Shown here: positions 1 through 64,000 of the stretch, one piece after another
Layout: every line of letters begins with the position of its first letter
How positions within the stretch are numbered: position 1 is the stretch's first letter
Origin: a bacterium
GTDB taxonomy: Bacteria; Patescibacteriota; Patescibacteriia; UBA10025
Reading direction: 5' to 3'
NCBI GenBank assembly: GCA_021815445.1
Contig: JAKAGM010000001.1
Span: 787,710 to 851,709, forward strand
DNA length: 64,000 nt
The notes under the pieces: model-generated
The model's input: the letters and a program-made list of their open reading frames with translations, nothing else
Told to the model about the DNA's origin: nothing
Databases searched by the model: none
Program-made: the position numbers and the translations under genes

Positions 1-163
1 AACTATATTTAAACGCCCCATCGAAATGCTCGGGGGAAATAACGAAGAGCGAACACGGCAGATTATCCACGAAGTGGTCCACCATGAAATCGGCCACTAC
101 TTCGGCATGGATGAACAGCGCGTGAGGGCGTGGGAGAAAAAGAAAAGACGGTCGTTGCGATAA
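1..163 (+). CDS. Partial CDS (C-terminal fragment) of a zincin-like metallopeptidase (DUF1025-type). The 5' end lies outside the window.
   Basis: Frame 2 reads ...IIHEVVHHEIGHYFGMDEQRVRAWEKKKRRSLR*, open to the window edge. The HExxH zinc-binding motif sits near the C-terminus, as is typical for this small family. Stop at 161-163. Confidence 0.5.
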   Translation, partial: TIFKRPIEMLGGNNEERTRQIIHEVVHHEIGHYFGMDEQRVRAWEKKKRRSLR

Positions 164-222
164 GTTGTTCGTTTATGGCGAACTCGAAACATTAATAAAA
201 TGGTGAAGCTGGAACATTAACT

Positions 223-711
223 ATGATAACTCTGCGAAAGTTTCGAAAAGCGGATACACAAGTTGTTGCATTGTTGGTTATGAGTACTTACAGGCAATTC
301 AATAGCACCGAATATGTCAGTAAACATGCAATTAAAGAATATCTTGATTACTACGACCCAAGGAAAAATGCAATCAAACAACTTTATGAAAATTTTCAAA
401 GAACGCCCATTTTTTATGTTGCAGTTGATGATAATAGAATAATTGGGATGATCCGCGGCAGACCCGGTAGAATAAGCAACTTATTTGTGGACGGGGAGCA
501 TCACAAAAAAGGGGTTGGCAGATTATTAGTAAATAGATTCGAATTTGAAGCAAAGAAACAAGAATCAAAAGAAATTAAAATCAGAGCTTCGCTTTATGCG
601 ACTCCTTTTTATCAAAAAATGGGCTATAAAAAAACTACAGGGATCCGAAATTTTCGTGGGTTGAAAGTCTACCCCATGAAGAAATCCCTCACTAGACACA
701 CGTCTGTATAA
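223..711 (+). CDS. GNAT family N-acetyltransferase
   Basis: 162 aa; acetyl-CoA binding motif A region IRGRPGRISNLFVDGEHHKKGVGRLLV (R/Q-x-x-G-x-G/A pattern). Confidence 0.65.
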   Translation: MITLRKFRKADTQVVALLVMSTYRQFNSTEYVSKHAIKEYLDYYDPRKNAIKQLYENFQRTPIFYVAVDDNRIIGMIRGRPGRISNLFVDGEHHKKGVGRLLVNRFEFEAKKQESKEIKIRASLYATPFYQKMGYKKTTGIRNFRGLKVYPMKKSLTRHTSV

Positions 712-743
712 GAAACGTGCTTCGCACAAACTTTTGGAAAACA

Positions 744-1847
744 CTACACCCGCTTTTCCTCGAATCCGAACGTAAAGTTGGCAAGGATAATCAACGCGAC
801 AGCCCAGCCGATCATCCAATAGACATCTTTAGCTATAACGCTGAAACCCGACCCGTTCGCCATCACTTCCCTCATGGCGTTGGCAAAATACGTCAAAGGG
901 AGGTACTGGACCACATGTCCAAGCCACGCTGGCATCGCATCAACTGGGAAAAATACTCCTGAGAGAAACAACATAGGGAATGCAATAAGGTTTGCAAGCG
1001 CGGGGACTGATTCGACAGTCTTGGCGATGCCGGAAATGACAAAGCCCAATCCGAGAAACATGACGCCTCCGAGCATCGCAAGCAACAATACCAGCCAATA
1101 CGAGCCCAGGACATGCGAATGGAAACCCAGAACGCCGATGGCAATAAGGATAGCCGCCTGTGCGAGCGCCATGAGCAATCGGGTCACCACATTCGCGGTA
1201 ACAAATTGGTACGGCCTCATCGGAGTCGCGATGAGACGTTTGAGAACCCCTTTTTCCTTATAATCGGCAAAGACAAAGGCAACGGAGAAAATAGACATCT
1301 GCATGACCGCCATTGCGACGATGCCGGGAAGCAAGAAATCTATGTACTTAACGTCACGGCTGTTGACTTGCTCCGTTTTGAGGTCGAAAAGCTCAGGCGC
1401 TCTGGCGATGCTCAGGGTGGTCTTGTCGAGAATTTGAGTCAGAATGCTTAACGTCGTCTGCACCTGCTGGGGCTGGGAGACATTCGTCAACGCGGTAATG
1501 GTCTGCTTTTGCGGTGGAGTTTTGGCTTGCGGATCGGGTAACAGTGCATCGGGCACTAGCAAAACAACGCTGCGGTCGCCTTTCTGAAGCGCTGTTCGCT
1601 GGTCCGCCTCACTGCCCCGCGTGACAGTAAACGCGCTTATCTGTGAAAGTTGGTCAATGAATTGTTGCGTCGCCGGAGTCGGATTTGATACGACTATGCC
1701 TACGGGAACTTTGGGGATGCGGTCAAAGCCGATGAATCCGAAGATAGTCATGATGACAGTCGGCATAAATAGCGCAAAAAAGAGCGACTGCTTATTGCGC
1801 ACGAACATTTTGATGGCTGATTTTGTGAGAGTGAAAAGTGTATACAT
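744..1847 (-). CDS. ABC-2 type transporter permease
   Basis: 367 aa. An N-terminal TM is followed by a large extracytoplasmic loop and then 5 C-terminal TMs (ABC-2 topology). It sits immediately downstream of the ATPase gene with an 8-nt gap. Confidence 0.75.
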   Translation of the reverse strand: MYTLFTLTKSAIKMFVRNKQSLFFALFMPTVIMTIFGFIGFDRIPKVPVGIVVSNPTPATQQFIDQLSQISAFTVTRGSEADQRTALQKGDRSVVLLVPDALLPDPQAKTPPQKQTITALTNVSQPQQVQTTLSILTQILDKTTLSIARAPELFDLKTEQVNSRDVKYIDFLLPGIVAMAVMQMSIFSVAFVFADYKEKGVLKRLIATPMRPYQFVTANVVTRLLMALAQAAILIAIGVLGFHSHVLGSYWLVLLLAMLGGVMFLGLGFVISGIAKTVESVPALANLIAFPMLFLSGVFFPVDAMPAWLGHVVQYLPLTYFANAMREVMANGSGFSVIAKDVYWMIGWAVALIILANFTFGFEEKRV

Positions 1848-1854
1848 AAAGATG

Positions 1855-2772
1855 TTATTCGCGAAGCGTGCTTCCGGTCAATTTGAGAAAGACGTCTTCA
1901 AGCGTCGCTTGACGCAGTTGGAGGTCAAAAACTTTAAATTCACAACTCGTCTCATGCTTAAAGAGCGCCGGTAAGGTGGCCTCGGGATTGCTGGAAAGGA
2001 GACGATACCCATGGTCCTCCGCAATTGCGGTCAACACGGCTGGAAGAGACTTGAAGTGCTCGACAGGACACGGTTTATCCACCCTGAATGTTATGGTCGA
2101 TCCGACATCCGCGCTTTTTAAGAGATTAAACGGAGTATCAAACGCAACAATTTTTGCGTGATCCATAATGGCGATCCTGTCGCACAGTACCTCAGCTTCT
2201 TCCATGTAGTGTGTCGTCAAAACAATAGTCTTGCCCTGTTTTTTGATTTCGGTAATCAAATCCCACATGTGCCTGCGCGCCTGGGGGTCTAGTCCCGTCG
2301 TTGGTTCGTCGAGAAAAAGCACTTTCGGGTCATTGACCAGCCCGACGGCGATTGACAGACGTTGTTTTTGGCCGCCGGAGAGCTCTTTGACCATGTTACC
2401 CATTTTCTCCTCGAGCTGGACCTTCCGCAGGAGCTCCACGGGATTCACTTTACGGTTATAGAGCGAGGCAAAAGTGACGAGAAGCTCGCGGAGGTTTAGA
2501 CCGTCAAAAAAAGATGATGCCTGGAGTTGAACGCCAATGATCGTCTTGACTTCGCGAGGATGGCTTTGGATATTGTGACCGTCGAGGATCGCTTCGCCCG
2601 CGGTGATGTGCTTCAGGCCTTCGAGCATTTCAAGAGTTGTCGTTTTCCCGGCGCCGTTGGGACCGAGTATGCCGAACGTTTCACCCTGGTGGACGTTAAA
2701 AGAAATATGGTCAACAGCAACCAAATCCCCGTATTTTTTAGTCAGGCCTTTGACCTGGATAATATCTTGCAT
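1855..2772 (-). CDS. ABC transporter ATP-binding protein
   Basis: Walker A GPNGAGKTTT, ABC signature LSGGQKQRLSIA, Walker B LFLDEPTTGLD. Confidence 0.9.
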   Translation of the reverse strand: MQDIIQVKGLTKKYGDLVAVDHISFNVHQGETFGILGPNGAGKTTTLEMLEGLKHITAGEAILDGHNIQSHPREVKTIIGVQLQASSFFDGLNLRELLVTFASLYNRKVNPVELLRKVQLEEKMGNMVKELSGGQKQRLSIAVGLVNDPKVLFLDEPTTGLDPQARRHMWDLITEIKKQGKTIVLTTHYMEEAEVLCDRIAIMDHAKIVAFDTPFNLLKSADVGSTITFRVDKPCPVEHFKSLPAVLTAIAEDHGYRLLSSNPEATLPALFKHETSCEFKVFDLQLRQATLEDVFLKLTGSTLRE

Positions 2773-2914
2773 AGTATAGTATAGAGTATGTGGAAATTAT
2801 TTTACTGTATTTCTCAATTCTCGTAAAGGATACACCGGAATACGGGCCCACAGCCACCATCCTTGGCTGCTTGAAAAACATGATAATCTGGCCTATAGTA
2901 GGTTTGCTATCAAT

Positions 2915-3925
2915 ATGCACAAAAAACCCGCTATTTCCGTAGTAATTCCTGCATTTAACGAAGAACGGTATCTCCGCGCGTGTTTATTGTCTTTGCGCCA
3001 GCAGGACATCGATGTGGAATATGAGCTTATTGTTGTCGATAACGGCAGTACTGATGCAACTGCGGATATTGCCCGTGAGTACGGAGCCCGTGTCGTGTTT
3101 GAACCGAGGAAGGGCATTTGCTATGCCAGGGAGGCGGGCACCAGGCAGGCGGAGGGTACTATCATTGTTTCCACTGACGCCGATTGTGTTACCCCTCGTG
3201 ACTGGCTTCAAAAAATCTATGATGCGTTTTTGATAGAACCGGAACTTGTCGGAGTTGCAGGCAGGATCCTTTATGAACCCAAACCCTTTTGGGGCAGAGC
3301 GTGGTCTCGGGGACTTTTCTGGGCGGTTGGTGCGTACTACAAGTTATTCGGCGTCGTCATGTATATCTCAGCGTGCAATTTTGCCTTCTCAAAGTGCGCA
3401 TGGGAAAAAGCGGGAGGATACAATGTTCGACTTGCCCAGGGCGGGGACGAGTACGACCTCTTATTCCGGCTGCGTTCTCAGGGCCATGTGGCATTCCTTC
3501 CTAATAATACTGCGCTCACCTCAAGCCGGCGTCTGGTGCATGGCATACTCTACAGCTTTTTTGTGACTGTGTGCTACTATTATCTTTTTGATTATTTTGT
3601 CCTCAGCCGTTTGACAGGACGCTCCGTCGCCGGCCTCTATCCTGAATTTCGGGGTGAGCAGCAATCACGGCTTCCGCTTTCGTCAAAGTTTGCGGTAGGC
3701 GCGTTAGTGATTCTTATCGGTTTTGGCATTGTACTGGGTTCTACGCCGTTGGCCAAAGCTACGCAGATTCCGCGGCACCAGCTTTCCGCGACGTTTCATA
3801 CCGCAAAAAATCATATTCAGCAATTTAATACTCATCTGGATTCGTGCACGGATAACCTCCCTGCGTGCACCATATCGGCGACGAGCAGGATGATACACTT
3901 TGCTGGACATCGGCGCGTCAGGTAA
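2915..3925 (+). CDS. Family 2 glycosyltransferase (GT-A fold) with a hydrophobic C-terminal region
   Basis: N-terminus ISVVIPAFNEERYL...IVVDNGSTDATADIA...STDADC is the classic GT2 pattern (DxD-like DAD). Confidence 0.8.
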   Translation: MHKKPAISVVIPAFNEERYLRACLLSLRQQDIDVEYELIVVDNGSTDATADIAREYGARVVFEPRKGICYAREAGTRQAEGTIIVSTDADCVTPRDWLQKIYDAFLIEPELVGVAGRILYEPKPFWGRAWSRGLFWAVGAYYKLFGVVMYISACNFAFSKCAWEKAGGYNVRLAQGGDEYDLLFRLRSQGHVAFLPNNTALTSSRRLVHGILYSFFVTVCYYYLFDYFVLSRLTGRSVAGLYPEFRGEQQSRLPLSSKFAVGALVILIGFGIVLGSTPLAKATQIPRHQLSATFHTAKNHIQQFNTHLDSCTDNLPACTISATSRMIHFAGHRRVR

Positions 3926-3927
3926 GT

Positions 3928-4644
3928 ATGCCATCTATCATATTTGCCGCAGTTGCCATTCTCGGTGTGGCCGTCTATTATCTCTTCTTCTCCTCTGCGT
4001 CCCAATCGCTTGGGCCGGTTGTCGCGCGGTCTGAAACCGAGGAAAAACTTGTCGCGTTGAGTTTTGATGACGGTCCCAACGAGCCGTTCACCGGGGAACT
4101 CGCGAATATCCTGCACGAGTACAATGTTCGCGCTACTTTTTTCTGTGTGGGACAAAACGTCGAGCGCTCACCCGAAAGTCTTAAGCGGCTTGATCGCGAC
4201 GGACATTGTATCGGCAACCACTCATACTCGCACTCATTAATTACACAGCTTTTTCCCGATCGTGCGCTGCAGGGGTTAACTCGGACGCAGGATATCATTA
4301 CTGCGACAATCCGCAAGCGTCCGGCGTTTTTTCGTCCTCCATGGTTTTTTCGCACGCCCGCAATGTTGTCCCGGGTGCGCAAACTTGGCCTCACGACGGT
4401 GAACGGTACCTTTGGCAGCTACGTCGAAGTATTCCATGTTTCAGGAAAATACATGGCGGAAAGGGCGTTAAAGAAGACGAGGCCCGGTGCAATCCTGGTA
4501 TTTCATGATGGATATAATAACAAAGGTGCGGAAAGGACCGAAACGGTTGATGCTATACGTTTGCTCATTCCTCAACTCCTTAAAGCCGGATACAAATTCG
4601 TCACCATCCCTGAGCTTCTGTCCCTGCCCGCGTACATTGGATAA
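3928..4644 (+). CDS. Polysaccharide deacetylase (NodB domain, CE4), with an N-terminal TM anchor
   Basis: LSFDDGPNEPFTGELANILHEYNVRATFFCVGQNV...GNHSYSHS. The ATG at 3928 directly follows the GT2 stop. The ORF track's longer 3865 start overlaps the GT2 gene. Confidence 0.8.
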   Translation: MPSIIFAAVAILGVAVYYLFFSSASQSLGPVVARSETEEKLVALSFDDGPNEPFTGELANILHEYNVRATFFCVGQNVERSPESLKRLDRDGHCIGNHSYSHSLITQLFPDRALQGLTRTQDIITATIRKRPAFFRPPWFFRTPAMLSRVRKLGLTTVNGTFGSYVEVFHVSGKYMAERALKKTRPGAILVFHDGYNNKGAERTETVDAIRLLIPQLLKAGYKFVTIPELLSLPAYIG

Positions 4645-4654
4645 AAAACCCGGT

Positions 4655-5503
4655 ATGCATAAAAAAACTACACTTCGAATTGCTGCAACGCTGGTCGTGG
4701 GAACGGCCGCCGTGGTAACAGGTTTTGTGTTATTCCATAGATCCTCCCAACCGATGGCGAACAATCAGCCTCCCGCGGTTAATTCATCAGCGGACGTGAA
4801 CCGAGCACCGATAAATACGAAAGCGGCAAAAAATGCCAACGTCGCCGCCATTCCCCAACCGGAGAACACCAATACCGCAACGGTGAATTCAGCCACTTCG
4901 AATACTTCATTAAAAGAAATAACAATTGGCAACACTGCAAAAAAGCAGATTATTTTTACCTTTGATGCCGGCTCCGGTACCCAGTCCTTAGACAAAATCC
5001 TCGCCACTTTAACAAAGCACAATCTGACGGGCACATTTTTCATTACCGGCGCATGGGCAACGAAAAATGGGGATTCAGTGAAACGCATCAGCGCCGCGGG
5101 ACATGAAATCTACAACCATACCTATACGCACCCCCATCTCACGCAAGTGAGTGACGCGGACATAGCATCTGAGCTGAGCAGAACAGATACGCTTATCACC
5201 CAGCTGACGGGCAAATCAACAAAGCCCTACTTCCGTCCTCCGTATGGCGATCGCAACGCACATGTCCTCGACATAGCTTCACAAGCCGGATACCGCTCGG
5301 TATACTGGACTACGGACGCCCTGGATTGGGAGACCGGGCAGACTGCAGATGTTGTAGAAAGCCGAATACTGTCTCATCTCAAGCCCGGCGCTATCTTTTT
5401 GATGCACGTCGGCGACGATATCACGGGACAGATTTTGGACGATACTATGACAAAAATCCTTGCTCAAGGGTATACACTCGTCTCGCTTAGCAAGGGTCTC
5501 TGA
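4655..5503 (+). CDS. Second polysaccharide deacetylase (NodB domain), N-terminal TM, N/T-rich linker
   Basis: IIFTFDAGSGTQSL...TGTFFITGAWATKNG...GHEIYNHTYTHPHL. The likely start MHKKTT at 4655 is in frame with the 4487 ORF. Confidence 0.8.
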   Translation: MHKKTTLRIAATLVVGTAAVVTGFVLFHRSSQPMANNQPPAVNSSADVNRAPINTKAAKNANVAAIPQPENTNTATVNSATSNTSLKEITIGNTAKKQIIFTFDAGSGTQSLDKILATLTKHNLTGTFFITGAWATKNGDSVKRISAAGHEIYNHTYTHPHLTQVSDADIASELSRTDTLITQLTGKSTKPYFRPPYGDRNAHVLDIASQAGYRSVYWTTDALDWETGQTADVVESRILSHLKPGAIFLMHVGDDITGQILDDTMTKILAQGYTLVSLSKGL

Positions 5504-5558
5504 GTTTTTTTGAATGCAATAAATCGAATATAATAATCTAAGTGTTAAAGGTAAAAAT

Positions 5559-5831
5559 ATGGAAACAGCTCCTGAGGCAGAAGAAAAAAAACAGTTGAAT
5601 CTCCGCAAAGAGATTCGCGAGCGTACCGTCGGATACATCGTCGCAGCTCTAGGGTTAGTCGCAGGGCTTGCCTGGAACGATGCGATAAAATCATCCATTG
5701 AGTATTTCTTCCCGTTCCACAATGGTGCCCTTTGGGCTAAGTTTATTTACGCGGTGATTATCACCCTCGTGGTTATTTTCGGAAGTATCGGGATAATGAA
5801 GTGGCTTGGCGGTGAGGAAGAGAAAAAATGA
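5559..5831 (+). CDS. Small two-TM membrane protein (DUF5654-like, hypothetical)
   Basis: 90 aa, charged N-terminus then two hydrophobic helices, ends GGEEEKK. Confidence 0.45.
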   Translation: METAPEAEEKKQLNLRKEIRERTVGYIVAALGLVAGLAWNDAIKSSIEYFFPFHNGALWAKFIYAVIITLVVIFGSIGIMKWLGGEEEKK

Positions 5832-5947
5832 CTTGGTCTTCCTTTATGATCAAAAAGCAAAGAAAATTCGAAAAAAATAACCCAGTATAAATGAAAAAAA
5901 GCCGCTGGGCGATACCATGCGGCTTGTACAACCGAGCGAGATACTGA

Positions 5948-6565
5948 TCATTCTTCGAGTTTCTTTTGGTCAGGATCATCGATCCGTATCAGACATCGGA
6001 GGCTGGCAGCATTCTGCCTTGCAGCTTCGGTCGATGTGCTAATGTCCTCCAGGAGTCCAGACCATTCATACCCATGAATGGCAAAGCATGCCAGTACTAG
6101 ACGATGCCATGAGTCATCAAGAACAATGTGCTGCGCAATGAACCCATAGATCAGCCGCGTGTTACGACACCATGCGTACGTGTCGCTCTGGCGAAGTCTT
6201 TCCCCATAATGGGTCCAGACCCTGTGAAAGAACGCCGCGACGGCAGCTTTGATGCGCTGATCCTCAATGCCCCAAAGGCTACCGATGGTCTTCTTAAAGT
6301 TGACGTCCGCCTGGCCTGACTCATCGATGACCCGTTGAATTCGAAGAAAAAGTAGCAGTTCGTCCTTCGTACAGGTGGCGGGAAGACCACGATCATCACG
6401 CGTATTGTCATCAAGCCAGCGCGTTATCGCGTCAAGCACTTCATTACTGTAGTGTCCCGAATCATCTGCGGACACCTTTCCTTTTTTATCCTGAGATCGC
6501 GGCATACTGTCTCCTTTTGGTTTATTGTGAGAGTACATCCTTTTGCTGAACGAATAAGCATACAC
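5948..6565 (-). CDS. Hypothetical protein
   Basis: 205-aa ORF with no recognisable motif. A lysine-rich N-terminus follows the M at 6505, so the start is uncertain. Confidence 0.4.
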   Translation of the reverse strand: MYAYSFSKRMYSHNKPKGDSMPRSQDKKGKVSADDSGHYSNEVLDAITRWLDDNTRDDRGLPATCTKDELLLFLRIQRVIDESGQADVNFKKTIGSLWGIEDQRIKAAVAAFFHRVWTHYGERLRQSDTYAWCRNTRLIYGFIAQHIVLDDSWHRLVLACFAIHGYEWSGLLEDISTSTEAARQNAASLRCLIRIDDPDQKKLEE

Positions 6566-6664
6566 CTATAAGAAATATTGTCAATATTATTAACATAAAG
6601 TTATTTAAAATATTGCCTATTATTAAAAATTATTTGAAACATAGGTAGAATGTTGTCATTATTA

Positions 6665-6693
6665 TTGACAAGAATGTCCACATCTGCTATTAT
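6665..6693 (+). promoter_or_regulatory. Sigma70-like promoter for the TrmB-led operon
   Basis: TTGACA, a 17-nt spacer, then TATTAT. This places the TSS about 10 nt before the ATG at 6714, i.e. a near-leaderless transcript. Confidence 0.45.
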
Positions 6694-6713
6694 AGGCCCG
6701 AGATGCGGCACAT

Positions 6714-7466
6714 ATGATACTTGACCAATCTTTACAGGAATTCGGCCTAACTGAAAAAGAGGCTAAAGTGTATCTTGCCGTCTTGGAGTTGGGCCAGGAT
6801 GCTGTGTTAGGTATCGCGAAAAAATCTGAATTAAAACGACCTACAGTCTATCTTATTCTGGAGTCGTTGATTAAACGCGGACTCGTACGAAAAATACCAA
6901 AAGGAACAACAACATTCTACGTGACAGAAGACCCGGATATATTGCTCCAAGTTCTTGAAAAGCGTCAAAAGTCAATCAAGGATGTCATCCCTTTCCTTAA
7001 GGCCATATATAATAGGCGTGATACAAAACCTCAAATACGCTTTTACGAGGGCCGGGAAGGAATTCAAAAAGCATATGGAGAATTTCGTCTGGCTAAAAAA
7101 AATATCCTTTTTTACGGCTCAATCAAGGATATTCTGGAGAGCTTTCCCGACGAAATGTTAACATATGAAATAATAAAGAAAATGGGCATTTCAGTAAAAG
7201 AAATCATGTCGTCGGACCCCGTTGATATAAAATATGCGAAAGAGATCATGGGATATAAAAATCCCAAACACGAAGTTCGAATACTGAAAAAGGGAACCAT
7301 CTTTGCTATAGATACGGCAATTATTGATGATAATAAAATCGCCATAGTATCTTTGAAGGGTAACGCTTTTAGTGTCATGATTCAAAGTAAGGATATCGCC
7401 CAATCGTTTAAAACACTTTATGAGCTTGCTTGGGCGAGCGCGATAAAAGTAACAGACATTGTATGA
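6714..7466 (+). CDS. TrmB-family (sugar-specific) transcriptional regulator
   Basis: N-terminal wHTH LTEKEAKVYLAVLELGQDAVLGIAKKSELKRPTVYLILESLIKRGLV, plus a C-terminal TrmB-like effector domain. Confidence 0.7.
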   Translation: MILDQSLQEFGLTEKEAKVYLAVLELGQDAVLGIAKKSELKRPTVYLILESLIKRGLVRKIPKGTTTFYVTEDPDILLQVLEKRQKSIKDVIPFLKAIYNRRDTKPQIRFYEGREGIQKAYGEFRLAKKNILFYGSIKDILESFPDEMLTYEIIKKMGISVKEIMSSDPVDIKYAKEIMGYKNPKHEVRILKKGTIFAIDTAIIDDNKIAIVSLKGNAFSVMIQSKDIAQSFKTLYELAWASAIKVTDIV

Positions 7467-7954
7467 ACCCCCTCTCGCCGCGAAAAACGACGATGACGCT
7501 CTGTCTTATCGTCCAAAACGGCAATGTGCTGCTCGGGATGAAAAAACGGGGATTCGGGGCCGGATGGTGGAATGGGTTTGGAGGTAAGGTACATGAAGGT
7601 GAGGATCTGGAAAATGCTGTTCAGAGGGAACTCCATGAGGAAGCGGGAATACGCGCAGTGAGCCCAAAAAAACAGGCTATCTTAACGTTTGAGTTTAAGA
7701 ACAGCCCGCAGTTTTTTGAAGGGCATGTTTTCTTCGCTGATGCATTCACCGGTGAGCCAAGGGAGACCGAAGAAATGAAACCCCAGTGGTTTTCAATTAC
7801 TACTATGCCTTACGGCATAATGTGGCCCGGCGACAGATATTGGATGCCGAGTTTCTTTGCAGGTCGTCGCTTCCGGGCATATCTTCTTTTTGATGGGAAT
7901 AAACATTTACTCAGCCACGAACTGAATGAAGTACCGCAACATGAAGTGCTATGA
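7463..7954 (+). CDS. NUDIX hydrolase
   Basis: Nudix box GGKVHEGEDLENAVQRELHEEAGI. The ATG overlaps the TrmB stop (ATGA), indicating translational coupling. Confidence 0.8.
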   Translation: MNPLSPRKTTMTLCLIVQNGNVLLGMKKRGFGAGWWNGFGGKVHEGEDLENAVQRELHEEAGIRAVSPKKQAILTFEFKNSPQFFEGHVFFADAFTGEPRETEEMKPQWFSITTMPYGIMWPGDRYWMPSFFAGRRFRAYLLFDGNKHLLSHELNEVPQHEVL

Positions 7955-8580
7955 AACTTGTTTTCGCAACACATAATCACGGGAAAATTCGGGAGATGGC
8001 GTCAATCCTTGCTGATCTCGCAATTGACGTTGTTTCCGCAGACGAGGCGGGTGTGACAAAAGATGTGGAAGAAGACGGTAGCACTTTGGAAGAAAACGCG
8101 CTCAAAAAAGCAAAATACGTAGCCCACGAAACTCATGAGTGGGTCATTGCAGACGACACCGGCCTTTTTATCGACGCGCTCGGCGGTGCTCCGGGTATCC
8201 ACTCGAATCGGTGGGCGGGTGAACAGGTGAAGGGGAATAAATTGGCTGAATACACTCTCCAGCAAATGCTCAAGATTCCTGCTGATAAGCGTTCGGGCAA
8301 TTTTACCAGCGTCGTAGTGGTGGTCGCGCCGGGCGGAAAACATTGGACATTTCAAGGAAAGCTCAAGGGGACTATTGCCCCGTCGCCTCGCGGCACCCCG
8401 CGTCCGCTGCTACCGTATGATACAATCTTCATTCCCGAAGGGGAACGTCGGACCTTCGCTGAGATGAGCGAATCAGAAAAAAACGCAATCAGCCATCGGG
8501 GCCGCGCTTTCGAAGGAATAAAGAAATTTCTTGAGGAGCGGTTAAAGGTGGATAATAAAGATTATGAAGTACCGAGATAA
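7951..8580 (+). CDS. rdgB: Non-canonical purine NTP pyrophosphatase (RdgB/Ham1 family, dITP/XTP pyrophosphatase)
   Basis: FATHNHGKIRE, ADDTGLFIDALGGAPGIHSNRW and FIPEGERRTFAEMSESEKNAISHRGRAF. The ATG overlaps the Nudix stop. Confidence 0.85.
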   Translation: MKLVFATHNHGKIREMASILADLAIDVVSADEAGVTKDVEEDGSTLEENALKKAKYVAHETHEWVIADDTGLFIDALGGAPGIHSNRWAGEQVKGNKLAEYTLQQMLKIPADKRSGNFTSVVVVVAPGGKHWTFQGKLKGTIAPSPRGTPRPLLPYDTIFIPEGERRTFAEMSESEKNAISHRGRAFEGIKKFLEERLKVDNKDYEVPR

Positions 8581-9547
8581 CGTCTACGGAACAATACCTA
8601 TTTCAGAACCGGTCGCTATTAATATTATCAATAGCCCGGCAATGCAGCGATTGAAAGGCATCGACCAAGGGGCGTACAGAAAACCTTTTTTTCCGGGCAC
8701 CCCGACGAACCGTTTTGACCATTCTGTCGGAGTATTTCTTCTTTTGCGGATATTCAAGGCACCGCTTCTGGAACAGATTGCGGGCTTGATCCACGATGTG
8801 TCCCATTCAGCGTTCTCACATGGCATTGAATATATCCTCAAACAAGGCAATGCGAAAACCCAGGGGCACCAGGACAATATTCACAATGACTTCGTGAAAA
8901 ATTCGGAAATCACCGGCATACTTTCGAGGTATGGCATGAATGTCGATGACATACTCGATGACTCGCGCTTCCCTTTGAAAGAAAATGATCTGCCCGATAT
9001 ATGCGCAGATAGGATCGACTATACTCTGCGCGACGGGGTTTCATATGGCGAACTAACTATTAGAGAAGCGAAAGAAATCTTAAGTTCGCTTTCGACGGTG
9101 AACGGCAGGTGGATATTTGCCGACTTTGCTCATGCGCGGAATTTTGCGCAATTTTATAATAAGCTGAACGGAGACTATTGGGCAGGCATAGAATCGGCTG
9201 TCATGTTTCATACCGTAGGCGAGTACATTGCCCATGCGTTACAAAAGCACTATATTGAACTTGAAGATTTGTATACGACTGACCAGGAAGTGTTTAATAA
9301 AATCGAACCTCATCTTAAAAATGATGAGTGCGCGCAATTGTTGCATGATCGCATGAATCACCATATAAACTTTATAAACTCTCCCGGACACTTTGACACG
9401 CGTGTCATCATTAAATCCAGAGCTATTGATCCGCTCTGCTGCCATGACGGGGCCGTGAAGCGCGTATCCGAGATTGACCCGTACTGGACTCAGACTGTTC
9501 AGGAGGAATCAAAGCCGAAAGAATATTTCATCAAATTTGAACAATAG
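8564..9547 (+). CDS. HD-domain phosphohydrolase of the dGTPase/SAMHD1-like dNTP triphosphohydrolase family
   Basis: N-terminus YGTIPISEPVAINIINSPAMQRLKGIDQ...NRFDHSVGV, HD motif LIHDVSHSAFSH, and DRIDYTLRD. It overlaps rdgB by 17 nt. Confidence 0.65.
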   Translation: MKYRDNVYGTIPISEPVAINIINSPAMQRLKGIDQGAYRKPFFPGTPTNRFDHSVGVFLLLRIFKAPLLEQIAGLIHDVSHSAFSHGIEYILKQGNAKTQGHQDNIHNDFVKNSEITGILSRYGMNVDDILDDSRFPLKENDLPDICADRIDYTLRDGVSYGELTIREAKEILSSLSTVNGRWIFADFAHARNFAQFYNKLNGDYWAGIESAVMFHTVGEYIAHALQKHYIELEDLYTTDQEVFNKIEPHLKNDECAQLLHDRMNHHINFINSPGHFDTRVIIKSRAIDPLCCHDGAVKRVSEIDPYWTQTVQEESKPKEYFIKFEQ

Positions 9548-9568
9548 GCTAAGAACAATGCAGAACAC

Positions 9569-10408
9569 ATGACGCATCCGGTCATCCAACACATTCTTGC
9601 ACGGCGCGGAAAGCATGTTCCGCAAAATGACGGCCGAACCATCGGCTTGGTTGCCTACGGCGGGTCGATGTCGGGGGTAATCGGCGGAGGCGCGATGATA
9701 GCACTGGAAGAACTCGGCTTGAGTCACGCATTTGACCATATCATATGCAACTCTGCGGGTTTCGCGAACGCTTCCTATCTTCTCGCGGACTCCACTCATA
9801 TTGGCGCCACCATTTACTTCGAAGAGTGCGCGAGCCGCAAATTTATTAATTTTTTCCGTTTTTGGAACATCGTTGATATCGATTTTCTAATTGACGTCAT
9901 GCGCACAAAAAAAATATTGCACGTTGACCGCATTGCATCGTCTGAAACCAAACTTTATGTCGAGTTACATTCCACTCGGACGCATAAAGAGCAATATCTC
10001 GAAGTACACACCATTCCTCCCGACCACTATTTCGAGATTATGCACGCGGCAACTGCCATCCACTATTTGCACCCCGGCGGCAGTTTCATTAACGGTATCC
10101 CGTACATGGATATCCGGCCGTACACACGTTCCAAACACATCCAACAGGCCCAGGCGCTTGGCTGTACGGATATTCTGGTCATCTACAACCGGATCGACCA
10201 ACAAGGACGAGACGTATCCCCTTCCGAACAGATTGTCGAGGTGCTTCCGGACAAAGATTGGCAGGTAAAGCCGTATGAGCAAAACCCCGAGATCCTGCGT
10301 GCCGGATACCGCAACATGGGCCGGCGGATTAAACAAATTTTTGGAGTTGATGGAGGAATATCGTTTAATATGTTCACGGAAAACGACATAGTCGATGTCC
10401 AGGTTTAA
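9569..10408 (+). CDS. Patatin-like phospholipase family protein (putative)
   Basis: Glycine-rich AYGGSMSGVIGGGAM oxyanion-hole-like region and an x-S-x-G nucleophile elbow (CNSAG). The catalytic Asp could not be located with confidence. Confidence 0.45.
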   Translation: MTHPVIQHILARRGKHVPQNDGRTIGLVAYGGSMSGVIGGGAMIALEELGLSHAFDHIICNSAGFANASYLLADSTHIGATIYFEECASRKFINFFRFWNIVDIDFLIDVMRTKKILHVDRIASSETKLYVELHSTRTHKEQYLEVHTIPPDHYFEIMHAATAIHYLHPGGSFINGIPYMDIRPYTRSKHIQQAQALGCTDILVIYNRIDQQGRDVSPSEQIVEVLPDKDWQVKPYEQNPEILRAGYRNMGRRIKQIFGVDGGISFNMFTENDIVDVQV

Positions 10409-10442
10409 ATATTTGCGTGAAAAGTAATCCTATGGTCCAACT

Positions 10443-11237
10443 ATGAAGTTCCCTCGTCCAATTCGCACACTACGAAACAATGTATCGCCAGAAACTATTG
10501 CAAGTCAATTTCTCTTTCACGAATTCCTAAAAATCTTTCGCGACATCAGGGATCCACTCTTTCGACAGAGAATAAAAAGATCAATCTATCGGTTTAAAAA
10601 ACGCGACGGAGAACGCCACTACTGGCAGTTGGTAGCGGCAATTGCAGAGGGGTTGCGCGTCAAATGGGTGTATCGGTTACTTACCGATACGAGCTATAAA
10701 TGGAATCTCGAGGTGAGTGCGATAAAAAACCTCACAATGACTGGTTTTAGCCCGCTGGCAGTTGATAAAATTATACACCGATGCGGCCGTGATTTTTACC
10801 GATTCGCAGACTACTACCGCGCACATCTTCACTTCTTTAAAAAGTACATGCCGAACTTACAGCCGCGCCCCGAACGCGACATGCACCCCGTTTTCGTATT
10901 TTGGGATTCAGGGCAGAGACGACTGCGACTCTTTGACGGCATGCGACGCACAACGCTTGCCGCAATACACGGCAAAAAAACTATTAAGGCATTCGTCGGC
11001 TATCCCGTTAGAAAAGGCAAGTCCATGGTTAATGACGACAAGATTCACTTTTTCAAACTTTTATACAGAAATTCTTCAAAAGATGCCGCCACATTCAGGG
11101 CATTCACACGCGTGGGTAAAGAGATTGTAAAACAATCCCGCAACAGCGTAGAAGTGTTTACAACGACACTTAAGCCTTGGTCGGATATCCATGAAAAAAA
11201 ACTCACAAAGGCAATTATCGACAAAAGGGGGAGATAA
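10443..11237 (+). CDS. Hypothetical protein with a C-terminal ParB/Srx-like (DGxxR) motif
   Basis: 264 aa, basic. LRLFDGMRRTTLAAIHGKKTIKAFVGYP resembles the ParB N-terminal or DGQHR-type motif. Confidence 0.4.
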   Translation: MKFPRPIRTLRNNVSPETIASQFLFHEFLKIFRDIRDPLFRQRIKRSIYRFKKRDGERHYWQLVAAIAEGLRVKWVYRLLTDTSYKWNLEVSAIKNLTMTGFSPLAVDKIIHRCGRDFYRFADYYRAHLHFFKKYMPNLQPRPERDMHPVFVFWDSGQRRLRLFDGMRRTTLAAIHGKKTIKAFVGYPVRKGKSMVNDDKIHFFKLLYRNSSKDAATFRAFTRVGKEIVKQSRNSVEVFTTTLKPWSDIHEKKLTKAIIDKRGR

Positions 11238-11553
11238 TTTTTACCATCGCATTTACGGAATGGTAAAAGTAATTCCACCGGGTAAAGTCGCTACCTACGG
11301 TCAGATCGCCGCGCTTGCCGGATCTCCCCGCGGCGCCCGGATGGTGGGATGGGCGCTCCATGTACTCAGTGATGAACAACTCGTACATACTCCCTGGCAC
11401 CGCGTTATTAACCGCGAGGGACGGATTAGCACAACCTGTTTCGAACACACCTGCGACGAGCAAGCATTGCTTCTTAAAAAAGAGGGTGTTATAGTACGAA
11501 AAAGCAAAGGTAACTACTGGATTGACTTAAAACAGTTTCAGTGGAAAGTGTAG
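11191..11553 (+). CDS. Alkyltransferase-like protein (ATL; MGMT/Ogt DNA-binding domain with Trp replacing the active-site Cys)
   Basis: VATYGQIAALAGSPRGARMVGWALH...PWHRVINREG. PWHRV replaces the PCHRV motif of O6-alkylguanine-DNA alkyltransferases. The start is uncertain and could be the downstream MVKV. Confidence 0.7.
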   Translation: MKKNSQRQLSTKGGDNFYHRIYGMVKVIPPGKVATYGQIAALAGSPRGARMVGWALHVLSDEQLVHTPWHRVINREGRISTTCFEHTCDEQALLLKKEGVIVRKSKGNYWIDLKQFQWKV

Positions 11554-11567
11554 ATATAAGAATGCGG

Positions 11568-11638
11568 GCGGGTATCGTATAATGGTAATACCACAGCTTT
11601 CCAAGCTGTTGCCGGGGGTTCGATTCCCCCTACCCGCT
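11568..11638 (+). tRNA. tRNA-Gly(UCC), no encoded CCA
   Basis: Cloverleaf: acceptor GCGGGTA/TACCCGC, D-stem GTAT/ATAC, anticodon stem ACAGC/GCTGT with loop TTTCCAA, T-arm GGGGG-TTCGATT-CCCCC. Confidence 0.85.
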
Positions 11639-11792
11639 AATCAGCCTTACCAATAACTTTATAATATTCCCTGCCCACAGATCCCTTCAGACCAAGATGT
11701 TGGGGAAATCGAAGGACAGAAGTGAGCAAGGAATGAAATGACGAAGCGAACGTCGGCGGGGTGCCGGTGGCACGCCGCCGCTGTCCAGGACC

Positions 11793-11810
11793 CGATTCCC
11801 CCTACCCGCT
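11793..11810 (+). repeat. Direct repeat of the tRNA-Gly(UCC) 3' end (18 nt, cgattccccctacccgct)
   Basis: Exact copy of tRNA nt 11621..11638, about 170 nt downstream. A third partial copy (ccctacccgct) is at 12053..12063. Confidence 0.6.
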
Positions 11811-12233
11811 TTGTGGATCCAAATAATTCTACTGTTTCTTTAGTTGCGAGAGTACTAGCCGAAGATAGAGAATCGAAGGGGTGCGAACGGGGCAGAGCGA
11901 CTCAACTGCTTGAGTCGCGGCCGTGAGCACGGGTCGATCATGTTCTGAAGGAACGCGAGACCCAGGGAGAGTATGCATATACCACGCTGCCCAGGAAACG
12001 ATTCTTGAGTTCGATAAAATCTAACGGAACGAGACCCCGTTGAATAGCGGGACCCTACCCGCTCAGCGAATTTGCTCGCTGAGCGAGGCTCGCTACAAGC
12101 GTTAATTAATTCTACTCTCTTGAATATGTGCCCGAAAGAAATGGCATCTGTTTTGTTGGTATTTGGTTAAGTTTGAAATACATCCTTCGACTGACAATTT
12201 ATTAAATTTATCTGAATTATTTGTGAATATTAA

Positions 12234-12262
12234 TTGACAAAAAGCTGTTTTTTTGCTATACT
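12234..12262 (+). promoter_or_regulatory. Consensus sigma70 promoter of paralog A
   Basis: TTGACA, a 17-nt spacer, then TATACT. It is followed by a 26-nt A/T-rich leader with no SD. Confidence 0.6.
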
Positions 12263-12288
12263 GCATACATAATAAATAAATAAAAACT

Positions 12289-13767
12289 ATGTCCGACAAT
12301 ACTATCCAACAATGGCTTGCCCAAGCTCGAGCGGCCGGTTTTTCTGATGTGCAAATTACTGCACAGCTGAAACAGCAAGGCTGGGGCGATGATCAAATTC
12401 AAAAACTGGTTGGCGGCGCAACGTCACCTTCGGTAGCAACAGTTACCGATAGGAATCAAGTCGTTCCCTCTGATACTATTCCAGATGTACTGGCGTTATT
12501 TAAGCAAGCATGGGAAATATACAAATCCCGTATCGGAGCATTTGTTGTTATCGGCCTTATTTTTCTTTTCATAGAGGGACTATTGTACTTTGTGAGCTTC
12601 TTACTTGTCGGCGGAACTGCCGTGCTTGGCATCGCTTCATCCGCTACAGTATTTAAGGGCAACACGACTGCACAAATAGCCACCAGCGTTCTTGCTATCA
12701 GTTTCGCTTCCGTAGCTGTTACGGTAATTTTCGGTTTTTTCCTCGCTTGGGTGTGGTCAGCGTTGATCCATACAATTCACACATACAAAGAAAAGATTGA
12801 CCTCGGCACGATAATGTCCCGGGCGTTTAAGACGATGATTCCGCTTTGGTGGGTTTCAATGCTGTTGAGCTTTTTTGTCTCAGGTGCGAGTTTTCTGCTT
12901 TTTATTCCCGGCATCATTTTTGCCGTTTGGTTTTCAAATGCGCTTTTCTTGCCCGTCACTGAAGGTACGCGCGGCATGCAGTCACTGCTGAGAAGCAAAG
13001 AATATGTTCGAGGCGCTTGGTGGGGAGTGCTGGGCCGCCAGCTCGCCTTTGGATTGCTGGTCGGTGCGGCTTTCTTCGGCTTATTCCTCGTTTTAGGCCT
13101 GGGGACGATTTTTCTCCGTAATACTGCCGGAGCTATCGGGGCCATGGCGTCCATAGCGGTAACATTTGTCTACCTTGCAATTACTGCGCTCGTCATGCCT
13201 TTCGGACTTTGCTATTCATATGCTCTTTACAGCGGTTTAAGGGCATATAAAGCACGGGCTGCTATCGATACACAGCAAACAAAGAAAGCCGGGCTGATTA
13301 TCACAGCAATTGCGGGATGGCTGGTCATTCCTTTAATAGGAATTGGAATTGTTGCGTTTGTTACCAGCATGACTAACTCATTCCTGCCTGCATCGACTGG
13401 ATCAAATAATCTTTTTAACTCAAACAGCTCATACAACTTCAATACCAATAGTTTGAATAATACAAACAACAGTACAACGAGCGCAGGAAACAATGACCAA
13501 AGAAAAGCTGACCTCAATACCATTTCTGCCGCACTGGTGAAGTATTTCAATCAGCATTCCGCATATCCCACGGCCCTAACAGATATTGCGACATTGCTTC
13601 CAAACAGCAAGGTGCCCGCCGATCCATCTGATAATACGAGTTATTATTACTACATGAATTCCGACGGGACATTCGATCTCTGCGCGCTGCTAGATGATCC
13701 AACGACATACGTCAAGGAATACTGTATAAAGGGTGCCGCTGATGGAACGATCGCCATTCAACAGTAG
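12289..13767 (+). CDS. Multi-TM membrane protein, paralog A. It has a conserved N-terminal cytoplasmic domain and a C-terminal type IV pilin-like domain.
   Basis: N-terminus MSDNTIQQWLAQARAAGFSDVQITAQLKQQGWGDDQI is shared with the ORF at 14814..15602. About 8 TM helices follow. The C-terminus QRKADLNTISAALVKYFNQHSAYPTALTDI...VPADPSDNTSYYYY...DLCALLDD fits the pilin/pseudopilin globular-domain pattern. Confidence 0.7.
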   Translation: MSDNTIQQWLAQARAAGFSDVQITAQLKQQGWGDDQIQKLVGGATSPSVATVTDRNQVVPSDTIPDVLALFKQAWEIYKSRIGAFVVIGLIFLFIEGLLYFVSFLLVGGTAVLGIASSATVFKGNTTAQIATSVLAISFASVAVTVIFGFFLAWVWSALIHTIHTYKEKIDLGTIMSRAFKTMIPLWWVSMLLSFFVSGASFLLFIPGIIFAVWFSNALFLPVTEGTRGMQSLLRSKEYVRGAWWGVLGRQLAFGLLVGAAFFGLFLVLGLGTIFLRNTAGAIGAMASIAVTFVYLAITALVMPFGLCYSYALYSGLRAYKARAAIDTQQTKKAGLIITAIAGWLVIPLIGIGIVAFVTSMTNSFLPASTGSNNLFNSNSSYNFNTNSLNNTNNSTTSAGNNDQRKADLNTISAALVKYFNQHSAYPTALTDIATLLPNSKVPADPSDNTSYYYYMNSDGTFDLCALLDDPTTYVKEYCIKGAADGTIAIQQ

Positions 13768-13801
13768 TGCGTAACATAGACACAGGATTCATCATAGGAT
13801 C

Positions 13802-13834
13802 AAAAAACCGCTGGACTACTCCAGCAGTTTTTTT
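13802..13834. terminator. Bidirectional rho-independent terminator
   Basis: An A6 run, the hairpin GCTGGA-ctac-TCCAGC, then a T7 run, between the convergent gene ends at 13767 and 13842. Confidence 0.55.
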
Positions 13835-13841
13835 ATAGTAG

Positions 13842-14081
13842 TTACTTCTGCATTCCTGACGGAGGCTGGCTCTGCGCTCCGGGTATCTGACCCGCCCCGC
13901 CGTGCATCCTTCCGCCCCGCATCAACATCCTGAGCCCCACGAGAATCACCAAAACCGGAAACAGCCACTTCGCTATACCTCCGTGGAGGATTCCGTAATT
14001 ATTGAGCAGCCACAATACCCCGAGAATGACCACTAGGAGTCCAAGAAACATTTTTCCGCCTCTTTGCTCTCTCATCATCAT
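13842..14081 (-). CDS. Small membrane protein (2 TM, Gly/Arg-rich tail), hypothetical
   Basis: MMMREQRGGKMFLGLLVVILGVLWLL..., preceded by a strong RBS (AAAGGAGGTGA, 6 nt, ATG). The ORF track's longer start lacks an RBS. Confidence 0.55.
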   Translation of the reverse strand: MMMREQRGGKMFLGLLVVILGVLWLLNNYGILHGGIAKWLFPVLVILVGLRMLMRGGRMHGGAGQIPGAQSQPPSGMQK

Positions 14082-14157
14082 CGAAATCACCTCCTTTCGT
14101 AGGTAACTGTACCGCCGATAGGTTTTTTCGACAAGAAACGTGTTGCAGGAGCCGCTC

Positions 14158-14186
14158 TTGACATATTTTCCCGTTGTGATAAGATG
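14158..14186 (+). promoter_or_regulatory. Candidate promoter for the 3D-domain gene
   Basis: TTGACA, a 16-17 nt spacer, then TAAGAT. A hairpin plus T5 (14205..14245) lies in the leader. Confidence 0.35.
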
Positions 14187-14259
14187 CTCGGTCAACCTCC
14201 CAAACCCCAATAAATAGGGAGGTTTTTGAATAGGACAATATCTTCACATCCTCACCCAA

Positions 14260-14751
14260 ATGACTACAAATCGGCGCACAAGACGAAAAATAGCATACAT
14301 GCTCAAGATCGTGTCTGTCATCGTTGTCTGGGAGTTTGCCTTCCCGGGACACGCAGTAGCCTATGAGCAACCCGCCGTTATCGCGCCCGCAGAAACGAAG
14401 TCTGCCGAGGTAACGCATACCAATAGATTGCCTCACAGTCCGGATAAGCCCCGGGAAGTCGCTCGACGCGTGACTCGTATCACTATCACAGCGTATTCTT
14501 CGACCCGCGACCAGACAGATAGTGACCCGTTCACTACAGCTTCCGGAACTAAAGTTCGTGACGGAGTCATTGCCGCGAATTTCCTCCCGATTGGAACACG
14601 TGTTCGCATCCCGGAATATTTCGGCGACAAAGTGTTCGTCGTCGAAGACCGCATGAGCGCACGTCACTGGAATATGGCGGATATCTGGATGAGCTCACGC
14701 AATCAGGCAAAACAATGGGGTGCAAGGTATACAAAATTAGAAATACTTTAA
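14260..14751 (+). CDS. 3D-domain protein (MltA/YuiC-like cell-wall-binding or cleaving domain) with an N-terminal signal/anchor
   Basis: ITAYSSTRDQTDSDPFTTASGTKVRDGVIAAN...GTRVRIPEYFGDKVFVVEDRM is the aspartate-rich 3D signature. The N-terminus has an RR-containing n-region followed by a hydrophobic stretch. Confidence 0.7.
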   Translation: MTTNRRTRRKIAYMLKIVSVIVVWEFAFPGHAVAYEQPAVIAPAETKSAEVTHTNRLPHSPDKPREVARRVTRITITAYSSTRDQTDSDPFTTASGTKVRDGVIAANFLPIGTRVRIPEYFGDKVFVVEDRMSARHWNMADIWMSSRNQAKQWGARYTKLEIL

Positions 14752-14760
14752 TTCATCAAT

Positions 14761-14790
14761 AAAGGGCCCCGAGAATACCGGGGCTCTTTT
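14761..14790. terminator. Bidirectional rho-independent terminator
   Basis: GGGCCCCG-agaatac-CGGGGCTC followed by TTTT and preceded by an A-rich tract, between convergent gene ends. Confidence 0.55.
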
Positions 14791-14813
14791 GCATTGTAGA
14801 GAGATTACTGTCC

Positions 14814-15602
14814 TTAGTAATTCCTTACGGAGGAGATTGAGACGATTATCGCGAAGATAACTACCAAAACACCAAGCGCCTGTAATGCAAGAAAAACAAT
14901 TGCCCACGGCACCCATTTCTTTTGAGACTCTTTAAATTTTTCCACACTCGGCCACTGCTTTGCCTGCCACGCCCATTCGTTGCCTTTGATCCCAAGCACG
15001 ATCCACCAGAAGATGTTCACGATCGGGACCATAGTGAGCAGAGAGATCCACACATTATAGTATATTCCCCAAATCCATGTGAGCATAGATGCTCCCCAAT
15101 TCCATCCGCTGATTTCACTCGGCAACACCGACAAACTGCCTTTCCCGGATCGTTCATCATAACCTTCTGTAATGACGGGACTTTTTTGCACCAAAAAAAT
15201 TATGCCAAGTGGTACAAAAACAAAAATACCCAGGACTGCCAGTAGCCCAATTAAACCGAGAAGCCATTGAATAATATTTATCGTTGAATTTGAAATGTCG
15301 GCTTGCTGGGCTAAAAAAATAACCACTGCCCAAGCGATCAGAGTAAGGACAAGGACAGCAAATGGAAGACAAATAAATAAAATGCCCAATCTTTTGTGCT
15401 TTGATGCAACCGCATATGTAGCGCCTGTGCCCGACATCGGCTGACTGCCGCCCGGAGCAGGTCTCAGGGAAGAATAACCAGTAAGCTGAAATATCTGTCC
15501 ATCGTCCCAGCCCTGTTGTTTGAGCTGGGCGGCAATTTGTACATCAGGAAGACCGGCTGCTCGAGCCTGGGCTAGCCATTGTTGGATAGTATTTTCGGAC
15601 AT
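14814..15602 (-). CDS. Multi-TM membrane protein, paralog B, sharing its N-terminal domain with paralog A
   Basis: N-terminus MSENTIQQWLAQARAAGLPDVQIAAQLKQQGWDDGQI, followed by about 6 TM helices. Confidence 0.7.
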   Translation of the reverse strand: MSENTIQQWLAQARAAGLPDVQIAAQLKQQGWDDGQIFQLTGYSSLRPAPGGSQPMSGTGATYAVASKHKRLGILFICLPFAVLVLTLIAWAVVIFLAQQADISNSTINIIQWLLGLIGLLAVLGIFVFVPLGIIFLVQKSPVITEGYDERSGKGSLSVLPSEISGWNWGASMLTWIWGIYYNVWISLLTMVPIVNIFWWIVLGIKGNEWAWQAKQWPSVEKFKESQKKWVPWAIVFLALQALGVLVVIFAIIVSISSVRNY

Positions 15603-15626
15603 AGTTTTATTTGGTTATTATACGTT

Positions 15627-15656
15627 TAGTATAGCAAAAAAAATTGACTTTTGTCG
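15627..15656 (-). promoter_or_regulatory. Sigma70 promoter of paralog B, homologous to the paralog A promoter and leader
   Basis: Minus sense: TCGACA, an 18-nt spacer, then TATACT. The leader ...ATAATAACCAAATAAAACTATGTCC aligns with the paralog A leader. Confidence 0.5.
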
Positions 15657-15755
15657 ATGCACCCACAAACTACATTTGAAGATTTTGCTTTTTGTAAAAC
15701 AAAAAGACGAGTTATGAACTCGCTCTTGTCGGTACGTGTTACCCGTCGCTATAAA

Positions 15756-16160
15756 TTAATGACTTAGAATCAGCTTGAGCCCCAAGGATTTCAATACTTT
15801 TCTAGCCCCAGGCAGTTTCTCCTTTTTCACCATCACATAATCCTTTGAGTATGTTGATATGATAAGAATGTTCGTCCCCTTTTCTGCAAGAGCCTTACTT
15901 ATCGCTGCCAGGAAACCCACTGAATAAAAAGGGATTGAAACATTAAGCGCAATCAAAGCGTAGACGTCCCTGTTCTTCTCAATGAGACTCAAACCTTGAA
16001 AATTCTGCGTCACAACAGTAATTTCGTCTTGGTCGATGCTCAGCATAAAGAAATCATGTTTCTTGGGCACAGACTTAACCTTTGCATAAACAAAGTCCCC
16101 ATTCACTACATTGAATGTGCTCTCCTGAATAATTTTCTTAAGGTCTTTGTCCTGTTCCAT
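15756..16160 (-). CDS. ACT-domain-containing protein (ACT_7-like), hypothetical
   Basis: 134 aa from MEQDKDLKK. Beta-alpha-beta-beta-alpha-beta-like pattern. The ORF track's longer start (16220) runs into hairpin sequence. Confidence 0.45.
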   Translation of the reverse strand: MEQDKDLKKIIQESTFNVVNGDFVYAKVKSVPKKHDFFMLSIDQDEITVVTQNFQGLSLIEKNRDVYALIALNVSIPFYSVGFLAAISKALAEKGTNILIISTYSKDYVMVKKEKLPGARKVLKSLGLKLILSH

Positions 16161-16277
16161 ATTGATCGTGGTGGGCCAGGTGGGAGTCGTCCGGTCATTC
16201 GACCGGACGCCCCGTCGCATGACGGGGCGAACCCATAATACTCACACCTGTTGTGCCGAACCAATGATTTACCTTTT

Positions 16278-16361
16278 TGCCGCCGGTCGGACTCGAACCG
16301 ACAAGGCCTTGCGACCGAGGGATTTTAAGTCCCTTGTGTATACCAATTCCACCACGGCGGC
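16278..16361 (-). tRNA. tRNA-Leu(UAA), long variable arm, no encoded CCA
   Basis: Revcomp GCCGCCGTGGTGGAATTGGTATACACAAGGGACTTAAAATCCCTCGGTCGCAAGGCCTTGTCGGTTCGAGTCCGACCGGCGGCA. Anticodon loop CTTAAAA. Confidence 0.85.
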
Positions 16362-16369
16362 ATCTGTAT

Positions 16370-17461
16370 CTATAGTTTTCTCACACTACCACCCGTTCCG
16401 TCAACTTCGACGGTATCACCATCATGAAGTATCGAGGTCGCATCTTTTGTATTCACTACACAGGGTATTTTGAGCTCGCGGGCCATGATTGCAGGATGCG
16501 AGGTAAGACCTCCGAAGTCAGTAATGATAGCAGCAACTTTCCCAAAAATAGGTAAAAACTCGGGGGTGGTGATATGCGCGATAAGCACGTCGCCCTGCCG
16601 AACTTTAGGAAAGTCGTCTGAAGATTTGACAACGACGGCGCGACCATGGGCAATTCCTTGAGACGCACCAAGACCTTTCAGAATAGCATCGGGAGAACTC
16701 GTCGGCCGGGTTGATGTTTCAAGCTTCTGGGCTAAGTTATTCATCAAGCGCGAGGTGGTAAAGTCGATAAACCGGTATCCCACTCCGCCGGTGTAAAAGA
16801 TAAATTCAAAGTAGCCTTTGACGAAACCTGCATCGTTGACGGAGAAAGGCAGTTTGCGTCCTTTGGCGTCGAGGAAGCGCACGGCGGCGTAGATAATCCG
16901 TTGATCTGCATTCAGGGCGGAGGAAGCGGGAAAAGCTTTGAGATCAACTTGCTCAGCATGTAAGGCATTCTTTGGGTCAGAAGTACCTTGAGTCAGCGCT
17001 GACGGTTCACCGCGCTTCCATTCTACATACACGCTGGTATCGGTAATGAGAAAAATACCGCTATACTCGGCTCGGTGGTTTTCCCAAATACTGAGCTTGT
17101 ACATCTGAGGAGAAGGCGTGAGCGAACGGGTGAATTCAATACATTCCTGTTGCGATACGCCGTGCTTGCGGACACGGTGCAGGGTTTTAGCATGCTCATC
17201 TTTCGGCTCAGCTTTGATGGAAAAACGGTCGGACTTCGCAGCCGCAAAAAAGTCCTTGAACTTTTTTGTCTGATTCAAAATATCGTCGGCAGAGAAATGC
17301 GTGTGTTCATCGATAGGCAAACCGAGAACATCGCGCAACGTATGGAGACGTGGCCACTTGTTGAGATCCTGGTCTATAAGGTCCTGAATGTCGTCAGGCG
17401 ATACTTTTGGATTAGCGGCACGCAAGCCTTGCAGCCACTCGGTCATGGAAAATGTTTTCAT
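16370..17461 (-). CDS. PEP-utilizing enzyme mobile (phosphohistidine) domain protein with an unknown N-terminal domain
   Basis: C-terminus FGGLTSHPAIMARELKIPCVV matches the PEP-utilizers signature (GGxTSHAAIxARExGIP). The N-terminal 260 aa have no recognisable ATP-grasp or PEP-binding domain. Confidence 0.65.
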   Translation of the reverse strand: MKTFSMTEWLQGLRAANPKVSPDDIQDLIDQDLNKWPRLHTLRDVLGLPIDEHTHFSADDILNQTKKFKDFFAAAKSDRFSIKAEPKDEHAKTLHRVRKHGVSQQECIEFTRSLTPSPQMYKLSIWENHRAEYSGIFLITDTSVYVEWKRGEPSALTQGTSDPKNALHAEQVDLKAFPASSALNADQRIIYAAVRFLDAKGRKLPFSVNDAGFVKGYFEFIFYTGGVGYRFIDFTTSRLMNNLAQKLETSTRPTSSPDAILKGLGASQGIAHGRAVVVKSSDDFPKVRQGDVLIAHITTPEFLPIFGKVAAIITDFGGLTSHPAIMARELKIPCVVNTKDATSILHDGDTVEVDGTGGSVRKL

Positions 17462-17540
17462 ATGTTACTACTATACCATTTTAAACGCAACCGTATCCAC
17501 TACTGGTACGGGTATGGAAATTGTGTATTGGAGTTGGGGG

Positions 17541-17570
17541 GACGGGATTTCCCTTCGGGCCGGGGCTCAC
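17541..17570 (+). repeat. GC-rich repeat, copy a (gacgggatttcccttcgggccggggctcac), related to the tRNA-Gly(GCC) 3' end
   Basis: Same family as 18685..18713 and 19268..19296. It shares its 5' core with the reverse complement of the tRNA-Gly(GCC) 3' end. Confidence 0.6.
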
Positions 17571-17634
17571 AATCGCATATATACAGCATAAAAAAACCTC
17601 AAACTTACGTCTGGTGTGTAGTAAAAAATGTTAC

Positions 17635-18288
17635 TTAACCAATACTTCGGCGACGACTACTAGACTTCTGTTCGATTCGTCTATAAAACAATGCACCTAC
17701 AGTAAGAAATAGTCCTATGAAGGTTGCTTGAGGAATTGTTCCTAGAAATGCTCCCATAAATGCTACTAGTAAGTTGGAGCTAGATACTACAGCAAGTCCA
17801 CCAAAGGTGAGGGTTCCCAAAGTAATAACTATCACTAGGGTAACGAGTATGTAATCACGTAAGTGGTAAAGTTTTGACAGCGCCCTACAATACACTAAAG
17901 CCAGGCTTAGCCCTAAGATAGCGATAATAGCCATGAAAGGCCAGAACCAATCGGCGCCTCCTGTATTGCTTGCACTGCTCGACATATTATTATTCATACT
18001 TCCAAATCCCAGGATATATGGGACAAGCATGAAGAGAAGTAATCCTTCATATAGGAGACCCGGGGGCAAAATGAGTCGCCAGGTTGTATGAAAAAATCCA
18101 AGATGGGTGTGGTTATATTTTTGTGCAAGTTTTTCTGGGTCGCCAAGATCAAGAGCTTGAGATTTACCAACTTCTATTTCTTCAGTGTGCTGACAAATCT
18201 CGGTAATAATTTCTTTCCGCAAAGTACCGCCTACTAAAAGTGCTTGTTCAAAGCGTTCAAGAAAATCTTTACTGCTCATGGGTAGCAT
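17635..18288 (-). CDS. DUF1700-like membrane protein (PadR-associated)
   Basis: N-terminus MSSKDFLERFEQALLVGGTLRKEIITEICQHTEEIE, then 4-5 TM helices. It overlaps the padR stop by 20 nt. Confidence 0.55.
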   Translation of the reverse strand: MLPMSSKDFLERFEQALLVGGTLRKEIITEICQHTEEIEVGKSQALDLGDPEKLAQKYNHTHLGFFHTTWRLILPPGLLYEGLLLFMLVPYILGFGSMNNNMSSSASNTGGADWFWPFMAIIAILGLSLALVYCRALSKLYHLRDYILVTLVIVITLGTLTFGGLAVVSSSNLLVAFMGAFLGTIPQATFIGLFLTVGALFYRRIEQKSSSRRRSIG

Positions 18289-18601
18289 TTTGAACCAAAG
18301 TATTAATGGTTTTTTGAAAAGTGAACCAATCTTTCTTTCGCGCGATTAACCCTCTTCTACCGCGCTTTGTAACTTCATACACACGACGATTCTTATTATC
18401 GATTTCCCTCCATCTACTAGTAATTAGACCTTCATGCTCAAGCTTGTGAAGCAATGGATACAACATACCTACGCCAAACCTAAACATATCGGGCATAGTA
18501 GAGACTAGCTTTTTTGAGAGTGCGTAGCCATGCATTGGCTCCCCGGCAAGTAACGATAGAATAAGTAACTCGGAATTTCCTTTAAGTAATTCTTTGTTCA
18601 T
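18269..18601 (-). CDS. PadR-family transcriptional regulator
   Basis: GYALSKKL...MLYPLLHKLEHEGLITSRWREIDNKNRRVYEVTKRG is a winged-HTH PadR signature. Confidence 0.8.
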   Translation of the reverse strand: MNKELLKGNSELLILSLLAGEPMHGYALSKKLVSTMPDMFRFGVGMLYPLLHKLEHEGLITSRWREIDNKNRRVYEVTKRGRRGLIARKKDWFTFQKTINTLVQNATHEQ

Positions 18602-18684
18602 TTTATGAAGTATATCGTATTACGATATAATAGTACTCTAAAAAGCCACCATTGGCAATAGTGGGCTTGTGGACATCTTTTAGG

Positions 18685-18713
18685 ACGGGATTCCCCTTCG
18701 GGCCGGGGCTCAC
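18685..18713 (+). repeat. GC-rich repeat, copy b
   Basis: gacgggattccccttcgggccggggctcac, followed by the hairpin CGCCCCGC-ggta-GCGGGGC. Confidence 0.6.
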
Positions 18714-18787
18714 GCCCCGCGGTAGCGGGGCATCGTTCACCAACACAAAACAAAATTATCGGTTGCTCTACGGAGAATTTTTTTGGC

Positions 18788-19186
18788 TTACTCCCAAGGG
18801 AATTTAACTACTCGATGTATCTCCTCCAGAAAGTAATCTGGTACAACTTCCGATTTCGGCATAGTATACAAACATGCAGTTTTGACCACTGCTCCTTTAC
18901 TTTCTAGGTATTGTTTCGCTACAACCAAGCTCTTTCCAGTTTCAAGCATATCTTCTACAAGTAGGACACTTTTCCCGTCAATATTTTCCTCTATTACTGT
19001 TTTTACTTTACGTTGATCAGATACTTTTTTTACCGTCAGACAATACATTTCCTTCACATTAAGATAACTTGAAAGCAGCCGTGCGGGAATGAGACCTCCT
19101 CTAACAACCCCAACAATAATGTCGGGGGAGTACTTAATTTTACTTCGAAGTACCTTAATTTCGTTTTCAAGTTCATGCCATGTCAT
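18788..19186 (-). CDS. Type I phosphoribosyltransferase domain protein (small purine PRTase-like)
   Basis: PRPP-binding motif VLLVEDMLETGKS; 132 aa. Confidence 0.75.
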   Translation of the reverse strand: MTWHELENEIKVLRSKIKYSPDIIVGVVRGGLIPARLLSSYLNVKEMYCLTVKKVSDQRKVKTVIEENIDGKSVLLVEDMLETGKSLVVAKQYLESKGAVVKTACLYTMPKSEVVPDYFLEEIHRVVKFPWE

Positions 19187-19267
19187 GGTTTACTATATTA
19201 TTTTTTGAGGACTGGATTCCCCCTCCGGCGAGCCTCGCTTTGTCCGCTGTAAGCGGACAAAGCGGGA

Positions 19268-19296
19268 GACGGGATTCCCCTTCGGGCCGGGGCTCA
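19268..19296 (+). repeat. GC-rich repeat, copy c. It includes a 17-nt exact match (agcgggagacgggattc, 19254..19270) to the reverse complement of the tRNA-Gly(GCC) 3' end. A degenerate copy is at about 19208..19232.
   Basis: gtaagcggacaaagcgggagacgggattccccttcgggccggggctcac. Confidence 0.6.
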
Positions 19297-19475
19297 CGAT
19301 CGCCTCCGGTCTTCGACCCTGGGGTCTCAGACCCGAAGGGCGATATCGTTCGCCCTGCTCATCCCGACGCGACGCAAGCAGTTGCGTCGCTTCTCCTCCC
19401 GATTACTGGTTACTCCTTACAACGAGAATCTAGGAAACTTTTTTTACACTAATAGCTCCATCGAGCTGAGCTCGA

Positions 19476-19550
19476 TGGAGCGGGAGACGGGATTCGCACC
19501 CGCGACCTCTTCCTTGGCAAGGAAGCGTTCTACTACTGAACTACTCCCGC
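19476..19550 (-). tRNA. tRNA-Gly(GCC) with encoded CCA
   Basis: Revcomp GCGGGAGTAGTTCAGTAGTAGAACGCTTCCTTGCCAAGGAAGAGGTCGCGGGTGCGAATCCCGTCTCCCGCTCCA. Confidence 0.9.
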
Positions 19551-19559
19551 AAACGTTGT

Positions 19560-20290
19560 GTTCAATACTATCATTCAACTGACTGGCCCTGCAAATAAAC
19601 GCCCTACTACTGTCAGCCAAAGGCTGATCCGCCTCTGGCGGAAACTGGCGACGAGTTCCTTCACCCCGCGACAGCGGGGTTCAGGATGCTCGATTTTCTA
19701 GCTGCTCGCAAAGCTCGCAGAGAAAATCGGCATTTCAGTCCGGAGACCTGCCCCGCAAAAGCTCACGCAATGAGCGATGCGGGGTCTTCCGGGGTGCTTC
19801 CGATGGGTCGCACCCGTCCCGCAAGGCGGGACCCACTTCGCTACCTCGGTAACGGGTAATCTCTCTCTCATGCCGAGGGCCAGAACCCCGCTAGTCAGCG
19901 GGGCAGGTCTCCCAGGCGACGCAAGGAAAGGAGATCCCTCGTTTTACTCGGGACGCTCAATTTTTCATCTGCTTGTTCCACTCGCAGGAAAAATTGGCGT
20001 TTTCAGTCCGGAGTTTATCCCGCACATGTGCCTGGGGCCAGAATTGAACTGGCGACGCAAGGATTTTCAGTCCTTCGCTCTACCACTGAGCTACCCAGGC
20101 ATTAACCCAGACACATATGCGGGACTCTACCACTGAGCTACCTCGGCGGAAACCAAACCTCGGCAAAAGGGGAGGATATATTTTTAAAGTTCTTCGCGGC
20201 ATTTACCCCGCACCTGGAACGCAGTGACATGGTGCGGGGCCACTGAGCTACCTCGGCGGAGAATGACTTCGGCATGAGAGAGTACTACAG
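19560..20290 (-). repeat. Mosaic of tRNA-derived fragments and short repeats surrounding an intact tRNA-Phe
   Basis: tRNA 5' halves GCCGAGGTAGCTCAGTGG occur in minus sense at 20130..20147 and 20240..20257. A Phe-like 3' half ending CCTCGGCA is at about 19872. A 32-nt repeat CTCCGGACTGAAA..CTGCGAG occurs twice (19724..19755 and 19981..20013). 16-bp inverted repeats lie at 19863..19878 and 20267..20282. Confidence 0.5.
20029..20100 (-). tRNA. tRNA-Phe(GAA), no encoded CCA
   Basis: Revcomp GCCTGGGTAGCTCAGTGGTAGAGCGAAGGACTGAAAATCCTTGCGTCGCCAGTTCAATTCTGGCCCCAGGCA. Confidence 0.85.
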
Positions 20291-20298
20291 ATCCAACT

Positions 20299-20375
20299 TG
20301 GTGGGCGACTCAGGAATCGAACCTGAGACCTCGTCATTATCAGTGACGCGCTCTAACCATCTGAGCTAGTCGCCC
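20299..20375 (-). tRNA. tRNA-Ile(GAU) with CCA, in the 16S-downstream spacer
   Basis: Revcomp GGGCGACTAGCTCAGATGGTTAGAGCGCGTCACTGATAATGACGAGGTCTCAGGTTCGATTCCTGAGTCGCCCACCA. Confidence 0.9.
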
Positions 20376-20666
20376 ATGTAAGAGGATTCAATTGTTAAAG
20401 GCAGGAAAACAAAAAAACTACAGATAGTAGTGTACGGCTTCGATGCATCTACGGCAAGTGGATAGCATGATATCTGTAGGGTAGTCTCATGAAACAACTT
20501 TGACGTGGTAAGAATATTCCTCAATCGAGCCATTCTTAATGTTTCGATATGTAGTTTCACTACACCATAGTGGGGCATCTCTCTTTACGTAATAAAGGGA
20601 TGTGTCCCACGCGACCCTCGTAACGGATACGCGTTATGCGTTTTCCGTCTCTAGGTAATCTCCCTA

Positions 20667-22162
<1,496 letters not shown>

Positions 22163-22613
22163 GAAAGTTTGAAACTTTCTCTGTATATAACCGTTTTTTT
22201 AAGAGGTGGTTACAAACCTCAAAGAATTGACTAAAAAGAGGTCCTTAGCCTTTGACAGAAGGAAAAAGAGAGGAATGGACTGTAAAGAGCTATCAGGAAT
22301 CTGAAAAGCTCCATTGCCTCTTCTTTACCTTCTGCCAAAAAACTAAGGTATTCTTACCACATCAAAGTTGTCAATGACCGTTTTCTCCAGAGTTGAAGAA
22401 AAAACAGAGTGGCCCAAAATTTTTTTTAGACTCCCCTGTTTTTCCTCCTCAAAGACCTGTAATCAGGCCGAGGAATTCCCCGTGGTTCTCTTTTTAAGTT
22501 TCTGAATAATGTAGCGAGAAGAAAGTTTTTGTGCCATTAAACATTTAGCTAATTTCAGCACAATTTCCACTACTCACTGAGCATGAGTAGTGTACATCGG
22601 GGCCGGATACGTG

Positions 22614-23276
22614 TCAAGTGCCGGATAATCGCTTTCTACGCCGCGCATGGGCTTTCCTCCAGGCGGCTATTTTCTCATGGTTGCCGGCCAAAAGCACGGG
22701 AGGGACCCGTTTTCCGTTGAATACCGGAGGCCGGGTAAACTGGGGGTATTCGATGTAAGTGAGCGACCCTGAAAACGATTCGTCCTGAGTGGCTTCCGCG
22801 TTACCGATGACTTTTGGTATAAGTCGCGACACTGTCTCTGTTACCGCCATAGCGGGTACTTCTCCACCGGAGAGGACATATTGCCCGATAGAGAGTTCTT
22901 CATCAACATACCGTGAAACACGCTCATCAAATCCCTCATACCTGCCGGCGATAAGAACGAGCTGGTCGAGCTTTGCGTAGCGTGCCGCAATCCGCTGGGT
23001 AAAGAATTTGCCCTGTGGCGAGAGAAGGACGATTCGGCGACGTTTCTTTTTAGGGATGCGACGGAGCATGCGAACTATAGGCTCAACTTTCAAAATCATG
23101 CCGGGCCCGCCTCCGTATGGCCTGTCGTCAACTGTATGGTGTTTATCAGTAGTTTGGCTCCGGATATCGTGAATATGGATGGAAATCAATTTCTTCTTCA
23201 GCGCTTTAGCAATCAGCGTTTCATGGAGAAATGAGTCAAACAAATTGGGGAAAATGGTTAGGATGTCGAATCGCAT
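22614..23276 (-). CDS. trmD: tRNA (guanine37-N1)-methyltransferase TrmD
   Basis: MRFDILTIFPNLFDSFLHETLIAKA...RPYGGGPGMIL...LLSPQG...LIAGRYEGFDERV. Confidence 0.9.
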   Translation of the reverse strand: MRFDILTIFPNLFDSFLHETLIAKALKKKLISIHIHDIRSQTTDKHHTVDDRPYGGGPGMILKVEPIVRMLRRIPKKKRRRIVLLSPQGKFFTQRIAARYAKLDQLVLIAGRYEGFDERVSRYVDEELSIGQYVLSGGEVPAMAVTETVSRLIPKVIGNAEATQDESFSGSLTYIEYPQFTRPPVFNGKRVPPVLLAGNHEKIAAWRKAHARRRKRLSGT

Positions 23277-23358
23277 ATACGTTTTAAGAAAAAACAAAAA
23301 CCGCACTTGGAGTATACCATATGTGCGGCTTTTGCGTCCCTTGTTAAGGACAGAAAGT

Positions 23359-23706
23359 TTAGAGCTTGAGATCATCAACTGCTGAAGTATCCTCTTCAGC
23401 GACTGACTGACGATCGTGCGACGGGGCTGAACCGCGATCCTTCCGATAACCTTCCGGTTCGTAGATCTTGAGGTTCACCCGAGCGTGGTTCTTTGCACCG
23501 ACGACGCGGAGAAGTGTCCGGAGAGACTTCGCGGTCTGGCCTTGGCGGCCGATGACCTGTCCGAGGTCCTGGGGATTGACCTTGAGCGTAATGAGTACGC
23601 CCATCTCGTCAACCGTCCTGTCCGAGCTCACGTCTGCCGGGTTGTCGACCAGCGCTTTTACCACATATTCAACAAACTCCTGATCATTCATCGTTTCCTT
23701 CGTCAT
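23359..23706 (-). CDS. KH-domain RNA-binding protein (KhpA/YlqC-like, UPF0109)
   Basis: KH GxxG motif VIGRQGQTAKSLRTLL. Position between rpsP and trmD is conserved. Confidence 0.75.
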   Translation of the reverse strand: MTKETMNDQEFVEYVVKALVDNPADVSSDRTVDEMGVLITLKVNPQDLGQVIGRQGQTAKSLRTLLRVVGAKNHARVNLKIYEPEGYRKDRGSAPSHDRQSVAEEDTSAVDDLKL

Positions 23707-24084
23707 ATTCTCGAGTAACGCTATTCAATTGGTAAAGTAGCAGATGCTCGTCTTCGACCTTTCCCCTGCAATGCATATATAAAACGAACAGCTACCATGT
23801 TGCACAAGGAGGATATCACGCGGAAAATACAATGTCAACCCCACACTTCCAATTATCAGAAAGCTCATCTTCATCGTATTTGGCGTGACTGAACTACCGC
23901 CAGCTTTCACTGGTGATCTCTGTCTTGCCGCCTTGACGACGGCTGGCTTGAAAAAACACCAGGAGATTACTTTCCCCTCGCGCGGCGCACTGTCTGAGGC
24001 CGGCGAATAAAAAAAGATATACGCCAAACGGCCGAGTTTGCCCGCCTAGACTCGACGTCTAGTCGAGGCTGGCGGAACGCTGTC

Positions 24085-24160
24085 CTTTCTTTTCTCTCCA
24101 CTTTTCTTTGGACAAGCAAAGAAAAATGGAGCCCACCCCGCCGTAGGGGGGGGTGGTTTT
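24085..24160 (+). repeat. Structured repeat element, copy 1: a 14-bp perfect hairpin plus a GC hairpin with a T-run (terminator-like)
   Basis: ctctccacttttctttggacaagcaaagaaaaatggag, then CCACCCCGCCGTAGGGGGGGTGG, then TTTT. A near-identical core occurs at 49215..49260. Confidence 0.55.
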
Positions 24161-24207
24161 ACAAGTAACAAAAAAGTTTCACCACACAAATCGTATGGGA
24201 GAAAACT

Positions 24208-24621
24208 TTACGCCTTTGGCGCCTCTTCCTTTATTTCTTCTTTCGGCTTCGATTCGACCGGCGCAGACGGAGCCGCTTCCTTTGCCGGAGCAGCCTCAGC
24301 AGTTGGAGCTGCCTGAACTGGGGTTGCCGCCTCGGCAGGTTTTTCCTTTTTCCTGATTTGGGCGACGCTTACCTTCTCACCTTTGATGATGTTCTGGTCG
24401 ATGAGAATGTTGTGGACAGTTCCCGATGGTTGCGCTCCTTTTGATATCCAATAGGTCACCCGATCATCCTTAATAGCTATTGTAGCCGGCGAGGTATGGG
24501 GATCATAGGACCCGAGCAATTCTAAATAGTCTCCATGCGTATCCTTCGTCTTTTCGGAAACGATGAGACGGAATGTCGGATGTTTCTTTTTACCTACCCG
24601 TGAAAGGCGGATAACTAACAT
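24208..24621 (-). CDS. rpsP: 30S ribosomal protein S16 with an A/P/E/K-rich C-terminal extension
   Basis: MLVIRLSRVGKKKHPTFRLIVSEKTKDTHGDYLELLGSYDP. Confidence 0.9.
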   Translation of the reverse strand: MLVIRLSRVGKKKHPTFRLIVSEKTKDTHGDYLELLGSYDPHTSPATIAIKDDRVTYWISKGAQPSGTVHNILIDQNIIKGEKVSVAQIRKKEKPAEAATPVQAAPTAEAAPAKEAAPSAPVESKPKEEIKEEAPKA

Positions 24622-24705
24622 AGGAAAAATAGCTTGAAATGAAGTATGTACGGTATATCTTATGTACTTTACGGTTCGGTGTCAAGAGCGTTCAATAGGA
24701 GCCGT

Positions 24706-27363
24706 TTACGATGTCCCCTTATTAATGACCTTTTCCGCTTCATCCATTTTGACTGATAGCAGGCGGGACACGCCGTCCTCTCCCATTGTGACACCGTAGA
24801 GAATGCGCGCTTTGTGCATGGTGGCGCGATTATGGGTGATGGCGATGAACTGCGTTTGCGCGGAGATGCGTTCTATGATTTGCGCGAATCGGATTGAGTT
24901 TGACTCATCGAGGGCCGCATCCACCTCGTCGAGGATGACGAACGGGGAAGGATTATTGCTGATGATTGCGGATATGAGAGCTATGGATGTGAGCGCACGC
25001 TCCCCTCCGGAAAGCATGGCGATATTCCTGAGACGCTTCCCCGGCGGGGTTGCGTTGATTTCCACTCCCGTGAGCACTTTCTCGCCGCGCCTTTTCGCAA
25101 TTGGGGAAATTGGCTGATCCTTTTTTGTCTCTTCTTTTTCCTCCGATTCTTCCCCCTCCTCAAGCTCTTCTTCGACAGGTTCGGGAAGGATTTCTTCTTT
25201 TATCAAGCTGAGTTTGGCGTTGCCTCCCTGGAAAAGTGTCTTGAAATACTTGCTGAACTCGAGGTTAATTTTTTCAAATGCGAGGTCAAACTGTTTTTTC
25301 ATGGTCTGGTCGAGAGTCTCGATGGCTTCCTCGAGGTCCGCCACGGCTTTGGTGAGATCGGCAATCTGCGTGGTAAGGAAGTCGTAGCGATGCTTAGTCT
25401 CCTGATATTCCCCGGCTACGGCGGCATCAATACCTCCGATGAGCTCGAGGTTCCGTTTTTCTTTCTGTATCTCGCGCTCCAGGCTCTCGTTGAGCGGGGC
25501 GGGGTGCTTCGACTGGTACACAGCTTCGCGATCTTCATCGGTAAGCTCTTCCATCATTTCATGGTCGAGATCTTCTTTCTTGGTCTCGAGTTTGGCGAAT
25601 TCAATCTGAACCTCATGGAATTTCGTCGTTGCGTCATCCAACATCCGCTGCCGTTCCCTCGACGTGTGCTGCGCCTCGACGAGCTCTTTTTGCTTTGATG
25701 ATTCTTCGTGGCCCACTGTATCAAGCTTGTGCTGGACGGAGGAAATACGCTGGTCAACGGCTTTCACCTGGTCTTCCAGCTTTTTTTGGTCTTCGGCTAC
25801 CTGCTGGGGGTCTTTGCCGTGGAGGTGCGCGAGGTCCCTATCAAGAGATGCCAGATCATCTTTGAGCGTTGCGCATTTTTCCTCGACTGACCGGCGCTGT
25901 TCGTCAACAGTGGCTTTCTCCGAGCTTAAGGCGTTTATCTCCCGCAGCAAGGCGTCTTGGGATTTAAACGACTCGGAGAGCTTTTCCTGCACTTTTAATA
26001 GAGCGTCGGGATCTTTTGCGCTCAACTTGCGCGTTTTTTCTATAATCCGGGTAAGCTGCGCCGAAATGTTCTTCGCTGCCTGTCCAAGTTTCTGGAATTC
26101 CTCGGGAGTCTTGGAGGACTCAAGTCCGCGCAAAAAATCTTCCTGTTCGGCTAGAAGCGTTTTGAGTTCGCCGTGAATATTGAGCGCCGATATTGACGGG
26201 TCCGCCTGCAATCCTTTTTTTATCACGGCGATATCAGACTCAAGGTCAGAGGTGACCCGCATAAGCTGGTCCTGCTCTTTTGCCTTGGCCGCGAGACGCG
26301 ATATGATGTCGTTCAAACGGCCCTGGGACTGGCCGAGGTCTGTCTGGGATCGCCGGAGCTGGCTCGTGAGCTGATCTTTGCGCCGTTCGAGCCAGACAAG
26401 GTTCATCTCCCCTTTCTGTTCGCGGATCACATCCGCCCTGCCCTTGAGGATGGTGATGTCGCGGAGCAGACTGTTTTTCTCATCGACGAGCGTTTGGTAT
26501 TCGTTTTCGAATTGGGCGAATGTCTCCGTGCGCCCCTTGCGCGAGGTAAAAGCTTCAATAGTCTGGTTCGCTTTTGCCACCTCTTTTTCATGAGTAAGTT
26601 TGACGCTCTCTGCGTCTTTCATTATCTTCTCAACATCCCTGTGTTTGGTCACCAGTTCCGCCCAGAGGCCCGAATAATACTCCCGCTGCAGCTCCCGCAG
26701 TCTTTTTTCGTGGACTTCCCGCTGTTCGAGTTTATGCACCTGTCTGGTAAGAGAGCGCAGGCGCGGCTCAATCTCGGCCACCAGCATGTTCGCCTGCTTT
26801 AGGTTCTCATGGGTAAGCTCAAGCTTTGCCTCGGCCTGCTCCTTCTTTATCTGGAATTGGCGGATGCCTGCCGCTTCTTCGAAAAACTGTTTCCTTTCGG
26901 CCGGAGACGCTACGAGAACTGCGTCAATCATTCCCTGTCCGATGACGCTATAGGCCCGTTGGCCGAAATTTGACCTGGCGAGCAGGAGCAGGATATCGTG
27001 CAATCTGACATGGTTTTTATTAATGAAATATTCCCCCGTGCCGTCGCGGTATATTTTTCTCGTAATTACTATCTGGGAGTAATCTATCGGGGCCTCGCGG
27101 TCCTCGTTATTTAAATACAAAGAAACCTCAGCCATGCCGAGCTGGGTCTTCTTATCTGAGCCTGAAAAAATGACATCCTCAGACTTTTTGCCGCGCAGGA
27201 GCTTCATTGACTGTTCGCCGAGCACCCACCGCACCGCGTCGGCGATGTTTGATTTCCCTGAGCCGTTCGGACCGACGACGGCGGTCATTTCCCGCTTGAA
27301 TTCAAGCGACGTTTTATTCGCGAATGATTTGAAACCCTGGATTTCCAGCTTTTCGAGATACAT
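24706..27363 (-). CDS. smc: Chromosome segregation protein SMC (short, 885 aa)
   Basis: N-terminal Walker A GPNGSGKSN, extensive coiled coil, C-terminal LSGGERALTSIALI...ILDEVDAALD. An acidic insert EEELEEGEESEEKEE is present. Confidence 0.85.
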   Translation of the reverse strand: MYLEKLEIQGFKSFANKTSLEFKREMTAVVGPNGSGKSNIADAVRWVLGEQSMKLLRGKKSEDVIFSGSDKKTQLGMAEVSLYLNNEDREAPIDYSQIVITRKIYRDGTGEYFINKNHVRLHDILLLLARSNFGQRAYSVIGQGMIDAVLVASPAERKQFFEEAAGIRQFQIKKEQAEAKLELTHENLKQANMLVAEIEPRLRSLTRQVHKLEQREVHEKRLRELQREYYSGLWAELVTKHRDVEKIMKDAESVKLTHEKEVAKANQTIEAFTSRKGRTETFAQFENEYQTLVDEKNSLLRDITILKGRADVIREQKGEMNLVWLERRKDQLTSQLRRSQTDLGQSQGRLNDIISRLAAKAKEQDQLMRVTSDLESDIAVIKKGLQADPSISALNIHGELKTLLAEQEDFLRGLESSKTPEEFQKLGQAAKNISAQLTRIIEKTRKLSAKDPDALLKVQEKLSESFKSQDALLREINALSSEKATVDEQRRSVEEKCATLKDDLASLDRDLAHLHGKDPQQVAEDQKKLEDQVKAVDQRISSVQHKLDTVGHEESSKQKELVEAQHTSRERQRMLDDATTKFHEVQIEFAKLETKKEDLDHEMMEELTDEDREAVYQSKHPAPLNESLEREIQKEKRNLELIGGIDAAVAGEYQETKHRYDFLTTQIADLTKAVADLEEAIETLDQTMKKQFDLAFEKINLEFSKYFKTLFQGGNAKLSLIKEEILPEPVEEELEEGEESEEKEETKKDQPISPIAKRRGEKVLTGVEINATPPGKRLRNIAMLSGGERALTSIALISAIISNNPSPFVILDEVDAALDESNSIRFAQIIERISAQTQFIAITHNRATMHKARILYGVTMGEDGVSRLLSVKMDEAEKVINKGTS

Positions 27364-27492
27364 GATAAGGAATTATTAGAAGAAAAACGCGCTCCCTAAT
27401 TAAGAGATGGAGTTCGCGGTTTGAAAAGAAATGATGAGGTCTTTTGATCTCATGTTGGTGAAAGTATACCAGAAAATCGGACTAAAAGCAAG

Positions 27493-27527
27493 AAAAAAAC
27501 CGCCTCCGAGCTCAAGCTCAGGGCGGC
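27493..27527 (-). terminator. Rho-independent terminator after the Cys-rich secreted protein gene
   Basis: Minus sense: imperfect hairpin CCGCCCTGAGCT/AGCTCGGAGGCGG followed by T7. Confidence 0.5.
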
Positions 27528-27547
27528 CTAGTTGGCAGATGTGCTTC

Positions 27548-28021
27548 TTAGTCGGGGTTAAGTACCGGGTAACGCTTGTTGATGCAATCTTCTCTGATAC
27601 ACGACGGGCGCGATTTGACCACCGTGATGGCGGCCGGACTAATCCATTGAGTATCATCGGCAGGATGCCGATAGGCCACGAACGATCCAATCGGCACTGC
27701 ATCAACAATGCGCTGGCCATCGTCGCCACAGCAATTGTACAGGGTATCCACCCCCCTCATGGACTGGATGTACATGGTCACTTTGATGCATTCGCCCGGG
27801 CCGGGGGGATGCTCATCACGAATGTAGATGACAATCCCTTGACAATCTGCGGGGATTGAGTCGACACGATAAGTGTCCCAGCACAGGAAGAACATGCTTT
27901 GGCTGAAACTACTCGAATCAAAACATGTGACCGCCTGCTCATAGACGAGCGTACGGTTCCCAGCCTGGGCACTCTGGCCGCAAGCGAAAACACATAGTAC
28001 TACCGCAATGAAACGATACAC
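27548..28021 (-). CDS. Cysteine-rich secreted protein (hypothetical), GTG start
   Basis: AGGAGG, 6 nt, GTG. The signal peptide MYRFIAVVLCVFACGQSAQA has an AxA cleavage site. 8+ Cys are in the mature part. Confidence 0.45.
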   Translation of the reverse strand: MYRFIAVVLCVFACGQSAQAGNRTLVYEQAVTCFDSSSFSQSMFFLCWDTYRVDSIPADCQGIVIYIRDEHPPGPGECIKVTMYIQSMRGVDTLYNCCGDDGQRIVDAVPIGSFVAYRHPADDTQWISPAAITVVKSRPSCIREDCINKRYPVLNPD

Positions 28022-28140
28022 GACTGACCTCCTGGTGAGATGATGGAAGTGCGTTTTCGTTTTATGCCCCACTCTATCACATCGCTTTATGGGCGTCAAC
28101 CAATGATAAAACCGGCTCAGGAAAACCCACTGAGACTCTT

Positions 28141-29076
28141 TTACCTCCCCAGCAAGTGCAGAATAATTGCCTTCTGTGCGTGCAGACGATTCTCGGCCTG
28201 GTCGAAAATGACTGAGTTCGGATGGTCTATCACGTCGCGGGTAATCTCATACCCGACGTGGCACGGCATACAGTGCATTATTTTTGCTCTGCCTCCGCTC
28301 ATCTCAACGACTGACGCGTTCAACTGGTACGGCTTGAACATTGCGATCCGCTTGTCGTATTCCACTTTGAACTCTGGTTTCACTTTGCCGTCTTTGAAGA
28401 ATTCCATATCCATCCACGTATCTGTATGGACATAGTCTGCATCCTTCATCGCCTCAGCAAGGTCGAGCGTGTGATGAACTTTGCCCGTGGCGTCGGCCAT
28501 TTGGTTCAATTCGTTATCAACGCTCACTTCGTGGGCTTTTGGCGCGACAAGGACAATGTCGATACCGAGTTTCGCGCAGACCAGCTTCAACGTGTTACTT
28601 ACGTTATTCTCAATACCTAGCCAAACGACTTTCTTTACATTTTCTAAACCTCCTGAATGCTCGGCCATAGTGAGAAGATCACCCATTGCTTGGCATGGAT
28701 GGTACTTTTCTGAGCAGGCATCAATGACTGGGATCTGGTTGAACAATGCCGCTGTCTGGACGTCGGCGAACTTGAGGGCGCGGAACATAAGCACGTCCCC
28801 GAACCTCATCACGGCGCGGATTTCGTCTTTGAAATCAGTCAGCGAAAACTGTGTGGTCTTTTGGTCGACAAAGATTCCGTGGCCGCCTAACTGAGTCATG
28901 CCCGCTTCGAAACTCAATCGGGTACGGGTAGAGGACTTCTGGAACAGCATGACGAGCGTCTTGTTTTTCAAAATGTCACCGTACTTTTCCGGGTTTTTCT
29001 TTATTTCCGCGGCGCGGTCGAGAATCGAACGGAGTTCGTCGGCTGAATAGTCTTTCAAATGCAGAAAATGCTTCAT
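28141..29076 (-). CDS. Ornithine carbamoyltransferase-like protein (aspartate/ornithine carbamoyltransferase family)
   Basis: STRTRLSFE carbamoyl-phosphate motif, HCMP (HCLP-like) and an OTC-like GIENNVSNTL block. Assignment to ornithine as substrate is by motif similarity only. Confidence 0.65.
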   Translation of the reverse strand: MKHFLHLKDYSADELRSILDRAAEIKKNPEKYGDILKNKTLVMLFQKSSTRTRLSFEAGMTQLGGHGIFVDQKTTQFSLTDFKDEIRAVMRFGDVLMFRALKFADVQTAALFNQIPVIDACSEKYHPCQAMGDLLTMAEHSGGLENVKKVVWLGIENNVSNTLKLVCAKLGIDIVLVAPKAHEVSVDNELNQMADATGKVHHTLDLAEAMKDADYVHTDTWMDMEFFKDGKVKPEFKVEYDKRIAMFKPYQLNASVVEMSGGRAKIMHCMPCHVGYEITRDVIDHPNSVIFDQAENRLHAQKAIILHLLGR

Positions 29077-29204
29077 AGTTTGTTATTTCCATCCTGAGTC
29101 TCGCAGCCGCGGGACGAAGGATCCCATCGCCAAAGGCGAGGAGATTCCTCACCCTCGTCAAACTCGGGTTCAGAATGGTATATACTTGCGACAATTTTTA
29201 ATCA

Positions 29205-30017
29205 CTACCTTTCAGCAATCATCTTCTTATACGCTTCCCAGCCAACCTGCCGGTATTCTTTTGCTGCGGCGAGTGGATCTTTCGCGCCGTAAACCCCTCG
29301 TCCAACTATAATCACATCCGAGCCGGCCTCAATCACGTCCGCCGGGGTTGTATACTGCTGTTTCAGCGTATCCGCGCCGCCCCCAAGTTTTACACCCGGC
29401 GTGAACAGTATTAGCTCAGGGCCGGTGAGCTCGGAAAGTCTTCGCAACTCACCGACGTCCCCGCCGTTGCCGATAAAGCCGACAACGAACTCAGGATAGC
29501 TTTTTGCCATTTCAACGGCCTTTTTAGTGTACGCGCCCGTTGCCAAGTTGCCCTTCGAACTCATTTGGGCCAGTAAAATCAACCCTCGGGGCTCTGGGTA
29601 TTGCGCGCCGACTTTTTGCAGTCCTTCGATAATCCCAGGGCCGGGAACAATGTGCGCATTGACGAAATCGGCCCACTCCACGATTTTATATATGCCTTTT
29701 TGGTATTGCAGACTTACCGTGTTGCCGATGTCGGCAAACTTTCGGTCTTCAAAAATCATGAAGTGATGTTTCGCGGCGAGATCCCGTAAACGTTTGGCGA
29801 TAGAGGAGGAAAAATTCTCGATAACATCAATGTGCGTCTTGAGGACGGCGAGCTCGGGGCCCGTTTGCTCAGCGAGCGCGATGAATTTTTCGGGGTCCGT
29901 TTCGTCATTTGCGAGCGCCAAATTCGTTTTTTTCTCATCCATCAACTTGAGAAGCTTTTTGGCAGCTTCATTTTTTACGGTGGCAGCCCGTTCTATATAG
30001 GTTTGCCTAAACGCCAT
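29205..30017 (-). CDS. pyrF: Orotidine 5'-phosphate decarboxylase (long type-2 form)
   Basis: 270 aa; ...FEDRKFADIGNTV...; operon context with pyrE. Confidence 0.8.
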   Translation of the reverse strand: MAFRQTYIERAATVKNEAAKKLLKLMDEKKTNLALANDETDPEKFIALAEQTGPELAVLKTHIDVIENFSSSIAKRLRDLAAKHHFMIFEDRKFADIGNTVSLQYQKGIYKIVEWADFVNAHIVPGPGIIEGLQKVGAQYPEPRGLILLAQMSSKGNLATGAYTKKAVEMAKSYPEFVVGFIGNGGDVGELRRLSELTGPELILFTPGVKLGGGADTLKQQYTTPADVIEAGSDVIIVGRGVYGAKDPLAAAKEYRQVGWEAYKKMIAER

Positions 30018-30678
30018 ATTCGTTCAAATAATCCTGAATCTGCTTATGTTTATTACTGTCGAGAAGTACTTTACCATTCAGCTCCCTATCGAGAAGGAAC
30101 TCCATTATTTCATGGATCGTCACAATAAATCTGATCGGCATATGATAGGTATCCTCAAAGTTTTTCACGGCATTCTTCCCTTCCTTTGTTTTCTCTTGGC
30201 GGTTAGCGGAGAGAATGACCCCGACATATTTCAGCGATACGAGGGGTTGTAAAAGCTGCATTGATTCTACTAAAGCGCCGCCGTCAGTAATGACATCATC
30301 GATGATAACGACCCGCTCACCGCTCTTAGGCTGGTGCCCGATCAACAGCTTTTTGTCACCGTGGTCTTTTATCTCCTTCCTATTAAACGTATATCCCTTA
30401 TTGATGCCGAAATCTTTGGCAAGCGATATTGCTGTGGCGAGCGCCAGGGGGATACCTTTGTAGGCGGGACCATAGATAAAGTCAAAATCATCCTTGTACT
30501 CATTGCGGATCGCTTCAGCGTAATACTTTCCCAGTGTCGCCATCTGCTCTCCGGTTTCAAAGAGTCCCGTATTGATGAAATAGGGCGACTTTCGGCCGCT
30601 TTTTAATACAAAATCTCCAAACTGAAGTGCGCCCGATTCAGCAAGAAAGGTGATGAAGTTCTGTTTATACGTTTCCAT
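30007..30678 (-). CDS. pyrE: Orotate phosphoribosyltransferase
   Basis: PRPP motif VVIIDDVITDGGA; QFGDFVLKSGRKSPYFIN. The start at METYKQ (30678) is preferred over 30732. Confidence 0.85.
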   Translation of the reverse strand: METYKQNFITFLAESGALQFGDFVLKSGRKSPYFINTGLFETGEQMATLGKYYAEAIRNEYKDDFDFIYGPAYKGIPLALATAISLAKDFGINKGYTFNRKEIKDHGDKKLLIGHQPKSGERVVIIDDVITDGGALVESMQLLQPLVSLKYVGVILSANRQEKTKEGKNAVKNFEDTYHMPIRFIVTIHEIMEFLLDRELNGKVLLDSNKHKQIQDYLNEYGV

Positions 30679-31963
30679 AAGTAATTTCCTTTCCTTTATT
30701 GTCCTCGTTAATCTTTCCGTTGTCAAAAACAAGGTTGCCGTTGATGAACGTCATGATGGGCCAGCCTTTGAGGTTTTTTCCTTCATACGGGGACCAGCCA
30801 CACTTAGAGAACAACATTTTTTTCGAAACAACTTGGGATTTGTTCATATCAACAACGGCGAGGTCGGCATCGTATCCTTTTGCGATGCGTCCTTTTTTTG
30901 ATAGTGAAAATATCTCGGCAGGTCTCGTACTCATTGCTGAGACCAGCCACTCAAGCGTAAAGTCGCTTCCGTCGAGAGCATCAAGCATCAGCGGGAGCGA
31001 CGTCTGCACCTCGGGCATTCCGGATGGAACTTCAGTGTACCCGCGCTTCTTCTCCTCAATAGTATGTGGGGCATGATCAGTGGCAATAATATCAATAGTC
31101 CCGTACCGCAATCCCCGCCAGAGAGCGAGCCGGTCTTCGGGGGTGCGAAGCGGCGGGTTTACTTTGACGAACATGCCCTGTGTCACGTACGCCGACTCAT
31201 CGAGAAAAAGATGGTGCGGGCTGACCTCACAGGTGACCGGCAAACCTTCGTTTTTCGCTTTTTGAATCAGTTCCACCTCTTCTTTGGTGCTGATGTGGCA
31301 GAGGTGAATACGGGCGCCGGTCTCACGAGCTAGTCTGAGGACACGTTCAATAGCGTGAATTGCGACTTTACGATCTCGCAATTTCGAATGTAGAGCCGAG
31401 TCTGAAATAGTGCCCAGCCTTTCGGCATTTTTTTTCATCAGATTTTCATCTTCCGCGTGGACTAACCAAAGAATGTCGGGAATTGCAAACAGCTTCCGAA
31501 GCTCATCGTCCTCGGCCACAAGCAAAGAACCTGTTGACGAACCGACATAGATTTTTACGCCCGCTACTTTCCCGCGAAGCTTTTCTATCTCTGCCCGATT
31601 TCCAGTTGTCGCGCCAAGATGGAAACCGAAGTTCACGAGGCTTTTCGCGGCGAGAGAACGCTTCATCTCCAGTGAATTTGCGTCAATCGTCGGCGGATTG
31701 GTATTGGGCATGTCGAGAACGGTAGTGACTCCCCCTGCAGCAGCGGCGCGTGAACCCGTGAGCCAGTCTTCCTTGTGCTCGCCGCCCGGTTCGCGAAAGT
31801 GCACATGAGCGTCAATGACGCCCGGGATGACGTACTTTCCCCGGACATCAAACGTCGCATCAAAAGAACCGGCTCCCTCAAACCCGGCTATGGTGCCGTC
31901 GACAATATCAATACTGGTTTTTGTTCCGTCAGCGAGCGTGGCATTGACTATCTTAGCGCGCAT
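30665..31963 (-). CDS. pyrC: Dihydroorotase
   Basis: GVIDAHVHFREPG, metal-binding His and Asp. The start at MRAKIVNA overlaps the pyrK end by 11 nt. Confidence 0.85.
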   Translation of the reverse strand: MRAKIVNATLADGTKTSIDIVDGTIAGFEGAGSFDATFDVRGKYVIPGVIDAHVHFREPGGEHKEDWLTGSRAAAAGGVTTVLDMPNTNPPTIDANSLEMKRSLAAKSLVNFGFHLGATTGNRAEIEKLRGKVAGVKIYVGSSTGSLLVAEDDELRKLFAIPDILWLVHAEDENLMKKNAERLGTISDSALHSKLRDRKVAIHAIERVLRLARETGARIHLCHISTKEEVELIQKAKNEGLPVTCEVSPHHLFLDESAYVTQGMFVKVNPPLRTPEDRLALWRGLRYGTIDIIATDHAPHTIEEKKRGYTEVPSGMPEVQTSLPLMLDALDGSDFTLEWLVSAMSTRPAEIFSLSKKGRIAKGYDADLAVVDMNKSQVVSKKMLFSKCGWSPYEGKNLKGWPIMTFINGNLVFDNGKINEDNKGKEITYGNV

Positions 31964-32777
31964 CGAAAAAAATCTTATGCCCGCTCGCGATGCGGTGGAA
32001 TTTCCCGAACTCGCTCTGAGTGCGGGCGAACTCCCCCGAGACGACAGGCCCCTCCAAACACATGCGTTTGCCCGAACCGTCCAAACAGCACGCTCCGCAG
32101 ATGCCAAACCCGCACTTCATGTAGCGTTCGATACTGACCTGGCACGGGACATTCTTTTCCGATGCGGCGTTGACCACCTTTTGCTCCATGAGCTCAGGCC
32201 CACAGGTGTAGACTACGTCGTAAGAATTCTTCGCGAGAAGCTCGGCAGCGACATCGGTTACGAACCCTTTGCGTCCTTCACTGCCGTCATCAGTGGCAAT
32301 GTGCAAATGAATCTTCATTGCCTTCAGGCGTTTCATAAAAAGCAGTTGCGTTTTTGTTCGCGCGCCATTGCAAAAATCTACAGTGATGCCGCGAGCAAGC
32401 GCTTGGGATGCTAACGTAGCTAGTGGCGCAACGCCGTAGCCGCCTCCAACAAGCAGTATTCTTTTCGAACCCTCCTGCAGGGTGAACGGAGAGCCGTAAG
32501 GGCCTCGGATACCGACCAGGTCGCCTTTTTTGTATTCAAAAAGCTTTTCGGTGAACCTCCCGACTTTTGCAATGCTCAATCCGAGCTTGCCGTCCTCGTC
32601 ATATGCGATGCTGAACGGCTTTTCATCCACCCGCGGTATCCACATGATGACAAACTGTCCCGGTTTTGAATGCAGTTCTACGGCGAAGAAAAACGTCCTG
32701 ACATTTTCAGTTTCCTGAACAATGTCCGCGATCGGGAGCATCCTTGGCTGTTCAAATGGGTGAAGAGGTCTTTCCAT
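31953..32777 (-). CDS. pyrK: Dihydroorotate dehydrogenase electron-transfer subunit (FAD/2Fe-2S)
   Basis: C-terminal Cys cluster CGFGICGACC; FNR-like fold. Confidence 0.85.
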   Translation of the reverse strand: MERPLHPFEQPRMLPIADIVQETENVRTFFFAVELHSKPGQFVIMWIPRVDEKPFSIAYDEDGKLGLSIAKVGRFTEKLFEYKKGDLVGIRGPYGSPFTLQEGSKRILLVGGGYGVAPLATLASQALARGITVDFCNGARTKTQLLFMKRLKAMKIHLHIATDDGSEGRKGFVTDVAAELLAKNSYDVVYTCGPELMEQKVVNAASEKNVPCQVSIERYMKCGFGICGACCLDGSGKRMCLEGPVVSGEFARTQSEFGKFHRIASGHKIFFDAR

Positions 32778-32784
32778 ACCGGCG

Positions 32785-33705
32785 TTATCCCTCCAACTTA
32801 TGGGTTAAACTTACGAAATCCTCGAGTTTTTTATACCCCTTTTCCTGCATAAATGCCCGTATTTCATCGCTAACTTTAGCAAAAACGTCTATGCCGCGAG
32901 AATATATTGCCGTGCCGATTTCTACCGCCGTAGCGCCCACCATCATCATTTCTACTGCGTCGCGGCCCGTCGTTACCCCGCCGACGCCGATGATGGGAAT
33001 TTTTACGGCTTTGCGGATGTCATAGATGCAACGAACGGCAATAGGGCGGAGCGCAACGCCGGAAACGCCCCCGACTTTGAAATGAAGAATCGGCTGGCCG
33101 GTCTGGATATCGACAATCATGCCCGGCCCCATGGTATTTACCGCAACAATACCGTCAGCGCCGGCCGCCTCGGCAGCTTTTGCAACTTCGCCTATCGGCT
33201 GGCTGTCGGGTGATATCTTGATGAAAAGCGGCAGCTGGGTCTTTGAACGGATGGCTTTGGTGATTTCCTCCGTGCTTTTGGGCGTGCCTTGGCCGGCCAT
33301 CGTGCCATAGCCGGGCGTATGCGGGCAGGAGAGTACGGCTTCAACGGCGGAAAACTCTCCCGGCAAAAGCTTTTCCGCCATCTGGCCGAACTCTTCGGCA
33401 TTCTGTCCGATAATGCTGGCCAACACGGGTCCGCCGACATTGTTCAACTCTTTAAACTCTTCGCGGGCTTCATCAACACCGGGGTTGGAGTAACCGACGG
33501 CATTCAACATACCGCCTTCATACGTAATCATGTTCGGGGCGTGATGACCGACGCGCTCCTTTAAACTGATCGACTTGATAACACACGCTCCCGCGCCGTT
33601 ACTAAATACGTGCATGAGCGACGCGCGCGAAACACCCAAAATACCCGACGCGAGTATCGTCGGGTTTTCGAGTTTCAAACTCCCTATGCGCGTCGAGATA
33701 TCCAT
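32785..33705 (-). CDS. pyrD: Dihydroorotate dehydrogenase 1B catalytic subunit
   Basis: LENPTILASGILG...IGVGGV..G.DA.E. Confidence 0.9.
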   Translation of the reverse strand: MDISTRIGSLKLENPTILASGILGVSRASLMHVFSNGAGACVIKSISLKERVGHHAPNMITYEGGMLNAVGYSNPGVDEAREEFKELNNVGGPVLASIIGQNAEEFGQMAEKLLPGEFSAVEAVLSCPHTPGYGTMAGQGTPKSTEEITKAIRSKTQLPLFIKISPDSQPIGEVAKAAEAAGADGIVAVNTMGPGMIVDIQTGQPILHFKVGGVSGVALRPIAVRCIYDIRKAVKIPIIGVGGVTTGRDAVEMMMVGATAVEIGTAIYSRGIDVFAKVSDEIRAFMQEKGYKKLEDFVSLTHKLEG

Positions 33706-33708
33706 CGC

Positions 33709-34158
33709 TTAGAGCAGGGTAATTTCCGCTTCGCTTAAATATCGTTCACAGTAATGGCAGTGGAGAAGAAGGGGTTTCGCCGATTCGAGATAAAACTTTG
33801 TCCGAGCGTGGTCATGGTTGGTAATGCAGGACGGGTTGGCGCACTTCACGATGCCGTCAATGACCTCTGGTATTTCCACCTGAGACTTTCGTGCGAGCTT
33901 GAAATTGCGGATGATGTTAATTGTCGCCGTTGGAGCAATAATTGCTATCTTATTGGCCTCGTTGGGATTCAACTCCTTGCCCTCAATCTTCACGATATCC
34001 TTCCTGCCGAGCCGCTTGCTGGGGAAGCTCATACCGAGCGTGACAATTTTTTTCCATGACTTGAGATTGAGCAAATCGATAATGGCCACGCCTTTTCCGT
34101 CCGGAATGTGGTCGATGACGGTACCCTGCTTGATAGCGTAGACGCGAAATTCTCTCAT
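33709..34158 (-). CDS. pyrI: Aspartate carbamoyltransferase regulatory subunit
   Basis: VIDHIP...CANPSCITN...CHYCER is the zinc domain with its four cysteines. Confidence 0.9.
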   Translation of the reverse strand: MREFRVYAIKQGTVIDHIPDGKGVAIIDLLNLKSWKKIVTLGMSFPSKRLGRKDIVKIEGKELNPNEANKIAIIAPTATINIIRNFKLARKSQVEIPEVIDGIVKCANPSCITNHDHARTKFYLESAKPLLLHCHYCERYLSEAEITLL

Positions 34159-35090
34159 ACTTTTCCCATGACTAATGCCAAAAGCGCCTGGCGGACATAG
34201 AGGCCGTTATTCGCCTGTTCGAAATAGTAGGCGTACGGCGTGTTGTCGACTTCGTAATTGATCTCGTTTACGCGCGGCAACGGATGGAGGATGCGGAAAT
34301 TCTTTTTTACCTTTTTCAACAGTTTTTTGGTGATGACGTAGATACCCTCGACTTTTTCATATTCAAGCGGGTCGGGGAAGCGTTCCTTTTGGATGCGCGT
34401 GGCGTAAAAAATATCGAGTTTCGGCATGAACGGTTCAGGATGGGTATGGAATGAGTACTTTGCCTTTATTTTCTCGAGATCGCGCATCACATGGTCAGGC
34501 ATCTGCAAAGATTGTGGGGCGATAAAATAAAGCCGTGCGCCAAATAGCGCCAGCGCGTACGCAAGCGAATGGGTAGTGCGGCCGTATTTCAAATCTCCGA
34601 CAAGCGCCACGTGGAGTCCGGCAAGTTTCTTTTGGGTTTCGTGGATGGAGAAAAGGTCGAGGAATGTCTGTGTCGGATGTTGGTTGGCGCCGTCACCGCC
34701 GTTAAGCACGGGATTCTTCGAAACCTCCGCAGCGAGTCTTGCCGAACCTTCGAGCGGATGGCGCATGACGATGACATCGCAGTACTTCTCAACGATACGG
34801 ATTGAGTCTGAAAGTGATTCACCTTTCGACGACGAACTGGACTTTGCGTCGGCAAGGGAAATGACAGACCCGCCGAGGCGTTCCATTGCAGATTCAAAAG
34901 AGAACCGCGTGCGCGTGGACGGCTCGAAGAAAAGCGATGCGAGGATGGTACCCTTGAGCAGATCGGGATGCGGCCGGGCCTTAAAAGTCTTGGCAACTTT
35001 CAAGACATGCTGGATGTCTCCTTTTGAAAAATCGCGGACGGAAATAACATCCCGGTTTTTGAAACTTCGCAAAGTTGACTTTCGTGGCAT
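34155..35090 (-). CDS. pyrB: Aspartate carbamoyltransferase catalytic subunit
   Basis: STRTRFSFE and HPLPR motifs. Start taken at MPRKST (35090); the ORF track's 35180 start would overlap the regulatory element. Confidence 0.85.
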   Translation of the reverse strand: MPRKSTLRSFKNRDVISVRDFSKGDIQHVLKVAKTFKARPHPDLLKGTILASLFFEPSTRTRFSFESAMERLGGSVISLADAKSSSSSKGESLSDSIRIVEKYCDVIVMRHPLEGSARLAAEVSKNPVLNGGDGANQHPTQTFLDLFSIHETQKKLAGLHVALVGDLKYGRTTHSLAYALALFGARLYFIAPQSLQMPDHVMRDLEKIKAKYSFHTHPEPFMPKLDIFYATRIQKERFPDPLEYEKVEGIYVITKKLLKKVKKNFRILHPLPRVNEINYEVDNTPYAYYFEQANNGLYVRQALLALVMGKV

Positions 35091-35161
35091 ACAAAAATCC
35101 CTAAAGTATCCTACTTGCAGGATAGCATATAGACACGGAAAGTAAACTCGTCCGTGTAGGC

Positions 35162-35217
35162 CAGATTCGGAATCCGGCAAACCCGGACACCGCGTGATTC
35201 AGAATCCCGCCTCCGCA
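35162..35217. promoter_or_regulatory. Conserved dual-palindrome element (GATTCnGAATC, 22 nt spacer, GATTCnGAATCCCGCC) upstream of pyrB. It is homologous to 36694..36747 upstream of purD.
   Basis: ccagattcggaatccggcaaacccggacaccgcgtgattcagaatcccgcctccgc versus ctggatttggaatccagatcaacctgaacaccgtaggattcggaatcccgccgccgc. Confidence 0.5.
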
Positions 35218-35225
35218 TGTACGGT

Positions 35226-35256
35226 ATAAAAAGAGACCCCGATACCACTTGGGGTC
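35226..35256 (-). terminator. Rho-independent terminator after purD
   Basis: Minus sense GACCCC-aagtggtatc-GGGGTC followed by TCTTTTTAT. Confidence 0.6.
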
Positions 35257-35279
35257 ATAAAGATCAAAGCATCAGTCAA

Positions 35280-36572
35280 TTAGTTCGCGTAGGCGCCGAT
35301 ATCCTCTCGATGTTTTTCACCACGCCAACTGACTTGGTGTACACCCTTATAGGCACCCTCCACTGCCAGGGGATGAGTTGCCGCCCGACATCGAGCGCCG
35401 ATGACACGACCACCAGCTGTCTTCCAAACACCGTCTTCACACTCAGTACCACCGTGCAAATCGTCGATCTGTCCCGGATGGTCAGGAACCACTGCGAGCT
35501 GGCCGCATTCATTGAGCCCGTTGATCACGTCGCCCGTAACTGGCTTGTCAGGATAGTTCTCGGCGGCCATGACCACGATACAAGCTGATCCATCATGCCA
35601 CTGGAGTGGGCCGATGCGGTTGAGATCACCTGTCGGTATCGCCTCAAGAATATCACCAAGTGGTGTCTTAAGGAGAGGGAGAACCACCTCTGTCTCAGGA
35701 TCGCCGGGACGACAGTTGAATTCCAAGACACATGGGCCGGAACTCGTAACTTTCAGCCCGGCATACAGGACGCCTTGAAATAGTGCGCCCTGCCTTGCGC
35801 CTGTAGCAAGCGTTGGTTCGAAAATCGTCTTGATGATCTGCTGACGAAGTTCCTCCCTCGCAAATGGAACGGGAGCAATCGCACCCATACCGCCTGTCAT
35901 CGGACCGGTGTTGGCATTGCCAACGGTCTTGTGATCCTGCGAGAGGATCGTATATAATGCGAAACCGCTGCTGTCCACGAAAGCAAACATGCTGAGTTCC
36001 GGTCCGACGAGAAACTCTTGGATCACGATTGTTGCGCCTGCTTCGCCGAACACTTTGACGACCATGAAGTCTTCAATGGCTTTTGCCGCCTCGACAAAGT
36101 TCTTGACGATACGGACGCCTTTCCCGCTGCATAGGCCGTCGGCCTTGATGACAAGCGGAAACTCCGCCTTACCCAGATACCGGATTGCATCGCTGGCGTC
36201 TGTAAAGATCTTGAAGCGTGGAATGGGTACACCTGCCTCCATAAGCAGTTCGCAGCAACCCGCTTTGCTCCCCTCGATCGAGGCCCCATCCTTGAACGGA
36301 CCCACAAAAGACAAACCCGCCGCGGCAAATTTATCCCCGATGCCTGCCACCAGCGGGCCTTCAGGACCGACGATGGTGAGAGCTCCTGTGGCACGGGCGA
36401 GCTCTACCAGCCCAGCATGGTCGTCTGCCTTCACCTTGCCACGCACTACCCTGGGATCAGCAAAAATGCCGCCGTTTCCGGGCGTACAGATCACCTTACG
36501 GCCTTCCATAAGAAGCTTGAGAACGATTGCATGAGTCCGCATATCGCCCCCGACTACTAAGATTGGTTGCAT
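35280..36572 (-). CDS. purD: Phosphoribosylamine--glycine ligase
   Basis: ATP-grasp; MQPILVVGGDMRTHAI... The start at 36572 is preceded by GTGAGGA. Confidence 0.9.
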   Translation of the reverse strand: MQPILVVGGDMRTHAIVLKLLMEGRKVICTPGNGGIFADPRVVRGKVKADDHAGLVELARATGALTIVGPEGPLVAGIGDKFAAAGLSFVGPFKDGASIEGSKAGCCELLMEAGVPIPRFKIFTDASDAIRYLGKAEFPLVIKADGLCSGKGVRIVKNFVEAAKAIEDFMVVKVFGEAGATIVIQEFLVGPELSMFAFVDSSGFALYTILSQDHKTVGNANTGPMTGGMGAIAPVPFAREELRQQIIKTIFEPTLATGARQGALFQGVLYAGLKVTSSGPCVLEFNCRPGDPETEVVLPLLKTPLGDILEAIPTGDLNRIGPLQWHDGSACIVVMAAENYPDKPVTGDVINGLNECGQLAVVPDHPGQIDDLHGGTECEDGVWKTAGGRVIGARCRAATHPLAVEGAYKGVHQVSWRGEKHREDIGAYAN

Positions 36573-36693
36573 CTTGGTCCTCACTTTCTGTTGACTGACA
36601 TTTTGACAAAGAAACAACTCTTGATTTCTGTTTTGAGGACACCACTGTATCACATGTATACTTTATGTCAACGAACGAGAATGCTGGATTTGG

Positions 36694-36747
36694 AATCCAG
36701 ATCAACCTGAACACCGTAGGATTCGGAATCCCGCCGCCGCGTAAATA
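36694..36747. promoter_or_regulatory. Second copy of the dual-palindrome element, upstream of the purD promoter (TTGACA...TACAGT)
   Basis: See 35162..35217. Confidence 0.5.
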
Positions 36748-36775
36748 AAAAAGACCGCTTCAAGCATGGAAGCGG
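36744..36775 (-). terminator. Rho-independent terminator after the zinc-ribbon gene
   Basis: Minus sense CCGCTTC-catgctt-GAAGCGG followed by TCTTTTTTATTT. Confidence 0.6.
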
Positions 36776-36787
36776 GGAGCGGAATAG

Positions 36788-36997
36788 CTACATGTGGAAT
36801 GGGGGTTGATGCCTCTTCACTCTGCGGGGTTTACGAACCGACTGATTTATAAAGGGATTGGGCCGTTCGCAGTTGACGTTACGACATCTGTTACCGCCAT
36901 CATTGATTGTGCAACAGTTTGGGCACATCCACCCCCGCGTGAATTCCTGTCGAGCCGGTACGGCGGGCACTGTATGTAGAGTATCTTTATCGCACAT
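36788..36997 (-). CDS. Small zinc-ribbon protein (69 aa), hypothetical
   Basis: AAAAGGAGG, 8 nt, ATG. MCDKD...WMCPNCCTINDGGNRCRNVNCERP (RanBP2-like Cys spacing), basic tail. Confidence 0.5.
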   Translation of the reverse strand: MCDKDTLHTVPAVPARQEFTRGWMCPNCCTINDGGNRCRNVNCERPNPFINQSVRKPRRVKRHQPPFHM

Positions 36998-37205
36998 CGA
37001 ATGCCTCCTTTTAGAAAGGGCGTGCGCTTTTTTTGGGCATGGAAACACTAACAGTCTCGCAAAGAGCTGTCAATATGGAAAAACGCGAACAAATTAAATC
37101 GGGCAAAACAAGCCCCGCCTGCCAAAGTCATACGGCGGACAGGTTTGCCGCTACACGCGGTATTTTTCTGGCCCTTAAGCTCTCAGCTCTTTTGCTACTA
37201 ACAGC

Positions 37206-37907
37206 CTACCAGCCCTTCACTTCAAGCGCTTTCTCGGCGGCGCGGACCTGCGCCTCCTGCTTTGACGTGCCTTCGCCCTCGGCGACCAGCTCTTCACCGA
37301 TGTAAATGCCGATGCGAAACTTGCGGGCGTGGTCGGGACCCGACTCGTGGAGGACCCTGTATGAAGGGGTGACGCCCGTGCGATCCTGCGAGGCCTCCTG
37401 GAAACGGCTCTTGGGATCCTGGTCGAGATGGTTTTCGAGAATACCTTTGAGATGATGGACAAGGTGTTTGACGAGGAAATCCCTTGCTACATCCCAGCCC
37501 AAATCAAGGTATATGGACCCGATAAGCGCTTCAAAGGCATCAGCGAGGATGAACATGCGCGCCTTGCTTTTCTTTTCTTTTTGCTCGCCGCGGCTTAGAT
37601 ACAGATAATGATCCAAGTCGAGCGTCCGCGCAATCTCCGCGAGCATCTTGGCATTGACGAGGCTCGCGCGCCAGTTAGTGAGATCGCCCTCGGGATTCGG
37701 GTACTGCTGGAAAAGGTATTCGGTCACTACCAGCTCGAGGACGGCATCACCGAGGAATTCGAGGCGCTCGTTGTTGTCGAGGCCGAACTTCGGGTGCTCA
37801 TTGAGGTACGATCGGTGAACCAAAGCCTGCCGCAACAGGTCTTTGTTGTTGAAGGTAAGACCGAGTTTTTCCTCCAGATGATCGAAATCCTTTTGGGAAG
37901 ATATCAT
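37206..37907 (-). CDS. rnc: Ribonuclease III
   Basis: ERLEFLGDAVLELVVTEYLF signature plus a C-terminal dsRBD. Confidence 0.9.
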   Translation of the reverse strand: MISSQKDFDHLEEKLGLTFNNKDLLRQALVHRSYLNEHPKFGLDNNERLEFLGDAVLELVVTEYLFQQYPNPEGDLTNWRASLVNAKMLAEIARTLDLDHYLYLSRGEQKEKKSKARMFILADAFEALIGSIYLDLGWDVARDFLVKHLVHHLKGILENHLDQDPKSRFQEASQDRTGVTPSYRVLHESGPDHARKFRIGIYIGEELVAEGEGTSKQEAQVRAAEKALEVKGW

Positions 37908-37940
37908 AATGCAGTGTAGCCGTGCGTTATTCGCATCCCG

Positions 37941-38429
37941 CTACTCCTTGCTGGCCGGCGGAGTCGGGTGTTTGCTGCCTTTTTTTTCCTCGGTGATGAG
38001 CACCTCACCGTGATTGATCATCTCCGTGTAAATCGTGCCGAGGACGCCATTGACGAATTTACCCGACGATTCACCGCCGAACGTCTTTGCAAGCTCTATG
38101 GCTTCATTGATGGCCACTTTCGGTGGAATCTCACCGCCCGAGAACCTGAGCTCGAAAATGCCTATGCGCAGGATGTTCCTGTCCACGACAGTAATCTGCT
38201 CCAGAGGCCACTCCGGGGCATACTTCGTTATCAACGCATTGATTTCATCTAAATGATGGATAACGCCTTTGACTATCCTTTCGGCGAATCCGTTGTCATC
38301 AAAATCAGGAGCGAAATCTTTCAAATTTCTCTGGATAAGCTCCTGTGCGGCGTCAGACCCTAATTTATTGAAGTCCCACTCGTAGAGCGACTGCATGGCT
38401 ATCGTACGGGCGAGATGGCGGTTCGACAT
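37941..38429 (-). CDS. nusB: Transcription antitermination factor NusB
   Basis: [13 protein letters not shown]... NusB fold pattern. Confidence 0.8.
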
Positions 38430-38459
38430 ACGTGGGGGAGAAAATGTACGAGCTAGTTC

Positions 38460-38696
38460 CTAACGGTTTTTTGCTTTGTCTTCTTGCTTTTTTTCTTTCT
38501 TTTTCTTCCGTTCTGACTTCGTGTCAAGCAGGAGGACGTCCCTGCCGCGGTAATATCCGCAATGAGAACATACACTGTGCGGGAGCACGGGATGTTTGCA
38601 TTTCGGGCAGAGCGAGAGTGCCTGAGATTTTAACGCAAAATGCGAGGCGCGATCCCGCTTTGATTGTTTTGTCCGGCGTTTTGAGGGGAGACCCAT
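38460..38696 (-). CDS. rpmF: 50S ribosomal protein L32
   Basis: CPKCKHPVLPHSVCSHCGYYRG zinc ribbon; basic. Confidence 0.8.
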   Translation of the reverse strand: MGLPSKRRTKQSKRDRASHFALKSQALSLCPKCKHPVLPHSVCSHCGYYRGRDVLLLDTKSERKKKKEKKQEDKAKNR

Positions 38697-38762
38697 AGGC
38701 TATTAGTATAGGGAAAGTTAAGGGTATTGAGAAGAGTATCGATGATAACACCAACTCGTCAG

Positions 38763-41225
38763 TTACACAAATGTCACATTAGCGACTCGGTCGTCCTTTT
38801 CCGAAAAACGCATCAAGCGGACACCCTGGGTTGCCCGGCCAAGGACAGATACGGATTTGAGAGGCAGGCGGATAACCTGGCCCTTTGCGGAAATAATGAC
38901 CAGATCTTCCTGTTCGCGCTTGGCGTTCACGGTAAATGCGGCCACAATCTTGCCGGTTTTTGGAGTGATTTTCGCGGTCTTGATTCCGGATCCGCCTCTC
39001 CCCTGCACTTTGTACTGCGTCAGGTTTGTCCGTTTTCCGAATCCGTTTTCCATGACAATGAGCAGCTGCTCCCCCTGTTGGCCTTTGCCCGAGGTGATAA
39101 TGTCCATACCGGCTACGAGATCGTCTTTTTTGAGCCGTATGCCGCGGACACCCGAGGCATTCCTCCCCATCGCGCGCACCTGCTTTTCCCTGAACCGGAT
39201 TGACTGGCCGTTGGCGCTTGCCAGAATAATATCGTCATTGCCCGTCGTGGGCTTCACCCATTCAAGGACATCATCCTTCTTTAATTTAATGGCTATAAGT
39301 CCTGATCGCCTGACATTTTGGAAATCTTCAAGTCCCACGCGCTTGATGACGCCGTTGCGCGTGACCATAGCGAGCTGCTTGAATGCCCCAAGCTCCTCGA
39401 AAGACATCAGCGCGGTAATCTTTTCGTCAGGGCCGAGTTGGAGGAAATTCACCATTGCCTGGCCTTTAGCGGTGCGCGATGAAACAGGGACATCATACGC
39501 TTTTAGCTGGAATACCCTGCCCTTAGTGGTAAAGAAAAGCAAATCGGCATGCGTCATCGTGGCAAGGAGCTGTTCGGCCATGTCTTCATCTTTTGTGGCG
39601 AACCCGATAACCCCTTTTCCCCCGCGGCTTTGGCGGCGGAATGTCTCCGGAGGCAGGCGCTTGATGTAGCCCTGGCGGGTAGTCATGATGACGGCGGGCT
39701 CATTGGGAATAAGGTCTTCCTGGGAAAATTCGCCGACAGCGCCTTTGTGTATCTGCGTGCGCCGCTCGTCGCCGTACTTTTGCTTGAGCTCGGCGAGCTC
39801 GGCTTTGATAATGCCCAAAATTCTCAGCTCGCTCTTGAGTATCGCCTGCAGATCTTTGATCAGCTTTTGTTTCTCCTTATACTCCTGCTCCACTTTGAGC
39901 CTTTCGAGGTTGGCAAGTTGTTGCAATTTCATCTCGAGAATAGCAACGGCCTGCCGCTCCGAAAGTTTGAATCGTTTAATGAGGTTTGTCTTTGCCTGAT
40001 CCTTATCCTGCGACTGCTTGATCGTCTTGATCACAGCGTCTATCTTGACCAGCGCTATTCTCAACCCTTCGAGGATATGCGCACGCTCTTTGGCGCGGTC
40101 GAGGTCAAACGTTGTCCTGCGTCTGATGACTTCCTTGCGATGTTTGATGTGTTCCTCGAACACCATTTTGAGCGTGAGCACCCGCGGTTGTATGCCGTCG
40201 ACGAGGGCCAGCATGTTCACGTGGAACGACGTCTGGAGGTTGGTAAGCTGGAAAAGCCTGTTGAGGACTTTCTTGGGATACGCATCCTTGCGTAGCTCGA
40301 TGACAATGCGGACGCCGTCGCGGTCTGATTCATCGCGCAAATCCTTGATGCCGTCAATCTTCTTGTCTTTCACAAGATTGGCGATATTCTCCACGAGCGT
40401 CGCTTTGTTCACCTGATAGGGAATCTGCGAGACAATGATATGGAATGCACCGCTCTTGGTTTCTTGGATGTCGGTTACTGCCCGCATCACTATTGACCCT
40501 TTGCCCGTCGCATATGCGTTGCGGATATCGTCTGTGTTGTAGATAATGCCGCCTGTCGGGAAATCGGGGCCCTGGACGAACTTCATTAAGTCCCCTATAG
40601 AAGCGTCTGAATGGTCAATAAGGTAGGTGATGCCGTCGACGAGCTCAGTAAGGTTGTGAGGGGGAATACTGGTTGCCATGCCCACGGCAATGCCGACGGT
40701 ACCGGTAAGCATCAGGTTGGGAAGCTTGGCGGGCAGCACCTTCGGTTCCTGGTGCGCGCCGTCGTAGTTGGGCATAAAGTCGACGGTATTTTTGTCTATA
40801 TCGGTGAGCATCTCTTCTGCGATGCGGGTGAGCTTGGCTTCTGTATACCGCATGGCCGCCGGGGCATCACCATCCATCGAGCCGAAATTTCCCTGGCCAT
40901 CCACAAGCCGGTAGCGCATCGAGAATTCCTGGGCTAACCTGACGAGGGCGTCATAGACGGCCACGTCGCCGTGCGGATGGTATTTACCGAGCACTTCGCC
41001 GACAACGGTGGCTGATTTCCTGAACTTTGATGATGCACGTAAACCAATTCCCCACATAGCATAGAGAATGCGGCGATGGACAGGTTTCAGACCGTCCCTG
41101 ACGTCAGGCAGCGCGCGGGAGACGATAACGGACATCGCGTAATCAAGATACGACTCCTCCATCTCATCAACGATCTGGCGGGGCGTAATTATTGACTGGG
41201 GTTTCTTTTGTTCTTCTGCTGGCAT
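38763..41225 (-). CDS. gyrA: DNA gyrase subunit A
   Basis: AAMRYTEA and [26 protein letters not shown]. The catalytic Tyr lies in the AAMRYTEA motif. C-terminal beta-pinwheel repeats. Confidence 0.95.
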
Positions 41226-41234
41226 ACGGTAATG

Positions 41235-41705
41235 TTATTTCACCGGAGTGGTAAAAACGTTATTTTCTATCTGGCGGATGTATTCGTCAGATTGCGTATT
41301 AGTCGCTGACGGAACTTTTGAGAAGATACCCGAAAATCCCTTTACAGAATTGATTGCCGCATGGATTCGATCACCGATGCCCTGAAAACCCGTCCGATGA
41401 GATGAGGAAGTATATTGCGTCGGGTTGACCCCGAACCAGATCAGAATGAGAACTATAGTGATGCCGGTAACGCTCAGCCACATAATCATCCGCTTCCGCT
41501 GTTCGGTCGATGGCGTCAATGGACTATCGGCGCGTTTTGGCTCATTGACCTCGGGCGCAGATAATTTTTCCGGCACATATTCGGAGCGCTGTTCCTGATG
41601 AATGGCGACCGGTACGGGTTTGGCGGCATTTTCCTTTTTTTTCGCCGGACGTTGTCTGCTACCCCGTATCTTGCGGTTCAATTTTTGCGTTTCACTTTGC
41701 GGCAC
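41235..41705 (-). CDS. Hypothetical membrane-anchored protein
   Basis: Basic N-terminus, one TM (MIMWLSVTGITIVLILIWF). Confidence 0.4.
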   Translation of the reverse strand: MPQSETQKLNRKIRGSRQRPAKKKENAAKPVPVAIHQEQRSEYVPEKLSAPEVNEPKRADSPLTPSTEQRKRMIMWLSVTGITIVLILIWFGVNPTQYTSSSHRTGFQGIGDRIHAAINSVKGFSGIFSKVPSATNTQSDEYIRQIENNVFTTPVK

Positions 41706-41717
41706 ACGTGCGGCGCG

Positions 41718-42359
41718 TTATGGTTTTAGAAAGATAATTCGTGTTTCTTCTTGCGGTACTTCTTTTGAAGTGATACGGAGTTTGTCCATTGTTTCGGCCT
41801 TAGCCCCCATCTCGCGCCTGAATTTCTCACCGTCATCCAATTTCTTTCCCAACTTCAATCCGGGAATCTGGTAATGCATGGGAATAACAATTCGCGGTTC
41901 GATCTGGCTGATAACTTTCGAAGCTCCTTTGGCGTCGATAGTGTAAATGTCTCCGACGGGAATCATTAGGATATCGACATCTTCAAGCTTTTCAAGCTGT
42001 TCCTGAGTCAGCTCAGACGTGCCGAGATCTGCGAGATGCGCGATGGTCAGTCCTTCATACTCTATGGAGTACATGGTCACCATGCCGCGGTCAGCGCCAT
42101 GGCTGGAGTCATGGTATCCCTGCACGCCATATATGAAAATATTTCGTACTTCGTACTCTCCGGGTCCGTCGATAATAAAAGGGGAACCGGCAATAGCGCT
42201 TCGATTCGCATGATCATAGTGATCGTGGGTAATCAGCAGAAGATCGGCGGAAAGCTTCGGCAGTTTGAGCCCGATAGACGTATCGAACGGGTCGATGACT
42301 ATAGTCGAGTCTTTCCCTTGGATTCTAAAACAGGCTTGTCCAAGCCAGGTGATAATCAT
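41718..42359 (-). CDS. MBL-fold metallo-hydrolase
   Basis: LLITHDHYDH motif. Confidence 0.75.
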   Translation of the reverse strand: MIITWLGQACFRIQGKDSTIVIDPFDTSIGLKLPKLSADLLLITHDHYDHANRSAIAGSPFIIDGPGEYEVRNIFIYGVQGYHDSSHGADRGMVTMYSIEYEGLTIAHLADLGTSELTQEQLEKLEDVDILMIPVGDIYTIDAKGASKVISQIEPRIVIPMHYQIPGLKLGKKLDDGEKFRREMGAKAETMDKLRITSKEVPQEETRIIFLKP

Positions 42360-42509
42360 GGGCTTAAAAAATAATAAATTCTTTCACACTCGAAGTGTAG
42401 CAAAAAAAAACGAAGAAGTACAGTCCCCGAGGGGTCAAAAAAATGGCTGCTATTAGCCAAGAAAAAGGGTGTGCACCCTCTGGGGATAGATAGGACAACC
42501 CTCCGCGGA

Positions 42510-43649
42510 TTAGAGGGGCAAATCTACGGCCTCCGAAGCGGAAGGAATTTGTACTTCATGCGCGGTAGAGGCCCTGCTTTTTGAATTGGTAAAGAAATTG
42601 TCTACTTGCCAGCTGACCTTTTCTTCCATCTCAAACGTATGGAAAACATTCTCACGTATATCAGCAAGGAGTAAAATGCTGTTTGCCGGTATCACTAAAA
42701 GGTTTACCCGCACATGAGCCTGCGAATGTTCATGGGTAAGCGTCCCGTAAAAGATGTATTGGATGTCCAACTCTTTGGCGATTTTCTTTGCAAATTCGGG
42801 AGTAATGATTCTGCCGCCTGTCCAGCCGGATTGCTGGAGCGCTCTGAGCGTTTGTACGCGCGGGTAAGGAACTACGGCCGGTACCCGGACGAGGGTTCTT
42901 CGCACCGTTTCTTCTAATTTCACCCCGAGAATATCGAGCTCCCGCATCTGTGACATGTTATGGAATGGGAGAACGGCTGCATTCCACTTTCGCTGTGCCG
43001 AGCTCCGAGTTCCCGCTGGCTGGATCGTCGGGCTGGAATGGTCACTCTTCATTGTACGCGCCAAAGCCGACGCAGAAATGCCGGCGGCACCCATTTGGGC
43101 TATTTGCGGCGGGCGATAATTTTTCGCAGTGTTCTGTTGGGGCTGTTGGCGCGCCTGATCTTTGCGGACATTTTCCATGCGTATCTGGTCCGCCTGTTCC
43201 CGCTGTCGCAGTATCTCCCGTCCGTGTTGTATGCGCTGCTGGCGCGCGACTTCCTCTTTGCTCGGGCCTTTGGGCGCCTCGGCGGCAATTTCTTCCTTGG
43301 CTCCCGTTGTATACGCTTTGGTAACTCCAATCTTGCTTACATTTCCCTGCGGTCCCACTCCCTTAATCCCGATCTTCCGGGAAAACAGACTGAGTTTCAT
43401 TTTGTCGCTTTCGGCAATTTTTTTTGCCGCCGTGCTGATCAGCTGCTTGGCCTTTGACTGGGTGATATGGCTCGACCCGGGACGGTAGGTAAGCGAACGA
43501 AGCTCTTTATCGCTTCGGAGGAACTTCTTAAACGCAGTTTGCGTGACGGTCTTCCCTGTCTGGGTGGAGGCAAGCTTCCGTGCAACATCGCGCACCGTAT
43601 CTACTTTGATTTTTGGTTTATAAATGGGTGCCGCCATACTTTTGTACAT
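42510..43649 (-). CDS. Hypothetical protein (Q/R-rich central region)
   Basis: Longest ORF in this interval. The antisense ORFs are shorter. Confidence 0.35.
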   Translation of the reverse strand: MYKSMAAPIYKPKIKVDTVRDVARKLASTQTGKTVTQTAFKKFLRSDKELRSLTYRPGSSHITQSKAKQLISTAAKKIAESDKMKLSLFSRKIGIKGVGPQGNVSKIGVTKAYTTGAKEEIAAEAPKGPSKEEVARQQRIQHGREILRQREQADQIRMENVRKDQARQQPQQNTAKNYRPPQIAQMGAAGISASALARTMKSDHSSPTIQPAGTRSSAQRKWNAAVLPFHNMSQMRELDILGVKLEETVRRTLVRVPAVVPYPRVQTLRALQQSGWTGGRIITPEFAKKIAKELDIQYIFYGTLTHEHSQAHVRVNLLVIPANSILLLADIRENVFHTFEMEEKVSWQVDNFFTNSKSRASTAHEVQIPSASEAVDLPL

Positions 43650-43875
43650 GTATTATACTGACTTTTTTCATTTCTGTCAATAAATCTGAGGCCGCCTCTT
43701 GCCAAATTTCCGCCATTGCGCTAATCTTTTTACACCAAGTAAATAATTTAATACGTCTTTTCTCTTCGCTTAAAGCGGTTTCCTGGGGGAAATCGCACGC
43801 GATAAGGGAAAGGGGCTCATCATTCTCAATACGATTTTCAAGATTTTTTATGGGAATGTGGGTTAATAGATTTTT

Positions 43876-45093
43876 TTGTTAGTTGAAAAACATATGAAAA
43901 AGACCGTGGCAAAAAAAGAGCAGGCCGGAGTCATGGACTCCCTTCTCGCCAGCGACCAACAGCCGAGCCTGCCAAAAGTTGACGACGTAGTCCAGGGAAC
44001 AATAGTCAGCGTCTCAAAAAATGAGGCATACCTCGACATCAAAGGACTCATGATGGGCGTCATACGGGGCAGAGAACTCTTTGATGAATCGGGCAACACG
44101 TCGTCATTGAAAGTCGGCGATACGGCCCAGGCGACAGTCCTCGAACTTGAGAATGAACAGGGAATTCTTGAACTCTCATTCAGGCAAGCGGGCCATCAGA
44201 AGGCCTGGGGCGATCTCGAAGACCTTATGAAAAAAGGCACTATCATCGACGTCCCTGTTATTAATGCGAATAAAGGAGGATTGATGGTGAGCGTCGGCCG
44301 GGTCGAGGGTTTCCTTCCGGTATCCCAGCTGACAGTAGAACACTACCCCCGAGTAGAGGGCGGCGATAAAACCAGAATTCTTGAACTGCTCTCCAAGTTT
44401 ATCGGCACACCGCTCAAGGCAAAGATTATCGACATCAACGAGGAGGAGGACAAACTTATCGTGTCAGAAAAAGCCGCGTGGGAAGAGGAGCAGCGCGACG
44501 TCCTCGCCCAATATCATGTCGGAGACATCGTGGAAGGCAAGGTAACCGGTGTCGTTGATTTTGGAGCATTTGTGGAATTCGGCAAACATCTCGAAGGCCT
44601 CGTCCATATATCCGAGCTCGCGTGGCAGCGTATTGACGATCCCCGTGACATCATCAAAGTAGGAAACGAAGTTCGCGCGAAAATCATCGGCATCGAAGGA
44701 TCGAAAATTTCTCTCTCGCTCAAAGCGCTGGTTCAGGATCCGTGGAAAGAGGCAGTTCGCCGTTATTCTATAGGGCAAAAAGTGTCAGGAAGGGTGCTCA
44801 AAGTGAACCCATTCGGGCTTTTTGTTGAGCTCGACCAGGATATTCACGGGTTGGCGCACATTTCTGAGCTCTCAGAAAAACACATCCACAGTCCTTCGGA
44901 AGTGGCAAAAGCGGGTGATACCGTGGAATTTAAAATAATCTCTATCGAGCCGGAGAACCACAGGCTCGGCCTGTCTATCAAAGCTTTAACGGAATCCGAG
45001 AAACCCGCGGAGTCCGCGGCTGAAGAGATCCCGGCCAATGCCGTCGAACAGGAGCAAGAAACGGCCAGCGGAGACAACCAACTGAAAGAATAG
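43876..45093 (+). CDS. rpsA: 30S ribosomal protein S1 (four S1 domains)
   Basis: Repeated S1 OB-fold motifs (GxVxG..xxGaFVxl..gxeGLvHiSEl). Confidence 0.85.
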   Translation: MLVEKHMKKTVAKKEQAGVMDSLLASDQQPSLPKVDDVVQGTIVSVSKNEAYLDIKGLMMGVIRGRELFDESGNTSSLKVGDTAQATVLELENEQGILELSFRQAGHQKAWGDLEDLMKKGTIIDVPVINANKGGLMVSVGRVEGFLPVSQLTVEHYPRVEGGDKTRILELLSKFIGTPLKAKIIDINEEEDKLIVSEKAAWEEEQRDVLAQYHVGDIVEGKVTGVVDFGAFVEFGKHLEGLVHISELAWQRIDDPRDIIKVGNEVRAKIIGIEGSKISLSLKALVQDPWKEAVRRYSIGQKVSGRVLKVNPFGLFVELDQDIHGLAHISELSEKHIHSPSEVAKAGDTVEFKIISIEPENHRLGLSIKALTESEKPAESAAEEIPANAVEQEQETASGDNQLKE

Positions 45094-45161
45094 CGACTTG
45101 CATATTTCCCCGTTTTTAGGGATACTATAACCGCGAGCATGCTCATCATTCACCTACTTTT

Positions 45162-46988
45162 ATGCGGTCGCTAACAAAAAATTTACTCGCCTTCTTCCTG
45201 GTGATCGTCCTCATCATGGTTGTCTTCAGTTTGTTTTCCTCTTCGCTCAAGAAACCTCAGGTCGTGGGCATAGATGTGCTCGTCGACAAGCTTACGACCA
45301 AAGAAGTGCAAAAGATTGAGGTACAGGGTGACAAAGTGACCTTTACCGCAAAGAGCGGGGATGTATTCCAGGCGCAGAAAGAACCAACGGATTCGCTCAG
45401 TACCCTACTCAAAAACTACGGCGTGGATCCGGAGCTCTACAAACACGTCCCCCTGACAATCAAGGACACTTCGGGCGCGGCATTTTGGCTGGGGTCCATT
45501 TTGCCTTTCGCAATCCCCTTCCTCCTGTTCGCCGGATTCCTGTGGTTTATGATGAGGCAGGCCCAAGGCGCAAACTCGCGCGCCATGTCGTTCGGCCAAA
45601 GCCAGGCGAGAGAAATCAGGGCTGAAGAGCGGAAGAAACGCATCACATTCCGCGACGTCGCAGGAGTCAGAGAGGCGAAACAGGAGCTTCTTGAAGTTGT
45701 AGAATTCTTAAAAGAGCCGAAAAAGTTCCTCGCGCTCGGCGCGCAGATTCCAAAGGGCGTGCTCCTCATCGGACCGCCGGGCACCGGCAAAACATTGCTG
45801 GCGCGCGCTGTCGCCGGCGAGGCCAATGTCCCTTTCTTTCACATTTCCGGTTCCGAGTTCGTCGAAATGTTCGTCGGCGTCGGAGCCGCGCGGGTCCGGG
45901 ATCTCTTTAAACGGGCGAAACGGTCTGCGCCGTGCATAGTTTTTATGGATGAAATAGACGCGGTAGGCAGGCAGCGCGGCGCGGGTCTCGGTGGATCGCA
46001 TGACGAACGGGAACAGACGTTGAACCAGATACTCGTGGAAATGGACGGCTTCGACACGAATACGAACGTCATCGTCATAGCGGCGACAAACAGGCCCGAC
46101 GTCCTCGACCCGGCCCTCTTGCGCCCCGGACGTTTCGACAGACGGGTCATTCTCGATGTGCCCGATATAGCCGACAGAGAAGCTATCCTGAAAGTTCATT
46201 CGGTGAATAAACCGCTCGCGGCCGACGTGAACCTGCGTACTCTGGCTCAGCGGACTCCCGGATTCACCGGTGCTGACCTCGCAAACTTGTTTAACGAAGC
46301 CGCCATCCTCGCAGCGCGGAATAATCAAAAGAAAGTGACGATGGCCGAATGCCTTGAGAGCATAGAAAAGGTTCTCCTCGGCCCCGAGCGCAAAAGCCAC
46401 GTCCTCTCCAAACGGGAAAAGGAAATTACCGCATACCATGAGGCTGGACACGCGCTTGTCGCACACGAGCTGCCGAATACAGATCCCGTGCGCAAGGTGT
46501 CTATCGTCTCCCGCGGGAGAGCGGGCGGATATACGCTCAAACTCCCCTCGGAGGACAAACATTTGCATACTCGCGCAGAGTTTCTCGACGACATTGCCAT
46601 GATGCTCGCCGGACGCGCGGCTGAGAAAGAAGTTTTTAAAGATGTCACGACGGGCGCTCAAAACGATCTCAAAGAAGCGACTCAGCTGGCGCGCCAGATA
46701 GTCACCGAATACGGAATGAGCGAAAAACTCGGACCCCGTACCTTCGGCCAGAGAGAGGAAATGGTGTTCCTCGGACGCGAAATCCACGAGCGAAGGGATT
46801 ACAGCGAAAAGGTGGCGCAGATGATCGATCAGGAGGTATCAGACATTATTCATAAGGGATATGCCACCGCGCGGGAAATCATCGTCAAGATGCGGCCTAT
46901 GCTGGAAAAAATAGTCAAACAGCTGCTCGAAAAAGAAACGCTCGAGCAGGCTCAATTCGAGGCGCTTTTTAAAGCAACATCAGCATAA
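45162..46988 (+). CDS. ftsH: ATP-dependent zinc metalloprotease FtsH
   Basis: N-terminal [37 protein letters not shown] zinc site. Confidence 0.95.
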
Positions 46989-47011
46989 TTTTTTTAACCA
47001 AGGAGGATAAT

Positions 47012-48022
47012 ATGACAGGAACACTTTTCCGCGATATCATCCGCCAGTCATGGCAGATCATGTGGCGGCACAAATACCTTTGGCTCTTTGGATTTTTCGC
47101 AGCACTGATGGGCAATGGCGGGGAGATGCAGGTACTGTTAAATAATATTATCAATGTTGGAGAGTCCCCGGCTACCCTGCTCAGCCTGCGCAATTTGTAC
47201 GGCTCCGGTCTTCTGGGAGTTATCTTTATCAACTTCGTGGATTTCCTGCATAGATCGCCGCTTGAAGCGCTGCTCTTTTTATTGGTCTTTATCGCGACGG
47301 GCATTGTCGTCATCTGGCTTATTGTCACTTCCCAGGGGGCGCTCTATGACGGGATTAACAGGATAGTGACCAATAAAAAAGCTGACATGGCCCAAGGATA
47401 CCGCGCAGGATCGCATTACTTCGGCCGGGTACTCTCACTCACTATTCTTTCCGCCGTCTGTACCTACGGGGTCCTGTTTATCCTGAGCCTTCCCATTATC
47501 GTCATACTGCTGATCAAAAGTTCTCAGACAGGAGTGTTGCTGTATCTTCTGTTCGGCTTCTTAATCCTCGTGCCTTTGGGGCTGATCATCGCCATGGTAG
47601 CGAAGTATGCAGTGTTATATGTCGTAACCTATGACCAGAAACTCTGGCAATCAATCAATTCCGGCTGGCGGCTGTTGAAACGGAATCTCCTCATCTCCAT
47701 CGAGACGTCGATTGTAGTATTCATCCTTGGTCTCGTGGGAGCATTCGCACTGGTGATAGCATTGATTTTCCTGAGTGTTCCCTTTATTTTGCTTGGATTC
47801 CTTACGCTTGTATTCAACACGTCCGCAGGATTCATGTTCATCATCATCCTCGGTCTGGTTGTTCTCGGAATAACCGTCGGTGTGTACGGAGCCATGTTCT
47901 CAGCTTTCCGCTATAGCGTATGGACATTACTTTTCCTCCGGCTTATAGAAAATAAGGGGGAAAGCAAAATTCTCAGGATGGTCGGCCAGGCAGCGCAGTA
48001 CTTCGGCAAGAAACCGGCGTAA
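47012..48022 (+). CDS. Polytopic membrane protein (hypothetical, about 6 TM)
   Basis: Hydrophobic periodicity. It follows ftsH after a 23-nt gap with an AAGGAGG RBS. Confidence 0.5.
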   Translation: MTGTLFRDIIRQSWQIMWRHKYLWLFGFFAALMGNGGEMQVLLNNIINVGESPATLLSLRNLYGSGLLGVIFINFVDFLHRSPLEALLFLLVFIATGIVVIWLIVTSQGALYDGINRIVTNKKADMAQGYRAGSHYFGRVLSLTILSAVCTYGVLFILSLPIIVILLIKSSQTGVLLYLLFGFLILVPLGLIIAMVAKYAVLYVVTYDQKLWQSINSGWRLLKRNLLISIETSIVVFILGLVGAFALVIALIFLSVPFILLGFLTLVFNTSAGFMFIIILGLVVLGITVGVYGAMFSAFRYSVWTLLFLRLIENKGESKILRMVGQAAQYFGKKPA

Positions 48023-48059
48023 CACAATAAAAGCCAAAAATCTTTTGATGTGGAGCCAG

Positions 48060-48136
48060 TGGTGGGCGGTACAAGACTCGAACTTGTGACCTCCACAATG
48101 TCAATGTGGCGCTCTAACCAACTGAGCTAACCGCCC
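48060..48136 (-). tRNA. tRNA-Val(GAC) with CCA
   Basis: Revcomp GGGCGGTTAGCTCAGTTGGTTAGAGCGCCACATTGACATTGTGGAGGTCACAAGTTCGAGTCTTGTACCGCCCACCA. Confidence 0.85.
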
Positions 48137-48151
48137 ATGAATTGTTTTATT

Positions 48152-48225
48152 TGGGCGCGCTTGGATTTGAACCAAGGACCCCGGACTTATAAGGTCCGTG
48201 CTCTAACCAACTGAGCTACGCGCCC
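48152..48225 (-). tRNA. tRNA-Ile(UAU) (anticodon TAT), discriminator A, no CCA
   Basis: Revcomp GGGCGCGTAGCTCAGTTGGTTAGAGCACGGACCTTATAAGTCCGGGGTCCTTGGTTCAAATCCAAGCGCGCCCA. Anticodon loop CTTATAA. Confidence 0.7.
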
Positions 48226-48275
48226 TCGTTTCTATGAGCACGGCAAGTGCTTAGTATGCAGCAGGTCTCTCCCTA

Positions 48276-49004
48276 TTGTCAACTCTCAACATCTATGTTA
48301 ACTTAGCATATCTTAATCAATGGAGTAAACTGAGAGTAGATATGCCAACACCAGAATACTACACCCCTTCAGTAGACGAGTACCGGGTCGCTGAAGAGAT
48401 AATGACGGAGGAGCAAAAACGCGACAGTGACGAGCGGGTGCGCGCCTTTGCAGAATCCAAACCAAACCGCTTGAATGAGAAAACCGGGACCCTGCTCCAT
48501 CCTATTGCAGAGCAACTCATTGAATTTGAGAATCTCCCGTCTTACGCGGAGCAGCATGGTTTCACGCGGAAACCCGAGTTCCATTTCACCGTTATCAGCA
48601 ATCGCTCCGGAAAGATAGTGAAAGAGAGGCTTGGTCAACTCCCGGATGATGAGCGACGGCAGGCCGTCCAGCGTATTAACGAAGCTGCCCAGAAAGTAGA
48701 TTGGTCCATGAAGTCGGGAGAGCTCCGGCGCGTGATAAAAGACTACGTAGTAACAAATGATAGGGACGATGAAATATCCCGCGAGCGGAGGGAAAGCATC
48801 ATCCAGCTTCTCGACATCCCGGGAATAGCAGAGTTCTACGCCACGCTGAATGAAGTCCTCGGCACCGCCATCGAGCCGCCTCCCGCCCATATTACGCTTT
48901 ACAGCACCAGCTCCGACCCTAAGAATATTTCTCGCGGCATCGGGATAGAGTCCCAAGCCGAGATGGACGGGTTGCACCCTGAGCCGGTGGACCTCAAAAC
49001 ATAA
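48276..49004 (+). CDS. Hypothetical protein
   Basis: 242-aa ORF with no recognisable motif. The start is uncertain. Confidence 0.4.
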   Translation: MSTLNIYVNLAYLNQWSKLRVDMPTPEYYTPSVDEYRVAEEIMTEEQKRDSDERVRAFAESKPNRLNEKTGTLLHPIAEQLIEFENLPSYAEQHGFTRKPEFHFTVISNRSGKIVKERLGQLPDDERRQAVQRINEAAQKVDWSMKSGELRRVIKDYVVTNDRDDEISRERRESIIQLLDIPGIAEFYATLNEVLGTAIEPPPAHITLYSTSSDPKNISRGIGIESQAEMDGLHPEPVDLKT

Positions 49005-49214
49005 CTTCAATCTCACCATCCTGAGGAGGCCGTGTCTCCTGTCGCGACCAACGAAGGATCCCGACCCGCAGTCGCCAGGCGAATCAACCTCTTCCTGCGC
49101 GGCGTATGTTTGAGCCCCGCACCATCTGATGGTGTGGGGTGAGTTTGCGCCGCGACGTCCTTTTCCCGCCACCTTTATGTCAAACCATGGGGGCGGATCC
49201 CGCCTATACGGCGG

Positions 49215-49275
49215 TGACTTTTCTCTCCACTTTTCTTTGGACGAGCAAAGAAAAGTGGAGCCCCTCCGGAGGGCA
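49215..49275 (+). repeat. Structured repeat element, copy 2 (14-bp perfect hairpin ctccacttttcttt/aaagaaaagtggag plus GC hairpin)
   Basis: cttttctctccacttttctttggacgagcaaagaaaagtggagcccctccggagggc. Confidence 0.55.
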
Positions 49276-49403
49276 ACTGATGTGATCATCCCCTATTTTT
49301 TCGTTAGTTACGCTTGACCAAACTAATGTAATACCCTAAGGTAATAAGCCAAACAAAGGAAATTGGACTTTTTACAACTCGAGACATATAGGGAGAATCG
49401 AAC

Positions 49404-50264
49404 ATGCGAGAAAACATCTTTACTGGCCAATTGCCAAGCGGAGAAGTACCCACAGTGATGCTCAACCGACATGAGGGAACCATACGCCAGGTTGATACAT
49501 TGGCTATTACAATGGTAGCGGTATACCTTGCCCAGATGATTCACGGTTGGCGGACGGCATGGGGCGACAACATCCACAGAGCTCTTGATTTCATTCAGAG
49601 CCGGGCCTACCTCAGCAAGATCGAAGACTTCCCGGCGTTCCACTTTAACGCTTACTACCCACCTGATTGGGAAGATACAAGTTTCGCCATCTTTCTGCTG
49701 GCGCGGAATGGACGTTTGGATACCGGACGGCTAGCGAACCTACGAGATTTGCTGCACCTCAACACTACGGAGGACGGGACTGGAATTTGGCTCAAGGATT
49801 CCTACTCAACTGGTAACGCCCAAAGCAACCACTGGGATCCAACCAGCTCTATCAACATTCTTAGGCTCCATTACCTTCTCGAGACTGATCCACGGTCAAG
49901 ACGGGCGACCGAGAAATTTGTCACAAGACACCTGAACCTCGGTGCATTCGACTCCGCGACCCTGTACTACACCCCTCCGATTGCCGCTTTCTTTGCCAGC
50001 AGGTTACTGACTGACTTTCCAGAAGTGACGGGAGAAATCCACTACGCGCTGTCGAGTTTCGTCGCGGATGTCAGGGAAGCAGTCGTGCGGGGATATCTGA
50101 CTGCCACGCTGTTTGAAAGGGCGCTGCTCGGCTATCCCGATCCATCAGACGATGATGGACTGATTTTCCACCATGGAAAGCGGACGGTGATTTGGTATGG
50201 CAGTCCTGTCCTCCACCAGTTAGCTTGTATGGCCTCTTACACGGCACCTTTGTCTACAAATTGA
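49404..50264 (+). CDS. Hypothetical protein (possible alpha/alpha-toroid or prenyltransferase-like repeats, low confidence)
   Basis: 286-aa ORF. The start is uncertain. Confidence 0.35.
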   Translation: MRENIFTGQLPSGEVPTVMLNRHEGTIRQVDTLAITMVAVYLAQMIHGWRTAWGDNIHRALDFIQSRAYLSKIEDFPAFHFNAYYPPDWEDTSFAIFLLARNGRLDTGRLANLRDLLHLNTTEDGTGIWLKDSYSTGNAQSNHWDPTSSINILRLHYLLETDPRSRRATEKFVTRHLNLGAFDSATLYYTPPIAAFFASRLLTDFPEVTGEIHYALSSFVADVREAVVRGYLTATLFERALLGYPDPSDDDGLIFHHGKRTVIWYGSPVLHQLACMASYTAPLSTN

Positions 50265-50326
50265 CAGATGCCGTTTTTTCTTAATCAAATAGATCAGCAA
50301 GATGACAATCCGCTGTTTTTGCGTTA

Positions 50327-51853
50327 GTGTACAGGTATATGGATGTTAAAAAGCTCAACAAACTCTCCGCTCGTGTAAAGCGGAAAAAAGATTTTTCGTT
50401 TATCTCCGCCCTACAAAAAAGCTCTCCCAAGGCGGAAATTTTTCTCGTGGGCGGTATTATTCGCGACACGCTTCTCGGACGGGAATCAAAGGACTATGAT
50501 TTTGTGGTTCGGAATGTCCCCTTGCGAACGCTTCAACAGACGCTGAAAAAGCTGGGAACGGTGAATCTCGTCGGACGCACGTTCGGCGTCCTGAAGTTTC
50601 TGCCGAAACATGCGACGCTCGATGAACATATTGACATTGCGCTCCCCCGGACTGACTTTGCCTTCGGGAGCGGCGGGTATAAGGATGTCAAAACGCAGTC
50701 CAACCCGAAACTGGCAATTACCGATGACCTGTCACGAAGAGATTTCACCGTTAATGCAATGGCCTGGAACATGTCTCAGAAACTCTTAATAGACCCTCAT
50801 GGCGGGATGCGGGACCTGGAGCGGAAGGTAATCCGGACTGTCGGCGATCCTATAGAGCGATTCCACGAGGATTTCACGCGTATATTGAGATGCATACGGT
50901 TTTCTTGCCAGCTGGGATTTGAAATATATCCCAAAGTACTGCGCGCGGTTGCCAAGCTTGCCCGCCACCTGAAGGAACAGAGGGACGGTGTATTCATCGT
51001 ACCGCGAGAGATGGTCGCGCACGAACTGATAAAAGCTTTTGTAGCAGATCCTGTCCGAGCGCTCGATGTATGCGATGAAACTGGTATTGTTAACATTTTG
51101 ATGCCTGAACTGCTTACGATGAAAGGATGCCAGCAACCGAAAAACTTTCACCAGGAGGGGGATGTGTGGACACATACGCGTCTGGCGCTGTATATACTCA
51201 TGTCACCGCAGTACGTGAAGCAATTCGGCAAGGAGCACATAAACGCCGAAATTGTATTTGCCACTCTTTTTCATGACCTCGGCAAACCGTATACCATCCA
51301 GACGCCAAAAAAAGACCATACGGACAGGATACGGTTTAACAACCACGACGTGGTAGGCGCGGAAAAGGCCCTCGACATCATGAAACGCCTATCGTTTTCA
51401 GTCTTTCCTAAAACCAATGAGCGCCTGCACGTGGACCCTGACAACGTGGCGTGGATTGTCCGGCACCATCTCGTGGGATACCGCAATGATATCGATGCCA
51501 TGCGCGAGACGACGGTGGAAAAGTATTTCATCAGCGATCGCTTCCCTTCCCAAAGTCTGATTAAAGTGCAATACGCCGATACAGCCGCGACAATCCATGA
51601 CGACCGGAAAGTGGATTTTTCCAGCTTTCGGAAAATTCTCCGGCGGGTATCCGCGATAAAACGGAAAAGCGGAAATAAGAAATCAGCTCCCCCTCCCCTT
51701 GTCGACGGAAACGACGTGATGCAAGCTTTAAAAATACCCTCCGGTAAAGCCGTCGGGGAGTATCTCGAGAAAGTTCGCGAGGCGCAACTTGGCGGCAAGG
51801 TGAATACAAAGGCTCTCGCGCTGAGATGGCTTAAGAAATCTGCGCGCATATGA
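50327..51853 (+). CDS. cca: CCA-adding enzyme / tRNA nucleotidyltransferase (Pol-beta head plus HD domain)
   Basis: FLVGGIIRDTLLGRESKDYDFVV... nucleotidyltransferase head; HD motif FHDLGK. Confidence 0.8.
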   Translation: MYRYMDVKKLNKLSARVKRKKDFSFISALQKSSPKAEIFLVGGIIRDTLLGRESKDYDFVVRNVPLRTLQQTLKKLGTVNLVGRTFGVLKFLPKHATLDEHIDIALPRTDFAFGSGGYKDVKTQSNPKLAITDDLSRRDFTVNAMAWNMSQKLLIDPHGGMRDLERKVIRTVGDPIERFHEDFTRILRCIRFSCQLGFEIYPKVLRAVAKLARHLKEQRDGVFIVPREMVAHELIKAFVADPVRALDVCDETGIVNILMPELLTMKGCQQPKNFHQEGDVWTHTRLALYILMSPQYVKQFGKEHINAEIVFATLFHDLGKPYTIQTPKKDHTDRIRFNNHDVVGAEKALDIMKRLSFSVFPKTNERLHVDPDNVAWIVRHHLVGYRNDIDAMRETTVEKYFISDRFPSQSLIKVQYADTAATIHDDRKVDFSSFRKILRRVSAIKRKSGNKKSAPPPLVDGNDVMQALKIPSGKAVGEYLEKVREAQLGGKVNTKALALRWLKKSARI

Positions 51854-52806
51854 ATACAGAACCTCTAACCATAGACAGCCAAAAAGCCGGCCTCAGATTG
51901 GATCATTTTTTAGTCCAGCAGTTGCCTCATATCTCGCGCTCCCGGCTACAAAAGTTTATCAAGGAGCAGAAAGTTACGGTTAACGGCAACCATCCTTCCG
52001 TACATCAGTTTCTCAAAGAGGGAGATATAGTTGCATTGGCATTCGAACCGTCGGAAACCAACGAGAGAGAGAAAGTGGGGAATACTCGTAATTGGAAAAT
52101 AGATATTATCGCCGAGAAACCTGATTATCTCATAGTCAACAAGCCCGCGGGAATCCTCGTGCATCCGGCCGAATCAGCCCGTGAGTACACGCTTGTCGAT
52201 TATATCCTCGAGCACTATCCCGAAATCAAAGGTGTGGGCGAAGATCCGTTGCGGCCCGGCATCGTCCACAGGCTCGATCGCGACGTCTCCGGAGTAATGG
52301 TCATCGCGCGCACCTGGAATATGTACGAGCATTTGCGGACGCTGTTTCGAGACAGAAAAGTGACCAAAGAATACGAGGCACTGGTCCACGGCAGTCCCTC
52401 TGCGGCCGAAGGCGACATTAGCTTTTCTATCGGCAGGTCGAAGCAAGGCGACGGCAAGATGTCGGCGAAACCTGACGAATCAGGCAAAGCGGCCCATACA
52501 CGCTTTATCGTCCTCGAGTCGTTCCGTAATTACGCGCTGCTTCGTGTGATGCCCCAAACCGGCAGGATGCATCAAATCAGGGTCCACCTGCGCGCGTATG
52601 GTTTGCCGATTGTCGGCGACGCGCTTTATCATGCCCGCCAGCGAAAAAATGATCTTGGCGCGGCAAGACCGCTTCTCTCCGCGGTGAAACTGTCGTTTGC
52701 GGATCTCACGGGTGCAGTGCAGACTTATTCGGCTCCAAGGCCTGAAGATTTCGACCACATCCTTGAAAGCTTACGAAACTCGAACACAGTGAAAAAGAAG
52801 ATATAA
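51850..52806 (+). CDS. RluA-family 23S rRNA pseudouridine synthase (S4 domain plus catalytic HRLD..SG)
   Basis: HRLDRDVSGVMV catalytic Asp motif. The ATG overlaps the cca stop. Confidence 0.85.
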   Translation: MNTEPLTIDSQKAGLRLDHFLVQQLPHISRSRLQKFIKEQKVTVNGNHPSVHQFLKEGDIVALAFEPSETNEREKVGNTRNWKIDIIAEKPDYLIVNKPAGILVHPAESAREYTLVDYILEHYPEIKGVGEDPLRPGIVHRLDRDVSGVMVIARTWNMYEHLRTLFRDRKVTKEYEALVHGSPSAAEGDISFSIGRSKQGDGKMSAKPDESGKAAHTRFIVLESFRNYALLRVMPQTGRMHQIRVHLRAYGLPIVGDALYHARQRKNDLGAARPLLSAVKLSFADLTGAVQTYSAPRPEDFDHILESLRNSNTVKKKI

Positions 52807-52919
52807 AGGGGTCGACCCCGTTAGAAAAAGTTGAGAAGACTGCCATGATAATCAAGGTTTTTTGACAGTCCGATACAATTTGATACCCTGGTCAATGTTT
52901 GGTACATCTTCTAACGGGG

Positions 52920-52947
52920 TTGACAGCCGCAGTTTTTTCGCTATACT
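52920..52947 (+). promoter_or_regulatory. Candidate promoter for rplS
   Basis: TTGACA, a 16-nt spacer, then TATACT. A long-range inverted repeat (52814..52826 and 52910..52922) spans the leader. Confidence 0.4.
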
Positions 52948-52983
52948 TGAGAAAGTCTTATTTTTTCTACGTACGTTAGTGCT

Positions 52984-53358
52984 ATGTCTGATGATAAAAA
53001 GGGCGCAAAACAGCCTTCACCGACTGCTCAGGATGGGAAAAAAGAGTCTGCCCGGGAACCGCTTCCTGAGTTCAGGCCGGGCATGACAATCCGTGTCCAC
53101 CAAAGAATCCTCGGCGGTGAAAAGGAACGTACCCAAATATTCGAGGGTATGGTCATCGCGCGGCGCAGAGGAACTTCACAGGGAGCCACGTTTACCGTCA
53201 GGAAAATATCCGACGGTATAGGTGTTGAACGCATCTTTCCCTTGCACTCCCCGATCATTAAAAAGATTGAGCTGGTCAAAAACGTCAAGATCCGCCGCGC
53301 CAAACTTTACTACCTGAAGGACTACAAGAAACGGCTTAAGGAAGTGCCGATCAAGTAG
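52984..53358 (+). CDS. rplS: 50S ribosomal protein L19 (with N-terminal extension)
   Basis: [60 protein letters not shown]. Confidence 0.9.
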
Positions 53359-53517
53359 CCGTCGGTCGAATACTTTTTTCCCTCTCCAGTACAGTTCCTC
53401 CCTGGAAGCTGCGTTTTTCTTGTCATTGCGGAGGTCGATGCAAATGGTCAAACCAAGCCCTTTTCACCTTGAAAATTAATAACGTTTTGGCTATACTAGG
53501 ATGTACTTTGGAGTCAT

Positions 53518-53601
53518 GCGCGGGTGGCGTAATTGGTAAACGCGCTAGCTTGAGGGGCTAGTGGCCGTAAGGCCGTGGAGGTTCGAGTCCTCTTCCGCGC
53601 A
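53518..53601 (+). tRNA. tRNA-Leu(GAG), long variable arm, no CCA
   Basis: GCGCGGGTGGCGTAATTGGTAAACGCGCTAGCTTGAGGGGCTAGTGGCCGTAAGGCCGTGGAGGTTCGAGTCCTCTTCCGCGCA. Confidence 0.8.
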
Positions 53602-53860
53602 GATAGAATTCACCAAGGTACGCTAAAAGTGCAGGAATCCCACCGAGAGCACCAAGGGCAACTAATCCCGTTCCGCTATACGGAACGAGGATCTACGATC
53701 ACCGAAGGCGATTGGGACTCAGGTGGGTTCGAGCGGTATCCGCCTTTGCGGATAACGAGCAAACTGCTTTGCTTGCGACCGCGAGAACGGGCGGGCGATG
53801 TGAGCGCGAGCGAACCTGCTCGCCCAGGATAGAGCGTCTCGTTTACACCATAATCGATGA

Positions 53861-53934
53861 GGACGATTAGCTCAGTTGGTTAGAGCGTCTCGTTTACACC
53901 GAGAAGGTCGTAGGTTCGAGTCCTACATCGTCCA
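53861..53934 (+). tRNA. tRNA-Val(UAC), no CCA
   Basis: GGACGATTAGCTCAGTTGGTTAGAGCGTCTCGTTTACACCGAGAAGGTCGTAGGTTCGAGTCCTACATCGTCCA. Confidence 0.85.
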
Positions 53935-53955
53935 TGTAAATCAATTCTTATACGT

Positions 53956-54210
53956 ATGAGATATTTTCTCGGCATCATATTTATCGGCATCGGTTTCCTC
54001 ATTGTATGGAAATCCGACTGGTTCATGGAGAATTTCGGAAGGATAGAATTCGCAGAAAAATACCTCGGCTCAGGCTGGGGCGGTACGCGTGTTTTTTACA
54101 AACTCTTAGGCATCCTGATCATCATTATTGCCTTTATGTACATGAGCGGCTTGCTTCAGTCCATCCTTGGCAGTATTTTCAGCCCTACCCGCAAGGTACT
54201 TTCACAGTAA
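53956..54210 (+). CDS. Small two-TM membrane protein (hypothetical)
   Basis: 84 aa, hydrophobic. Sits between tRNA genes. Confidence 0.35.
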   Translation: MRYFLGIIFIGIGFLIVWKSDWFMENFGRIEFAEKYLGSGWGGTRVFYKLLGILIIIIAFMYMSGLLQSILGSIFSPTRKVLSQ

Positions 54211-54407
54211 AACCAAGGGCCCTTAGCTTCCGCCAGCGGCGGACCCGCCTTTGACGGGCATTTGGGTCGAGTCAACAAGCGAACAGAACTGCTTCTGTTC
54301 GCGCGGGACGAGACGGGCTAAGCGATGTCTGGCGCAGCCAGACAGCGAAGCCCCGAAAGAGCGCCGCGTTTGTACCTTTGAATACGAATAGAATTGAATC
54401 CCTTTAT

Positions 54408-54483
54408 GGGCCCTTAGCTCATTTGGTAGAGCGCCGCGTTTGCAACGCGGAGGTGACCGGTTCGAGCCCGGTAGGGTCCACCA
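54408..54483 (+). tRNA. tRNA-Ala(UGC) with CCA
   Basis: GGGCCCTTAGCTCATTTGGTAGAGCGCCGCGTTTGCAACGCGGAGGTGACCGGTTCGAGCCCGGTAGGGTCCACCA. Confidence 0.9.
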
Positions 54484-54495
54484 TATTTCTAGGCT

Positions 54496-55287
54496 ATGCC
54501 GAATAAAAAACTTATAACAACACTAACCGCAGTTGTGGTTGTGGCACTTTTGGTACTTGCTGCCTTTTTTTTATTTCGCTCTACACCTTCAAATATGACG
54601 AATGTAAACCAGACGACAGGTCAAAATACTAATCAGCAACTCAATAGCAATATAACAACCGCCGATTTCAACACAAACTCAGCCCCGGTAATTTCGAATA
54701 CCAACGCACCACCACTCAACATCAACACAATACCCGTGAATACCGCCGCACCAGCATTACTCGCATACCCGATCGACAAATTCCAACAACGGGCCACCGC
54801 AAACTTTTTCGGCACTTACTACCCCGTGGGAGGCCACGACCATCCCGACCTTAAAGTGTGCCCTACCGCAAAATACTATTCCGGCTACCACACCGGCATG
54901 GACTTGGAAACGTTTTCTACTGAATTAAATACTTCCGTGCCTGTGTTTGCCATCGCCGACGGCATAGTCCGGCAGGCAGGCCCGGTGACCGGCTATGGGA
55001 CTCTGGTGGTAATCGGATTCAGCCTCAAGGGCGATGACTATACCACCTACTACGGGCATATCAACGGCAGCACGGTCACTGTGAAAGCCGGCGATGCAGT
55101 TACTCAAGGTGAAAAAATCGCCGAGCTTGGCCCGGCCTGTTCGTCGGCAAACGGCGACGTCAGGAAACATCTACATTTCGGCTTACATAAGGGCGCCGGC
55201 ATCGACGTGCGCGGGTATGTGCCAGATAAAACTACCCTGGACAACTGGGTAGACTCCGCAACGTTCTTTAGTGCTAACGGGCTATAG
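54496..55287 (+). CDS. M23-family (LytM-type) metallopeptidase with N-terminal TM anchor and N/T-rich linker
   Basis: HTGMD, YGHI...G..V..G..I, HLHFG. Confidence 0.8.
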   Translation: MPNKKLITTLTAVVVVALLVLAAFFLFRSTPSNMTNVNQTTGQNTNQQLNSNITTADFNTNSAPVISNTNAPPLNINTIPVNTAAPALLAYPIDKFQQRATANFFGTYYPVGGHDHPDLKVCPTAKYYSGYHTGMDLETFSTELNTSVPVFAIADGIVRQAGPVTGYGTLVVIGFSLKGDDYTTYYGHINGSTVTVKAGDAVTQGEKIAELGPACSSANGDVRKHLHFGLHKGAGIDVRGYVPDKTTLDNWVDSATFFSANGL

Positions 55288-55449
55288 CAGAACCCGCCTG
55301 GAGGACACCACATTTACTATTCCCTCCCTGCTTAAGTGCTCAAATAACCAAGGGCCTACCGAGGAAAAGCTATTGCACATTTGGATGGTTTTTGGTAAGG
55401 TCTGCACGAGAACATTGAATATAAAAGACAGAACAGAAACGAGGCCTCA

Positions 55450-55968
55450 ATGCTTATCCTGGAATCTCTGTGGTTTTTGTTGCCGCTCATCATGGCAAAT
55501 CAGTGTCCGGGATTTGCGGCCAAGCTCGCTCTTCCCGGATCCCATACACCTGTATCCCGGAAATGGCTCGGGAAAAACAAAACAATTGCAGCATACTATG
55601 CTGCACCCTTCGGCGCACTCTGCACGCTCTACGTGCAACGGTGGATACCACTGTGGTCCGCAAAATTCGGGCTCTTCTACTATGACCGCCCCGACCTATG
55701 GATCATCGGAATCGTCCTGGGGGTAGCCGTCGTGATCGGAGATCATGCAAAGTCTTTCATCAAGCGGCGTATCGGCAAACCCCCGGGAGCCCGATGGTGG
55801 CCCTTCGATCAGCTCGATTTCGTTGTGGCGGGGATTATCCTAAGCATTCCGCTGGTAGGATGGATCGGTTGGCAGAGAGCGCTCACGATGTGCTTGTGCG
55901 TTCTGCTCGTTCATCCGATTGGAAACCGGATTGGCTACCGCATCGGAATCCGCAAGTCCCCTTGGTAG
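55450..55968 (+). CDS. CarS-like CTP-transferase membrane protein (DUF46, CDP-archaeol synthase-like)
   Basis: GDHAKSFIKRRIGKPPG...FDQLD fits the CTP-transferase/DUF46 pattern. 172 aa, 4-5 TM. Confidence 0.5.
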   Translation: MLILESLWFLLPLIMANQCPGFAAKLALPGSHTPVSRKWLGKNKTIAAYYAAPFGALCTLYVQRWIPLWSAKFGLFYYDRPDLWIIGIVLGVAVVIGDHAKSFIKRRIGKPPGARWWPFDQLDFVVAGIILSIPLVGWIGWQRALTMCLCVLLVHPIGNRIGYRIGIRKSPW

Positions 55969-56009
55969 TCAAAAAAACTCTGGCTGATGTCCCCGCATCA
56001 GCTTTTTTC

Positions 56010-58040
56010 TTAACTGCTCAGGCTTATTGATTTGAGAAGTATTCTTCCTGATTGAGCGGGCAGGACTCCGATCTGTTCCGTGGCATCCCCGAGCGACCAG
56101 TTGAGATACTGGCAAAGAGGAATTCGGACAGTAACATCGGTTCCATCCCCATAGGTATATTTGAGGTTATTGTTCCCCGAGATTGCATTTGCTTTGCCCC
56201 AGTAAAGCGAAACCTGCCGCTGGCCGAAATCGTGAGCAGTATCAACAAAAGAGAATTGAATATCCATATACCTGTAGCTGCCGTTAAAGACTGCAGGGAA
56301 CACCGGACTTTTGAGGAGATTTTTCGTAGCCACGGGAATATCGACAGTCACGCCGTCCTTCACCTGCGTATGTATGAGATTGCCGAACTGCCATGATGCG
56401 ACAGTTGCCGGGTCGCTGAAGTTCCAGGTGAGTGTTGGCGCCGTACTCCCCTGGGCCTGCTTCAATTTGTCTATAGTCGCGGCATCTTGTTCGACGAAAC
56501 GCTTTTGTGTGTTATCCCAGGTGATGATAGCCAAGCGATTGTCGGCATCCACCCGGCATAGCGGCGAATCAGGATACGCCACGGGACCGACAAGGTATGT
56601 ATGCAGCGCTTTATTGTTCGTTATTTCATACACCATACCTTGGACGATGTGGTTGCCGAACATTGTATAGGCGCCATACGTCAGGCCTGACAAACGCTTA
56701 ACGAAAAGGTCTGTCGGGTTATTCCGGAGCAGATCAGCGTGCTGGGCCTGGAATGTCGCGTGGACTTGTCCGACTTCATTCGAAGCCAAACTCCAAGGAA
56801 CCGCATTCAGTTTCCACAGGACAGCAAAAAGGAGAAATACCATCACAAAACCCACTTTACGGATAACTGAAAGTTTTTTCTTCTCGCTTTCTGTAGCCCA
56901 AAAGATGAATGTAATGAGTACAGCGTAGCCTATTGAGCTGAGAAAAAAGAGTCGTGATGCGGAAAGCTGTGCCGGGCTGATGGCGCCGCTCAGGCCATAA
57001 ACGGGAATGAATGCTACCAGCGACCAGCCAAGCGCGAAAAGGAGGATAGTCTTTCTAAGGGGATTTTTTGCGAGGAAAAAATAAACGATGAGCGCTACTA
57101 GCGCTGCAGCCGCGGCATATTGCCAATTGGCGAATACTTTTTGCACAAAAGAATACAGTGCTGCCACGAAACTCCCTTTCCCGAACCGTGCTATCGCGTA
57201 GTCCCAATTCACGAGATACAGAATGGAGGTAAACGGCTTGGCAATGTTGGAGAGAGTAAAGTGCACTCCCGCCTCTTCCCCGCCGACTAAGTACCCGCCT
57301 ATAGCGCTATGGAGGACGCGGCTCCGGGCCAAGAGCACGCCGCCAAGCATGGCTATCCAGGGAATAAGTAAAAGCGCTTTTTTGATAAATGTTTTGAGCG
57401 GGCGCAAAGGAATACAGACACATAGGGCGCCAAATAGAAAGACTGGAGTAAATAGCCCCGTTTCTTTACTGAGCATTGCAGCGATGCTAAAAACCAAACT
57501 TATCACGTACCAAAGAACCCGATTTGACCGTAGATATGTGGCGAATGAAGCTACGGCAAGAATGAGAAAAGTTGTTGCGTACAGGTCGGGGCGGCCGGCA
57601 ATCCAAGTCACCACTTCGTGTTGAGAAGGATACACGGCAAAAAGTGCCGCAGCGGCAAACGCAAGCGAGCGATTGCGGAAAAGTTGCCACATCATCCAGG
57701 CAACTCCGAGGATGAGAACATAGTGGAAAAGGAACTGGTGGACATGATAACCAACCGGCGAGTATCCCGAGAGTGCGTAGTCAATCTGGAAACTCCACGC
57801 GATAAGCGGGCGGTAGAAACGTCCCCCATTTTGGGTTTGGAACACCTCAAACCATTGTCCATTCTCTATGTGCGTCCGCGCAGTCCCGATCCAATCATAG
57901 TCGTCAGATAAAAATCGGTTATGAAGATGCGGGCCCTGAAGGATGAGGACAAGGGCGAGCATGGCAACGCAAAAAACTATCCAGCGCATCTGTGGAGAGG
58001 TCTGGGCAAACATTGTGGTTATACGTTGCCGTTGCATCAT
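56010..58040 (-). CDS. GT-C fold membrane glycosyltransferase (PMT/ArnT-like)
   Basis: 10+ TM N-terminal region with the first-loop acidic motif FLSDDYDW. Large C-terminal soluble domain. Confidence 0.55.
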   Translation of the reverse strand: MMQRQRITTMFAQTSPQMRWIVFCVAMLALVLILQGPHLHNRFLSDDYDWIGTARTHIENGQWFEVFQTQNGGRFYRPLIAWSFQIDYALSGYSPVGYHVHQFLFHYVLILGVAWMMWQLFRNRSLAFAAAALFAVYPSQHEVVTWIAGRPDLYATTFLILAVASFATYLRSNRVLWYVISLVFSIAAMLSKETGLFTPVFLFGALCVCIPLRPLKTFIKKALLLIPWIAMLGGVLLARSRVLHSAIGGYLVGGEEAGVHFTLSNIAKPFTSILYLVNWDYAIARFGKGSFVAALYSFVQKVFANWQYAAAAALVALIVYFFLAKNPLRKTILLFALGWSLVAFIPVYGLSGAISPAQLSASRLFFLSSIGYAVLITFIFWATESEKKKLSVIRKVGFVMVFLLFAVLWKLNAVPWSLASNEVGQVHATFQAQHADLLRNNPTDLFVKRLSGLTYGAYTMFGNHIVQGMVYEITNNKALHTYLVGPVAYPDSPLCRVDADNRLAIITWDNTQKRFVEQDAATIDKLKQAQGSTAPTLTWNFSDPATVASWQFGNLIHTQVKDGVTVDIPVATKNLLKSPVFPAVFNGSYRYMDIQFSFVDTAHDFGQRQVSLYWGKANAISGNNNLKYTYGDGTDVTVRIPLCQYLNWSLGDATEQIGVLPAQSGRILLKSISLSS

Positions 58041-58264
58041 ACTGATCGCGACAAGGTAAAGTCAGGAAAAGTCAGAAAATTCCCACAAAAAACTTTGGCG
58101 CAGAAGTGTGTCCTCCATGGAAATTCCCTCCCAGAATACACTGTGAAACTCACGGTGTCAATTTCAAAACAGGGCAGTCAAAGTTACGTGCTGCACGCAG
58201 AGATCTGTATCTTATTGCGAAAAAACACCTGCGAGACGAATATTTGCTGAGTTTTTGGGATGCG

Positions 58265-60445
58265 CTACCAATTTCCTCGGGCTCGTCTCACTCCTTCTTT
58301 ATACCTATCTTGTGTTCTGCGCTCTTTTTGTTGGAGCTCCTGGTATTTTGCATAATCAGCCGCTACCTCAGGCGGTGGCCCGGCCTTTTCTAAGGCATCC
58401 ACAACCGATTCTACATGCTTAAAGAACTCCGTGATGGTCATAGTTTTCTCCGAGATTTTCCTGATTTCCGGCTGTTGGAGCATTGCTCCAACACCCCTGT
58501 ACAGATCGTCTCGGCGCTGGTGTAATATACCGATTTTCACCCGATACTCCGCTACTTTTCTTTCCAGATCACGGACCTCCTGCTTCGCGTCTTCAACCTT
58601 TTTTCGGTGTTTTTCCTTCCCTAGGAGCATGGGCGAATTATGTTCCAACTTTTGTAGTTCCGCCTTCTTCCTTTCCGACTCTACCGTGGCAGCGTCGAGT
58701 TCACCTTCCATGCGCATTACCTCTCCGGCAAGCCCGGGGTAGGTTGCGGCGTCTCCGGCAATCTCTATAATATCGTCACCCTTGTATCGATACTGCCGCA
58801 AGTCGCCCAGGCTGGTGTCGAGCTTGGATATTTCACGTCCTCGTAGCTGCTGCGCACGGATGGTGCGCTCTGCCCGGTCAACCTCCGTATGTTGATCGAT
58901 AAACTCTTGCCGCTCGGCGCTTGCCCATTCGCTGTCCACCTTCACCCCCATGAGTTCTGTGGCTGTTTTGAAGGACTCGTGCTCTCTTTCAATATCCCGA
59001 TGCAATTCGCCGAGAGCTGTCGGAACATGCTCGCTGTTATTCCTGACTCGCCCCCTCACTGCGTCACTAAATGTAAGATGGAGATTTACTTCTGGGGCAG
59101 AGTAATCTTTTTTCGGAATAATATCATAGAGTTCGTAATCCTGCGTGCCGCGTACCTTGCCCGCCTTTATTTCCTCGAGAACAGTATTGAGAACACCCTG
59201 TATTTTTTCCAAATCGGCACGCATGACGGCTGGATCCAAAAGCTCAGGTGCGGACTGATATCCTCCCCCGTATCCGACTTGTTTACCTCGGAAAGGATGG
59301 TCCACGTCTACCGATTGAAGAAATTTTTCATACCCCGCCAGAGAACGATCATGTCGTTCGTCGAGCGACAGACTGCTCCCGACTGATCGTACCATGCTTT
59401 CGGCGTATGTTCGTGCGTCCCGTTCTTTGTGGTCCCACGGGGTATTGGCGCGTCGTGGATCCTTGTCATAGACCTGATACACGGCTTCCGCAAGACTCTG
59501 TTTCTGCCTGTCGATTACAGTCATAAGCCTGCGCACTTCACCGTATTCTTTGCCTAGATTATGGAGTTGCTCCATCTCGCGCTTTGCCGGCGCAAGTCCT
59601 TTGTGTTCCATGTGCGATTGAAATCCGCTTTCAATCGATTCGGCATATTGAGCTTTCATGTCGGCCTGATAAGCGGTGCGGCCGGCCGCACCGAGACCCG
59701 CTGTCGCTTCGACATCCCCCTGATGCACCATCTGCAGGTGCTCAACCTTGCCGATGGAGCCGAGAATCCTATTCGAGGTTGACCATTCGGGATCCGCCAG
59801 AGCGCGCAGTTCTTGCTCATGTCCCTCCTGAATTTTTTCTATACGCAGCGGGCGGCTCTCATCGAGAACTTGGGTTATCTCATGGTCAAGATGAGCGACA
59901 TGCCCATCGATCATATGCTGCAACTCCGCCATACTGGGCATGCGTTCTTTGTGTTTATTTGCTGTTTGGCCTTCCGTAGCTTCCTCGCCATCTGTGACCG
60001 GCATGCTCGGCCGTAACTGCTCTGCTACTCTCTTCTTGGTATTGCGAATAACGGCAACCCGTTCACGCGCAGCTGTTTTTTTCTGTTGATATGCGATTAC
60101 TTCGGGTTTCCGCGAATGATATTCCGATGAGAGAAGATCGCCAATACCCTTTATACCTTCTGCCTTGAGTATATCACCATACTTCTCCAATATTTCCACT
60201 AACGGCTTCCGTGCTATGCGGGCGCCTGCGACATCGGCGGAGAGCTTGTCGCCGCCGGCCAGGTCGAGGTCGGCGCGAAGCGCCAGCATGGCGGCTTTTT
60301 TTGCCTCAAGCTCCTTGAGTTTGGTTCCAGCACTCACGAACGCCTCTTCGCGCTCCTTGCGTTTTGCTTCCGCTTGGTCCCACTGTTGCCGCTGCCTGCG
60401 GAAATGCAATTCGTTGGCTAATGAGCCGTGCGTTTCTCTTTCCAT
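58265..60445 (-). CDS. Large charged coiled-coil protein, hypothetical (726 aa, no TM)
   Basis: Continuous ORF, K/E/R-rich heptad-like stretches. Its GC-rich codon usage appears to differ from neighbouring genes. Confidence 0.5.
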   Translation of the reverse strand: MERETHGSLANELHFRRQRQQWDQAEAKRKEREEAFVSAGTKLKELEAKKAAMLALRADLDLAGGDKLSADVAGARIARKPLVEILEKYGDILKAEGIKGIGDLLSSEYHSRKPEVIAYQQKKTAARERVAVIRNTKKRVAEQLRPSMPVTDGEEATEGQTANKHKERMPSMAELQHMIDGHVAHLDHEITQVLDESRPLRIEKIQEGHEQELRALADPEWSTSNRILGSIGKVEHLQMVHQGDVEATAGLGAAGRTAYQADMKAQYAESIESGFQSHMEHKGLAPAKREMEQLHNLGKEYGEVRRLMTVIDRQKQSLAEAVYQVYDKDPRRANTPWDHKERDARTYAESMVRSVGSSLSLDERHDRSLAGYEKFLQSVDVDHPFRGKQVGYGGGYQSAPELLDPAVMRADLEKIQGVLNTVLEEIKAGKVRGTQDYELYDIIPKKDYSAPEVNLHLTFSDAVRGRVRNNSEHVPTALGELHRDIEREHESFKTATELMGVKVDSEWASAERQEFIDQHTEVDRAERTIRAQQLRGREISKLDTSLGDLRQYRYKGDDIIEIAGDAATYPGLAGEVMRMEGELDAATVESERKKAELQKLEHNSPMLLGKEKHRKKVEDAKQEVRDLERKVAEYRVKIGILHQRRDDLYRGVGAMLQQPEIRKISEKTMTITEFFKHVESVVDALEKAGPPPEVAADYAKYQELQQKERRTQDRYKEGVRRARGNW

Positions 60446-60569
60446 AATGGTAGTGAGATTACTGTACCGTCAGTATACGCCGAAAGCTTTGTGGGTTACA
60501 CATAATTATCCACTCCCGCCAATTTCATGAATCCGCTTCTAATGAATACTCCTCAGAAGTGACCGGGTA

Positions 60570-62882
60570 TTACGTACCGGGCCTGCGATAGGGATCTACC
60601 CGCGTGAGCGGGGCGTATCCTCCGCCGTCTACTTCTTTTGCACCGGCAAACAGCGCAAACCTGTTGAGGTAGGTGCCCGGGGCAGACGGAGCTTTGAAAT
60701 AAAACTCGAAAGTGCCCGTTTCACCCCGTTTAACAGATTTTTCTTTAAGCTTGGCCACGGTGAAGCCGTTGAGCCAGGTCGAATCTTTAAACGGGCTTTG
60801 CGTGTTACCGAGGTCGTATACCTTCAGCACCGTTCCGCTGTTCCATGCGGTAAGCCCGACATTCTTGAATTTGACGGTTACGCGCGGGCGCCACACGTTT
60901 GCCATGGCTACCGGGATGGTAGAAGAGACAAACTGCGCCTGCACGGTCGGATATATTTTAGTAACCGTGGTTGTATCCGTTTGGGCGATGTTCTGTTTGC
61001 CTGCCAGGCGATACGTATTGAGATACAGGCCCGGAGTTGATGGACTCTTGAGGGCAAAGGTAAATGTTGCCGTTTCGTTTGTCTTTACTACTGTTTCCTT
61101 GAAATCAATCCTGCCGTCTTTGCTCGGCCAGCTAGGACTGTAGAAGCGGCTTTGAGCGTCTCCGAGATCATACATGGCCAATTTAACGTCCCCTTTTTTC
61201 CACGGGGTGAGCCCAGTATTAGTAAATTGGACCGTGACATTTTGGACGCTTTGGATAAATGTCGCGGCGAGCACATTCTGTTTCAGGAGAAGCGCGGCAT
61301 ACGGCAGACCCGTGATCTGCGCCTGAACCGCAAACGATGTGCCTTCAACAGGCGTTCCCGCGGATTGGATGGCAAAATTCTCCGTGACTTCCGCCTGGTC
61401 AGCCGGCGCTCTCACTTTAAAGATGAATCTCCCTGCTTCACCGGGATTGACGTTCGGAGTGGCGAGCGTTCCGGCAATCTGGGGCGACGTCCAGGTGGAA
61501 GCATGGAATGAACTGTCAGTTTGTTGCGCGGCGACGGTGAGCTGAGTGGGGCCGTACGACCTCCACACTGCCGTTCCGGTATTCTGAAACTCCACCCAGA
61601 TATCCTGCTCTGAGCCGTAGTGGATAGAAAGCGGCTGGGCGCTCTGGCCGGCATATTTCATCGCGACTGTCCCGCTGATCTGCCCCCCGCCTACTGCTTC
61701 AAACCGGGCTTCGGCATCAGTCCGGATTGCTGGTAGCTGTGAATAGAGATTCGCGCCGGGGCACAGGGTATTGTCGACATCCCTGTGGGCGACGACGTTG
61801 TTCATGGTTTGGTCCACAAAATAGCTTTGACCGCTCGGAGCGATGCCAAACTTGACCCCGAGATTGGCGATCAGCTTCGTGAGCGACTCGATTGCCTGGG
61901 CTGACGGCGTATTCGTCTCATAATCTCCAAGTACCGAGATGCCGATGCTTCCGCGGTTGTAACCGACTTTTTTCAGTTCGTTATATGTATGCCCTCCGAC
62001 AACACCGTCTCCGCCTGCCCGGCCTTCGTAAATCGTCCCGTTTTTGTCTATCAGATAATTATAGCCGATATCCCCCCAGCCCAAAACGACGGCATGGTAG
62101 TAATAGATGCCCCTCACGGTGGCCGCCGGATCCGCGCCTCCGTCTGACCCTGCGGTGTGATGAACTATAATTTTTTGAGGTTGAGCATATTCGAGCGGCC
62201 AGACTAAAGTCCCGTTTTGGCTTCGCCACGATTCGTCGGCTCCCCACTGCGCCCTGCTTACTATCTGAACATCAGTTCCGCCTACGGCGTGAGCCGCGGC
62301 AACGAGCGAGCGTACGACACCCGCAATTTGCAGAGTGGATGTTTGCTTGCTTGATGAGTCAAAATAGTTGAATGTGAGATGTCGAAGCGTGGGGAGGATC
62401 CCGCCCCCTGCAGTCAACTTATACTGCCATGAGGCGCTAAGATCAACAAAGAACGGCTCGGTATGTTGTTCCCCTTTTTCGCTCCAGCCGTCGGGCATGT
62501 CGCGCAACGGCTCCATGTCCCTCCAGCCGCTCCATGACCCGCCGGTGAGGAAGCGGACGGAGATTGTTACGTTGTCGGGTATTTGGCCATCCCACGAAGC
62601 TCCGATACCGTTGAACGGAAAATCAGCCTTGAACTCAGAAGAGATAAAGGTAGTCGGATCTTGATAGACACTCTGAGCGGGGGCCGACGCCATTGCCGCG
62701 CGAACCGTGCCGCTGTCCGATGCGCGTGCCGCCGGTACGAGAGAAAAGACGCCTGCGATGAGAAAACATCCCAGTAATGCAAACAGGGCGTAGTGTTTCC
62801 TGAACTTTCGTTTCATTTTTGATTTCAACTTCATCCTATAGTATAGCGTATTTTGGGCATTTTGTCCAGTACAATAAGACAA
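60570..62882 (-). CDS. Secreted N-acetylmuramoyl-L-alanine amidase (Amidase_2/PGRP domain) with C-terminal repeated beta-sandwich domains
   Basis: IIVHHTAG...GYNYLIDKNGTIYEGR...HRDVDNTLCPG. Signal peptide MKLKSKMKRKFRKHYALFALLGCFLIAGVFSLVPAARA (the start may be 62834 or 62816). Confidence 0.75.
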   Translation of the reverse strand: MSYCTGQNAQNTLYYRMKLKSKMKRKFRKHYALFALLGCFLIAGVFSLVPAARASDSGTVRAAMASAPAQSVYQDPTTFISSEFKADFPFNGIGASWDGQIPDNVTISVRFLTGGSWSGWRDMEPLRDMPDGWSEKGEQHTEPFFVDLSASWQYKLTAGGGILPTLRHLTFNYFDSSSKQTSTLQIAGVVRSLVAAAHAVGGTDVQIVSRAQWGADESWRSQNGTLVWPLEYAQPQKIIVHHTAGSDGGADPAATVRGIYYYHAVVLGWGDIGYNYLIDKNGTIYEGRAGGDGVVGGHTYNELKKVGYNRGSIGISVLGDYETNTPSAQAIESLTKLIANLGVKFGIAPSGQSYFVDQTMNNVVAHRDVDNTLCPGANLYSQLPAIRTDAEARFEAVGGGQISGTVAMKYAGQSAQPLSIHYGSEQDIWVEFQNTGTAVWRSYGPTQLTVAAQQTDSSFHASTWTSPQIAGTLATPNVNPGEAGRFIFKVRAPADQAEVTENFAIQSAGTPVEGTSFAVQAQITGLPYAALLLKQNVLAATFIQSVQNVTVQFTNTGLTPWKKGDVKLAMYDLGDAQSRFYSPSWPSKDGRIDFKETVVKTNETATFTFALKSPSTPGLYLNTYRLAGKQNIAQTDTTTVTKIYPTVQAQFVSSTIPVAMANVWRPRVTVKFKNVGLTAWNSGTVLKVYDLGNTQSPFKDSTWLNGFTVAKLKEKSVKRGETGTFEFYFKAPSAPGTYLNRFALFAGAKEVDGGGYAPLTRVDPYRRPGT

Positions 62883-62972
62883 CTAATGCGGAACTATAGA
62901 AATGGAGATTATGACAAAGTAGCCGGATGACCGGTTACTTTGTATTGAATAGGTTCTAAACTTACCGAGAGC

Positions 62973-64000
62973 TCATTTCTTTTCCGGCTGAACCGGTTTT
63001 TTCCGACGTACTACGATGAAAAAGATAACAACAATAAGGACAGCGGCAACAGCAATACCAATCCACGTCAGTGTTGATATACCGCTTGTGTCTGCAACCA
63101 CTGGTGCAGTCGTGACGGCATGGGCTGCGGAGATGATAGAGAAGTTCATTGATGCGCTTTCTCCAATTTTTGCTCCCTGAGCATCATACACGGCTACCTT
63201 TGCAGTGTGGTTTCCTACCGCGAGAGTATCGGCGAGAGTATACGTCCAGAATCCTTCATTATTGGTCGTTGTCGTATACGTTCGTTCCTGACTGGCAATG
63301 GTCAAACTAATAGTTGAGTTAGGCTCGGCGATACCCGAAAGTGTTATGTGCTGAGTATCTTTGAAAGTCAAAGTCTTTGTAGCATCTTCAAATGTGACCT
63401 TGCCTTCGTTTTCCGTCACTTTCATGTCCGCAGACTTAAGATAGTCATCCCCAGTCTGTGTGACAGAAGCTACACTTTTCAACCATGTTTGAAGAGTTGC
63501 TAAGGGAGTGGAGTGGTCAAGTTGAAACTGCATTTCGTCGCATCTCGGATAGCGCTTCCACGCATCATAGTATGCCTGATACACGCTCCCGAGATACGCA
63601 TCTGTTGTGCTGTCTTTCGTGAACAGTGTTTTTACCTTGATCGTCGAGGAATTGGAGACTGTGGTCGAAAAACTGCACCCGTATTTGCTTGCTATTTTGC
63701 TCGTTGAGCTGGTATCGGTATTCAGATTGGCAGACGTATTAGTGTTTACAACTGCCGTATTGGTATTCTGGTTCGTATTTTCAGAATCAGACTTTGTGAC
63801 GGTAAATACCGGCCCTGTGACGTCGTACTGAACGATATCGCCACCCGGGTCTACGTCGTTGGAATCAGAATACTTAGCTATGCGTATTGCGCCTGTAGAG
63901 GCATTAGAAGGGACTATCGCTTGGATTGAGGTATCAGTCCAACTGTCAATTCCGAAATCATGGTTGGTGACGTAGCCGTTACCAAAGTAGACCCAGAGAT
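62973..64000 (-). CDS. Partial CDS: Ig-like/adhesin-type surface protein with a C-terminal TM anchor. The ORF is open to the window edge.
   Basis: My own translation of the minus strand shows no in-frame stop from 64000 down to the listed GTG at 63584 (...LWVYFGNGYVTNHDFGIDSW...TNTSANLNTDTSSTSKIASKYGCSFS...). The C-terminus is ...GISTLTWIGIAVAAVLIVVIFFIVVRRKKPVQPEKK*. Confidence 0.55.
   Translation of the reverse strand, partial: LWVYFGNGYVTNHDFGIDSWTDTSIQAIVPSNASTGAIRIAKYSDSNDVDPGGDIVQYDVTGPVFTVTKSDSENTNQNTNTAVVNTNTSANLNTDTSSTSKIASKYGCSFSTTVSNSSTIKVKTLFTKDSTTDAYLGSVYQAYYDAWKRYPRCDEMQFQLDHSTPLATLQTWLKSVASVTQTGDDYLKSADMKVTENEGKVTFEDATKTLTFKDTQHITLSGIAEPNSTISLTIASQERTYTTTTNNEGFWTYTLADTLAVGNHTAKVAVYDAQGAKIGESASMNFSIISAAHAVTTAPVVADTSGISTLTWIGIAVAAVLIVVIFFIVVRRKKPVQPEKK

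Follow-up and report, generated by a model that had tools for sequence, protein, structure and literature searches.

The window analysed here, a 64,000-nt stretch of an 877-kb Patescibacteria contig, carries seven open reading frames (g1 to g7), all on the plus strand between positions 6714 and 11553, followed by a tRNA-Gly(TCC) gene (Table 1). In the homologue searches, the homologues carried the name 'Patescibacteria group bacterium', which places the source among the ultra-small bacteria of the Patescibacteria/CPR. All seven ORFs of the same-strand array proposed in the sequence-only reading were present, with the coupling read directly from the sequence. The junctions had been described as ATGA overlaps or gaps under 35 nt, which holds in spirit for g1/g2 and g2/g3 (ATGA overlaps), g4/g5 (21-nt gap), and g5/g6 (34-nt gap), but not literally for g3/g4 and g6/g7, which overlap by 17 nt and 47 nt, respectively. 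By a rough ORF call, the median same-strand gap in this genome is 74 nt, 44% of such gaps are at most 35 nt, and stretches of 9 and 11 ORFs on one strand occur elsewhere. Because tight same-strand packing is thus common, six tight junctions in a row are only moderately unusual. The single promoter claimed ahead of the operon was also found; it is near-consensus and one of the top two sites across 6.6 kb. A perfect palindrome overlaps its -35 box, and a 22-nt copy, 86% identical to this palindrome, overlaps the -35 box of the promoter of a divergent ORF.

Table 1. Features of the seven-gene cluster and its flanks (positions in the window).
Feature	Positions	Strand	Remarks
Divergent ORF, 205 aa	5948-6565	-	own promoter under second operator-like copy
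Second operator-like copy, AATATTGTCAATATTATTAACA	6574-6595	.	overlaps -35 box of the promoter of the divergent ORF
Perfect palindrome TTGTCA-N7-TGACAA	6653-6671	.	overlaps -35 box; candidate operator for TrmB-type regulator
Sigma-70-like promoter	6665-6693	+	TTGACA-17-TATTAT, extended -10 TG upstream; 11/12 positions matched
g1, TrmB-family winged-helix regulator, 250 aa	6714-7466	+	Pfam TrmB 6.6e-18
g2, MTH1/NUDT1-type Nudix hydrolase	7463-7954	+	Pfam NUDIX 1.6e-15; oxidised or methylated purine dNTP diphosphatase type
g3, RdgB/Ham1 non-canonical purine NTP pyrophosphatase (ITP/XTP/dITP)	7951-8580	+	Pfam 2.1e-58
g4, compact HD-domain protein, 327 aa, SAMHD1/EF1143 dNTP-triphosphohydrolase fold	8564-9547	+	Pfam HD 2.8e-6
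g5, divergent patatin-like acyl hydrolase	9569-10408	+	Ser62-Asp181 dyad retained; first Gly of GxSxG replaced
g6, uncharacterised 264-aa protein with central ParB/Srx-fold domain	10443-11237	+	no Pfam family
g7, single-domain alkyltransferase-like protein (ATL)	11191-11553	+	DNA_binding_1 5.6e-23; PWHRV
tRNA-Gly(TCC)	11567-11639	+	13 nt past g7 stop; conserved anchor of synteny after ATL/g6 in relatives
18-nt exact copy of tRNA-Gly 3' end (att-like scar)	11793-11810	+	downstream of tRNA
11-nt exact copy of tRNA-Gly 3' end (second scar)	12053-12063	+	last 11 nt of tRNA

Among the nucleotide-pool enzymes, the Nudix call for g2 was borne out and could be narrowed to the MTH1/NUDT1 type. The protein, whose gene has an alternative ATG start at 7493, aligned end-to-end with vertebrate MTH1 (2e-44, 154 bits, vs 1e-10 for bacterial MutT), is 44% identical to what we take to be the human MTH1 sequence, and conserves Asn33, Phe72/74, Trp117, Asp120, and Trp123. 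Unlike the eukaryotic MTH1/NUDT1, g2 belongs to a bacterium of the CPR, and it carries Gly in place of Asp119 (MWPGD), where its own relatives keep Asp. Because this is a specificity position, the substrate range of g2 may differ from that of MTH1. MTH1-type enzymes hydrolyse O6-methyl-dGTP, whereas E. coli MutT does not (PMC6237811); this nucleotide is the pool counterpart of the DNA lesion bound by ATL. The identification of g3 as RdgB/Ham1 held as well, with a TIGR00042 score of 174 bits (cut-off 145). For g4, read earlier as a dGTPase/SAMHD1-like HD protein, the metal ligands H53, H77-D78, and D149/D152 (the H...HD...D set of EF1143 and SAMHD1) are invariant, and its structure model (pLDDT 90) matched best, over the entire protein, E. 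faecalis EF1143 with dGTP/dTTP (4lrl, 1.2e-12, TMq 0.77), followed by SAMHD1. It differs from these enzymes in its length of just 327 aa, compared with 450-626 aa, and in missing much of the region that serves regulation and oligomerisation. The g4 family comprises about 2000 homologue clusters; the best 120 listed homologues span 324-351 aa, nearly all of them 325-327 aa, and those that carry a name all belong to Patescibacteria or to an unclassified MAG.

A Pfam search with the g5 protein itself gave no match, and its assignment is based on homologues, the conserved Ser-Asp dyad, and fold and profile matches, which together support the patatin-like call. Over the oxyanion loop and nucleophile elbow, the family profile matched PlpD (2.4e-6), VipD, and ExoU. 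The dyad is shared with the PlpD/VipD/ExoU/CapV phospholipases, whereas the g5 family is short (about 270 aa) and has lost both the Arg in the GGxRG motif and the leading Gly in GxSxG. Homologues of g5 adjoin PlsC-like, Aas-like (AMP-binding/PP-binding/acyltransferase), ACPS, and CdsA/CarS-like genes, which links the family with lipid remodelling in three further genomes. CPR bacteria are without lipid biosynthesis and have been proposed to obtain lipids and lysolipids from neighbouring cells (PMC7242380). The likeliest function of the g5 product is that of an acyl hydrolase of (lyso)phospholipids serving lipid scavenging; it would be a passenger in the block, mechanistically unconnected with nucleotides. 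At the head of the cluster, g1 proved to be TrmB-like as called. The TrmB family is nutrient-sensing in archaea. Scores of g1 against the NCBIfam TrmB equivalogs were far under the cut-offs, which rules it out as an orthologue of the characterised sugar-sensing TrmB, and its C-terminal region gave no match to those proteins in NCBIfam.

The ATL identity of g7 was confirmed, its best PDB matches being S. pombe Atl1 (3.9e-19) and V. parahaemolyticus ATL (1.8e-13). As in these proteins and E. coli YbaZ/eATL, a single domain carries Trp (Trp69) in place of the AGT cysteine, and the base-flipping Tyr (Tyr36) and Arg finger (Arg50) align. ATL recruits UvrA/UvrC to O6-alkylguanine (PMC10779285). Unlike in the known ATLs, the g7 gene overlaps a ParB/Srx-fold gene and follows pool-sanitation genes; in a limited literature check, a ParB/Srx-fold partner was not found described in the ATL review (PMC10779285). 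The ParB/Srx-like call for g6, made from its DGxxR motif, gained support from an AF2 model (pLDDT 91.5) and from fold and profile matches, while a Pfam search gave no ParB_N match. The top 30 or so fold matches were all ParB-N, PadC, Noc, sulfiredoxin, or SbnI, and members of this superfamily (ParB N-domain CTPases, sulfiredoxin, SbnI/SerK kinases, and ParB-like nucleases) were the only ones. The central domain contains their beta-beta-DGxRR-helix-beta core, within which the motif LFDGMRRTxLAA is invariant in close relatives. The sequence profile matched H. pylori ParB at 0.0043, aligning the GERRxRA box with FDGMRRxxLAA, although the Glu of ParB is Met in g6; the N-terminal (invariant E27, W61, and W87) and C-terminal helical regions are unique to g6. 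In some relatives, a C39-like peptidase is fused to g6 or precedes it.

When the loci of relatives were compared, none was found to carry all seven genes. Rather than being scattered without co-occurrence, however, a sub-module of (Nudix)-Ham1-(HD)-patatin-ATL recurs in three other genomes, arranged as DUF5654-Nudix(63%)-Ham1(65%)-patatin(58%)-HD(60%)-DUF1653-ATL(64%) in L050, Ham1-patatin-ATL ... TrmB-tRNA-Gly in L051, and Ham1-x-patatin-ATL-x-tRNA-Gly in L052, with overlaps or gaps of at most 17 nt at the junctions. The Ham1-patatin adjacency is kept in four genomes, while TrmB is absent from L050 and L052, and HD from L051 and L052. In L050 the patatin and HD genes have traded places, the relatives' blocks contain an extra gene (DUF1653 or an unknown one), and gene content between the flanking markers differs from genome to genome. 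The seven genes are not one conserved unit, and TrmB and g6 are lineage-specific additions to a Ham1...ATL core. With only three independent relatives at 49-65% identity, this core could reflect residual synteny rather than selection for co-expression.

The pairing of g6 with ATL followed a distribution of its own. Of 13 close-clade loci, 9 have a ParB/Srx-like gene beside an ATL-family gene, and the three configurations are scattered across the clade tree: a canonical ATL adjoins g6 in seven (six g6-ATL and one, L002, ATL-g6), and in L005 and L017 a divergent ATL-like gene of 158 aa abuts g6 (BLASTP 5e-6 against g7; DNA_binding_1 4.8e-4). Among the more distant members, which make up half of the g6 family (33-42% identity, about 28 loci), the gene is located between a WecG-type glycosyltransferase and GltX, and no ATL was found at g6. 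Neither were g1 to g5 detected beside g6 in other loci, except that L041 has a Nudix gene resembling g2 at 1.8 kb upstream of g6.

The att-like repeats reported at the tRNA gene are real: the tRNA end is present in three copies, where chance would give 0.03. Since every copy lies downstream of the tRNA, the repeats do not bracket the operon. This bears on the proposal of an anti-phage island inserted at the tRNA, in which the HD dNTPase would exhaust the dNTP pool, the patatin-like protein act as an abortive-infection effector, and the ParB-like protein serve as a nuclease. Although dNTPases, patatin-like lipases, and ParB-like nucleases do occur in known defence systems, and tRNA-end copies lie near a tRNA adjoining the cluster, a PADLOC scan matched only generic domains in g1 (wHTH) and g2 (Nudix; candidate PDC-S07, 8.8e-12, 42.8 bits, far below the score to MTH1). 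No PADLOC model matched g3 to g7, including the defence dGTPase models for g4 and the effector models for g5. No integrase or mobility gene was found within 10 kb of the cluster, PHROGs matches were generic domains only, g6 was absent from viral contigs, and the GC content of the cluster (0.43-0.49) is inside the range of the window. The tRNA-adjacent location, taken earlier as a sign of an island, is conserved synteny, as eight loci of relatives have tRNA-Gly(TCC) after ATL or g6. Together with the wide occurrence of the g4 family in Patescibacteria at near-constant length in listed homologues, and the lipid-remodelling neighbours of g5 homologues, these results largely refute the defence reading, which we regard as very improbable.

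The other half of the earlier interpretation, dedicated removal of non-canonical or damaged (d)NTPs linked to an alkylation sensor, is supported and was sharpened by the MTH1-type Nudix and the recurrence in L050-L052. We consider it probable, with some reserve, that the locus is a vertically inherited chromosomal cluster of Patescibacteria (CPR) co-expressing genome-integrity 'house-cleaning' functions from one strong promoter. The genes might instead be unrelated co-directional housekeeping genes, dense in a streamlined genome, with the likeness to L050-L052 and the g6-ATL adjacency left over as synteny at the tRNA-Gly anchor without functional coupling. The tight packing typical of this genome, the variable gene content between flanking markers, the lipid-gene neighbours of g5 homologues, and the WecG/GltX context of g6 in the distant clade all agree with such an array; we nevertheless judge it rather unlikely, as damaged nucleotides or damaged DNA are the targets of four of the seven products, a coherent theme, the Ham1...ATL block outlasts local rearrangement, and the ATL-family neighbour of g6 is kept even in reversed order and with another ATL subfamily. 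Improbable, in our view, is an operon for processing scavenged building blocks in a host-dependent CPR cell, in which HD, Nudix, and Ham1 would act on imported nucleotides and the patatin-like protein on imported lipids under TrmB-type co-regulation. The proposed lipid uptake of CPR bacteria, the Aas-like, PlsC, and ACPS links of the patatin-like family, the Ham1-patatin adjacency, and the TrmB-family regulator at the cluster head, with another near the cluster in L051, speak for it, but the cluster has no transporter gene, a nutritional role does not suit ATL and g6, TrmB is not kept with the block, and the C-terminal region of g1 matched no characterised sugar-sensing TrmB.

In the favoured house-cleaning reading, for which we infer the operator, the co-transcription, and every substrate, the TrmB-type regulator would bind the palindrome over the -35 box and autoregulate the cluster, and probably control the divergent 205-aa gene too. 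The MTH1-type Nudix would hydrolyse oxidised or O6-methylated purine dNTPs, RdgB/Ham1 would hydrolyse (d)ITP and XTP, and the compact HD enzyme may hydrolyse or balance dNTPs, while ATL would bind O6-alkylguanine still reaching DNA and hand it over to excision repair. A possible rationale is the dependence of these organisms on scavenged nucleotides. The cluster is mostly ordinary; the part worth following is the ParB/Srx-ATL link, in which g6 is an uncharacterised candidate partner of ATL, specific to this lineage and most likely a nucleotide-binding, DNA-associated protein.

We confirmed that the seven plus-strand ORFs (g1 to g7, in order) form a compact cluster that lies behind one promoter and ends at a tRNA gene, as the sequence-only reading had described. 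The g1/g2 and g2/g3 junctions are ATGA overlaps, g3/g4 overlap by 17 nt, gaps of 21 and 34 nt separate g4/g5 and g5/g6, g6/g7 overlap by 47 nt, and the g7 stop lies 13 nt from tRNA-Gly(TCC). Dense same-strand packing is normal for this genome, in which same-strand neighbours are a median of 74 nt apart, 44% of these gaps do not exceed 35 nt and other same-strand runs comprise 9 and 11 ORFs, so the arrangement is only mildly unusual on its own. Within the cluster, a promoter search gave only weak 9/12 matches and one terminator-like hairpin was found, inside g4; since both counts were near shuffle expectation, these were dropped as signals. The main promoter is overlapped by a palindrome, and a 22-nt copy of it, 86% identical, covers the -35 box of the promoter of a divergently transcribed ORF. 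We infer only that the two sites look like a candidate operator pair for the g1 product. Because its promoter bears this copy, the divergent ORF may be co-regulated with the cluster; its product had zero matches in Pfam, NCBIfam, PADLOC and PHROG, and none of the fetched loci holds a homologue.

Coordinates of features in the window and in loci of relatives (L002 to L056, which hold g5 or g6 homologues)
Feature	Locus	Position	Strand	Remark
Gene cluster, seven ORFs	window	6714-11553	+	
Promoter TTGACA-17-TATTAT	window	6665-6693		near-consensus, extended -10 TG
Perfect palindrome TTGTCA-N7-TGACAA	window	6653-6671		overlaps -35 box of the promoter
Divergent 205-aa ORF	window	5948-6565	-	
Non-coding stretch after tRNA-Gly	window	11640-12288		650 nt
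tRNA 3'-end copies	window	11793-11810, 12053-12063		inside non-coding stretch
13-nt repeat	window	11821/12104		inside non-coding stretch
15-nt inverted repeat	window	11684/11937		inside non-coding stretch
MTH1-type Nudix (g2)	window	7463-7954	+	
MTH1-type Nudix	L050	6929-7402		
MTH1-type Nudix	L041	3643-4209		
Nudix, MTH1-like Nudix, CYTH-domain protein, YceG	L041	3233-6768		upstream of g6
Divergent 158-aa ATL-like gene	L005	7523-7999		abuts g6 upstream
Divergent 158-aa ATL-like gene	L017	5508-5984		abuts g6 upstream
C39-like peptidase near g6	L009	8645-10081		fused ORF
C39-like peptidase near g6	L010	9514-9981		
C39-like peptidase near g6	L020	786-1358		
C39-like peptidase, homologous protein P0016				fused
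125-aa neighbour family (example)	L002	8801-9178		
GT2 glycosyltransferase gene	L010	11119-11873	-	between ATL and tRNA-Gly

The family assignments proposed earlier for the seven products were all confirmed or supported. A TrmB winged helix (wHTH) domain was detected in g1 (6.6e-18), and its scores to all TrmB/TrmBL equivalogs (23-40 bits) lay far below every cut-off (500-650). A TrmB sugar-sensing regulator, with wHTH and C-terminal sugar-binding domain, was thereby ruled out at the equivalog level, and g1 is a predicted TrmB-family member at the domain level only. As expected of an MTH1/NUDT1-type enzyme, g2 carries the Nudix box and has full-length similarity well above that to MutT, matching MTH1 orthologues of zebrafish, dog and human end to end (2e-44, 154 bits) versus about 1e-10 and at most 43 bits for bacterial MutT-type proteins. 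It is about 44% identical to the human MTH1 sequence, and the pocket residues are mostly kept: Asn33, Trp117 and Asp120 (human MTH1 numbering) are conserved, while the Asp119 position is Gly in the window (MWPGD) and Asp in the copies of two relatives (MWPDD; L050, L041). This closeness to eukaryotic MTH1 may reflect inter-domain transfer or ancient shared ancestry. The g3 product is a predicted RdgB/Ham1 ITPase (Pfam Ham1p_like, 2.1e-58; TIGR00042, 174 bits, cut-off 145.35).

The HD protein g4 belongs to a family of about 2000 homologue clusters; the best 120 listed of these have lengths of 324-351 aa (325-327 in almost every case), and the named ones among them came from Patescibacteria or unclassified MAGs. 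Its metal ligands H53, H77, D78 and D149/D152 are invariant, and its predicted model (pLDDT 90) retrieved Enterococcus faecalis EF1143 in Foldseek (4lrl; 1.2e-12, TMq 0.77), with SAMHD1 also matching over the whole chain. On this model, g4 has the HD metal ligands and the predicted catalytic-core fold of SAMHD1/EF1143 dNTP triphosphohydrolases, although it is about 120-300 aa shorter than the characterised members. Direct sequence searches of Pfam, NCBIfam and PDB returned nothing for g5 and g6, so their assignments required profiles and structure prediction. No Pfam model, PF01734 included, matched g5 itself at E ≤0.01; PF01734 is carried by g5 homologues of 31-51% identity, and the family profile retrieved PlpD (2.4e-6) as well as VipD and ExoU. 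The nucleophile Ser62 is invariant and Asp181 nearly so, the elbow reads C-N-S-A-G with loss of the first Gly of GxSxG, and the oxyanion loop reads GGSMSG with loss of the Arg of GGxRG.

The last protein, g7, is a predicted ATL. DNA_binding_1 (PF01035) covers residues 16-100 of its 120 aa (5.6e-23), and the N-terminal domain of alkyltransferases with an active-site Cys (AGT) is absent. In ATLs, the Cys of PCHRV is replaced, usually by Trp, while the Tyr and Arg finger are kept, and the protein marks O6-alkylguanine for excision repair (PMC10779285). Such proteins bind the lesion, leave it unrepaired and recruit NER. Correspondingly, g7 reads PWHRV, with Trp69 in place of the Cys; its Tyr36 and Arg50 align with Tyr25 and Arg39 of Atl1, and its best PDB matches were Schizosaccharomyces pombe Atl1 (3.9e-19) and the Vibrio parahaemolyticus ATL.

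At 50% identity, the g6 family falls into 165 clusters, almost all with a length of about 260 aa, and no Pfam model exists for it. Membership of the curated ParB family PF02195 was rejected, as 0 of 25 members matched even at E up to 10; one distant relative scored 0.014. LFDGMRRTxLAA is invariant among close members, and across 46 diverse members D165 and G166 do not vary and conservation of R169 is 90% or higher. With the AF2 model (pLDDT 91.5), the top approximately 30 Foldseek matches belonged only to the ParB/Srx superfamily and included pNOB8 ParB-N, PadC, ParB, Noc, sulfiredoxin and SbnI; these matches were weak (best E 1.1e-3, probability 0.96). With the family profile, the motif also aligned with the Helicobacter pylori ParB GERRxRA box (E 0.0043). 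The model and profile point to a ParB/Srx fold with a predicted DGxxR / GxxRxxA nucleotide-binding motif.

We examined neighbourhoods of g6 in about 40 distinct loci collected by genome and metagenome scans and direct look-ups; the broad alignment (A3) was too divergent for the metagenome scan and was replaced by an intermediate one (A4). When all seven proteins were compared with these loci by tblastn, the only one to accompany g6 was the ATL, with the exception of a single g2-like Nudix (L041). The close clade comprises 13 distinct loci with at least 56% identity. In six of them, namely the window, L008, L009, L010, L015 and L020, a canonical ATL lies 3' of g6, and in L002 the ATL precedes and overlaps g6. 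In two others (L005, L017), the upstream neighbour is a 158-aa protein with TPYWRTL in place of the g7 TPWHRVI, a BLASTP match to g7 at 5e-6 and a below-threshold DNA_binding_1 match (4.8e-4). This ATL/MGMT-like family may be an unrecognised ATL subfamily. In a neighbor-joining tree, the three g6-ATL configurations were scattered over the close clade, with apparent losses in L004/L021, L007 and L018. A Peptidase_C39-like (papain-fold) domain lies directly upstream of g6, with the ATL after it, in L009, L010 and L020; a search across the window found no C39 peptidase homologue. The 125-aa neighbour family was considered as MazG-like and is not claimed as such, since only insignificant YabN/HisI matches (~0.03) were obtained. 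Distant-clade members (33-42% identity) stand in a housekeeping synteny in which g6 lies between the genes for a WecG-type glycosyltransferase and GltX, followed by an M23 peptidase gene, with no ATL. Nudix genes occur now and then near distant-clade g6 (L032, L049, L041), and in L041, where the MTH1-like Nudix is 56% identical to g2, the gene order indicates a loose association of g6 with nucleotide-phosphate hydrolases.

Eight g5 contexts, the window included, were then read. L050 (g5 identity 58%) carries DUF5654-Nudix-Ham1-patatin-HD-DUF1653-ATL; L051 (51%) carries Ham1-patatin-ATL followed by TrmB and tRNA-Gly(TCC); and L052 (49%) carries Ham1-unknown-patatin-ATL-HTH-tRNA-Gly(TCC), with a 332-aa gene between Ham1 and patatin that was tested as an HD homologue and is not one. 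Junctions in these three loci are overlaps or gaps of at most 17 nt. In L053, L055 and L056 (47-48%), g5 homologues lie with genes for PlsC-like, Aas-like (AMP-binding/PP-binding/acyltransferase), ACPS, CdsA/CarS-like and other patatin or alpha/beta-hydrolase proteins, which look like a candidate lipid-scavenging/remodelling operon of CPR bacteria; in L054 (40%), the gene stands alone beside LepA. The conserved pieces are (Nudix)-Ham1-(HD)-patatin-ATL, g6 with an ATL-family gene, and ATL/g6 followed by tRNA-Gly(TCC), the last in eight relatives' loci. The window is the only locus seen to join all of them, with a TrmB-type regulator added at the head. Literature searches on ATL gene neighbourhoods and on patatin in Patescibacteria yielded nothing describing the cluster.

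Two accounts proposed from sequence alone, an anti-phage defence island at the tRNA and an operon of sanitation enzymes with an ATL, fared differently: the evidence speaks against the first and partly supports the second. In the PADLOC scan, g1 had wHTH matches, g2 the generic Nudix PDC-S07 (42.8 bits versus 154 to MTH1) and g3-g7 none, an outcome without any system-like arrangement; PHROGs gave only generic Nudix, HD and MGMT domain matches, and no g6 relatives were found in viral contigs. A tRNA-integrated genomic island was likewise rejected: no integrase lies within 10 kb, the linkage of ATL/g6 to tRNA-Gly is conserved, and the att-like repeats do not bracket the cluster. The repeats of the tRNA end are real (18 nt in two copies, 11 nt in three; 0.03 expected), but they are found on the 3' side of the tRNA, with ~425 nt of non-coding DNA enclosed, whereas the cluster lies 5' of the gene. 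They are likely scars of past integration/excision not involving the cluster, and the repeats of the whole post-tRNA stretch resemble what small integrated elements leave behind. The only Rfam match across 5.5-12.5 kb was the tRNA; no riboswitch and no leader was detected, nor any known RNA in the 650-nt gap. In relatives, other small insertions are present at this site: behind the GT2 gene of L010 lies a duplicated fragment of the ATL C-terminus (49% identity, 35 aa), which resembles the scar of an insertion. The tRNA is thus an insertion hotspot beside a stable backbone. Homologues of the cluster proteins carry the source-database name 'Patescibacteria group bacterium', and cluster GC (0.43-0.49) is inside the range of the window.

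In the main, the cluster brings known housekeeping families together in a lineage-specific arrangement, and we regard a vertically inherited sanitation/genome-integrity cluster as its probable explanation, by a modest measure. Such a reading gains from the MTH1-type Nudix and from the recurrence of (Nudix)-Ham1-(HD)-patatin-ATL and of g6-ATL in relatives, but the genomes are few, the full arrangement occurs only in the window, and Asp119Gly may alter the substrate range of g2. Functional coupling is suggested by gene context in these few genomes. Incidental synteny without functional coupling, with which the dense packing of this genome would also agree, is considerably less probable given the recurring sub-modules, though it keeps appreciable weight. 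Under the sanitation reading, the MTH1-type Nudix, RdgB/Ham1 and SAMHD1-like HD enzymes would clear the pool of oxidised or methylated purine dNTPs and of deaminated purine (d)NTPs, and would also hydrolyse or balance dNTPs; any O6-alkylguanine arriving in DNA would be marked by the ATL for excision repair. MTH1-type enzymes, not Escherichia coli MutT, hydrolyse O6-methyl-dGTP (PMC6237811), which would connect the cluster's first enzyme, g2, with its last protein, g7, through a specific biochemical thread. In view of its contexts elsewhere and of the lipid dependence proposed for CPR bacteria (PMC7242380), the patatin-like g5 would most plausibly have (lyso)phospholipids as its substrates in lipid scavenging; we regard it as a passenger in the block.

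From its predicted ParB/Srx fold with DGxRR, its ATL-family neighbours in three configurations and the peptidase fusions, we suggest that g6 is a DNA-associated, nucleotide-binding partner of the ATL. A stronger version, which we consider unlikely, is that g6, with or without the C39 peptidase, constitutes an undescribed ATL-associated module of Patescibacteria, in which a nucleotide-dependent DNA-bound partner (clamp, kinase or nickase) processes O6-alkylguanine. If so, g6 would handle ATL-marked lesions or resolve very stable ATL-DNA complexes, offering an auxiliary or alternative route to the UvrABC hand-off in reduced genomes and, together with an MTH1-type O6-methyl-dGTPase, a two-tier (pool and DNA) system against O6-alkylguanine.

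If the sanitation/genome-integrity reading is right, ultra-small, scavenging-dependent bacteria bundle enzymes against oxidised, deaminated and alkylated nucleotides with a DNA-lesion sensor. The analysis removes a false lead, the defence island, and gives likely roles to three 'hypothetical' Patescibacteria families: the widespread, compact SAMHD1-like HD proteins of the g4 type, and the g5 and g6 types. Its points of value are the association of g6 with the ATL, with or without the C39 peptidase, and the presence of an MTH1-type Nudix in one cluster with an ATL; as lesion hand-over by ATLs is only partly understood, g6 is nominated as a concrete, testable partner. Ten tRNA genes are spread over the 64-kb window, and L008-L010 share part of their set and order (Ile-GAT, Val-GAC, Phe, Pro ... 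Gly-TCC ... Cys, Gly-GCC, Leu-TAA), an indication that this tRNA-rich backbone region is conserved.

Follow-up and report, generated by a model that had tools for sequence, protein, structure and literature searches.

Probable tandem tRNA-linked structured RNA units downstream of tRNA-Gly(UCC) in a Patescibacteria genome

We propose, with fair confidence, that the non-coding tract downstream of tRNA-Gly(UCC) in the Patescibacteria window analyzed here (the whole stretch of 64,000 nucleotides) consists of two tRNA-linked structured RNA units in a short tandem array, situated in the 3' external spacer of this tRNA. In such an array, each unit would end in or contain a duplicate of the T-loop, T-stem and acceptor 3' strand of the tRNA. 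This duplicate would supply the 3' side of the basal helix H1 in unit 1, with the acceptor 3' strand and the discriminator left as a tail, and would close a small acceptor-like hairpin in unit 2. Because the tRNA-end copy is paired in H1 of the former and in the hairpin of the latter, we regard the repeats as working parts of folded RNAs, a claim that is part of the array reading and shares its likelihood. The tract probably represents tRNA-linked structured repeats of a kind already known, the RtT-like design, here in a new variant.

The tRNA-Gly(UCC) gene from which the repeated 3' end stems has the acceptor stem GCGGGUA/UACCCGC and the discriminator U73 at position 11638, and its CCA is not encoded. 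The 18-nt and 11-nt direct repeats of its 3' end reported in the preliminary description are real, exact and beyond chance. The 11-mer CCCTACCCGCT starts at 11628, 11800 and 12053, always on the + strand, and these three, all at the tRNA-Gly(UCC) locus, are its only exact copies in the 64 kb. When one mismatch at most was allowed, we found five matches versus 0.83 ± 0.88 in shuffles, and none of 100 shuffles reached five. Neither the 11-mer nor the 18-mer occurs at unrelated loci of the 64 kb; hence, the REP-like dispersal held up as the counter-explanation to att sites does not describe these repeats either. Each copy ends exactly at the discriminator and starts in the T-loop (position 56) or T-stem, the third one comprising the end of the T-stem, the acceptor 3' strand and the discriminator. 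The tRNA covariance model recognized only the real tRNA-Gly(UCC) between 11000 and 13000 at E <= 10, and the copies do not score; in the tRNA-locus tracts, tRNA pieces occur as gapped collinear chains only. The spacer 11639-11701 retains weak collinear traces of both the D arm and the anticodon arm (TAATA, CCACAG, CTT, ACCAAGATGT), and gapped local alignment to the cognate tRNA gives z = 10.8, a score supplied mostly by the exact 18-mer, versus z <= 1.7 for the nine other tRNAs.

The tract 11639-12288 as a whole divides into two discrete folded units, spacer sequence and a promoter region (Table 1). It had been described as hairpin-rich, and both hairpins quoted then are present (arms 11897-11905/11910-11918 and 12060-12069/12076-12085), but the tract is more than several hairpins in a row. 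The absence of genes between the repeats was likewise borne out, as no gene is called in 11553-12289 on the source contig, and so was the strong promoter of the downstream gene: TTGACA-17-TATACT at 12234-12262, with an upstream TG and 11/12 matches, precedes the ATG of the 492-aa gene at 12289. The G+C content amounts to 50-61% up to about 12100 and falls to 21-34% at the promoter. Our promoter/terminator scan found neither an intrinsic terminator on the + strand nor a strong promoter between tRNA-Gly(UCC) and 12234, and the tract is most probably co-transcribed with the tRNA. G.U pairs and tandem G.A render the unit structure strand-specific, and the fold z-scores across units and modules range from -2.2 to -5.1. 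The Rfam search advised in the preliminary description returned tRNA and no known family for the tract; E-value scans of three tRNA tracts and a gathering-score scan of the whole window detected only tRNAs and 16S rRNA, with no RtT, intron, ribozyme, YrlA or tmRNA.

Table 1. Features of the tRNA-Gly(UCC) tract and of related modules in the window (tRNA-Gly, tRNA-Val and tRNA-Ala loci).
Feature	Position	Strand	Remarks
tRNA-Gly(UCC), intact, source of the repeated 3' end	11568-11638	+	Rfam tRNA model 65.1 bits; ARAGORN 11567-11639
18-mer CGATTCCCCCTACCCGCT, tRNA-Gly(UCC) 3' end	11621-11638	+	source copy
Spacer between tRNA and unit 1	11639-11701	+	aligns with L070 spacer in the 250-nt, 73%-identity match
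Unit 1 (Gly-unit)	11702-11810	+	MFE and centroid folds, z = -2.2; model R1 103 bits
Unit 1, H1 5' arm = anti-T GGGGAAATCG	11702-11711	+	then AA
Unit 1, H2 5' strand GGACAG	11714-11719	+	
Unit 1, conserved single strand GGAATGAAATGACGAAGCGAACG	11730-11752	+	
Unit 1, H3 hairpin	about 11755-11779	+	
Unit 1, H2 3' strand CTGTCC	11781-11786	+	
Unit 1, AGGACC	11787-11792	+	
Second copy of tRNA-Gly(UCC) 3' end, 18 nt, tRNA positions 56-73	11793-11810	+	exact repeat D2
Unit 1, H1 3' arm CGATTCCCC = copy of tRNA T-loop and T-stem	11793-11801	+	
Unit 1, tail (C)TACCCGCT	to 11810	+	
Spacer between units 1 and 2	11811-11870	+	no match elsewhere in the window
Unit 2 (c1)	11871-12063, 3' extension to 12095	+	fold z = -2.5; helices checked against five other modules
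Unit 2, AATCGAAGG motif	within 11871-12063	+	
Unit 2, P0 with tandem G.A, GTGC-GA-ACGG/CCGT-GA-GCAC	11881-11890/11921-11930	+	
Unit 2, GGGCAG with CTGCCC-AGGAA	11890-11895 with 11988-11998	+	
Unit 2, P1 hairpin GCGACTC-AACTGCTT-GAGTCGC	11897-11918	+	
Unit 2, P2 GGGTC..GACCC, then AGGG	11931-11963	+	
Unit 2, AGCGGG-ACCCTA-CCCGCT, acceptor-like small hairpin formed by the third tRNA-end copy	12046-12063	+	
Third copy of tRNA-Gly(UCC) 3' end, 11 nt	12053-12063	+	exact repeat D1
Unit 2, 3' extension hairpin CGCTCAGCGA/TCGCTGAGCG	12060-12085	+	inverted repeat I7; fold z = -4.5 for 12040-12095
Unit 2, 3' extension palindromic motif GCGAGGCTCGC	12083-12093	+	
A+T-rich stretch with the promoter of the 492-aa gene that follows, outside the units	12096-12288	+	promoter scan and composition
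Unit c2, paralogue of unit 2	19212-19412	-	downstream of tRNA-Gly(GCC) (19550-19479)
c2, P1 GCGACGC-AACTGCTT-GCGTCGC	19390-19369	-	
c2, 17-nt copy of tRNA-Gly(GCC) 3' end	19277-19261	-	
c2, hairpin, then GCGAGGCTCGC	motif 19238-19228	-	
Module c3 (AACTGCTT) in D-loop of partial 5' copy of tRNA-Val(UAC)	53709-53849	+	
Module c4 (AACTGCTT) in D-loop of 5'-half copy of tRNA-Ala(UGC)	54217-54372	+	z = -5.1

The basal helix of unit 1, in which GGGGAAATCG pairs with CGATTCCCC in both the MFE and centroid folds, covaries with relative L060, and its anti-T arm follows the local tRNA (GGGGAAATCG/CGATTCCCC in the window versus GGAGTCG/CGACTCC in L060). The covariance model of this unit (R1) scores 76-126 bits in L060, L065-68 and L070. 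In the alignment, which is small (six sequences of four lineages), 91% of cells pair, as compared with 27-49% in slid controls, and seven pairs change on both sides, an extent attained by one of 500 shuffles; covariation statistics from alignments of this size are suggestive rather than conclusive. Conserved single-stranded blocks lie beside stems which evolve fast and are always paired.

Unit 1 is present downstream of tRNA-Gly(UCC) also in three other Patescibacteria lineages. The tRNA-unit arrangement comprises two units in L060/L061 and one in L068/L070/L071, and it was detected in L065-67 as well. At a 16S identity of only 85.7% between the window and L068, where the downstream protein is merely 34% identical, the tRNA, spacer and unit still align at 73% over 250 nt. 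We found no such tract downstream of tRNA-Gly(UCC) in L005, L006 and L063, so it is dispensable or lineage-specific. The identity of the tRNA copy reaches past the mature end (CCA+GG in L070, TGTA in L060), which fits duplication or conversion at the DNA level better than pure selection at the RNA level. In L066, the unit's copy mismatches the adjacent intact tRNA. L065/L067 have no tRNA within 780 nt upstream of the unit; its surroundings differ there, and the homology begins at GCTCCA. Some tRNA-derived pieces at other loci are degenerate, such as the 5' tRNA-Val copy of L068, and neutral decay may account for part of the pattern. A protein search of genome contigs with the flanking PEP-utilizer retrieved three distant and uninformative loci, with no elements.

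Direct repeats that lie downstream of an intact tRNA gene and run from the T-loop to the tRNA 3' end resemble att sites, and the preliminary description ascribed them to att duplication by tRNA-targeting elements since decayed or excised. The copies would then be attR-type remnants of two successive integrations, the elements being either eroded to about 150-250 bp or miniature and mobilized by an integrase acting in trans from another locus. We consider this very unlikely, even though the stretch from T-loop to tRNA 3' end is the classical sublocation of the tyrosine-integrase crossover, the identity in L070 and L060 extends 2-4 nt past the mature end, the unit number varies by lineage (0, 1 or 2) and L065/L067 carry the unit, from GCTCCA onward, in another context. 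Among the called genes of about 52 kb (~5-57 kb of the window), no integrase, recombinase or transposase was identified by Pfam families. The inter-repeat segments of about 150-240 bp, expected to carry variable cargo, are conserved and folded: the ~110-nt "remnant" represented by unit 1 retains covarying stems at 86% 16S identity. Moreover, the repeat is base-paired with anti-T inside the unit, and the sequences right after each repeat copy are unrelated to one another. As for a matching attP, IMG/VR viral contigs yielded none that is integrase-linked and carries this core. The 18-mer scan gave 18 loci, 14 of them phage tRNA-Gly genes and four stand-alone, about the number estimated for chance; one of the latter, inspected individually, is flanked by genes for an HNH endonuclease and a small terminase, with no integrase adjacent. 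The viral scans, for the 18-mer as well as for the unit junction, returned phage tRNA-Gly genes and chance matches only. Matches in L069, L091 and L092 were discarded as chance hits inside a high-G+C coding region. The earlier fallback, "satellite array", came close, given a short tandem array of tRNA-linked units like that of the E. coli tyrT/RtT locus; "decayed or excised elements" found no support.

Unit 2 closes differently from unit 1, by UCGAAGGGG/CCCCGUUGA and a separate acceptor-like hairpin. Since model R1 gives no significant match on c1 or c2, these two constitute a subfamily apart from unit 1. They share homology to either side of the tRNA piece, and the piece itself matches the local tRNA. 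Their homology continues past the distal repeat into the hairpin and GCGAGGCTCGC, with a 12-nt exact match of 12082-12093 to 19239-19228, which argues against attR, where unrelated host flank would begin. The AACUGCUU module, composed of the tandem-GA helix and a hairpin with the loop AACUGCUU, is found in six copies in three genomes with six different, fully paired P1 stems; P0 and P2 covary too, and every copy has, on its own strand, a neighboring tRNA gene or tRNA-like copy. Within the 64 kb, the AACTGCTT hairpin occurs four times, each beside a tRNA. Module c3 includes a 20-nt exact tRNA fragment (53830-53849) and ends 11 nt upstream of the real tRNA-Val(UAC) (53861-53934). In c4, tRNA positions 1-12 lie at 54217-54228, 13-19 at 54259-54265 and 20-35 at 54357-54372, exact for positions 21-35 (54358-54372), and the real tRNA-Ala(UGC) (54408-54480) follows after 35 nt. 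The AACTGCTT hairpin pattern gave 49 matches in viral sequences, two of which form hairpins, neither with the downstream motifs, i.e., chance level. Simple tandem duplication (spacer and 5' half) upstream of tRNA-Ala was rejected, the two spacers being unrelated, and a P1-P2 loop-loop contact via CUGC/GCAG was dropped as it was found in c4 only.

The collinear and partly degenerate chains of tRNA pieces in the tracts could also be neutral debris, that is, decaying tandem tRNA duplicates invaded by G+C-rich palindromic (REP/MITE-like) hairpins, whose exact 3' ends survive only via gene conversion with the live tRNA. Such an origin would agree with the small hairpins TCCGCC..GGCGGA and CCCGCC..GGCGGG that recur around many tRNAs, with clearly degenerate copies like that of tRNA-Val in L068 and with the patchy presence among relatives. 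Yet, the genome is streamlined (a single ~880-kb contig), and the genes annotated over ~52 kb are all ordinary cellular ones; unit 1 persists across order-level divergence, the module helices covary, and the modules are not dispersed but all sit, in the same orientation, beside tRNA genes or tRNA-like copies. We therefore regard debris as an improbable explanation.

Equally improbable in our view are selfish loop-targeting or intron-like elements that insert into the D-loop (after G18G19) or T-loop of tRNA copies, where the disrupted copy persists beside an intact one and the insertions may be removed from the RNA or result in split yet functional tRNAs. The AACTGCTT module does occupy the same D-loop position in copies of four different tRNAs (Ala, Val-UAC, Val-GAC and Phe-like), with the boundaries ..TGG|G(T)YCG.. 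and ..CC(N)RGRA|(T)AGAGC, and unit 1 is placed where the T-loop would be. Furthermore, tRNA-Phe in all relatives and tRNA-Pro in L068 are nested within an interrupted outer self-copy, and c1/c2 look like a recent within-genome duplication. However, no known bacterial machinery splices such insertions, Rfam at E <= 10 gives neither group I or II introns nor ribozymes, and most disrupted copies are devoid of half of the tRNA and hence make no tRNA on their own; near-identical dispersed copies and an associated protein gene are also missing. A broader version, to which we grant slightly more but still little likelihood, is that Patescibacteria place modules in the elbow loops (the D-loop after G18G19 and the T-loop) of extra tRNA copies and so build expanded or nested precursors. 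If true, this would mean a new loop-targeting mobile or intron-like class in bacteria, or split-tRNA-like or maturation-regulating precursors; in the case of regulation, anti-T pairing would compete with the T-arm of the tRNA itself. The tRNA-Gly(UCC) tract would then belong to a genome-wide system instead of being a local oddity.

Several other candidates were discarded. ARAGORN finds no tmRNA or permuted tmRNA. T-boxes, which contain no tRNA copy, have no Rfam match here, and hammerhead, twister and other ribozymes lack both an Rfam match and their core motifs. Integron attC-like sites share the stem/internal loop/stem/variable-hairpin shape, but R-box triplets and an integrase are absent. 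IS200/IS605-type miniature elements were dropped as there are no multiple near-identical copies.

The tandem array of structured units finds its closest counterpart in the RtT repeats of Escherichia coli. In a check on E. coli K-12, RF00391 gave four matches around tyrT/tyrV with 178-nt spacing and 133-138 bits. We located six copies of the 19-nt AATCCTTCCCCCACCACCA, the tRNA-Tyr 3' end, with which each RtT unit ends, and the 5' GGGGAAGGAT of the unit pairs with the tRNA-end copy (MFE helix GGGGAAGGAT/ATCCTTCCCC). The rttR RNA derives from one repeat unit of the tyrT locus (PMC3318445), and the function of the E. coli RtT analogue is unsettled (10.1101/2024.07.17.603846). As in RtT, the units here are arranged in tandem downstream of a tRNA and co-oriented with it (11702-11810 and 11871-12095, + strand), repeat the tRNA 3' terminus exactly at their own 3' end (18 and 11 nt here, 19 nt in E. 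coli) and possess G+C-rich internal hairpins; in unit 1, the 5' part is complementary to the copy and forms the basal helix, with the acceptor 3' strand as a tail. In contrast to RtT, the host belongs to Patescibacteria and not to Enterobacteria, the tRNA is Gly and not Tyr, the two units represent different subfamilies rather than near-identical repeats, no tpr-like ORF is present, and the AACUGCUU module subfamily is found also upstream of other tRNAs, within 5' tRNA copies whose D-loops it occupies. Sequence or covariance-model similarity was not detectable: RF00391 has no match at E <= 10 in 11000-13000, nor at gathering score in the whole window, and R1 reaches only 3-6 bits on the RtT units. 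As this is no significant match, RtT is an analogue and not a detectable homologue.

Two further systems invite comparison. In E. coli, the 3' external transcribed spacer of glyW-cysT-leuZ is an sRNA sponge and, as such, a functional by-product of the transcription and processing of a tRNA operon; that spacer is short, base-pairs with sRNAs and, unlike the units here, is not known to contain a tRNA-end copy. Disrupted tRNA genes of archaea and red algae likewise bear structured insertions at the D-, anticodon- and T-loop and have pieces spread across one locus. In contrast to them, the host here is a bacterium, an intact copy of each tRNA stands alongside and many copies are incomplete. By eye, no bulge-helix-bulge was evident at the junctions examined, and the window showed no splicing endonuclease gene. 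Genes for RNase III and the CCA-adding enzyme are located in it. Literature searches covering tRNA fragments, introns or insertions in CPR/Patescibacteria brought up no account of these elements.

The tRNA-linked units probably originated when part of the tRNA gene was duplicated in tandem and structured modules then inserted into its loops, and gene conversion or selection may have kept the copies matched to the neighboring tRNA. By analogy with RtT, the units may be processed, i.e., cut from the tRNA precursor as stable small RNAs, or may guide its processing, and a cellular role of this sort is conceivable.

Direct repeats of tRNA 3' ends are routinely read as att sites. The present locus together with tyrT of E. 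coli would provide a second origin for them, which implies false positives in genomic-island hunts. The occurrence of the RtT design (anti-T arm, internal hairpins and tRNA-end copy) so far from Enterobacteria points to an ancient origin or repeated invention. The Gly-unit and the AACUGCUU module are at least two candidate new RNA families, and the nested or interrupted copies around tRNA-Phe, Pro, Ile, Val and Ala suggest an unusual tRNA precursor architecture in Patescibacteria. That 450-650 bp of folded non-coding sequence are kept at several tRNA loci in genomes under strong reduction argues for a function, and the tRNA-Gly(UCC) units would offer a second system for asking what RtT-type RNAs do.

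The tRNA-Gly(UCC) gene lies 14 nt downstream of an MGMT-family stop codon, on a source contig (~877–881 kb) of the Patescibacteria (CPR); the closest homologues of the MGMT-family protein, named Patescibacteria or Kerfeldbacteria, are only 71% identical. The ARAGORN and Rfam boundaries of the tRNA are offset by a single base at either end; with those of Rfam, the tRNA has the standard G1-C72 pair and a U73 discriminator. CCA is not encoded here, nor in the window tRNAs Phe, Ile(UAU), Val(UAC) and both Leu; it is encoded in Gly(GCC), Ile(GAU), Val(GAC) and Ala(UGC). Relatives with a CCA-encoding tRNA-Gly(UCC) also carry CCA in the unit copy. We confirmed the repeats of the preliminary description, i.e., an exact direct copy of the last 18 nt of the tRNA (CGATTCCCCCTACCCGCT) and an exact 11-nt core (CCCTACCCGCT), together with the gene-free state of the segments between them (no call on the source contig from 11553 to 12289) and the strong promoter before the downstream gene. 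Every repeat copy ends exactly at the discriminator base. The 64 kb hold no further exact copies; with one mismatch allowed there are five matches against 0.83 expected, a count reached in 0 of 100 shuffles. A 10-nt match to the tRNA-Gly(UCC) end at 54183–54192, inside an 84-aa hydrophobic ORF with no Pfam match, was judged to be chance.

Features of the tRNA-linked tracts in the window and in comparison loci (prefix L; own coordinates)
Feature	Location	Strand	Basis or remark
tRNA-Gly(UCC)	11568-11638	+	Rfam, 65 bits
tRNA-Gly(UCC), alternative ends	11567-11639	+	ARAGORN
Second copy, last 18 nt	11793-11810	+	exact repeat
Third copy, 11-nt core	12053-12063	+	exact repeat
Promoter TTGACA-17-TATACT	12234-12262	+	promoter scan
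AACTGCTT hairpin	11897-11918	+	inside unit 2 of tRNA-Gly(UCC) tract
AACTGCTT hairpin	19390-19369	-	c2
AACTGCTT hairpin	53756-53775	+	beside tRNA
AACTGCTT hairpin	54279-54302	+	beside tRNA
Palindromic 11-mer GCGAGGCTCGC, c1	12083-12093	+	identical match
Palindromic 11-mer GCGAGGCTCGC, c2	19238-19228	-	identical match
tRNA-Gly(GCC)	19550-19479	-	17-nt copy of own 3' end downstream, 19277-19261
Second tRNA-Phe-like unit	19880-19560	-	also L060 8490-8795
Nested tRNA-Phe	20290-19880	-	intact tRNA 20100-20029; also L005 15640-15283, L006 6230-6440, L057 7312-7742, L060 8193-8475
tRNA-Phe flanking helix	20124-20101 + 20027-20017	-	also L006 6286-6304 + 6378-6392; L060 8239-8264 + 8339-8350; L068 3221-3233 + 3308-3320
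16S rRNA gene	20668-22162	-	
RNase III gene	37206-37907		
CCA-adding enzyme gene	50327-51853		PolyA_pol + HD
84-aa ORF	53956-54210		called gene, between tRNA-Val(UAC) and tRNA-Ala element
Gly-unit after minihelix-like 3' half	L066 1-334		oriented
Gly-unit without nearby tRNA	L065 556-901		oriented
tRNA-Pro copies	L068 3467-3696		tRNA-Pro 3506-3583
tRNA-Ile(GAU) self-copies	L057 7076-7176; L068 2747-2828; L006 5846-5950		

Two folded, co-oriented units lie 3' of the tRNA, and in them the tRNA-end copy is a helix strand. We read the tract, with moderate confidence, as a set of structured tRNA-linked RNA units resembling the RtT repeats of E. coli. The order MGMT-tRNA-Gly(UCC) is conserved in three comparison loci (L005, L006 and L063), where the tract behind the tRNA is absent. 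Two NCBI MAGs (L060/L061) have the tRNA 3' end twice more downstream of the gene (ACTCCCCTTACCCGCT+TGTA and CGACTCCCCTTACCCGCT), and a metagenome scan with the junction pattern CCAGGACNCGAYTCCNNNTACCCGCT returned six true matches in two further lineages and one chance match. All these units share one plan: an anti-T arm, AA, helix H2, a single strand, hairpin H3, AGGAC-N and the tRNA-end copy. The anti-T arm, which reads GGGGAA(A)TCG in the window and GGAGTCG in L060, is reverse-complementary to the local tRNA over its T-loop and T-stem 3' strand, H2 is GGACAG/CTGTCC in the window and GGGCAG/CTGCCC elsewhere, the single-stranded block CGAAGCGAACG is conserved, and the H3 stem varies freely in sequence while its pairing is kept. 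In an alignment of six sequences 91% of cells are paired (27–49% in slid controls) and seven pairs are altered on both sides, which 1 of 500 shuffles attains; the covariance model built from it scores 76–126 bits on all members and otherwise yields only weak matches on the tRNAs themselves. Judged by these alignments, the units show deep conservation and covariation.

The nearest orthologous locus (L068/L070) consists of a tRNA-Gly with a single unit behind it, then a promoter and a gene distantly homologous to the downstream gene of the window. The tRNA, spacer and unit are 73% identical to the window over 250 nt despite 85.7% identity of 16S rRNA (the downstream protein is 34% identical), and neutral sequence would not have survived at this distance; that the tract is neutral debris, tRNA duplicates with hairpin insertions, is improbable. 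Elsewhere, in L066, a Gly-unit stands 3' of a minihelix-like 3' half (GCGGGAC..GGGGGTTCGATTCCCCCTACCCGCTCCA) that differs from the adjoining intact tRNA-Gly(UCC) (..CGCCCGCTCCA). In the sister contigs L065/L067 the Gly-unit may be an independent gene, since no tRNA lies within 780 nt upstream and an apparent TTCAAA-17-TATAAA promoter, found by eye, precedes it.

The E. coli tyrT locus, whose 178-bp repeats include the tRNA-Tyr 3' end, offers a parallel. In K-12, the annotated sRNA rttR and tpr come after tyrT and tyrV; repeats occur at 178-nt spacing, with four RF00391 units detected by Rfam. The final 19 nt of tRNA-Tyr, present six times in all, form the end of each unit, and in the MFE fold the unit's 5' GGGGAAGGAT pairs with ATCCTTCCCC of the tRNA-Tyr copy, leaving CACCACCA as a tail. 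The design is that of unit 1: a 5' arm paired with the tRNA-end copy and a tail left over. PMC3318445 (citing Bösl and Kersten, 1991) describes rttR as the RNA product of one tyrT repeat unit; it is said to take part in tyrT transcript processing and perhaps the stringent response, its mode of action not being established (10.1101/2024.07.17.603846). As RF00391 has no match in the window and our unit 1 model scores only 3–6 bits on RtT units, the relation is one of architecture, not demonstrable homology.

Unit 2 contains a different module, a hairpin with the loop AACTGCTT, and each of its four occurrences in the window lies beside a tRNA, on that tRNA's strand. Two more were found upstream of tRNA-Val(GAC) in L068 and inside a tRNA-Phe-like copy in L060. 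The six P1 stems (GCGACTC, GCGACGC, CGAGCA, GCGAACAG, GCAAAGTA and GTGAAGC) are all different and all fully paired. P1 is enclosed in five of six copies by a helix P0 with a tandem mismatch (G.A in four, GC/GA in L068), e.g., GUGC-GA-ACGG with CCGU-GA-GCAC or GUUC-GA-GCGGU with ACCGC-GA-GAAC. It is followed by hairpin P2 (GGGC..GCCC) and then directly by AGG(G/A) or TGGA in four of six, and by CGAA, CGGA or another hairpin in the rest. Fold z-scores range from -2.5 to -5.1. Given its G.U pairs and tandem G.A the structure is strand-specific, which suggests RNA, or at any rate a single strand. The module occupies an identical D-loop position in the Val, Ala and Phe-like copies, 3' of G18G19 and 5' of the D-stem 3' strand. 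Loop-targeting selfish or intron-like modules are an unlikely alternative explanation of the tract.

Comparing k-mers of each of the ten window tRNAs with its own surroundings, we found that fragments of a tRNA commonly adjoin that very tRNA. Besides tRNA-Gly(GCC), tRNA-Val(UAC) has a 20-nt copy of positions 21–40 upstream, tRNA-Ala(UGC) has copies of positions 1–12, 13–19 and 21–35 upstream, and tRNA-Phe has own fragments on both sides. By gapped alignment every tract resembles only its cognate tRNA, with z = 5.4–10.8 in six of eight tract-tRNA pairs, much of the score coming from exact fragments; UCC segment 2 and the second downstream tract of tRNA-Phe score lowest (z = 2.6–3.8), with a small margin over other tRNAs.

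Unit 2 (c1) and its paralogue behind tRNA-Gly(GCC) (c2) are homologous on either side of the tRNA piece: on the left P1, GAGCA-GGG, P2 and GAGACCC-AGGG, on the right a hairpin and then the identical 11-mer GCGAGGCTCGC. The piece itself is of Gly(UCC) type in c1 and Gly(GCC) type in c2. The 11-mer follows the tRNA-end copy by ~20–25 nt in both, just 3' of the hairpin; its 3' half pairs in c1 with UAGCGGG at 12045–12051 (MFE fold), and the motif may bind a protein or belong to a closing helix. The preliminary description had taken the repeats for att-site duplications by integrative elements, which we regard as very unlikely: the DNA between the repeats is a conserved folded sequence instead of cargo, the repeat itself pairs as one strand of the unit, and the c1/c2 homology runs past the tRNA piece, whereas the host flank of an attR would start directly after the repeat. 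The suggested searches for integrases and a matching attP core likewise gave no support. Recombinase genes are absent from the region: no integrase, recombinase or transposase is among the called genes from ~5 to 57 kb of the window, all of them unannotated ORFs or ordinary cellular genes with mostly housekeeping roles. In IMG/VR the 18-mer matched phage tRNA-Gly genes and a few stand-alone sites, at about the estimated chance number, the one examined being flanked by genes for an HNH endonuclease and a small terminase. Events at the DNA level do fit some observations: sequence identity that continues for 2–4 nt beyond the mature tRNA end (L070 and L060), the variable unit number between lineages, and the placement of the units in L065/L067 and L066. 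We read these observations as partial duplication, gene conversion and rearrangement on an RNA-coding locus, not integrase scars.

We also observed nested arrangements. An intact tRNA-Phe sits within an outer, interrupted tRNA-Phe copy, composed of the 5' acceptor and D arm upstream and of the anticodon arm, T-arm 3' strand and acceptor 3' strand downstream, with hairpin insertions separating these parts. The window has the acceptor stems GCCGAGG/CCTCGGC (outer) and GCCTGGG/CCCAGGC (inner). The non-tRNA inserts are roughly 85% identical (by eye) to those of L060, with compensatory changes (CAAUUUUUC/GAAAAAUUG versus CGAUUUUCU/AGAAAAUCG). A leader-trailer helix of 12–13 bp flanks tRNA-Phe and covaries across genomes (TCCCGCAtATGTG/CATgTGCGGGA; TCCCGTATTTAT/ATAAATACGGGA; TTCTTCCACACAA/TTGTGTGGAAGAA); it looks like the processing stem cut by RNase III in rRNA operons, and the window has an RNase III gene. 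A second, more degenerate expanded tRNA-Phe-like unit (ACCGAGGTAGCGAAGTGG.., CTCCGGACTGAAATGCC.., CGTCGCCAGTT..) follows in tandem and in L060 carries the AACTGCTT-type module in its D-loop. The 16S rRNA gene precedes tRNA-Ile(GAU), the tRNA-Phe complex, tRNA-Gly(GCC) and a protein gene; no 23S rRNA was found near it, so the rRNA genes are unlinked. The Ile-Phe order on the 16S side is kept in L006, L057 and L060. In L068, positions 1–13 of tRNA-Pro are copied upstream of it, and two small hairpins (TCTGCC..GGCAGA, CCCGCC..GGCGGG) and a perfect 59-nt copy of positions 19–77 lie on its 3' side, so that a full tRNA interrupts an identical outer copy at its D-loop. For tRNA-Ile(GAU), L057 repeats positions 30–58 and 57–75 downstream, and L068 repeats a piece of the anticodon arm together with the final 19 nt; L006 has an upstream 5' copy whose D-loop holds two hairpin insertions.

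Within the tract neither a + strand terminator nor a strong promoter was found. On the RtT-like reading, the tract would be transcribed with tRNA-Gly as its 3' external spacer, and tRNA-processing nucleases would release or shape the units. Their tRNA-like end may provide a defined or protected 3' terminus, or else the anti-T arm may base-pair with the T-arm of the tRNA itself. Repeats of this kind, linked to a tRNA and each with a tRNA-end copy, are already known in Enterobacteria. New here are their presence in Patescibacteria, two unrelated unit families absent from Rfam, the form in which one family is inserted into D-loops and the wider pattern of nested or interrupted tRNA copies. The unit families, known from small alignments (6 sequences), are good candidates for new RNA families, and the finding corrects the standard misreading of tRNA-end repeats as att sites.

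Follow-up and report, generated by a model that had tools for sequence, protein, structure and literature searches.

Analysis of a stretch of 64 000 nucleotides (the window) from a small-genome bacterium of the Patescibacteria (CPR) revealed that two unrelated integral membrane proteins, A and B, share their promoter, leader and N-terminal head, and that the tract carrying these elements was probably copied within the genome, the inverted repeat that it forms being a by-product. An old copy or a gene-conversion event within this genome is the likeliest cause of the likeness between A and B. Gene A (12289..13767, + strand, 492 aa) encodes a three-helix head, a linker, a membrane core, a second linker and a pseudopilin-like domain; gene B (14814..15602, - strand, 262 aa) encodes a three-helix head, a linker and a membrane domain. 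The left arm of the repeat (12222..12398, + strand) comprises the A promoter with its leader and the first 37 codons, and the right arm (15493..15668, - strand) holds the same elements of B. This common set of module, promoter and leader had been described in an earlier note made from the sequence alone, and it was recovered in our alignment of both arms; the observation reported in that note is confirmed overall, and its interpretation is partly supported.

The inner arms, at 12283-12398 and 15493-15608, are 116 nt long and 85% complementary. They extend upstream as a second pair of segments, 12248-12285 and 15605-15642 (38 nt, 82%), and the spacing between the inner arm ends is 3094 nt. In the left arm, homology is clear from 12248, with weak similarity back to about 12222. 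Thus, the 180-bp inverted repeat proposed earlier is real, but its length had to be corrected: clear DNA homology covers about 150 nt, or about 175 nt if the weak similarity upstream of the -35 is counted in. The longest exact run common to both arms is 20 nt. At the other end the boundary is codon 37, within the third helix of the head domain, where similarity drops off sharply.

Within the coding part, the two proteins are identical at 31 of 37 residues, precisely according to the 37-residue pattern that had been put forward, and at 33 of 42 over the first 42 residues. Codon positions 1, 2 and 3 are identical in 34, 35 and 24 of the 37 codons, respectively, i.e. about 35% of the third positions differ. 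Upstream of the coding part, 43 of 56 alignment columns (leader plus -35 flank) are identical and about 23% differ, a level of identity not significantly different from that of the third codon positions (Fisher, p 0.24). By the Nei-Gojobori method there are 11.5 synonymous and 6.5 non-synonymous differences, which gives pS 0.48, dS 0.76, dN 0.079 and a dN/dS of about 0.1; all these estimates are noisy, since they rest on 37 codons. The dN/dS and dS values, together with the third positions, agree with the previous proposal of an old copy whose coding part is under purifying selection.

Comparison with other genomes sets this likeness in proportion. The heads of A and B are mutual nearest neighbours, with 80% identity, while the second-ranking head, that of P0122, the closest homologue in the A family, reaches 50% and the median over 428 module instances is 23%. 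The head of B is as near to that of P0122 (50%) as A's own head is, and compared to the heads of B homologues it reaches 41% at best. Diverged heads of the same family are found in other genomes on A-type (P0122 and P0124) and on B-type proteins (P0003, P0004, P0010 and others), so that a head on each gene probably predates the copying. Past codon 37, A and B keep the family pattern (L40, G42) with unrelated codons. Because homology ends inside helix 3 and the pattern beyond is kept in unrelated codons, a conversion tract fits better than the fusion of a whole domain.

One alternative would involve no copying of DNA: both heads would have been inherited from one ancient family, and selection for the same partner, together with the promoter consensus, would have led to the likeness. 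That homologues of both A and B elsewhere carry heads, that an extended -10 motif is common in this genome and that a dS of 0.76 is substantial are all in its favour. However, the number of identical third positions and the 77% identity of the leader and -35 flank are not expected of sequences long independent; furthermore, the head of B is nearer to an A-family head than to those of its own homologues, and the likeness ends abruptly at codon 37. We consider this explanation improbable. What is seen is closer to gene conversion or segmental duplication (concerted evolution), with which it has in common a short DNA-level identity over promoter, leader and first codons, a sharp boundary between otherwise unrelated genes, and in-genome copies far more alike than heads in other genomes; it differs in that the A/B event is old, not fresh, as judged by dS.

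A and B each carry a small N-terminal three-helix head, joined by a flexible linker to the first transmembrane (TM) helix. In the copying scenario that we favour, about 150-175 bp of DNA, comprising the promoter, the leader and the first 37 codons, would have been copied between the two genes in one direction or the other, by gene conversion or by duplication with replacement. As A and B are convergent, the two copies would now read as an inverted repeat. Since the copying, synonymous and non-coding sites would have drifted, the protein sequence of the head being kept. Both genes would be driven by near-identical strong predicted promoters with short leaders devoid of a Shine-Dalgarno (SD) motif, and would present the same head to the cytoplasm; with such promoters, leaders and heads, A and B are probably co-expressed, and their products probably interact with one another or with a common cytoplasmic partner. 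Two copies of the head were found in the 64 kb scanned of a genome of about 880 kb. Our search found no close relative of this genome, and the direction and age of the copying are therefore not calibrated.

The best two sigma-70-like matches in the region 11500-16400 lie directly ahead of A and B. The predicted A promoter (12234..12262, + strand) is TTGACA-17-TATACT, matching at 11 of 12 positions, and the predicted B promoter (15628..15657, - strand) is TCGACA-18-TATACT, matching at 10 of 12; both have an extended -10 TG (TG-n-TATACT). A 26-nt A/T-rich stretch without SD separates the promoter of A from its ATG, and the leader of B is likewise A/T-rich and SD-less, as had been noticed. Absence of an SD is not special here: 18 of 21 neighbouring called genes are without the motif, a count that includes the small gene between the arms, scored at a mis-called TTG start. 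The window contains 6 TTTTTTGCTATACT-like boxes versus 0.41 expected, so that part of the upstream identity of A and B reflects the genome's own promoter consensus. A missing SD and a TGCTATACT promoter are typical of this genome, and since TTTTTTTGCTATACT is its general promoter consensus, it is mainly the leader and the -35 region that argue for homology of the non-coding part.

The geometry of the repeat had also led to the suggestion that the segment between the arms is recombinationally invertible. A flip of these 3.1 kb would swap the heads and promoters of A and B, much as in phase variation or in a shufflon; the inverted repeat is indeed long and encloses the bodies of two genes with a common 5′ module, and the same geometry exists in some known switches. 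In Hin/Gin-type segments, shufflons and fimS, inverted repeats also flank a segment that includes gene bodies. Here, in contrast, the place of short exact sites is taken by long, diverged arms. RecA-dependent recombination in E. coli usually needs roughly 23-27 bp; with arms 85% identical, the longest exact run falls below this requirement. The called genes in the flanking 10 kb or so to the left and right of the segment are housekeeping or unknown; none is a gene for a serine or tyrosine recombinase or invertase, and none carries a recombinase Pfam domain. Only one orientation is seen in assemblies: two independent ones (ENA and Logan) align collinearly with the window at 100% identity, and the 10 contigs with B all fell into a grouping in which most neighbouring genes are the same. 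The protein collection is devoid of variants with at least 90% identity to A or B: the 90%-identity cluster of each is a single sequence, the next match being 33% identical for A and 51% for B. Inversion chimeras, which would be about 98% identical to A or B, are thus absent from the collection. Moreover, since both arms carry a promoter and a near-identical head, inversion would change almost nothing (at most 6 residues) and would be without regulatory effect. An invertible segment is thus extremely unlikely; the inverted repeat is a by-product of copying and not a switch.

Beyond their heads, the two proteins are unrelated. The head module of A (12289..12411, + strand, aa 1-43) has AlphaFold2 (AF2) helices at residues 3-15, 20-29 and 34-43. 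It is followed by a seven-helix membrane core apparently related to proteins of the PF06790/UPF0259 type, and then by an Asn/Ser-rich linker. A itself has no match to PF06790 at E <= 1 in a Pfam search, while eight of its homologues (P0123-P0130, E 5e-33 to 7e-5 versus A) have a precomputed one. The C-terminal pseudopilin-like domain (aa 395-492, 98 aa, nt 13471-13764) has two conserved cysteines; the AF2 model shows a helix at 395-423 and strands at 453-456, 462-468, 476-482 and 488-491, with pLDDT about 90 or above. Nine of its 14 weak matches to PDB profiles are GspG, EpsG or pilins. These two results uphold the pilin-like end that had been ascribed to A. As in the globular domains of GspG and type IV pilins, a long helix is predicted to pack on a four-stranded sheet, and the Cys pair and the motif R-x-x-D-L-x-x-I...Y-P...P-x-D-P are conserved; the difference is that in A the domain is fused behind a seven-helix membrane protein. 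Ahead of residue 395 there is no prepilin leader or cleavage-methylation motif, the membrane core and linker preceding it instead. The match of A to Pfam T2SSG (PF08334; E 0.42, 11.1 bits) is below the cut-off of 21, and that of TIGR01710 to the C-terminal domain of P0122 (15.5 bits) is below the cut-off of 88.85. Hydropathy predicts 7 TM helices in A, which would place the Cys-bearing domain outside the cell and the head in the cytoplasm. The head of B (aa 1-41, nt 15480-15602) would also be cytoplasmic, given the residues KHKR directly before TM1. The membrane domain of B is widespread, has the motifs RSGKG, GWNWGA and GNEWAW, and is covered by no Pfam or NCBIfam model.

Two further genes lie between the arms. 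The first encodes a small membrane protein (13842..14081, - strand, 79 aa) with a LiaI-LiaF-like TM region (PF18917, 28.6 bits, above the cut-off of 27, over aa 54-96 of the long ORF); its perfect ribosome binding site, already pointed out, is a strong SD, AAAGGAGGTGA, 8 nt upstream of the ATG at 14081. The second encodes a secreted protein (14260..14751, + strand, 163 aa) made of a signal peptide and a putative 3D-type (YuiC-like) domain. Its match to Pfam 3D (PF06725; E 0.052, 14.2 bits) is below the cut-off of 23.8, and its best PDB match is Bacillus subtilis YuiC (4wlk, 4wjt; E 0.005, aa 45-157), a 3D-domain protein, a resemblance in line with the original description. The terminators reported for both intergenic gaps correspond to two hairpins. 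GCTGGA-ctac-TCCAGC (13810..13825), in the gap where A and the small gene converge, has an A-run on one side and a T-run on the other and looks like a bidirectional terminator common to both; GCCCCG-agaatac-CGGGGC (14766..14784) separates the stop of the 3D gene from that of B, which are also convergent.

A surface or envelope module had been suggested, and it could be imagined that the four genes (A, B and those of the small LiaF-TM-like and the 3D-domain protein) make up a dedicated system of this kind, tied together by the shared head. Each of the products is either secreted or a membrane protein, a pilin-like domain is present in one and a cell-wall-type domain in another, and the four genes stand together between two tRNA genes. 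But this neighbourhood is not kept elsewhere. In 80 B-family loci of other species, homologues of the 3D protein and of the small protein are absent from the surrounding 6 kb, and there is no convincing A-type neighbour (only two weak partial matches to the A profile, with E 5e-6 and 3e-4, were seen). The homologues of A and B that were examined sit in unrelated contexts, the closest A homologue adjoining ClpB, an M48 peptidase and LemA, and the closest B homologue with context adjoining AbiEii and a deaminase. In addition, each of the four genes here is a single unit, convergent or divergent to its neighbours, and has promoter-like and terminator-like sites of its own. We thus regard a dedicated system as very improbable. 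The small LiaF-TM-like gene and the 3D-domain gene are unrelated neighbours of the A/B copying; the A/B pair is an ordinary local paralogy, without signs of a DNA switch or of a gene system in its own right.

The head itself is a member of a very large unnamed family of domains adjoining TM helices. AF2 predicts three helices in the heads of both A and B (pLDDT 80-94); structure searches with the whole models were dominated by the membrane parts. In Pfam and NCBIfam the head has no qualifying model, and in the PDB no natural relative, its best profile matches being de novo designed helical repeats. Conservation of the module beyond A and B, proposed as a check, turned out to be wide, with 7447 cluster representatives matching at E <= 1e-3 and 324 at E <= 1e-10. 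The related expectation that it always heads polytopic proteins proved false: it also heads single-pass and soluble proteins, and occurs mostly in C-terminal arrays. The module usually adjoins a TM helix; among the top 149 representatives, 82 have C-terminal arrays, a median of 42 aa after the TM helix, and 27 have N-terminal heads, a median of 31 aa before it. In Patescibacteria it occurs as a single N-terminal head, and the tandem C-terminal arrays are on giant proteins, of which three have a named source, Woesearchaeota in two cases.

As to known folds, SHOCT (PF09851) is, like the head, short and helical and is often joined to membrane proteins; however, PF09851 gave no match to any of 14 modules, even at E <= 1, and we rejected SHOCT as the identity of the head, which had been called SHOCT-like. 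The head resembles UBA-like and RecX-type three-helix bundles (PF00627, PF21982) and DUF7626, which share with it a length of about 40 aa, a helix-loop-helix-loop-helix order with a conserved Gly after helix 1 and a G-W turn after helix 2, and weak, sub-threshold HMM matches; yet no head member attains the gathering score of any of these families. DUF7626 gave the best profile match (21.7 bits for the head versus a cut-off of 27) and sub-threshold E-values in 7 of 14 family members, while RecX_HTH1 and UBA match weakly and in multi-repeat proteins only.

This unnamed family is a modestly interesting by-product of the analysis. The head probably lies on the cytoplasmic face of the membrane and, to judge from its position, may be a docking or oligomerisation unit. 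At this point we may offer, as a rather unlikely speculation, that Patescibacteria and DPANN archaea have in the 'G...GW' head a cytoplasmic docking domain, very widespread and undescribed, which ties surface proteins to a common intracellular partner, and that the homogenised promoter and head of A and B reflect selection for co-expression and for matching to one partner. The proteins so tied would include giant LamG and beta-helix proteins with C-terminal arrays of the module, pilin-like fusions and the GWNWGA-type membrane family.

Gene A (12289..13767, + strand, 492 aa) and gene B (15602..14814, - strand, 262 aa) encode unrelated membrane proteins that have a 5′ tract in common. The repeat finder placed this tract in inverted arms at 12283-12398 and 15493-15608 (116 nt, 85% identity), continued upstream at 12248-12285 and 15605-15642 (38 nt, 82%), with 3094 nt between the inner ends of the arms. 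In pairwise alignment the similarity is weak at first, from some 10-15 nt ahead of the -35 box, strong from that box to codon 37, and ends abruptly thereafter; at the protein level, 31 of the first 37 residues are identical, or 33 of 42. Together with the promoter matches, these results show that the earlier note described the shared promoter, leader and N-terminal module accurately. Its view that the duplication is not recent and that its coding part is under purifying selection also holds, since over the first 37 codons we count 11.5 synonymous and 6.5 non-synonymous differences (pS 0.48, dS 0.76, dN 0.079, dN/dS of about 0.1), and identical sites number 34, 35 and 24 of 37 at codon positions 1, 2 and 3, respectively. 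Extra constraint on the promoter was considered and rejected: upstream, 43 of 56 alignment columns agree (77%; there are several indels), which does not significantly exceed the 65% at third codon positions (Fisher p 0.24). Antisense pairing of the two mRNAs was likewise rejected, because their 5′ ends have the same sense and so are not complementary.

The predicted promoters of A (TTGACA-17-TATACT) and B (TCGACA-18-TATACT), both with an extended -10 TG, are the best two sigma-70-like matches in 11500-16400. Boxes resembling TTTTTTGCTATACT occur six times in the window against 0.41 expected and precede unrelated genes and a tRNA as well; this promoter core is a motif of the whole genome, and part of the A/B upstream identity therefore reflects consensus, not homology. 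The recurring motif, a T-run followed by TGCTATACT (extended -10), lies at 12249, 15628, 27463, 42394, 52934 and 53484, the tRNA being tRNA-Leu(gag), and looks like the strong-promoter consensus of the source genome. The leaders of A and B do lack a Shine-Dalgarno (SD) sequence, as had been pointed out, but this is usual here: no SD motif precedes the called start in 18 of the 21 called genes around the locus, a figure that includes one small gene scored at a mis-called TTG start. Over 4814-25602, just 2 of the 21 called starts have an SD-like motif, plus that small gene once its start is corrected, and in several of the 21 genes a -10-like box lies no more than 25-30 nt from the ATG. Leaders in the source organism thus seem to be short or absent, and most initiation to be independent of an SD. 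An ordinary leader, a promoter core found genome-wide and an upstream region of no extra conservation together fit a single copying of one tract followed by drift, with the protein under selection.

How did two unrelated genes come to have the same 5′ tract? Heads of the same family, the head being the three-helix N-terminal unit of about 40 aa, are found on homologues of A (P0122, P0124) and of B (P0003, P0004, P0010 and others), and therefore a head was probably present on both A and B beforehand. Across 428 module instances, with a median identity of 23%, the heads of A and B are mutual nearest neighbours (80%); after each other, both come closest (50%) to the head of P0122, the nearest homologue in the A family, and the B head reaches 41% with the best head of a B homologue. 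The DNA homology takes in non-coding sequence and ends inside helix 3, and past codon 37 both proteins retain the family pattern with unrelated codons. The simplest reading of these comparisons would be a conversion-type event, in which one gene received the promoter, leader and 37 codons of the other. A may have been the donor, and the copying is old enough that about a third of the silent sites have changed since. The 64-kb window holds two copies of the promoter-head tract, those of A and B. The locus is thus a real local paralogy, an old copied promoter-plus-head tract on two unrelated membrane-protein genes.

The earlier note had also proposed an invertible segment, or else a dedicated envelope or surface system. 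As regards inversion, there is no recombinase among the genes within about 10 kb, and the longest three exact runs common to both arms are 20, 15 and 14 nt. The ENA and Logan assemblies run collinear with the window at 100% identity, and all 10 B-carrying contigs were grouped together as mostly alike in their gene neighbours. A and B are each the sole member of their 90% cluster, with next matches 33% and 51% identical, and therefore inversion chimeras are not on record. A scan of JGI metagenome contigs for a shared 20-mer, which would reveal strain variants or the other orientation, gave four matches, all by chance in unrelated DNA. An inversion would, moreover, merely exchange two near-identical promoter-head cassettes. 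At the level of assemblies, low-frequency inversion aside, we thus reject the switch. The proposed system fares no better: at 80 loci of the B family in other species, homologues of the 3D protein and of the small protein are absent within 6 kb, and no A-type neighbour is convincing. The closest homologues of A and of B lie in gene contexts unrelated to that in the window, and A, the small gene, the 3D gene and B each have their own promoter-like site. A genomic island between tRNA-Gly and tRNA-Leu was rejected as well, the composition being unremarkable and flat over 9-19 kb, with no integrase. The Rfam search of 11400-16500 at E <= 1 returned the two tRNAs and nothing else.

Two genes lie between the arms, and the convergent pairs have hairpin terminators in common, in agreement with the bidirectional terminators noted earlier in both gaps. 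The small gene (13842..14081, - strand) encodes a 79-aa LiaI/LiaF-TM-like protein (PF18917, just above the cut-off), and the perfect ribosome-binding site previously ascribed to it is there, a textbook SD, AAAGGAGGTGA, 8 nt before the ATG at 14081. Gene callers of public assemblies start this gene at a TTG at 14210 (13842-14210, - strand, 122 aa), a form that would overlap the divergent promoter region of the 3D gene; the strong SD indicates the 79-aa product. The product of the 3D gene (14260..14751, + strand) is secreted, and among solved structures it is matched best by the 3D-domain protein YuiC (E 0.005).

On the other side of A, the roughly 650 nt that separate it from tRNA-Gly(tcc) (11567-11639) contain no convincing ORF (11640-12230). 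The last 18 nt of this tRNA (CGATTCCCCCTACCCGCT) are repeated exactly at 11793-11810, preceded by a GGCGGGG that could pair as acceptor strand, and 11 nt (CCCTACCCGCT) are repeated again at 12055-12065. The stretch, above all 11765-11810 and 12055-12065, could stem from decay of a copied tRNA or from past integration events, or it could encode an unrecognised RNA. Neither ARAGORN nor Rfam (E <= 1) has a match in 11640-12230; fold z-scores on the + strand are -2.0 for 11650-11790 and -2.6 for 11960-12100.

Beyond the head, the body of B (14814-15400) is formed by a membrane domain of wide occurrence that carries the motifs RSGKG, GWNWGA and GNEWAW; at least 611 proteins match it, as do at least 581 genome loci, in Patescibacteria, Chloroflexota, Gammaproteobacteria, Ignavibacteria and others. 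Its C-terminal membrane domain covers about 110 aa, with GWNWGA and GNEWAW invariant. We found no Pfam or NCBIfam model and no solved relative in the PDB for this body. What stands at the N-terminus is interchangeable in the B family: some members have nothing there, others a zinc ribbon (PF13240), the three-helix head or the two together. Nearly all named homologues are from Patescibacteria, and the genome locus closest to B is in a Gottesmanbacteria MAG (50% identity). Exact copies of A and B are on contigs of about 880 kb; a B-family paralogue (46% identity) is present on OY970358.1 (uncultured bacterium MFD00082.bin.c.7, chromosome 1, complete, 881,652 bp). The body of A is a seven-helix core, eight A homologues carrying PF06790 (UPF0259), followed by an Asn/Ser-rich linker and a C-terminal domain of 98 residues with a conserved Cys pair. 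AF2 predicts for this domain a long helix on a four-stranded sheet (pLDDT of about 90), and with a three-sequence profile 9 of 14 PDB matches, all weak, were to GspG, EpsG and pilins. The pilin-like character given to it in the earlier note is thus upheld for the predicted fold, but A has no prepilin leader and stays below the family cut-offs. A Foldseek search of the PDB with the complete models of A and B yielded no match at E <= 1e-3 and otherwise just generic helical bundles.

The locus by itself is of little weight; its useful by-product is the head domain. AF2 places the helices at 3-15, 20-29 and 34-41 in B and at 3-15, 20-29 and 34-43 in A, with pLDDT of 80-94 in both and a disordered linker after the head. 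A profile built from 14 heads of A-type and B-type homologues, searched against 1.84 billion cluster representatives, matched 7447 of them at E <= 1e-3 and 324 at E <= 1e-10, so that the module is conserved far beyond A and B. The likeness to SHOCT suggested earlier was not confirmed, SHOCT being absent in all 14 family members in the Pfam search. No Pfam family reaches its cut-off and no NCBIfam model qualifies; the commonest sub-threshold match is DUF7626 (7 of 14), and RecX_HTH1 and UBA match the family weakly. The best PDB profile matches are de novo designed helical repeats, with no natural relative in the PDB, and in the literature searched, on three-helix domains of CPR, on DUF7626 and on large DPANN/CPR proteins that have cytoplasmic tails, the module is not described.

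Many proteins of the head family have tandem copies of the module, up to 13. By a simple hydropathy scan of the 149 best profile matches, 82 have C-terminal module arrays after a hydrophobic helix (median 42 aa to the TM helix), 27 have N-terminal heads before one (median 31 aa), and 24, some of them short sequences, have N-terminal modules without a TM helix, for which no distance applies; of the other 16, 7 have C-terminal arrays but lack a TM helix, and 9 are built in other ways. Among the array-bearing giant proteins that were looked up, two are named as Woesearchaeota, one of 3429 aa as LamG-like jellyroll and one of 5173 aa as parallel beta-helix repeat protein. To judge from these profile matches, the head is a very common, unnamed domain, nearly always directly beside a TM helix, of proteins of Patescibacteria and at least some DPANN (Woesearchaeota).

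We infer that the head is cytoplasmic, because a basic KHKR precedes TM1 of B, because seven TM helices in A would put the Cys-bearing pilin-like domain on the outer side and the head on the inner, and, for the family, because the arrays of the giant proteins come after the last TM helix. From its position, the head would most likely serve in docking, joining membrane proteins either to one another or to a partner in the cytoplasm. A profile for this domain would better annotate many hypothetical proteins. Ultra-small organisms of this kind are thought to live attached to hosts, and if the head is a common cytoplasmic tail of their surface proteins, it would offer a handle on the intracellular connections of these proteins.
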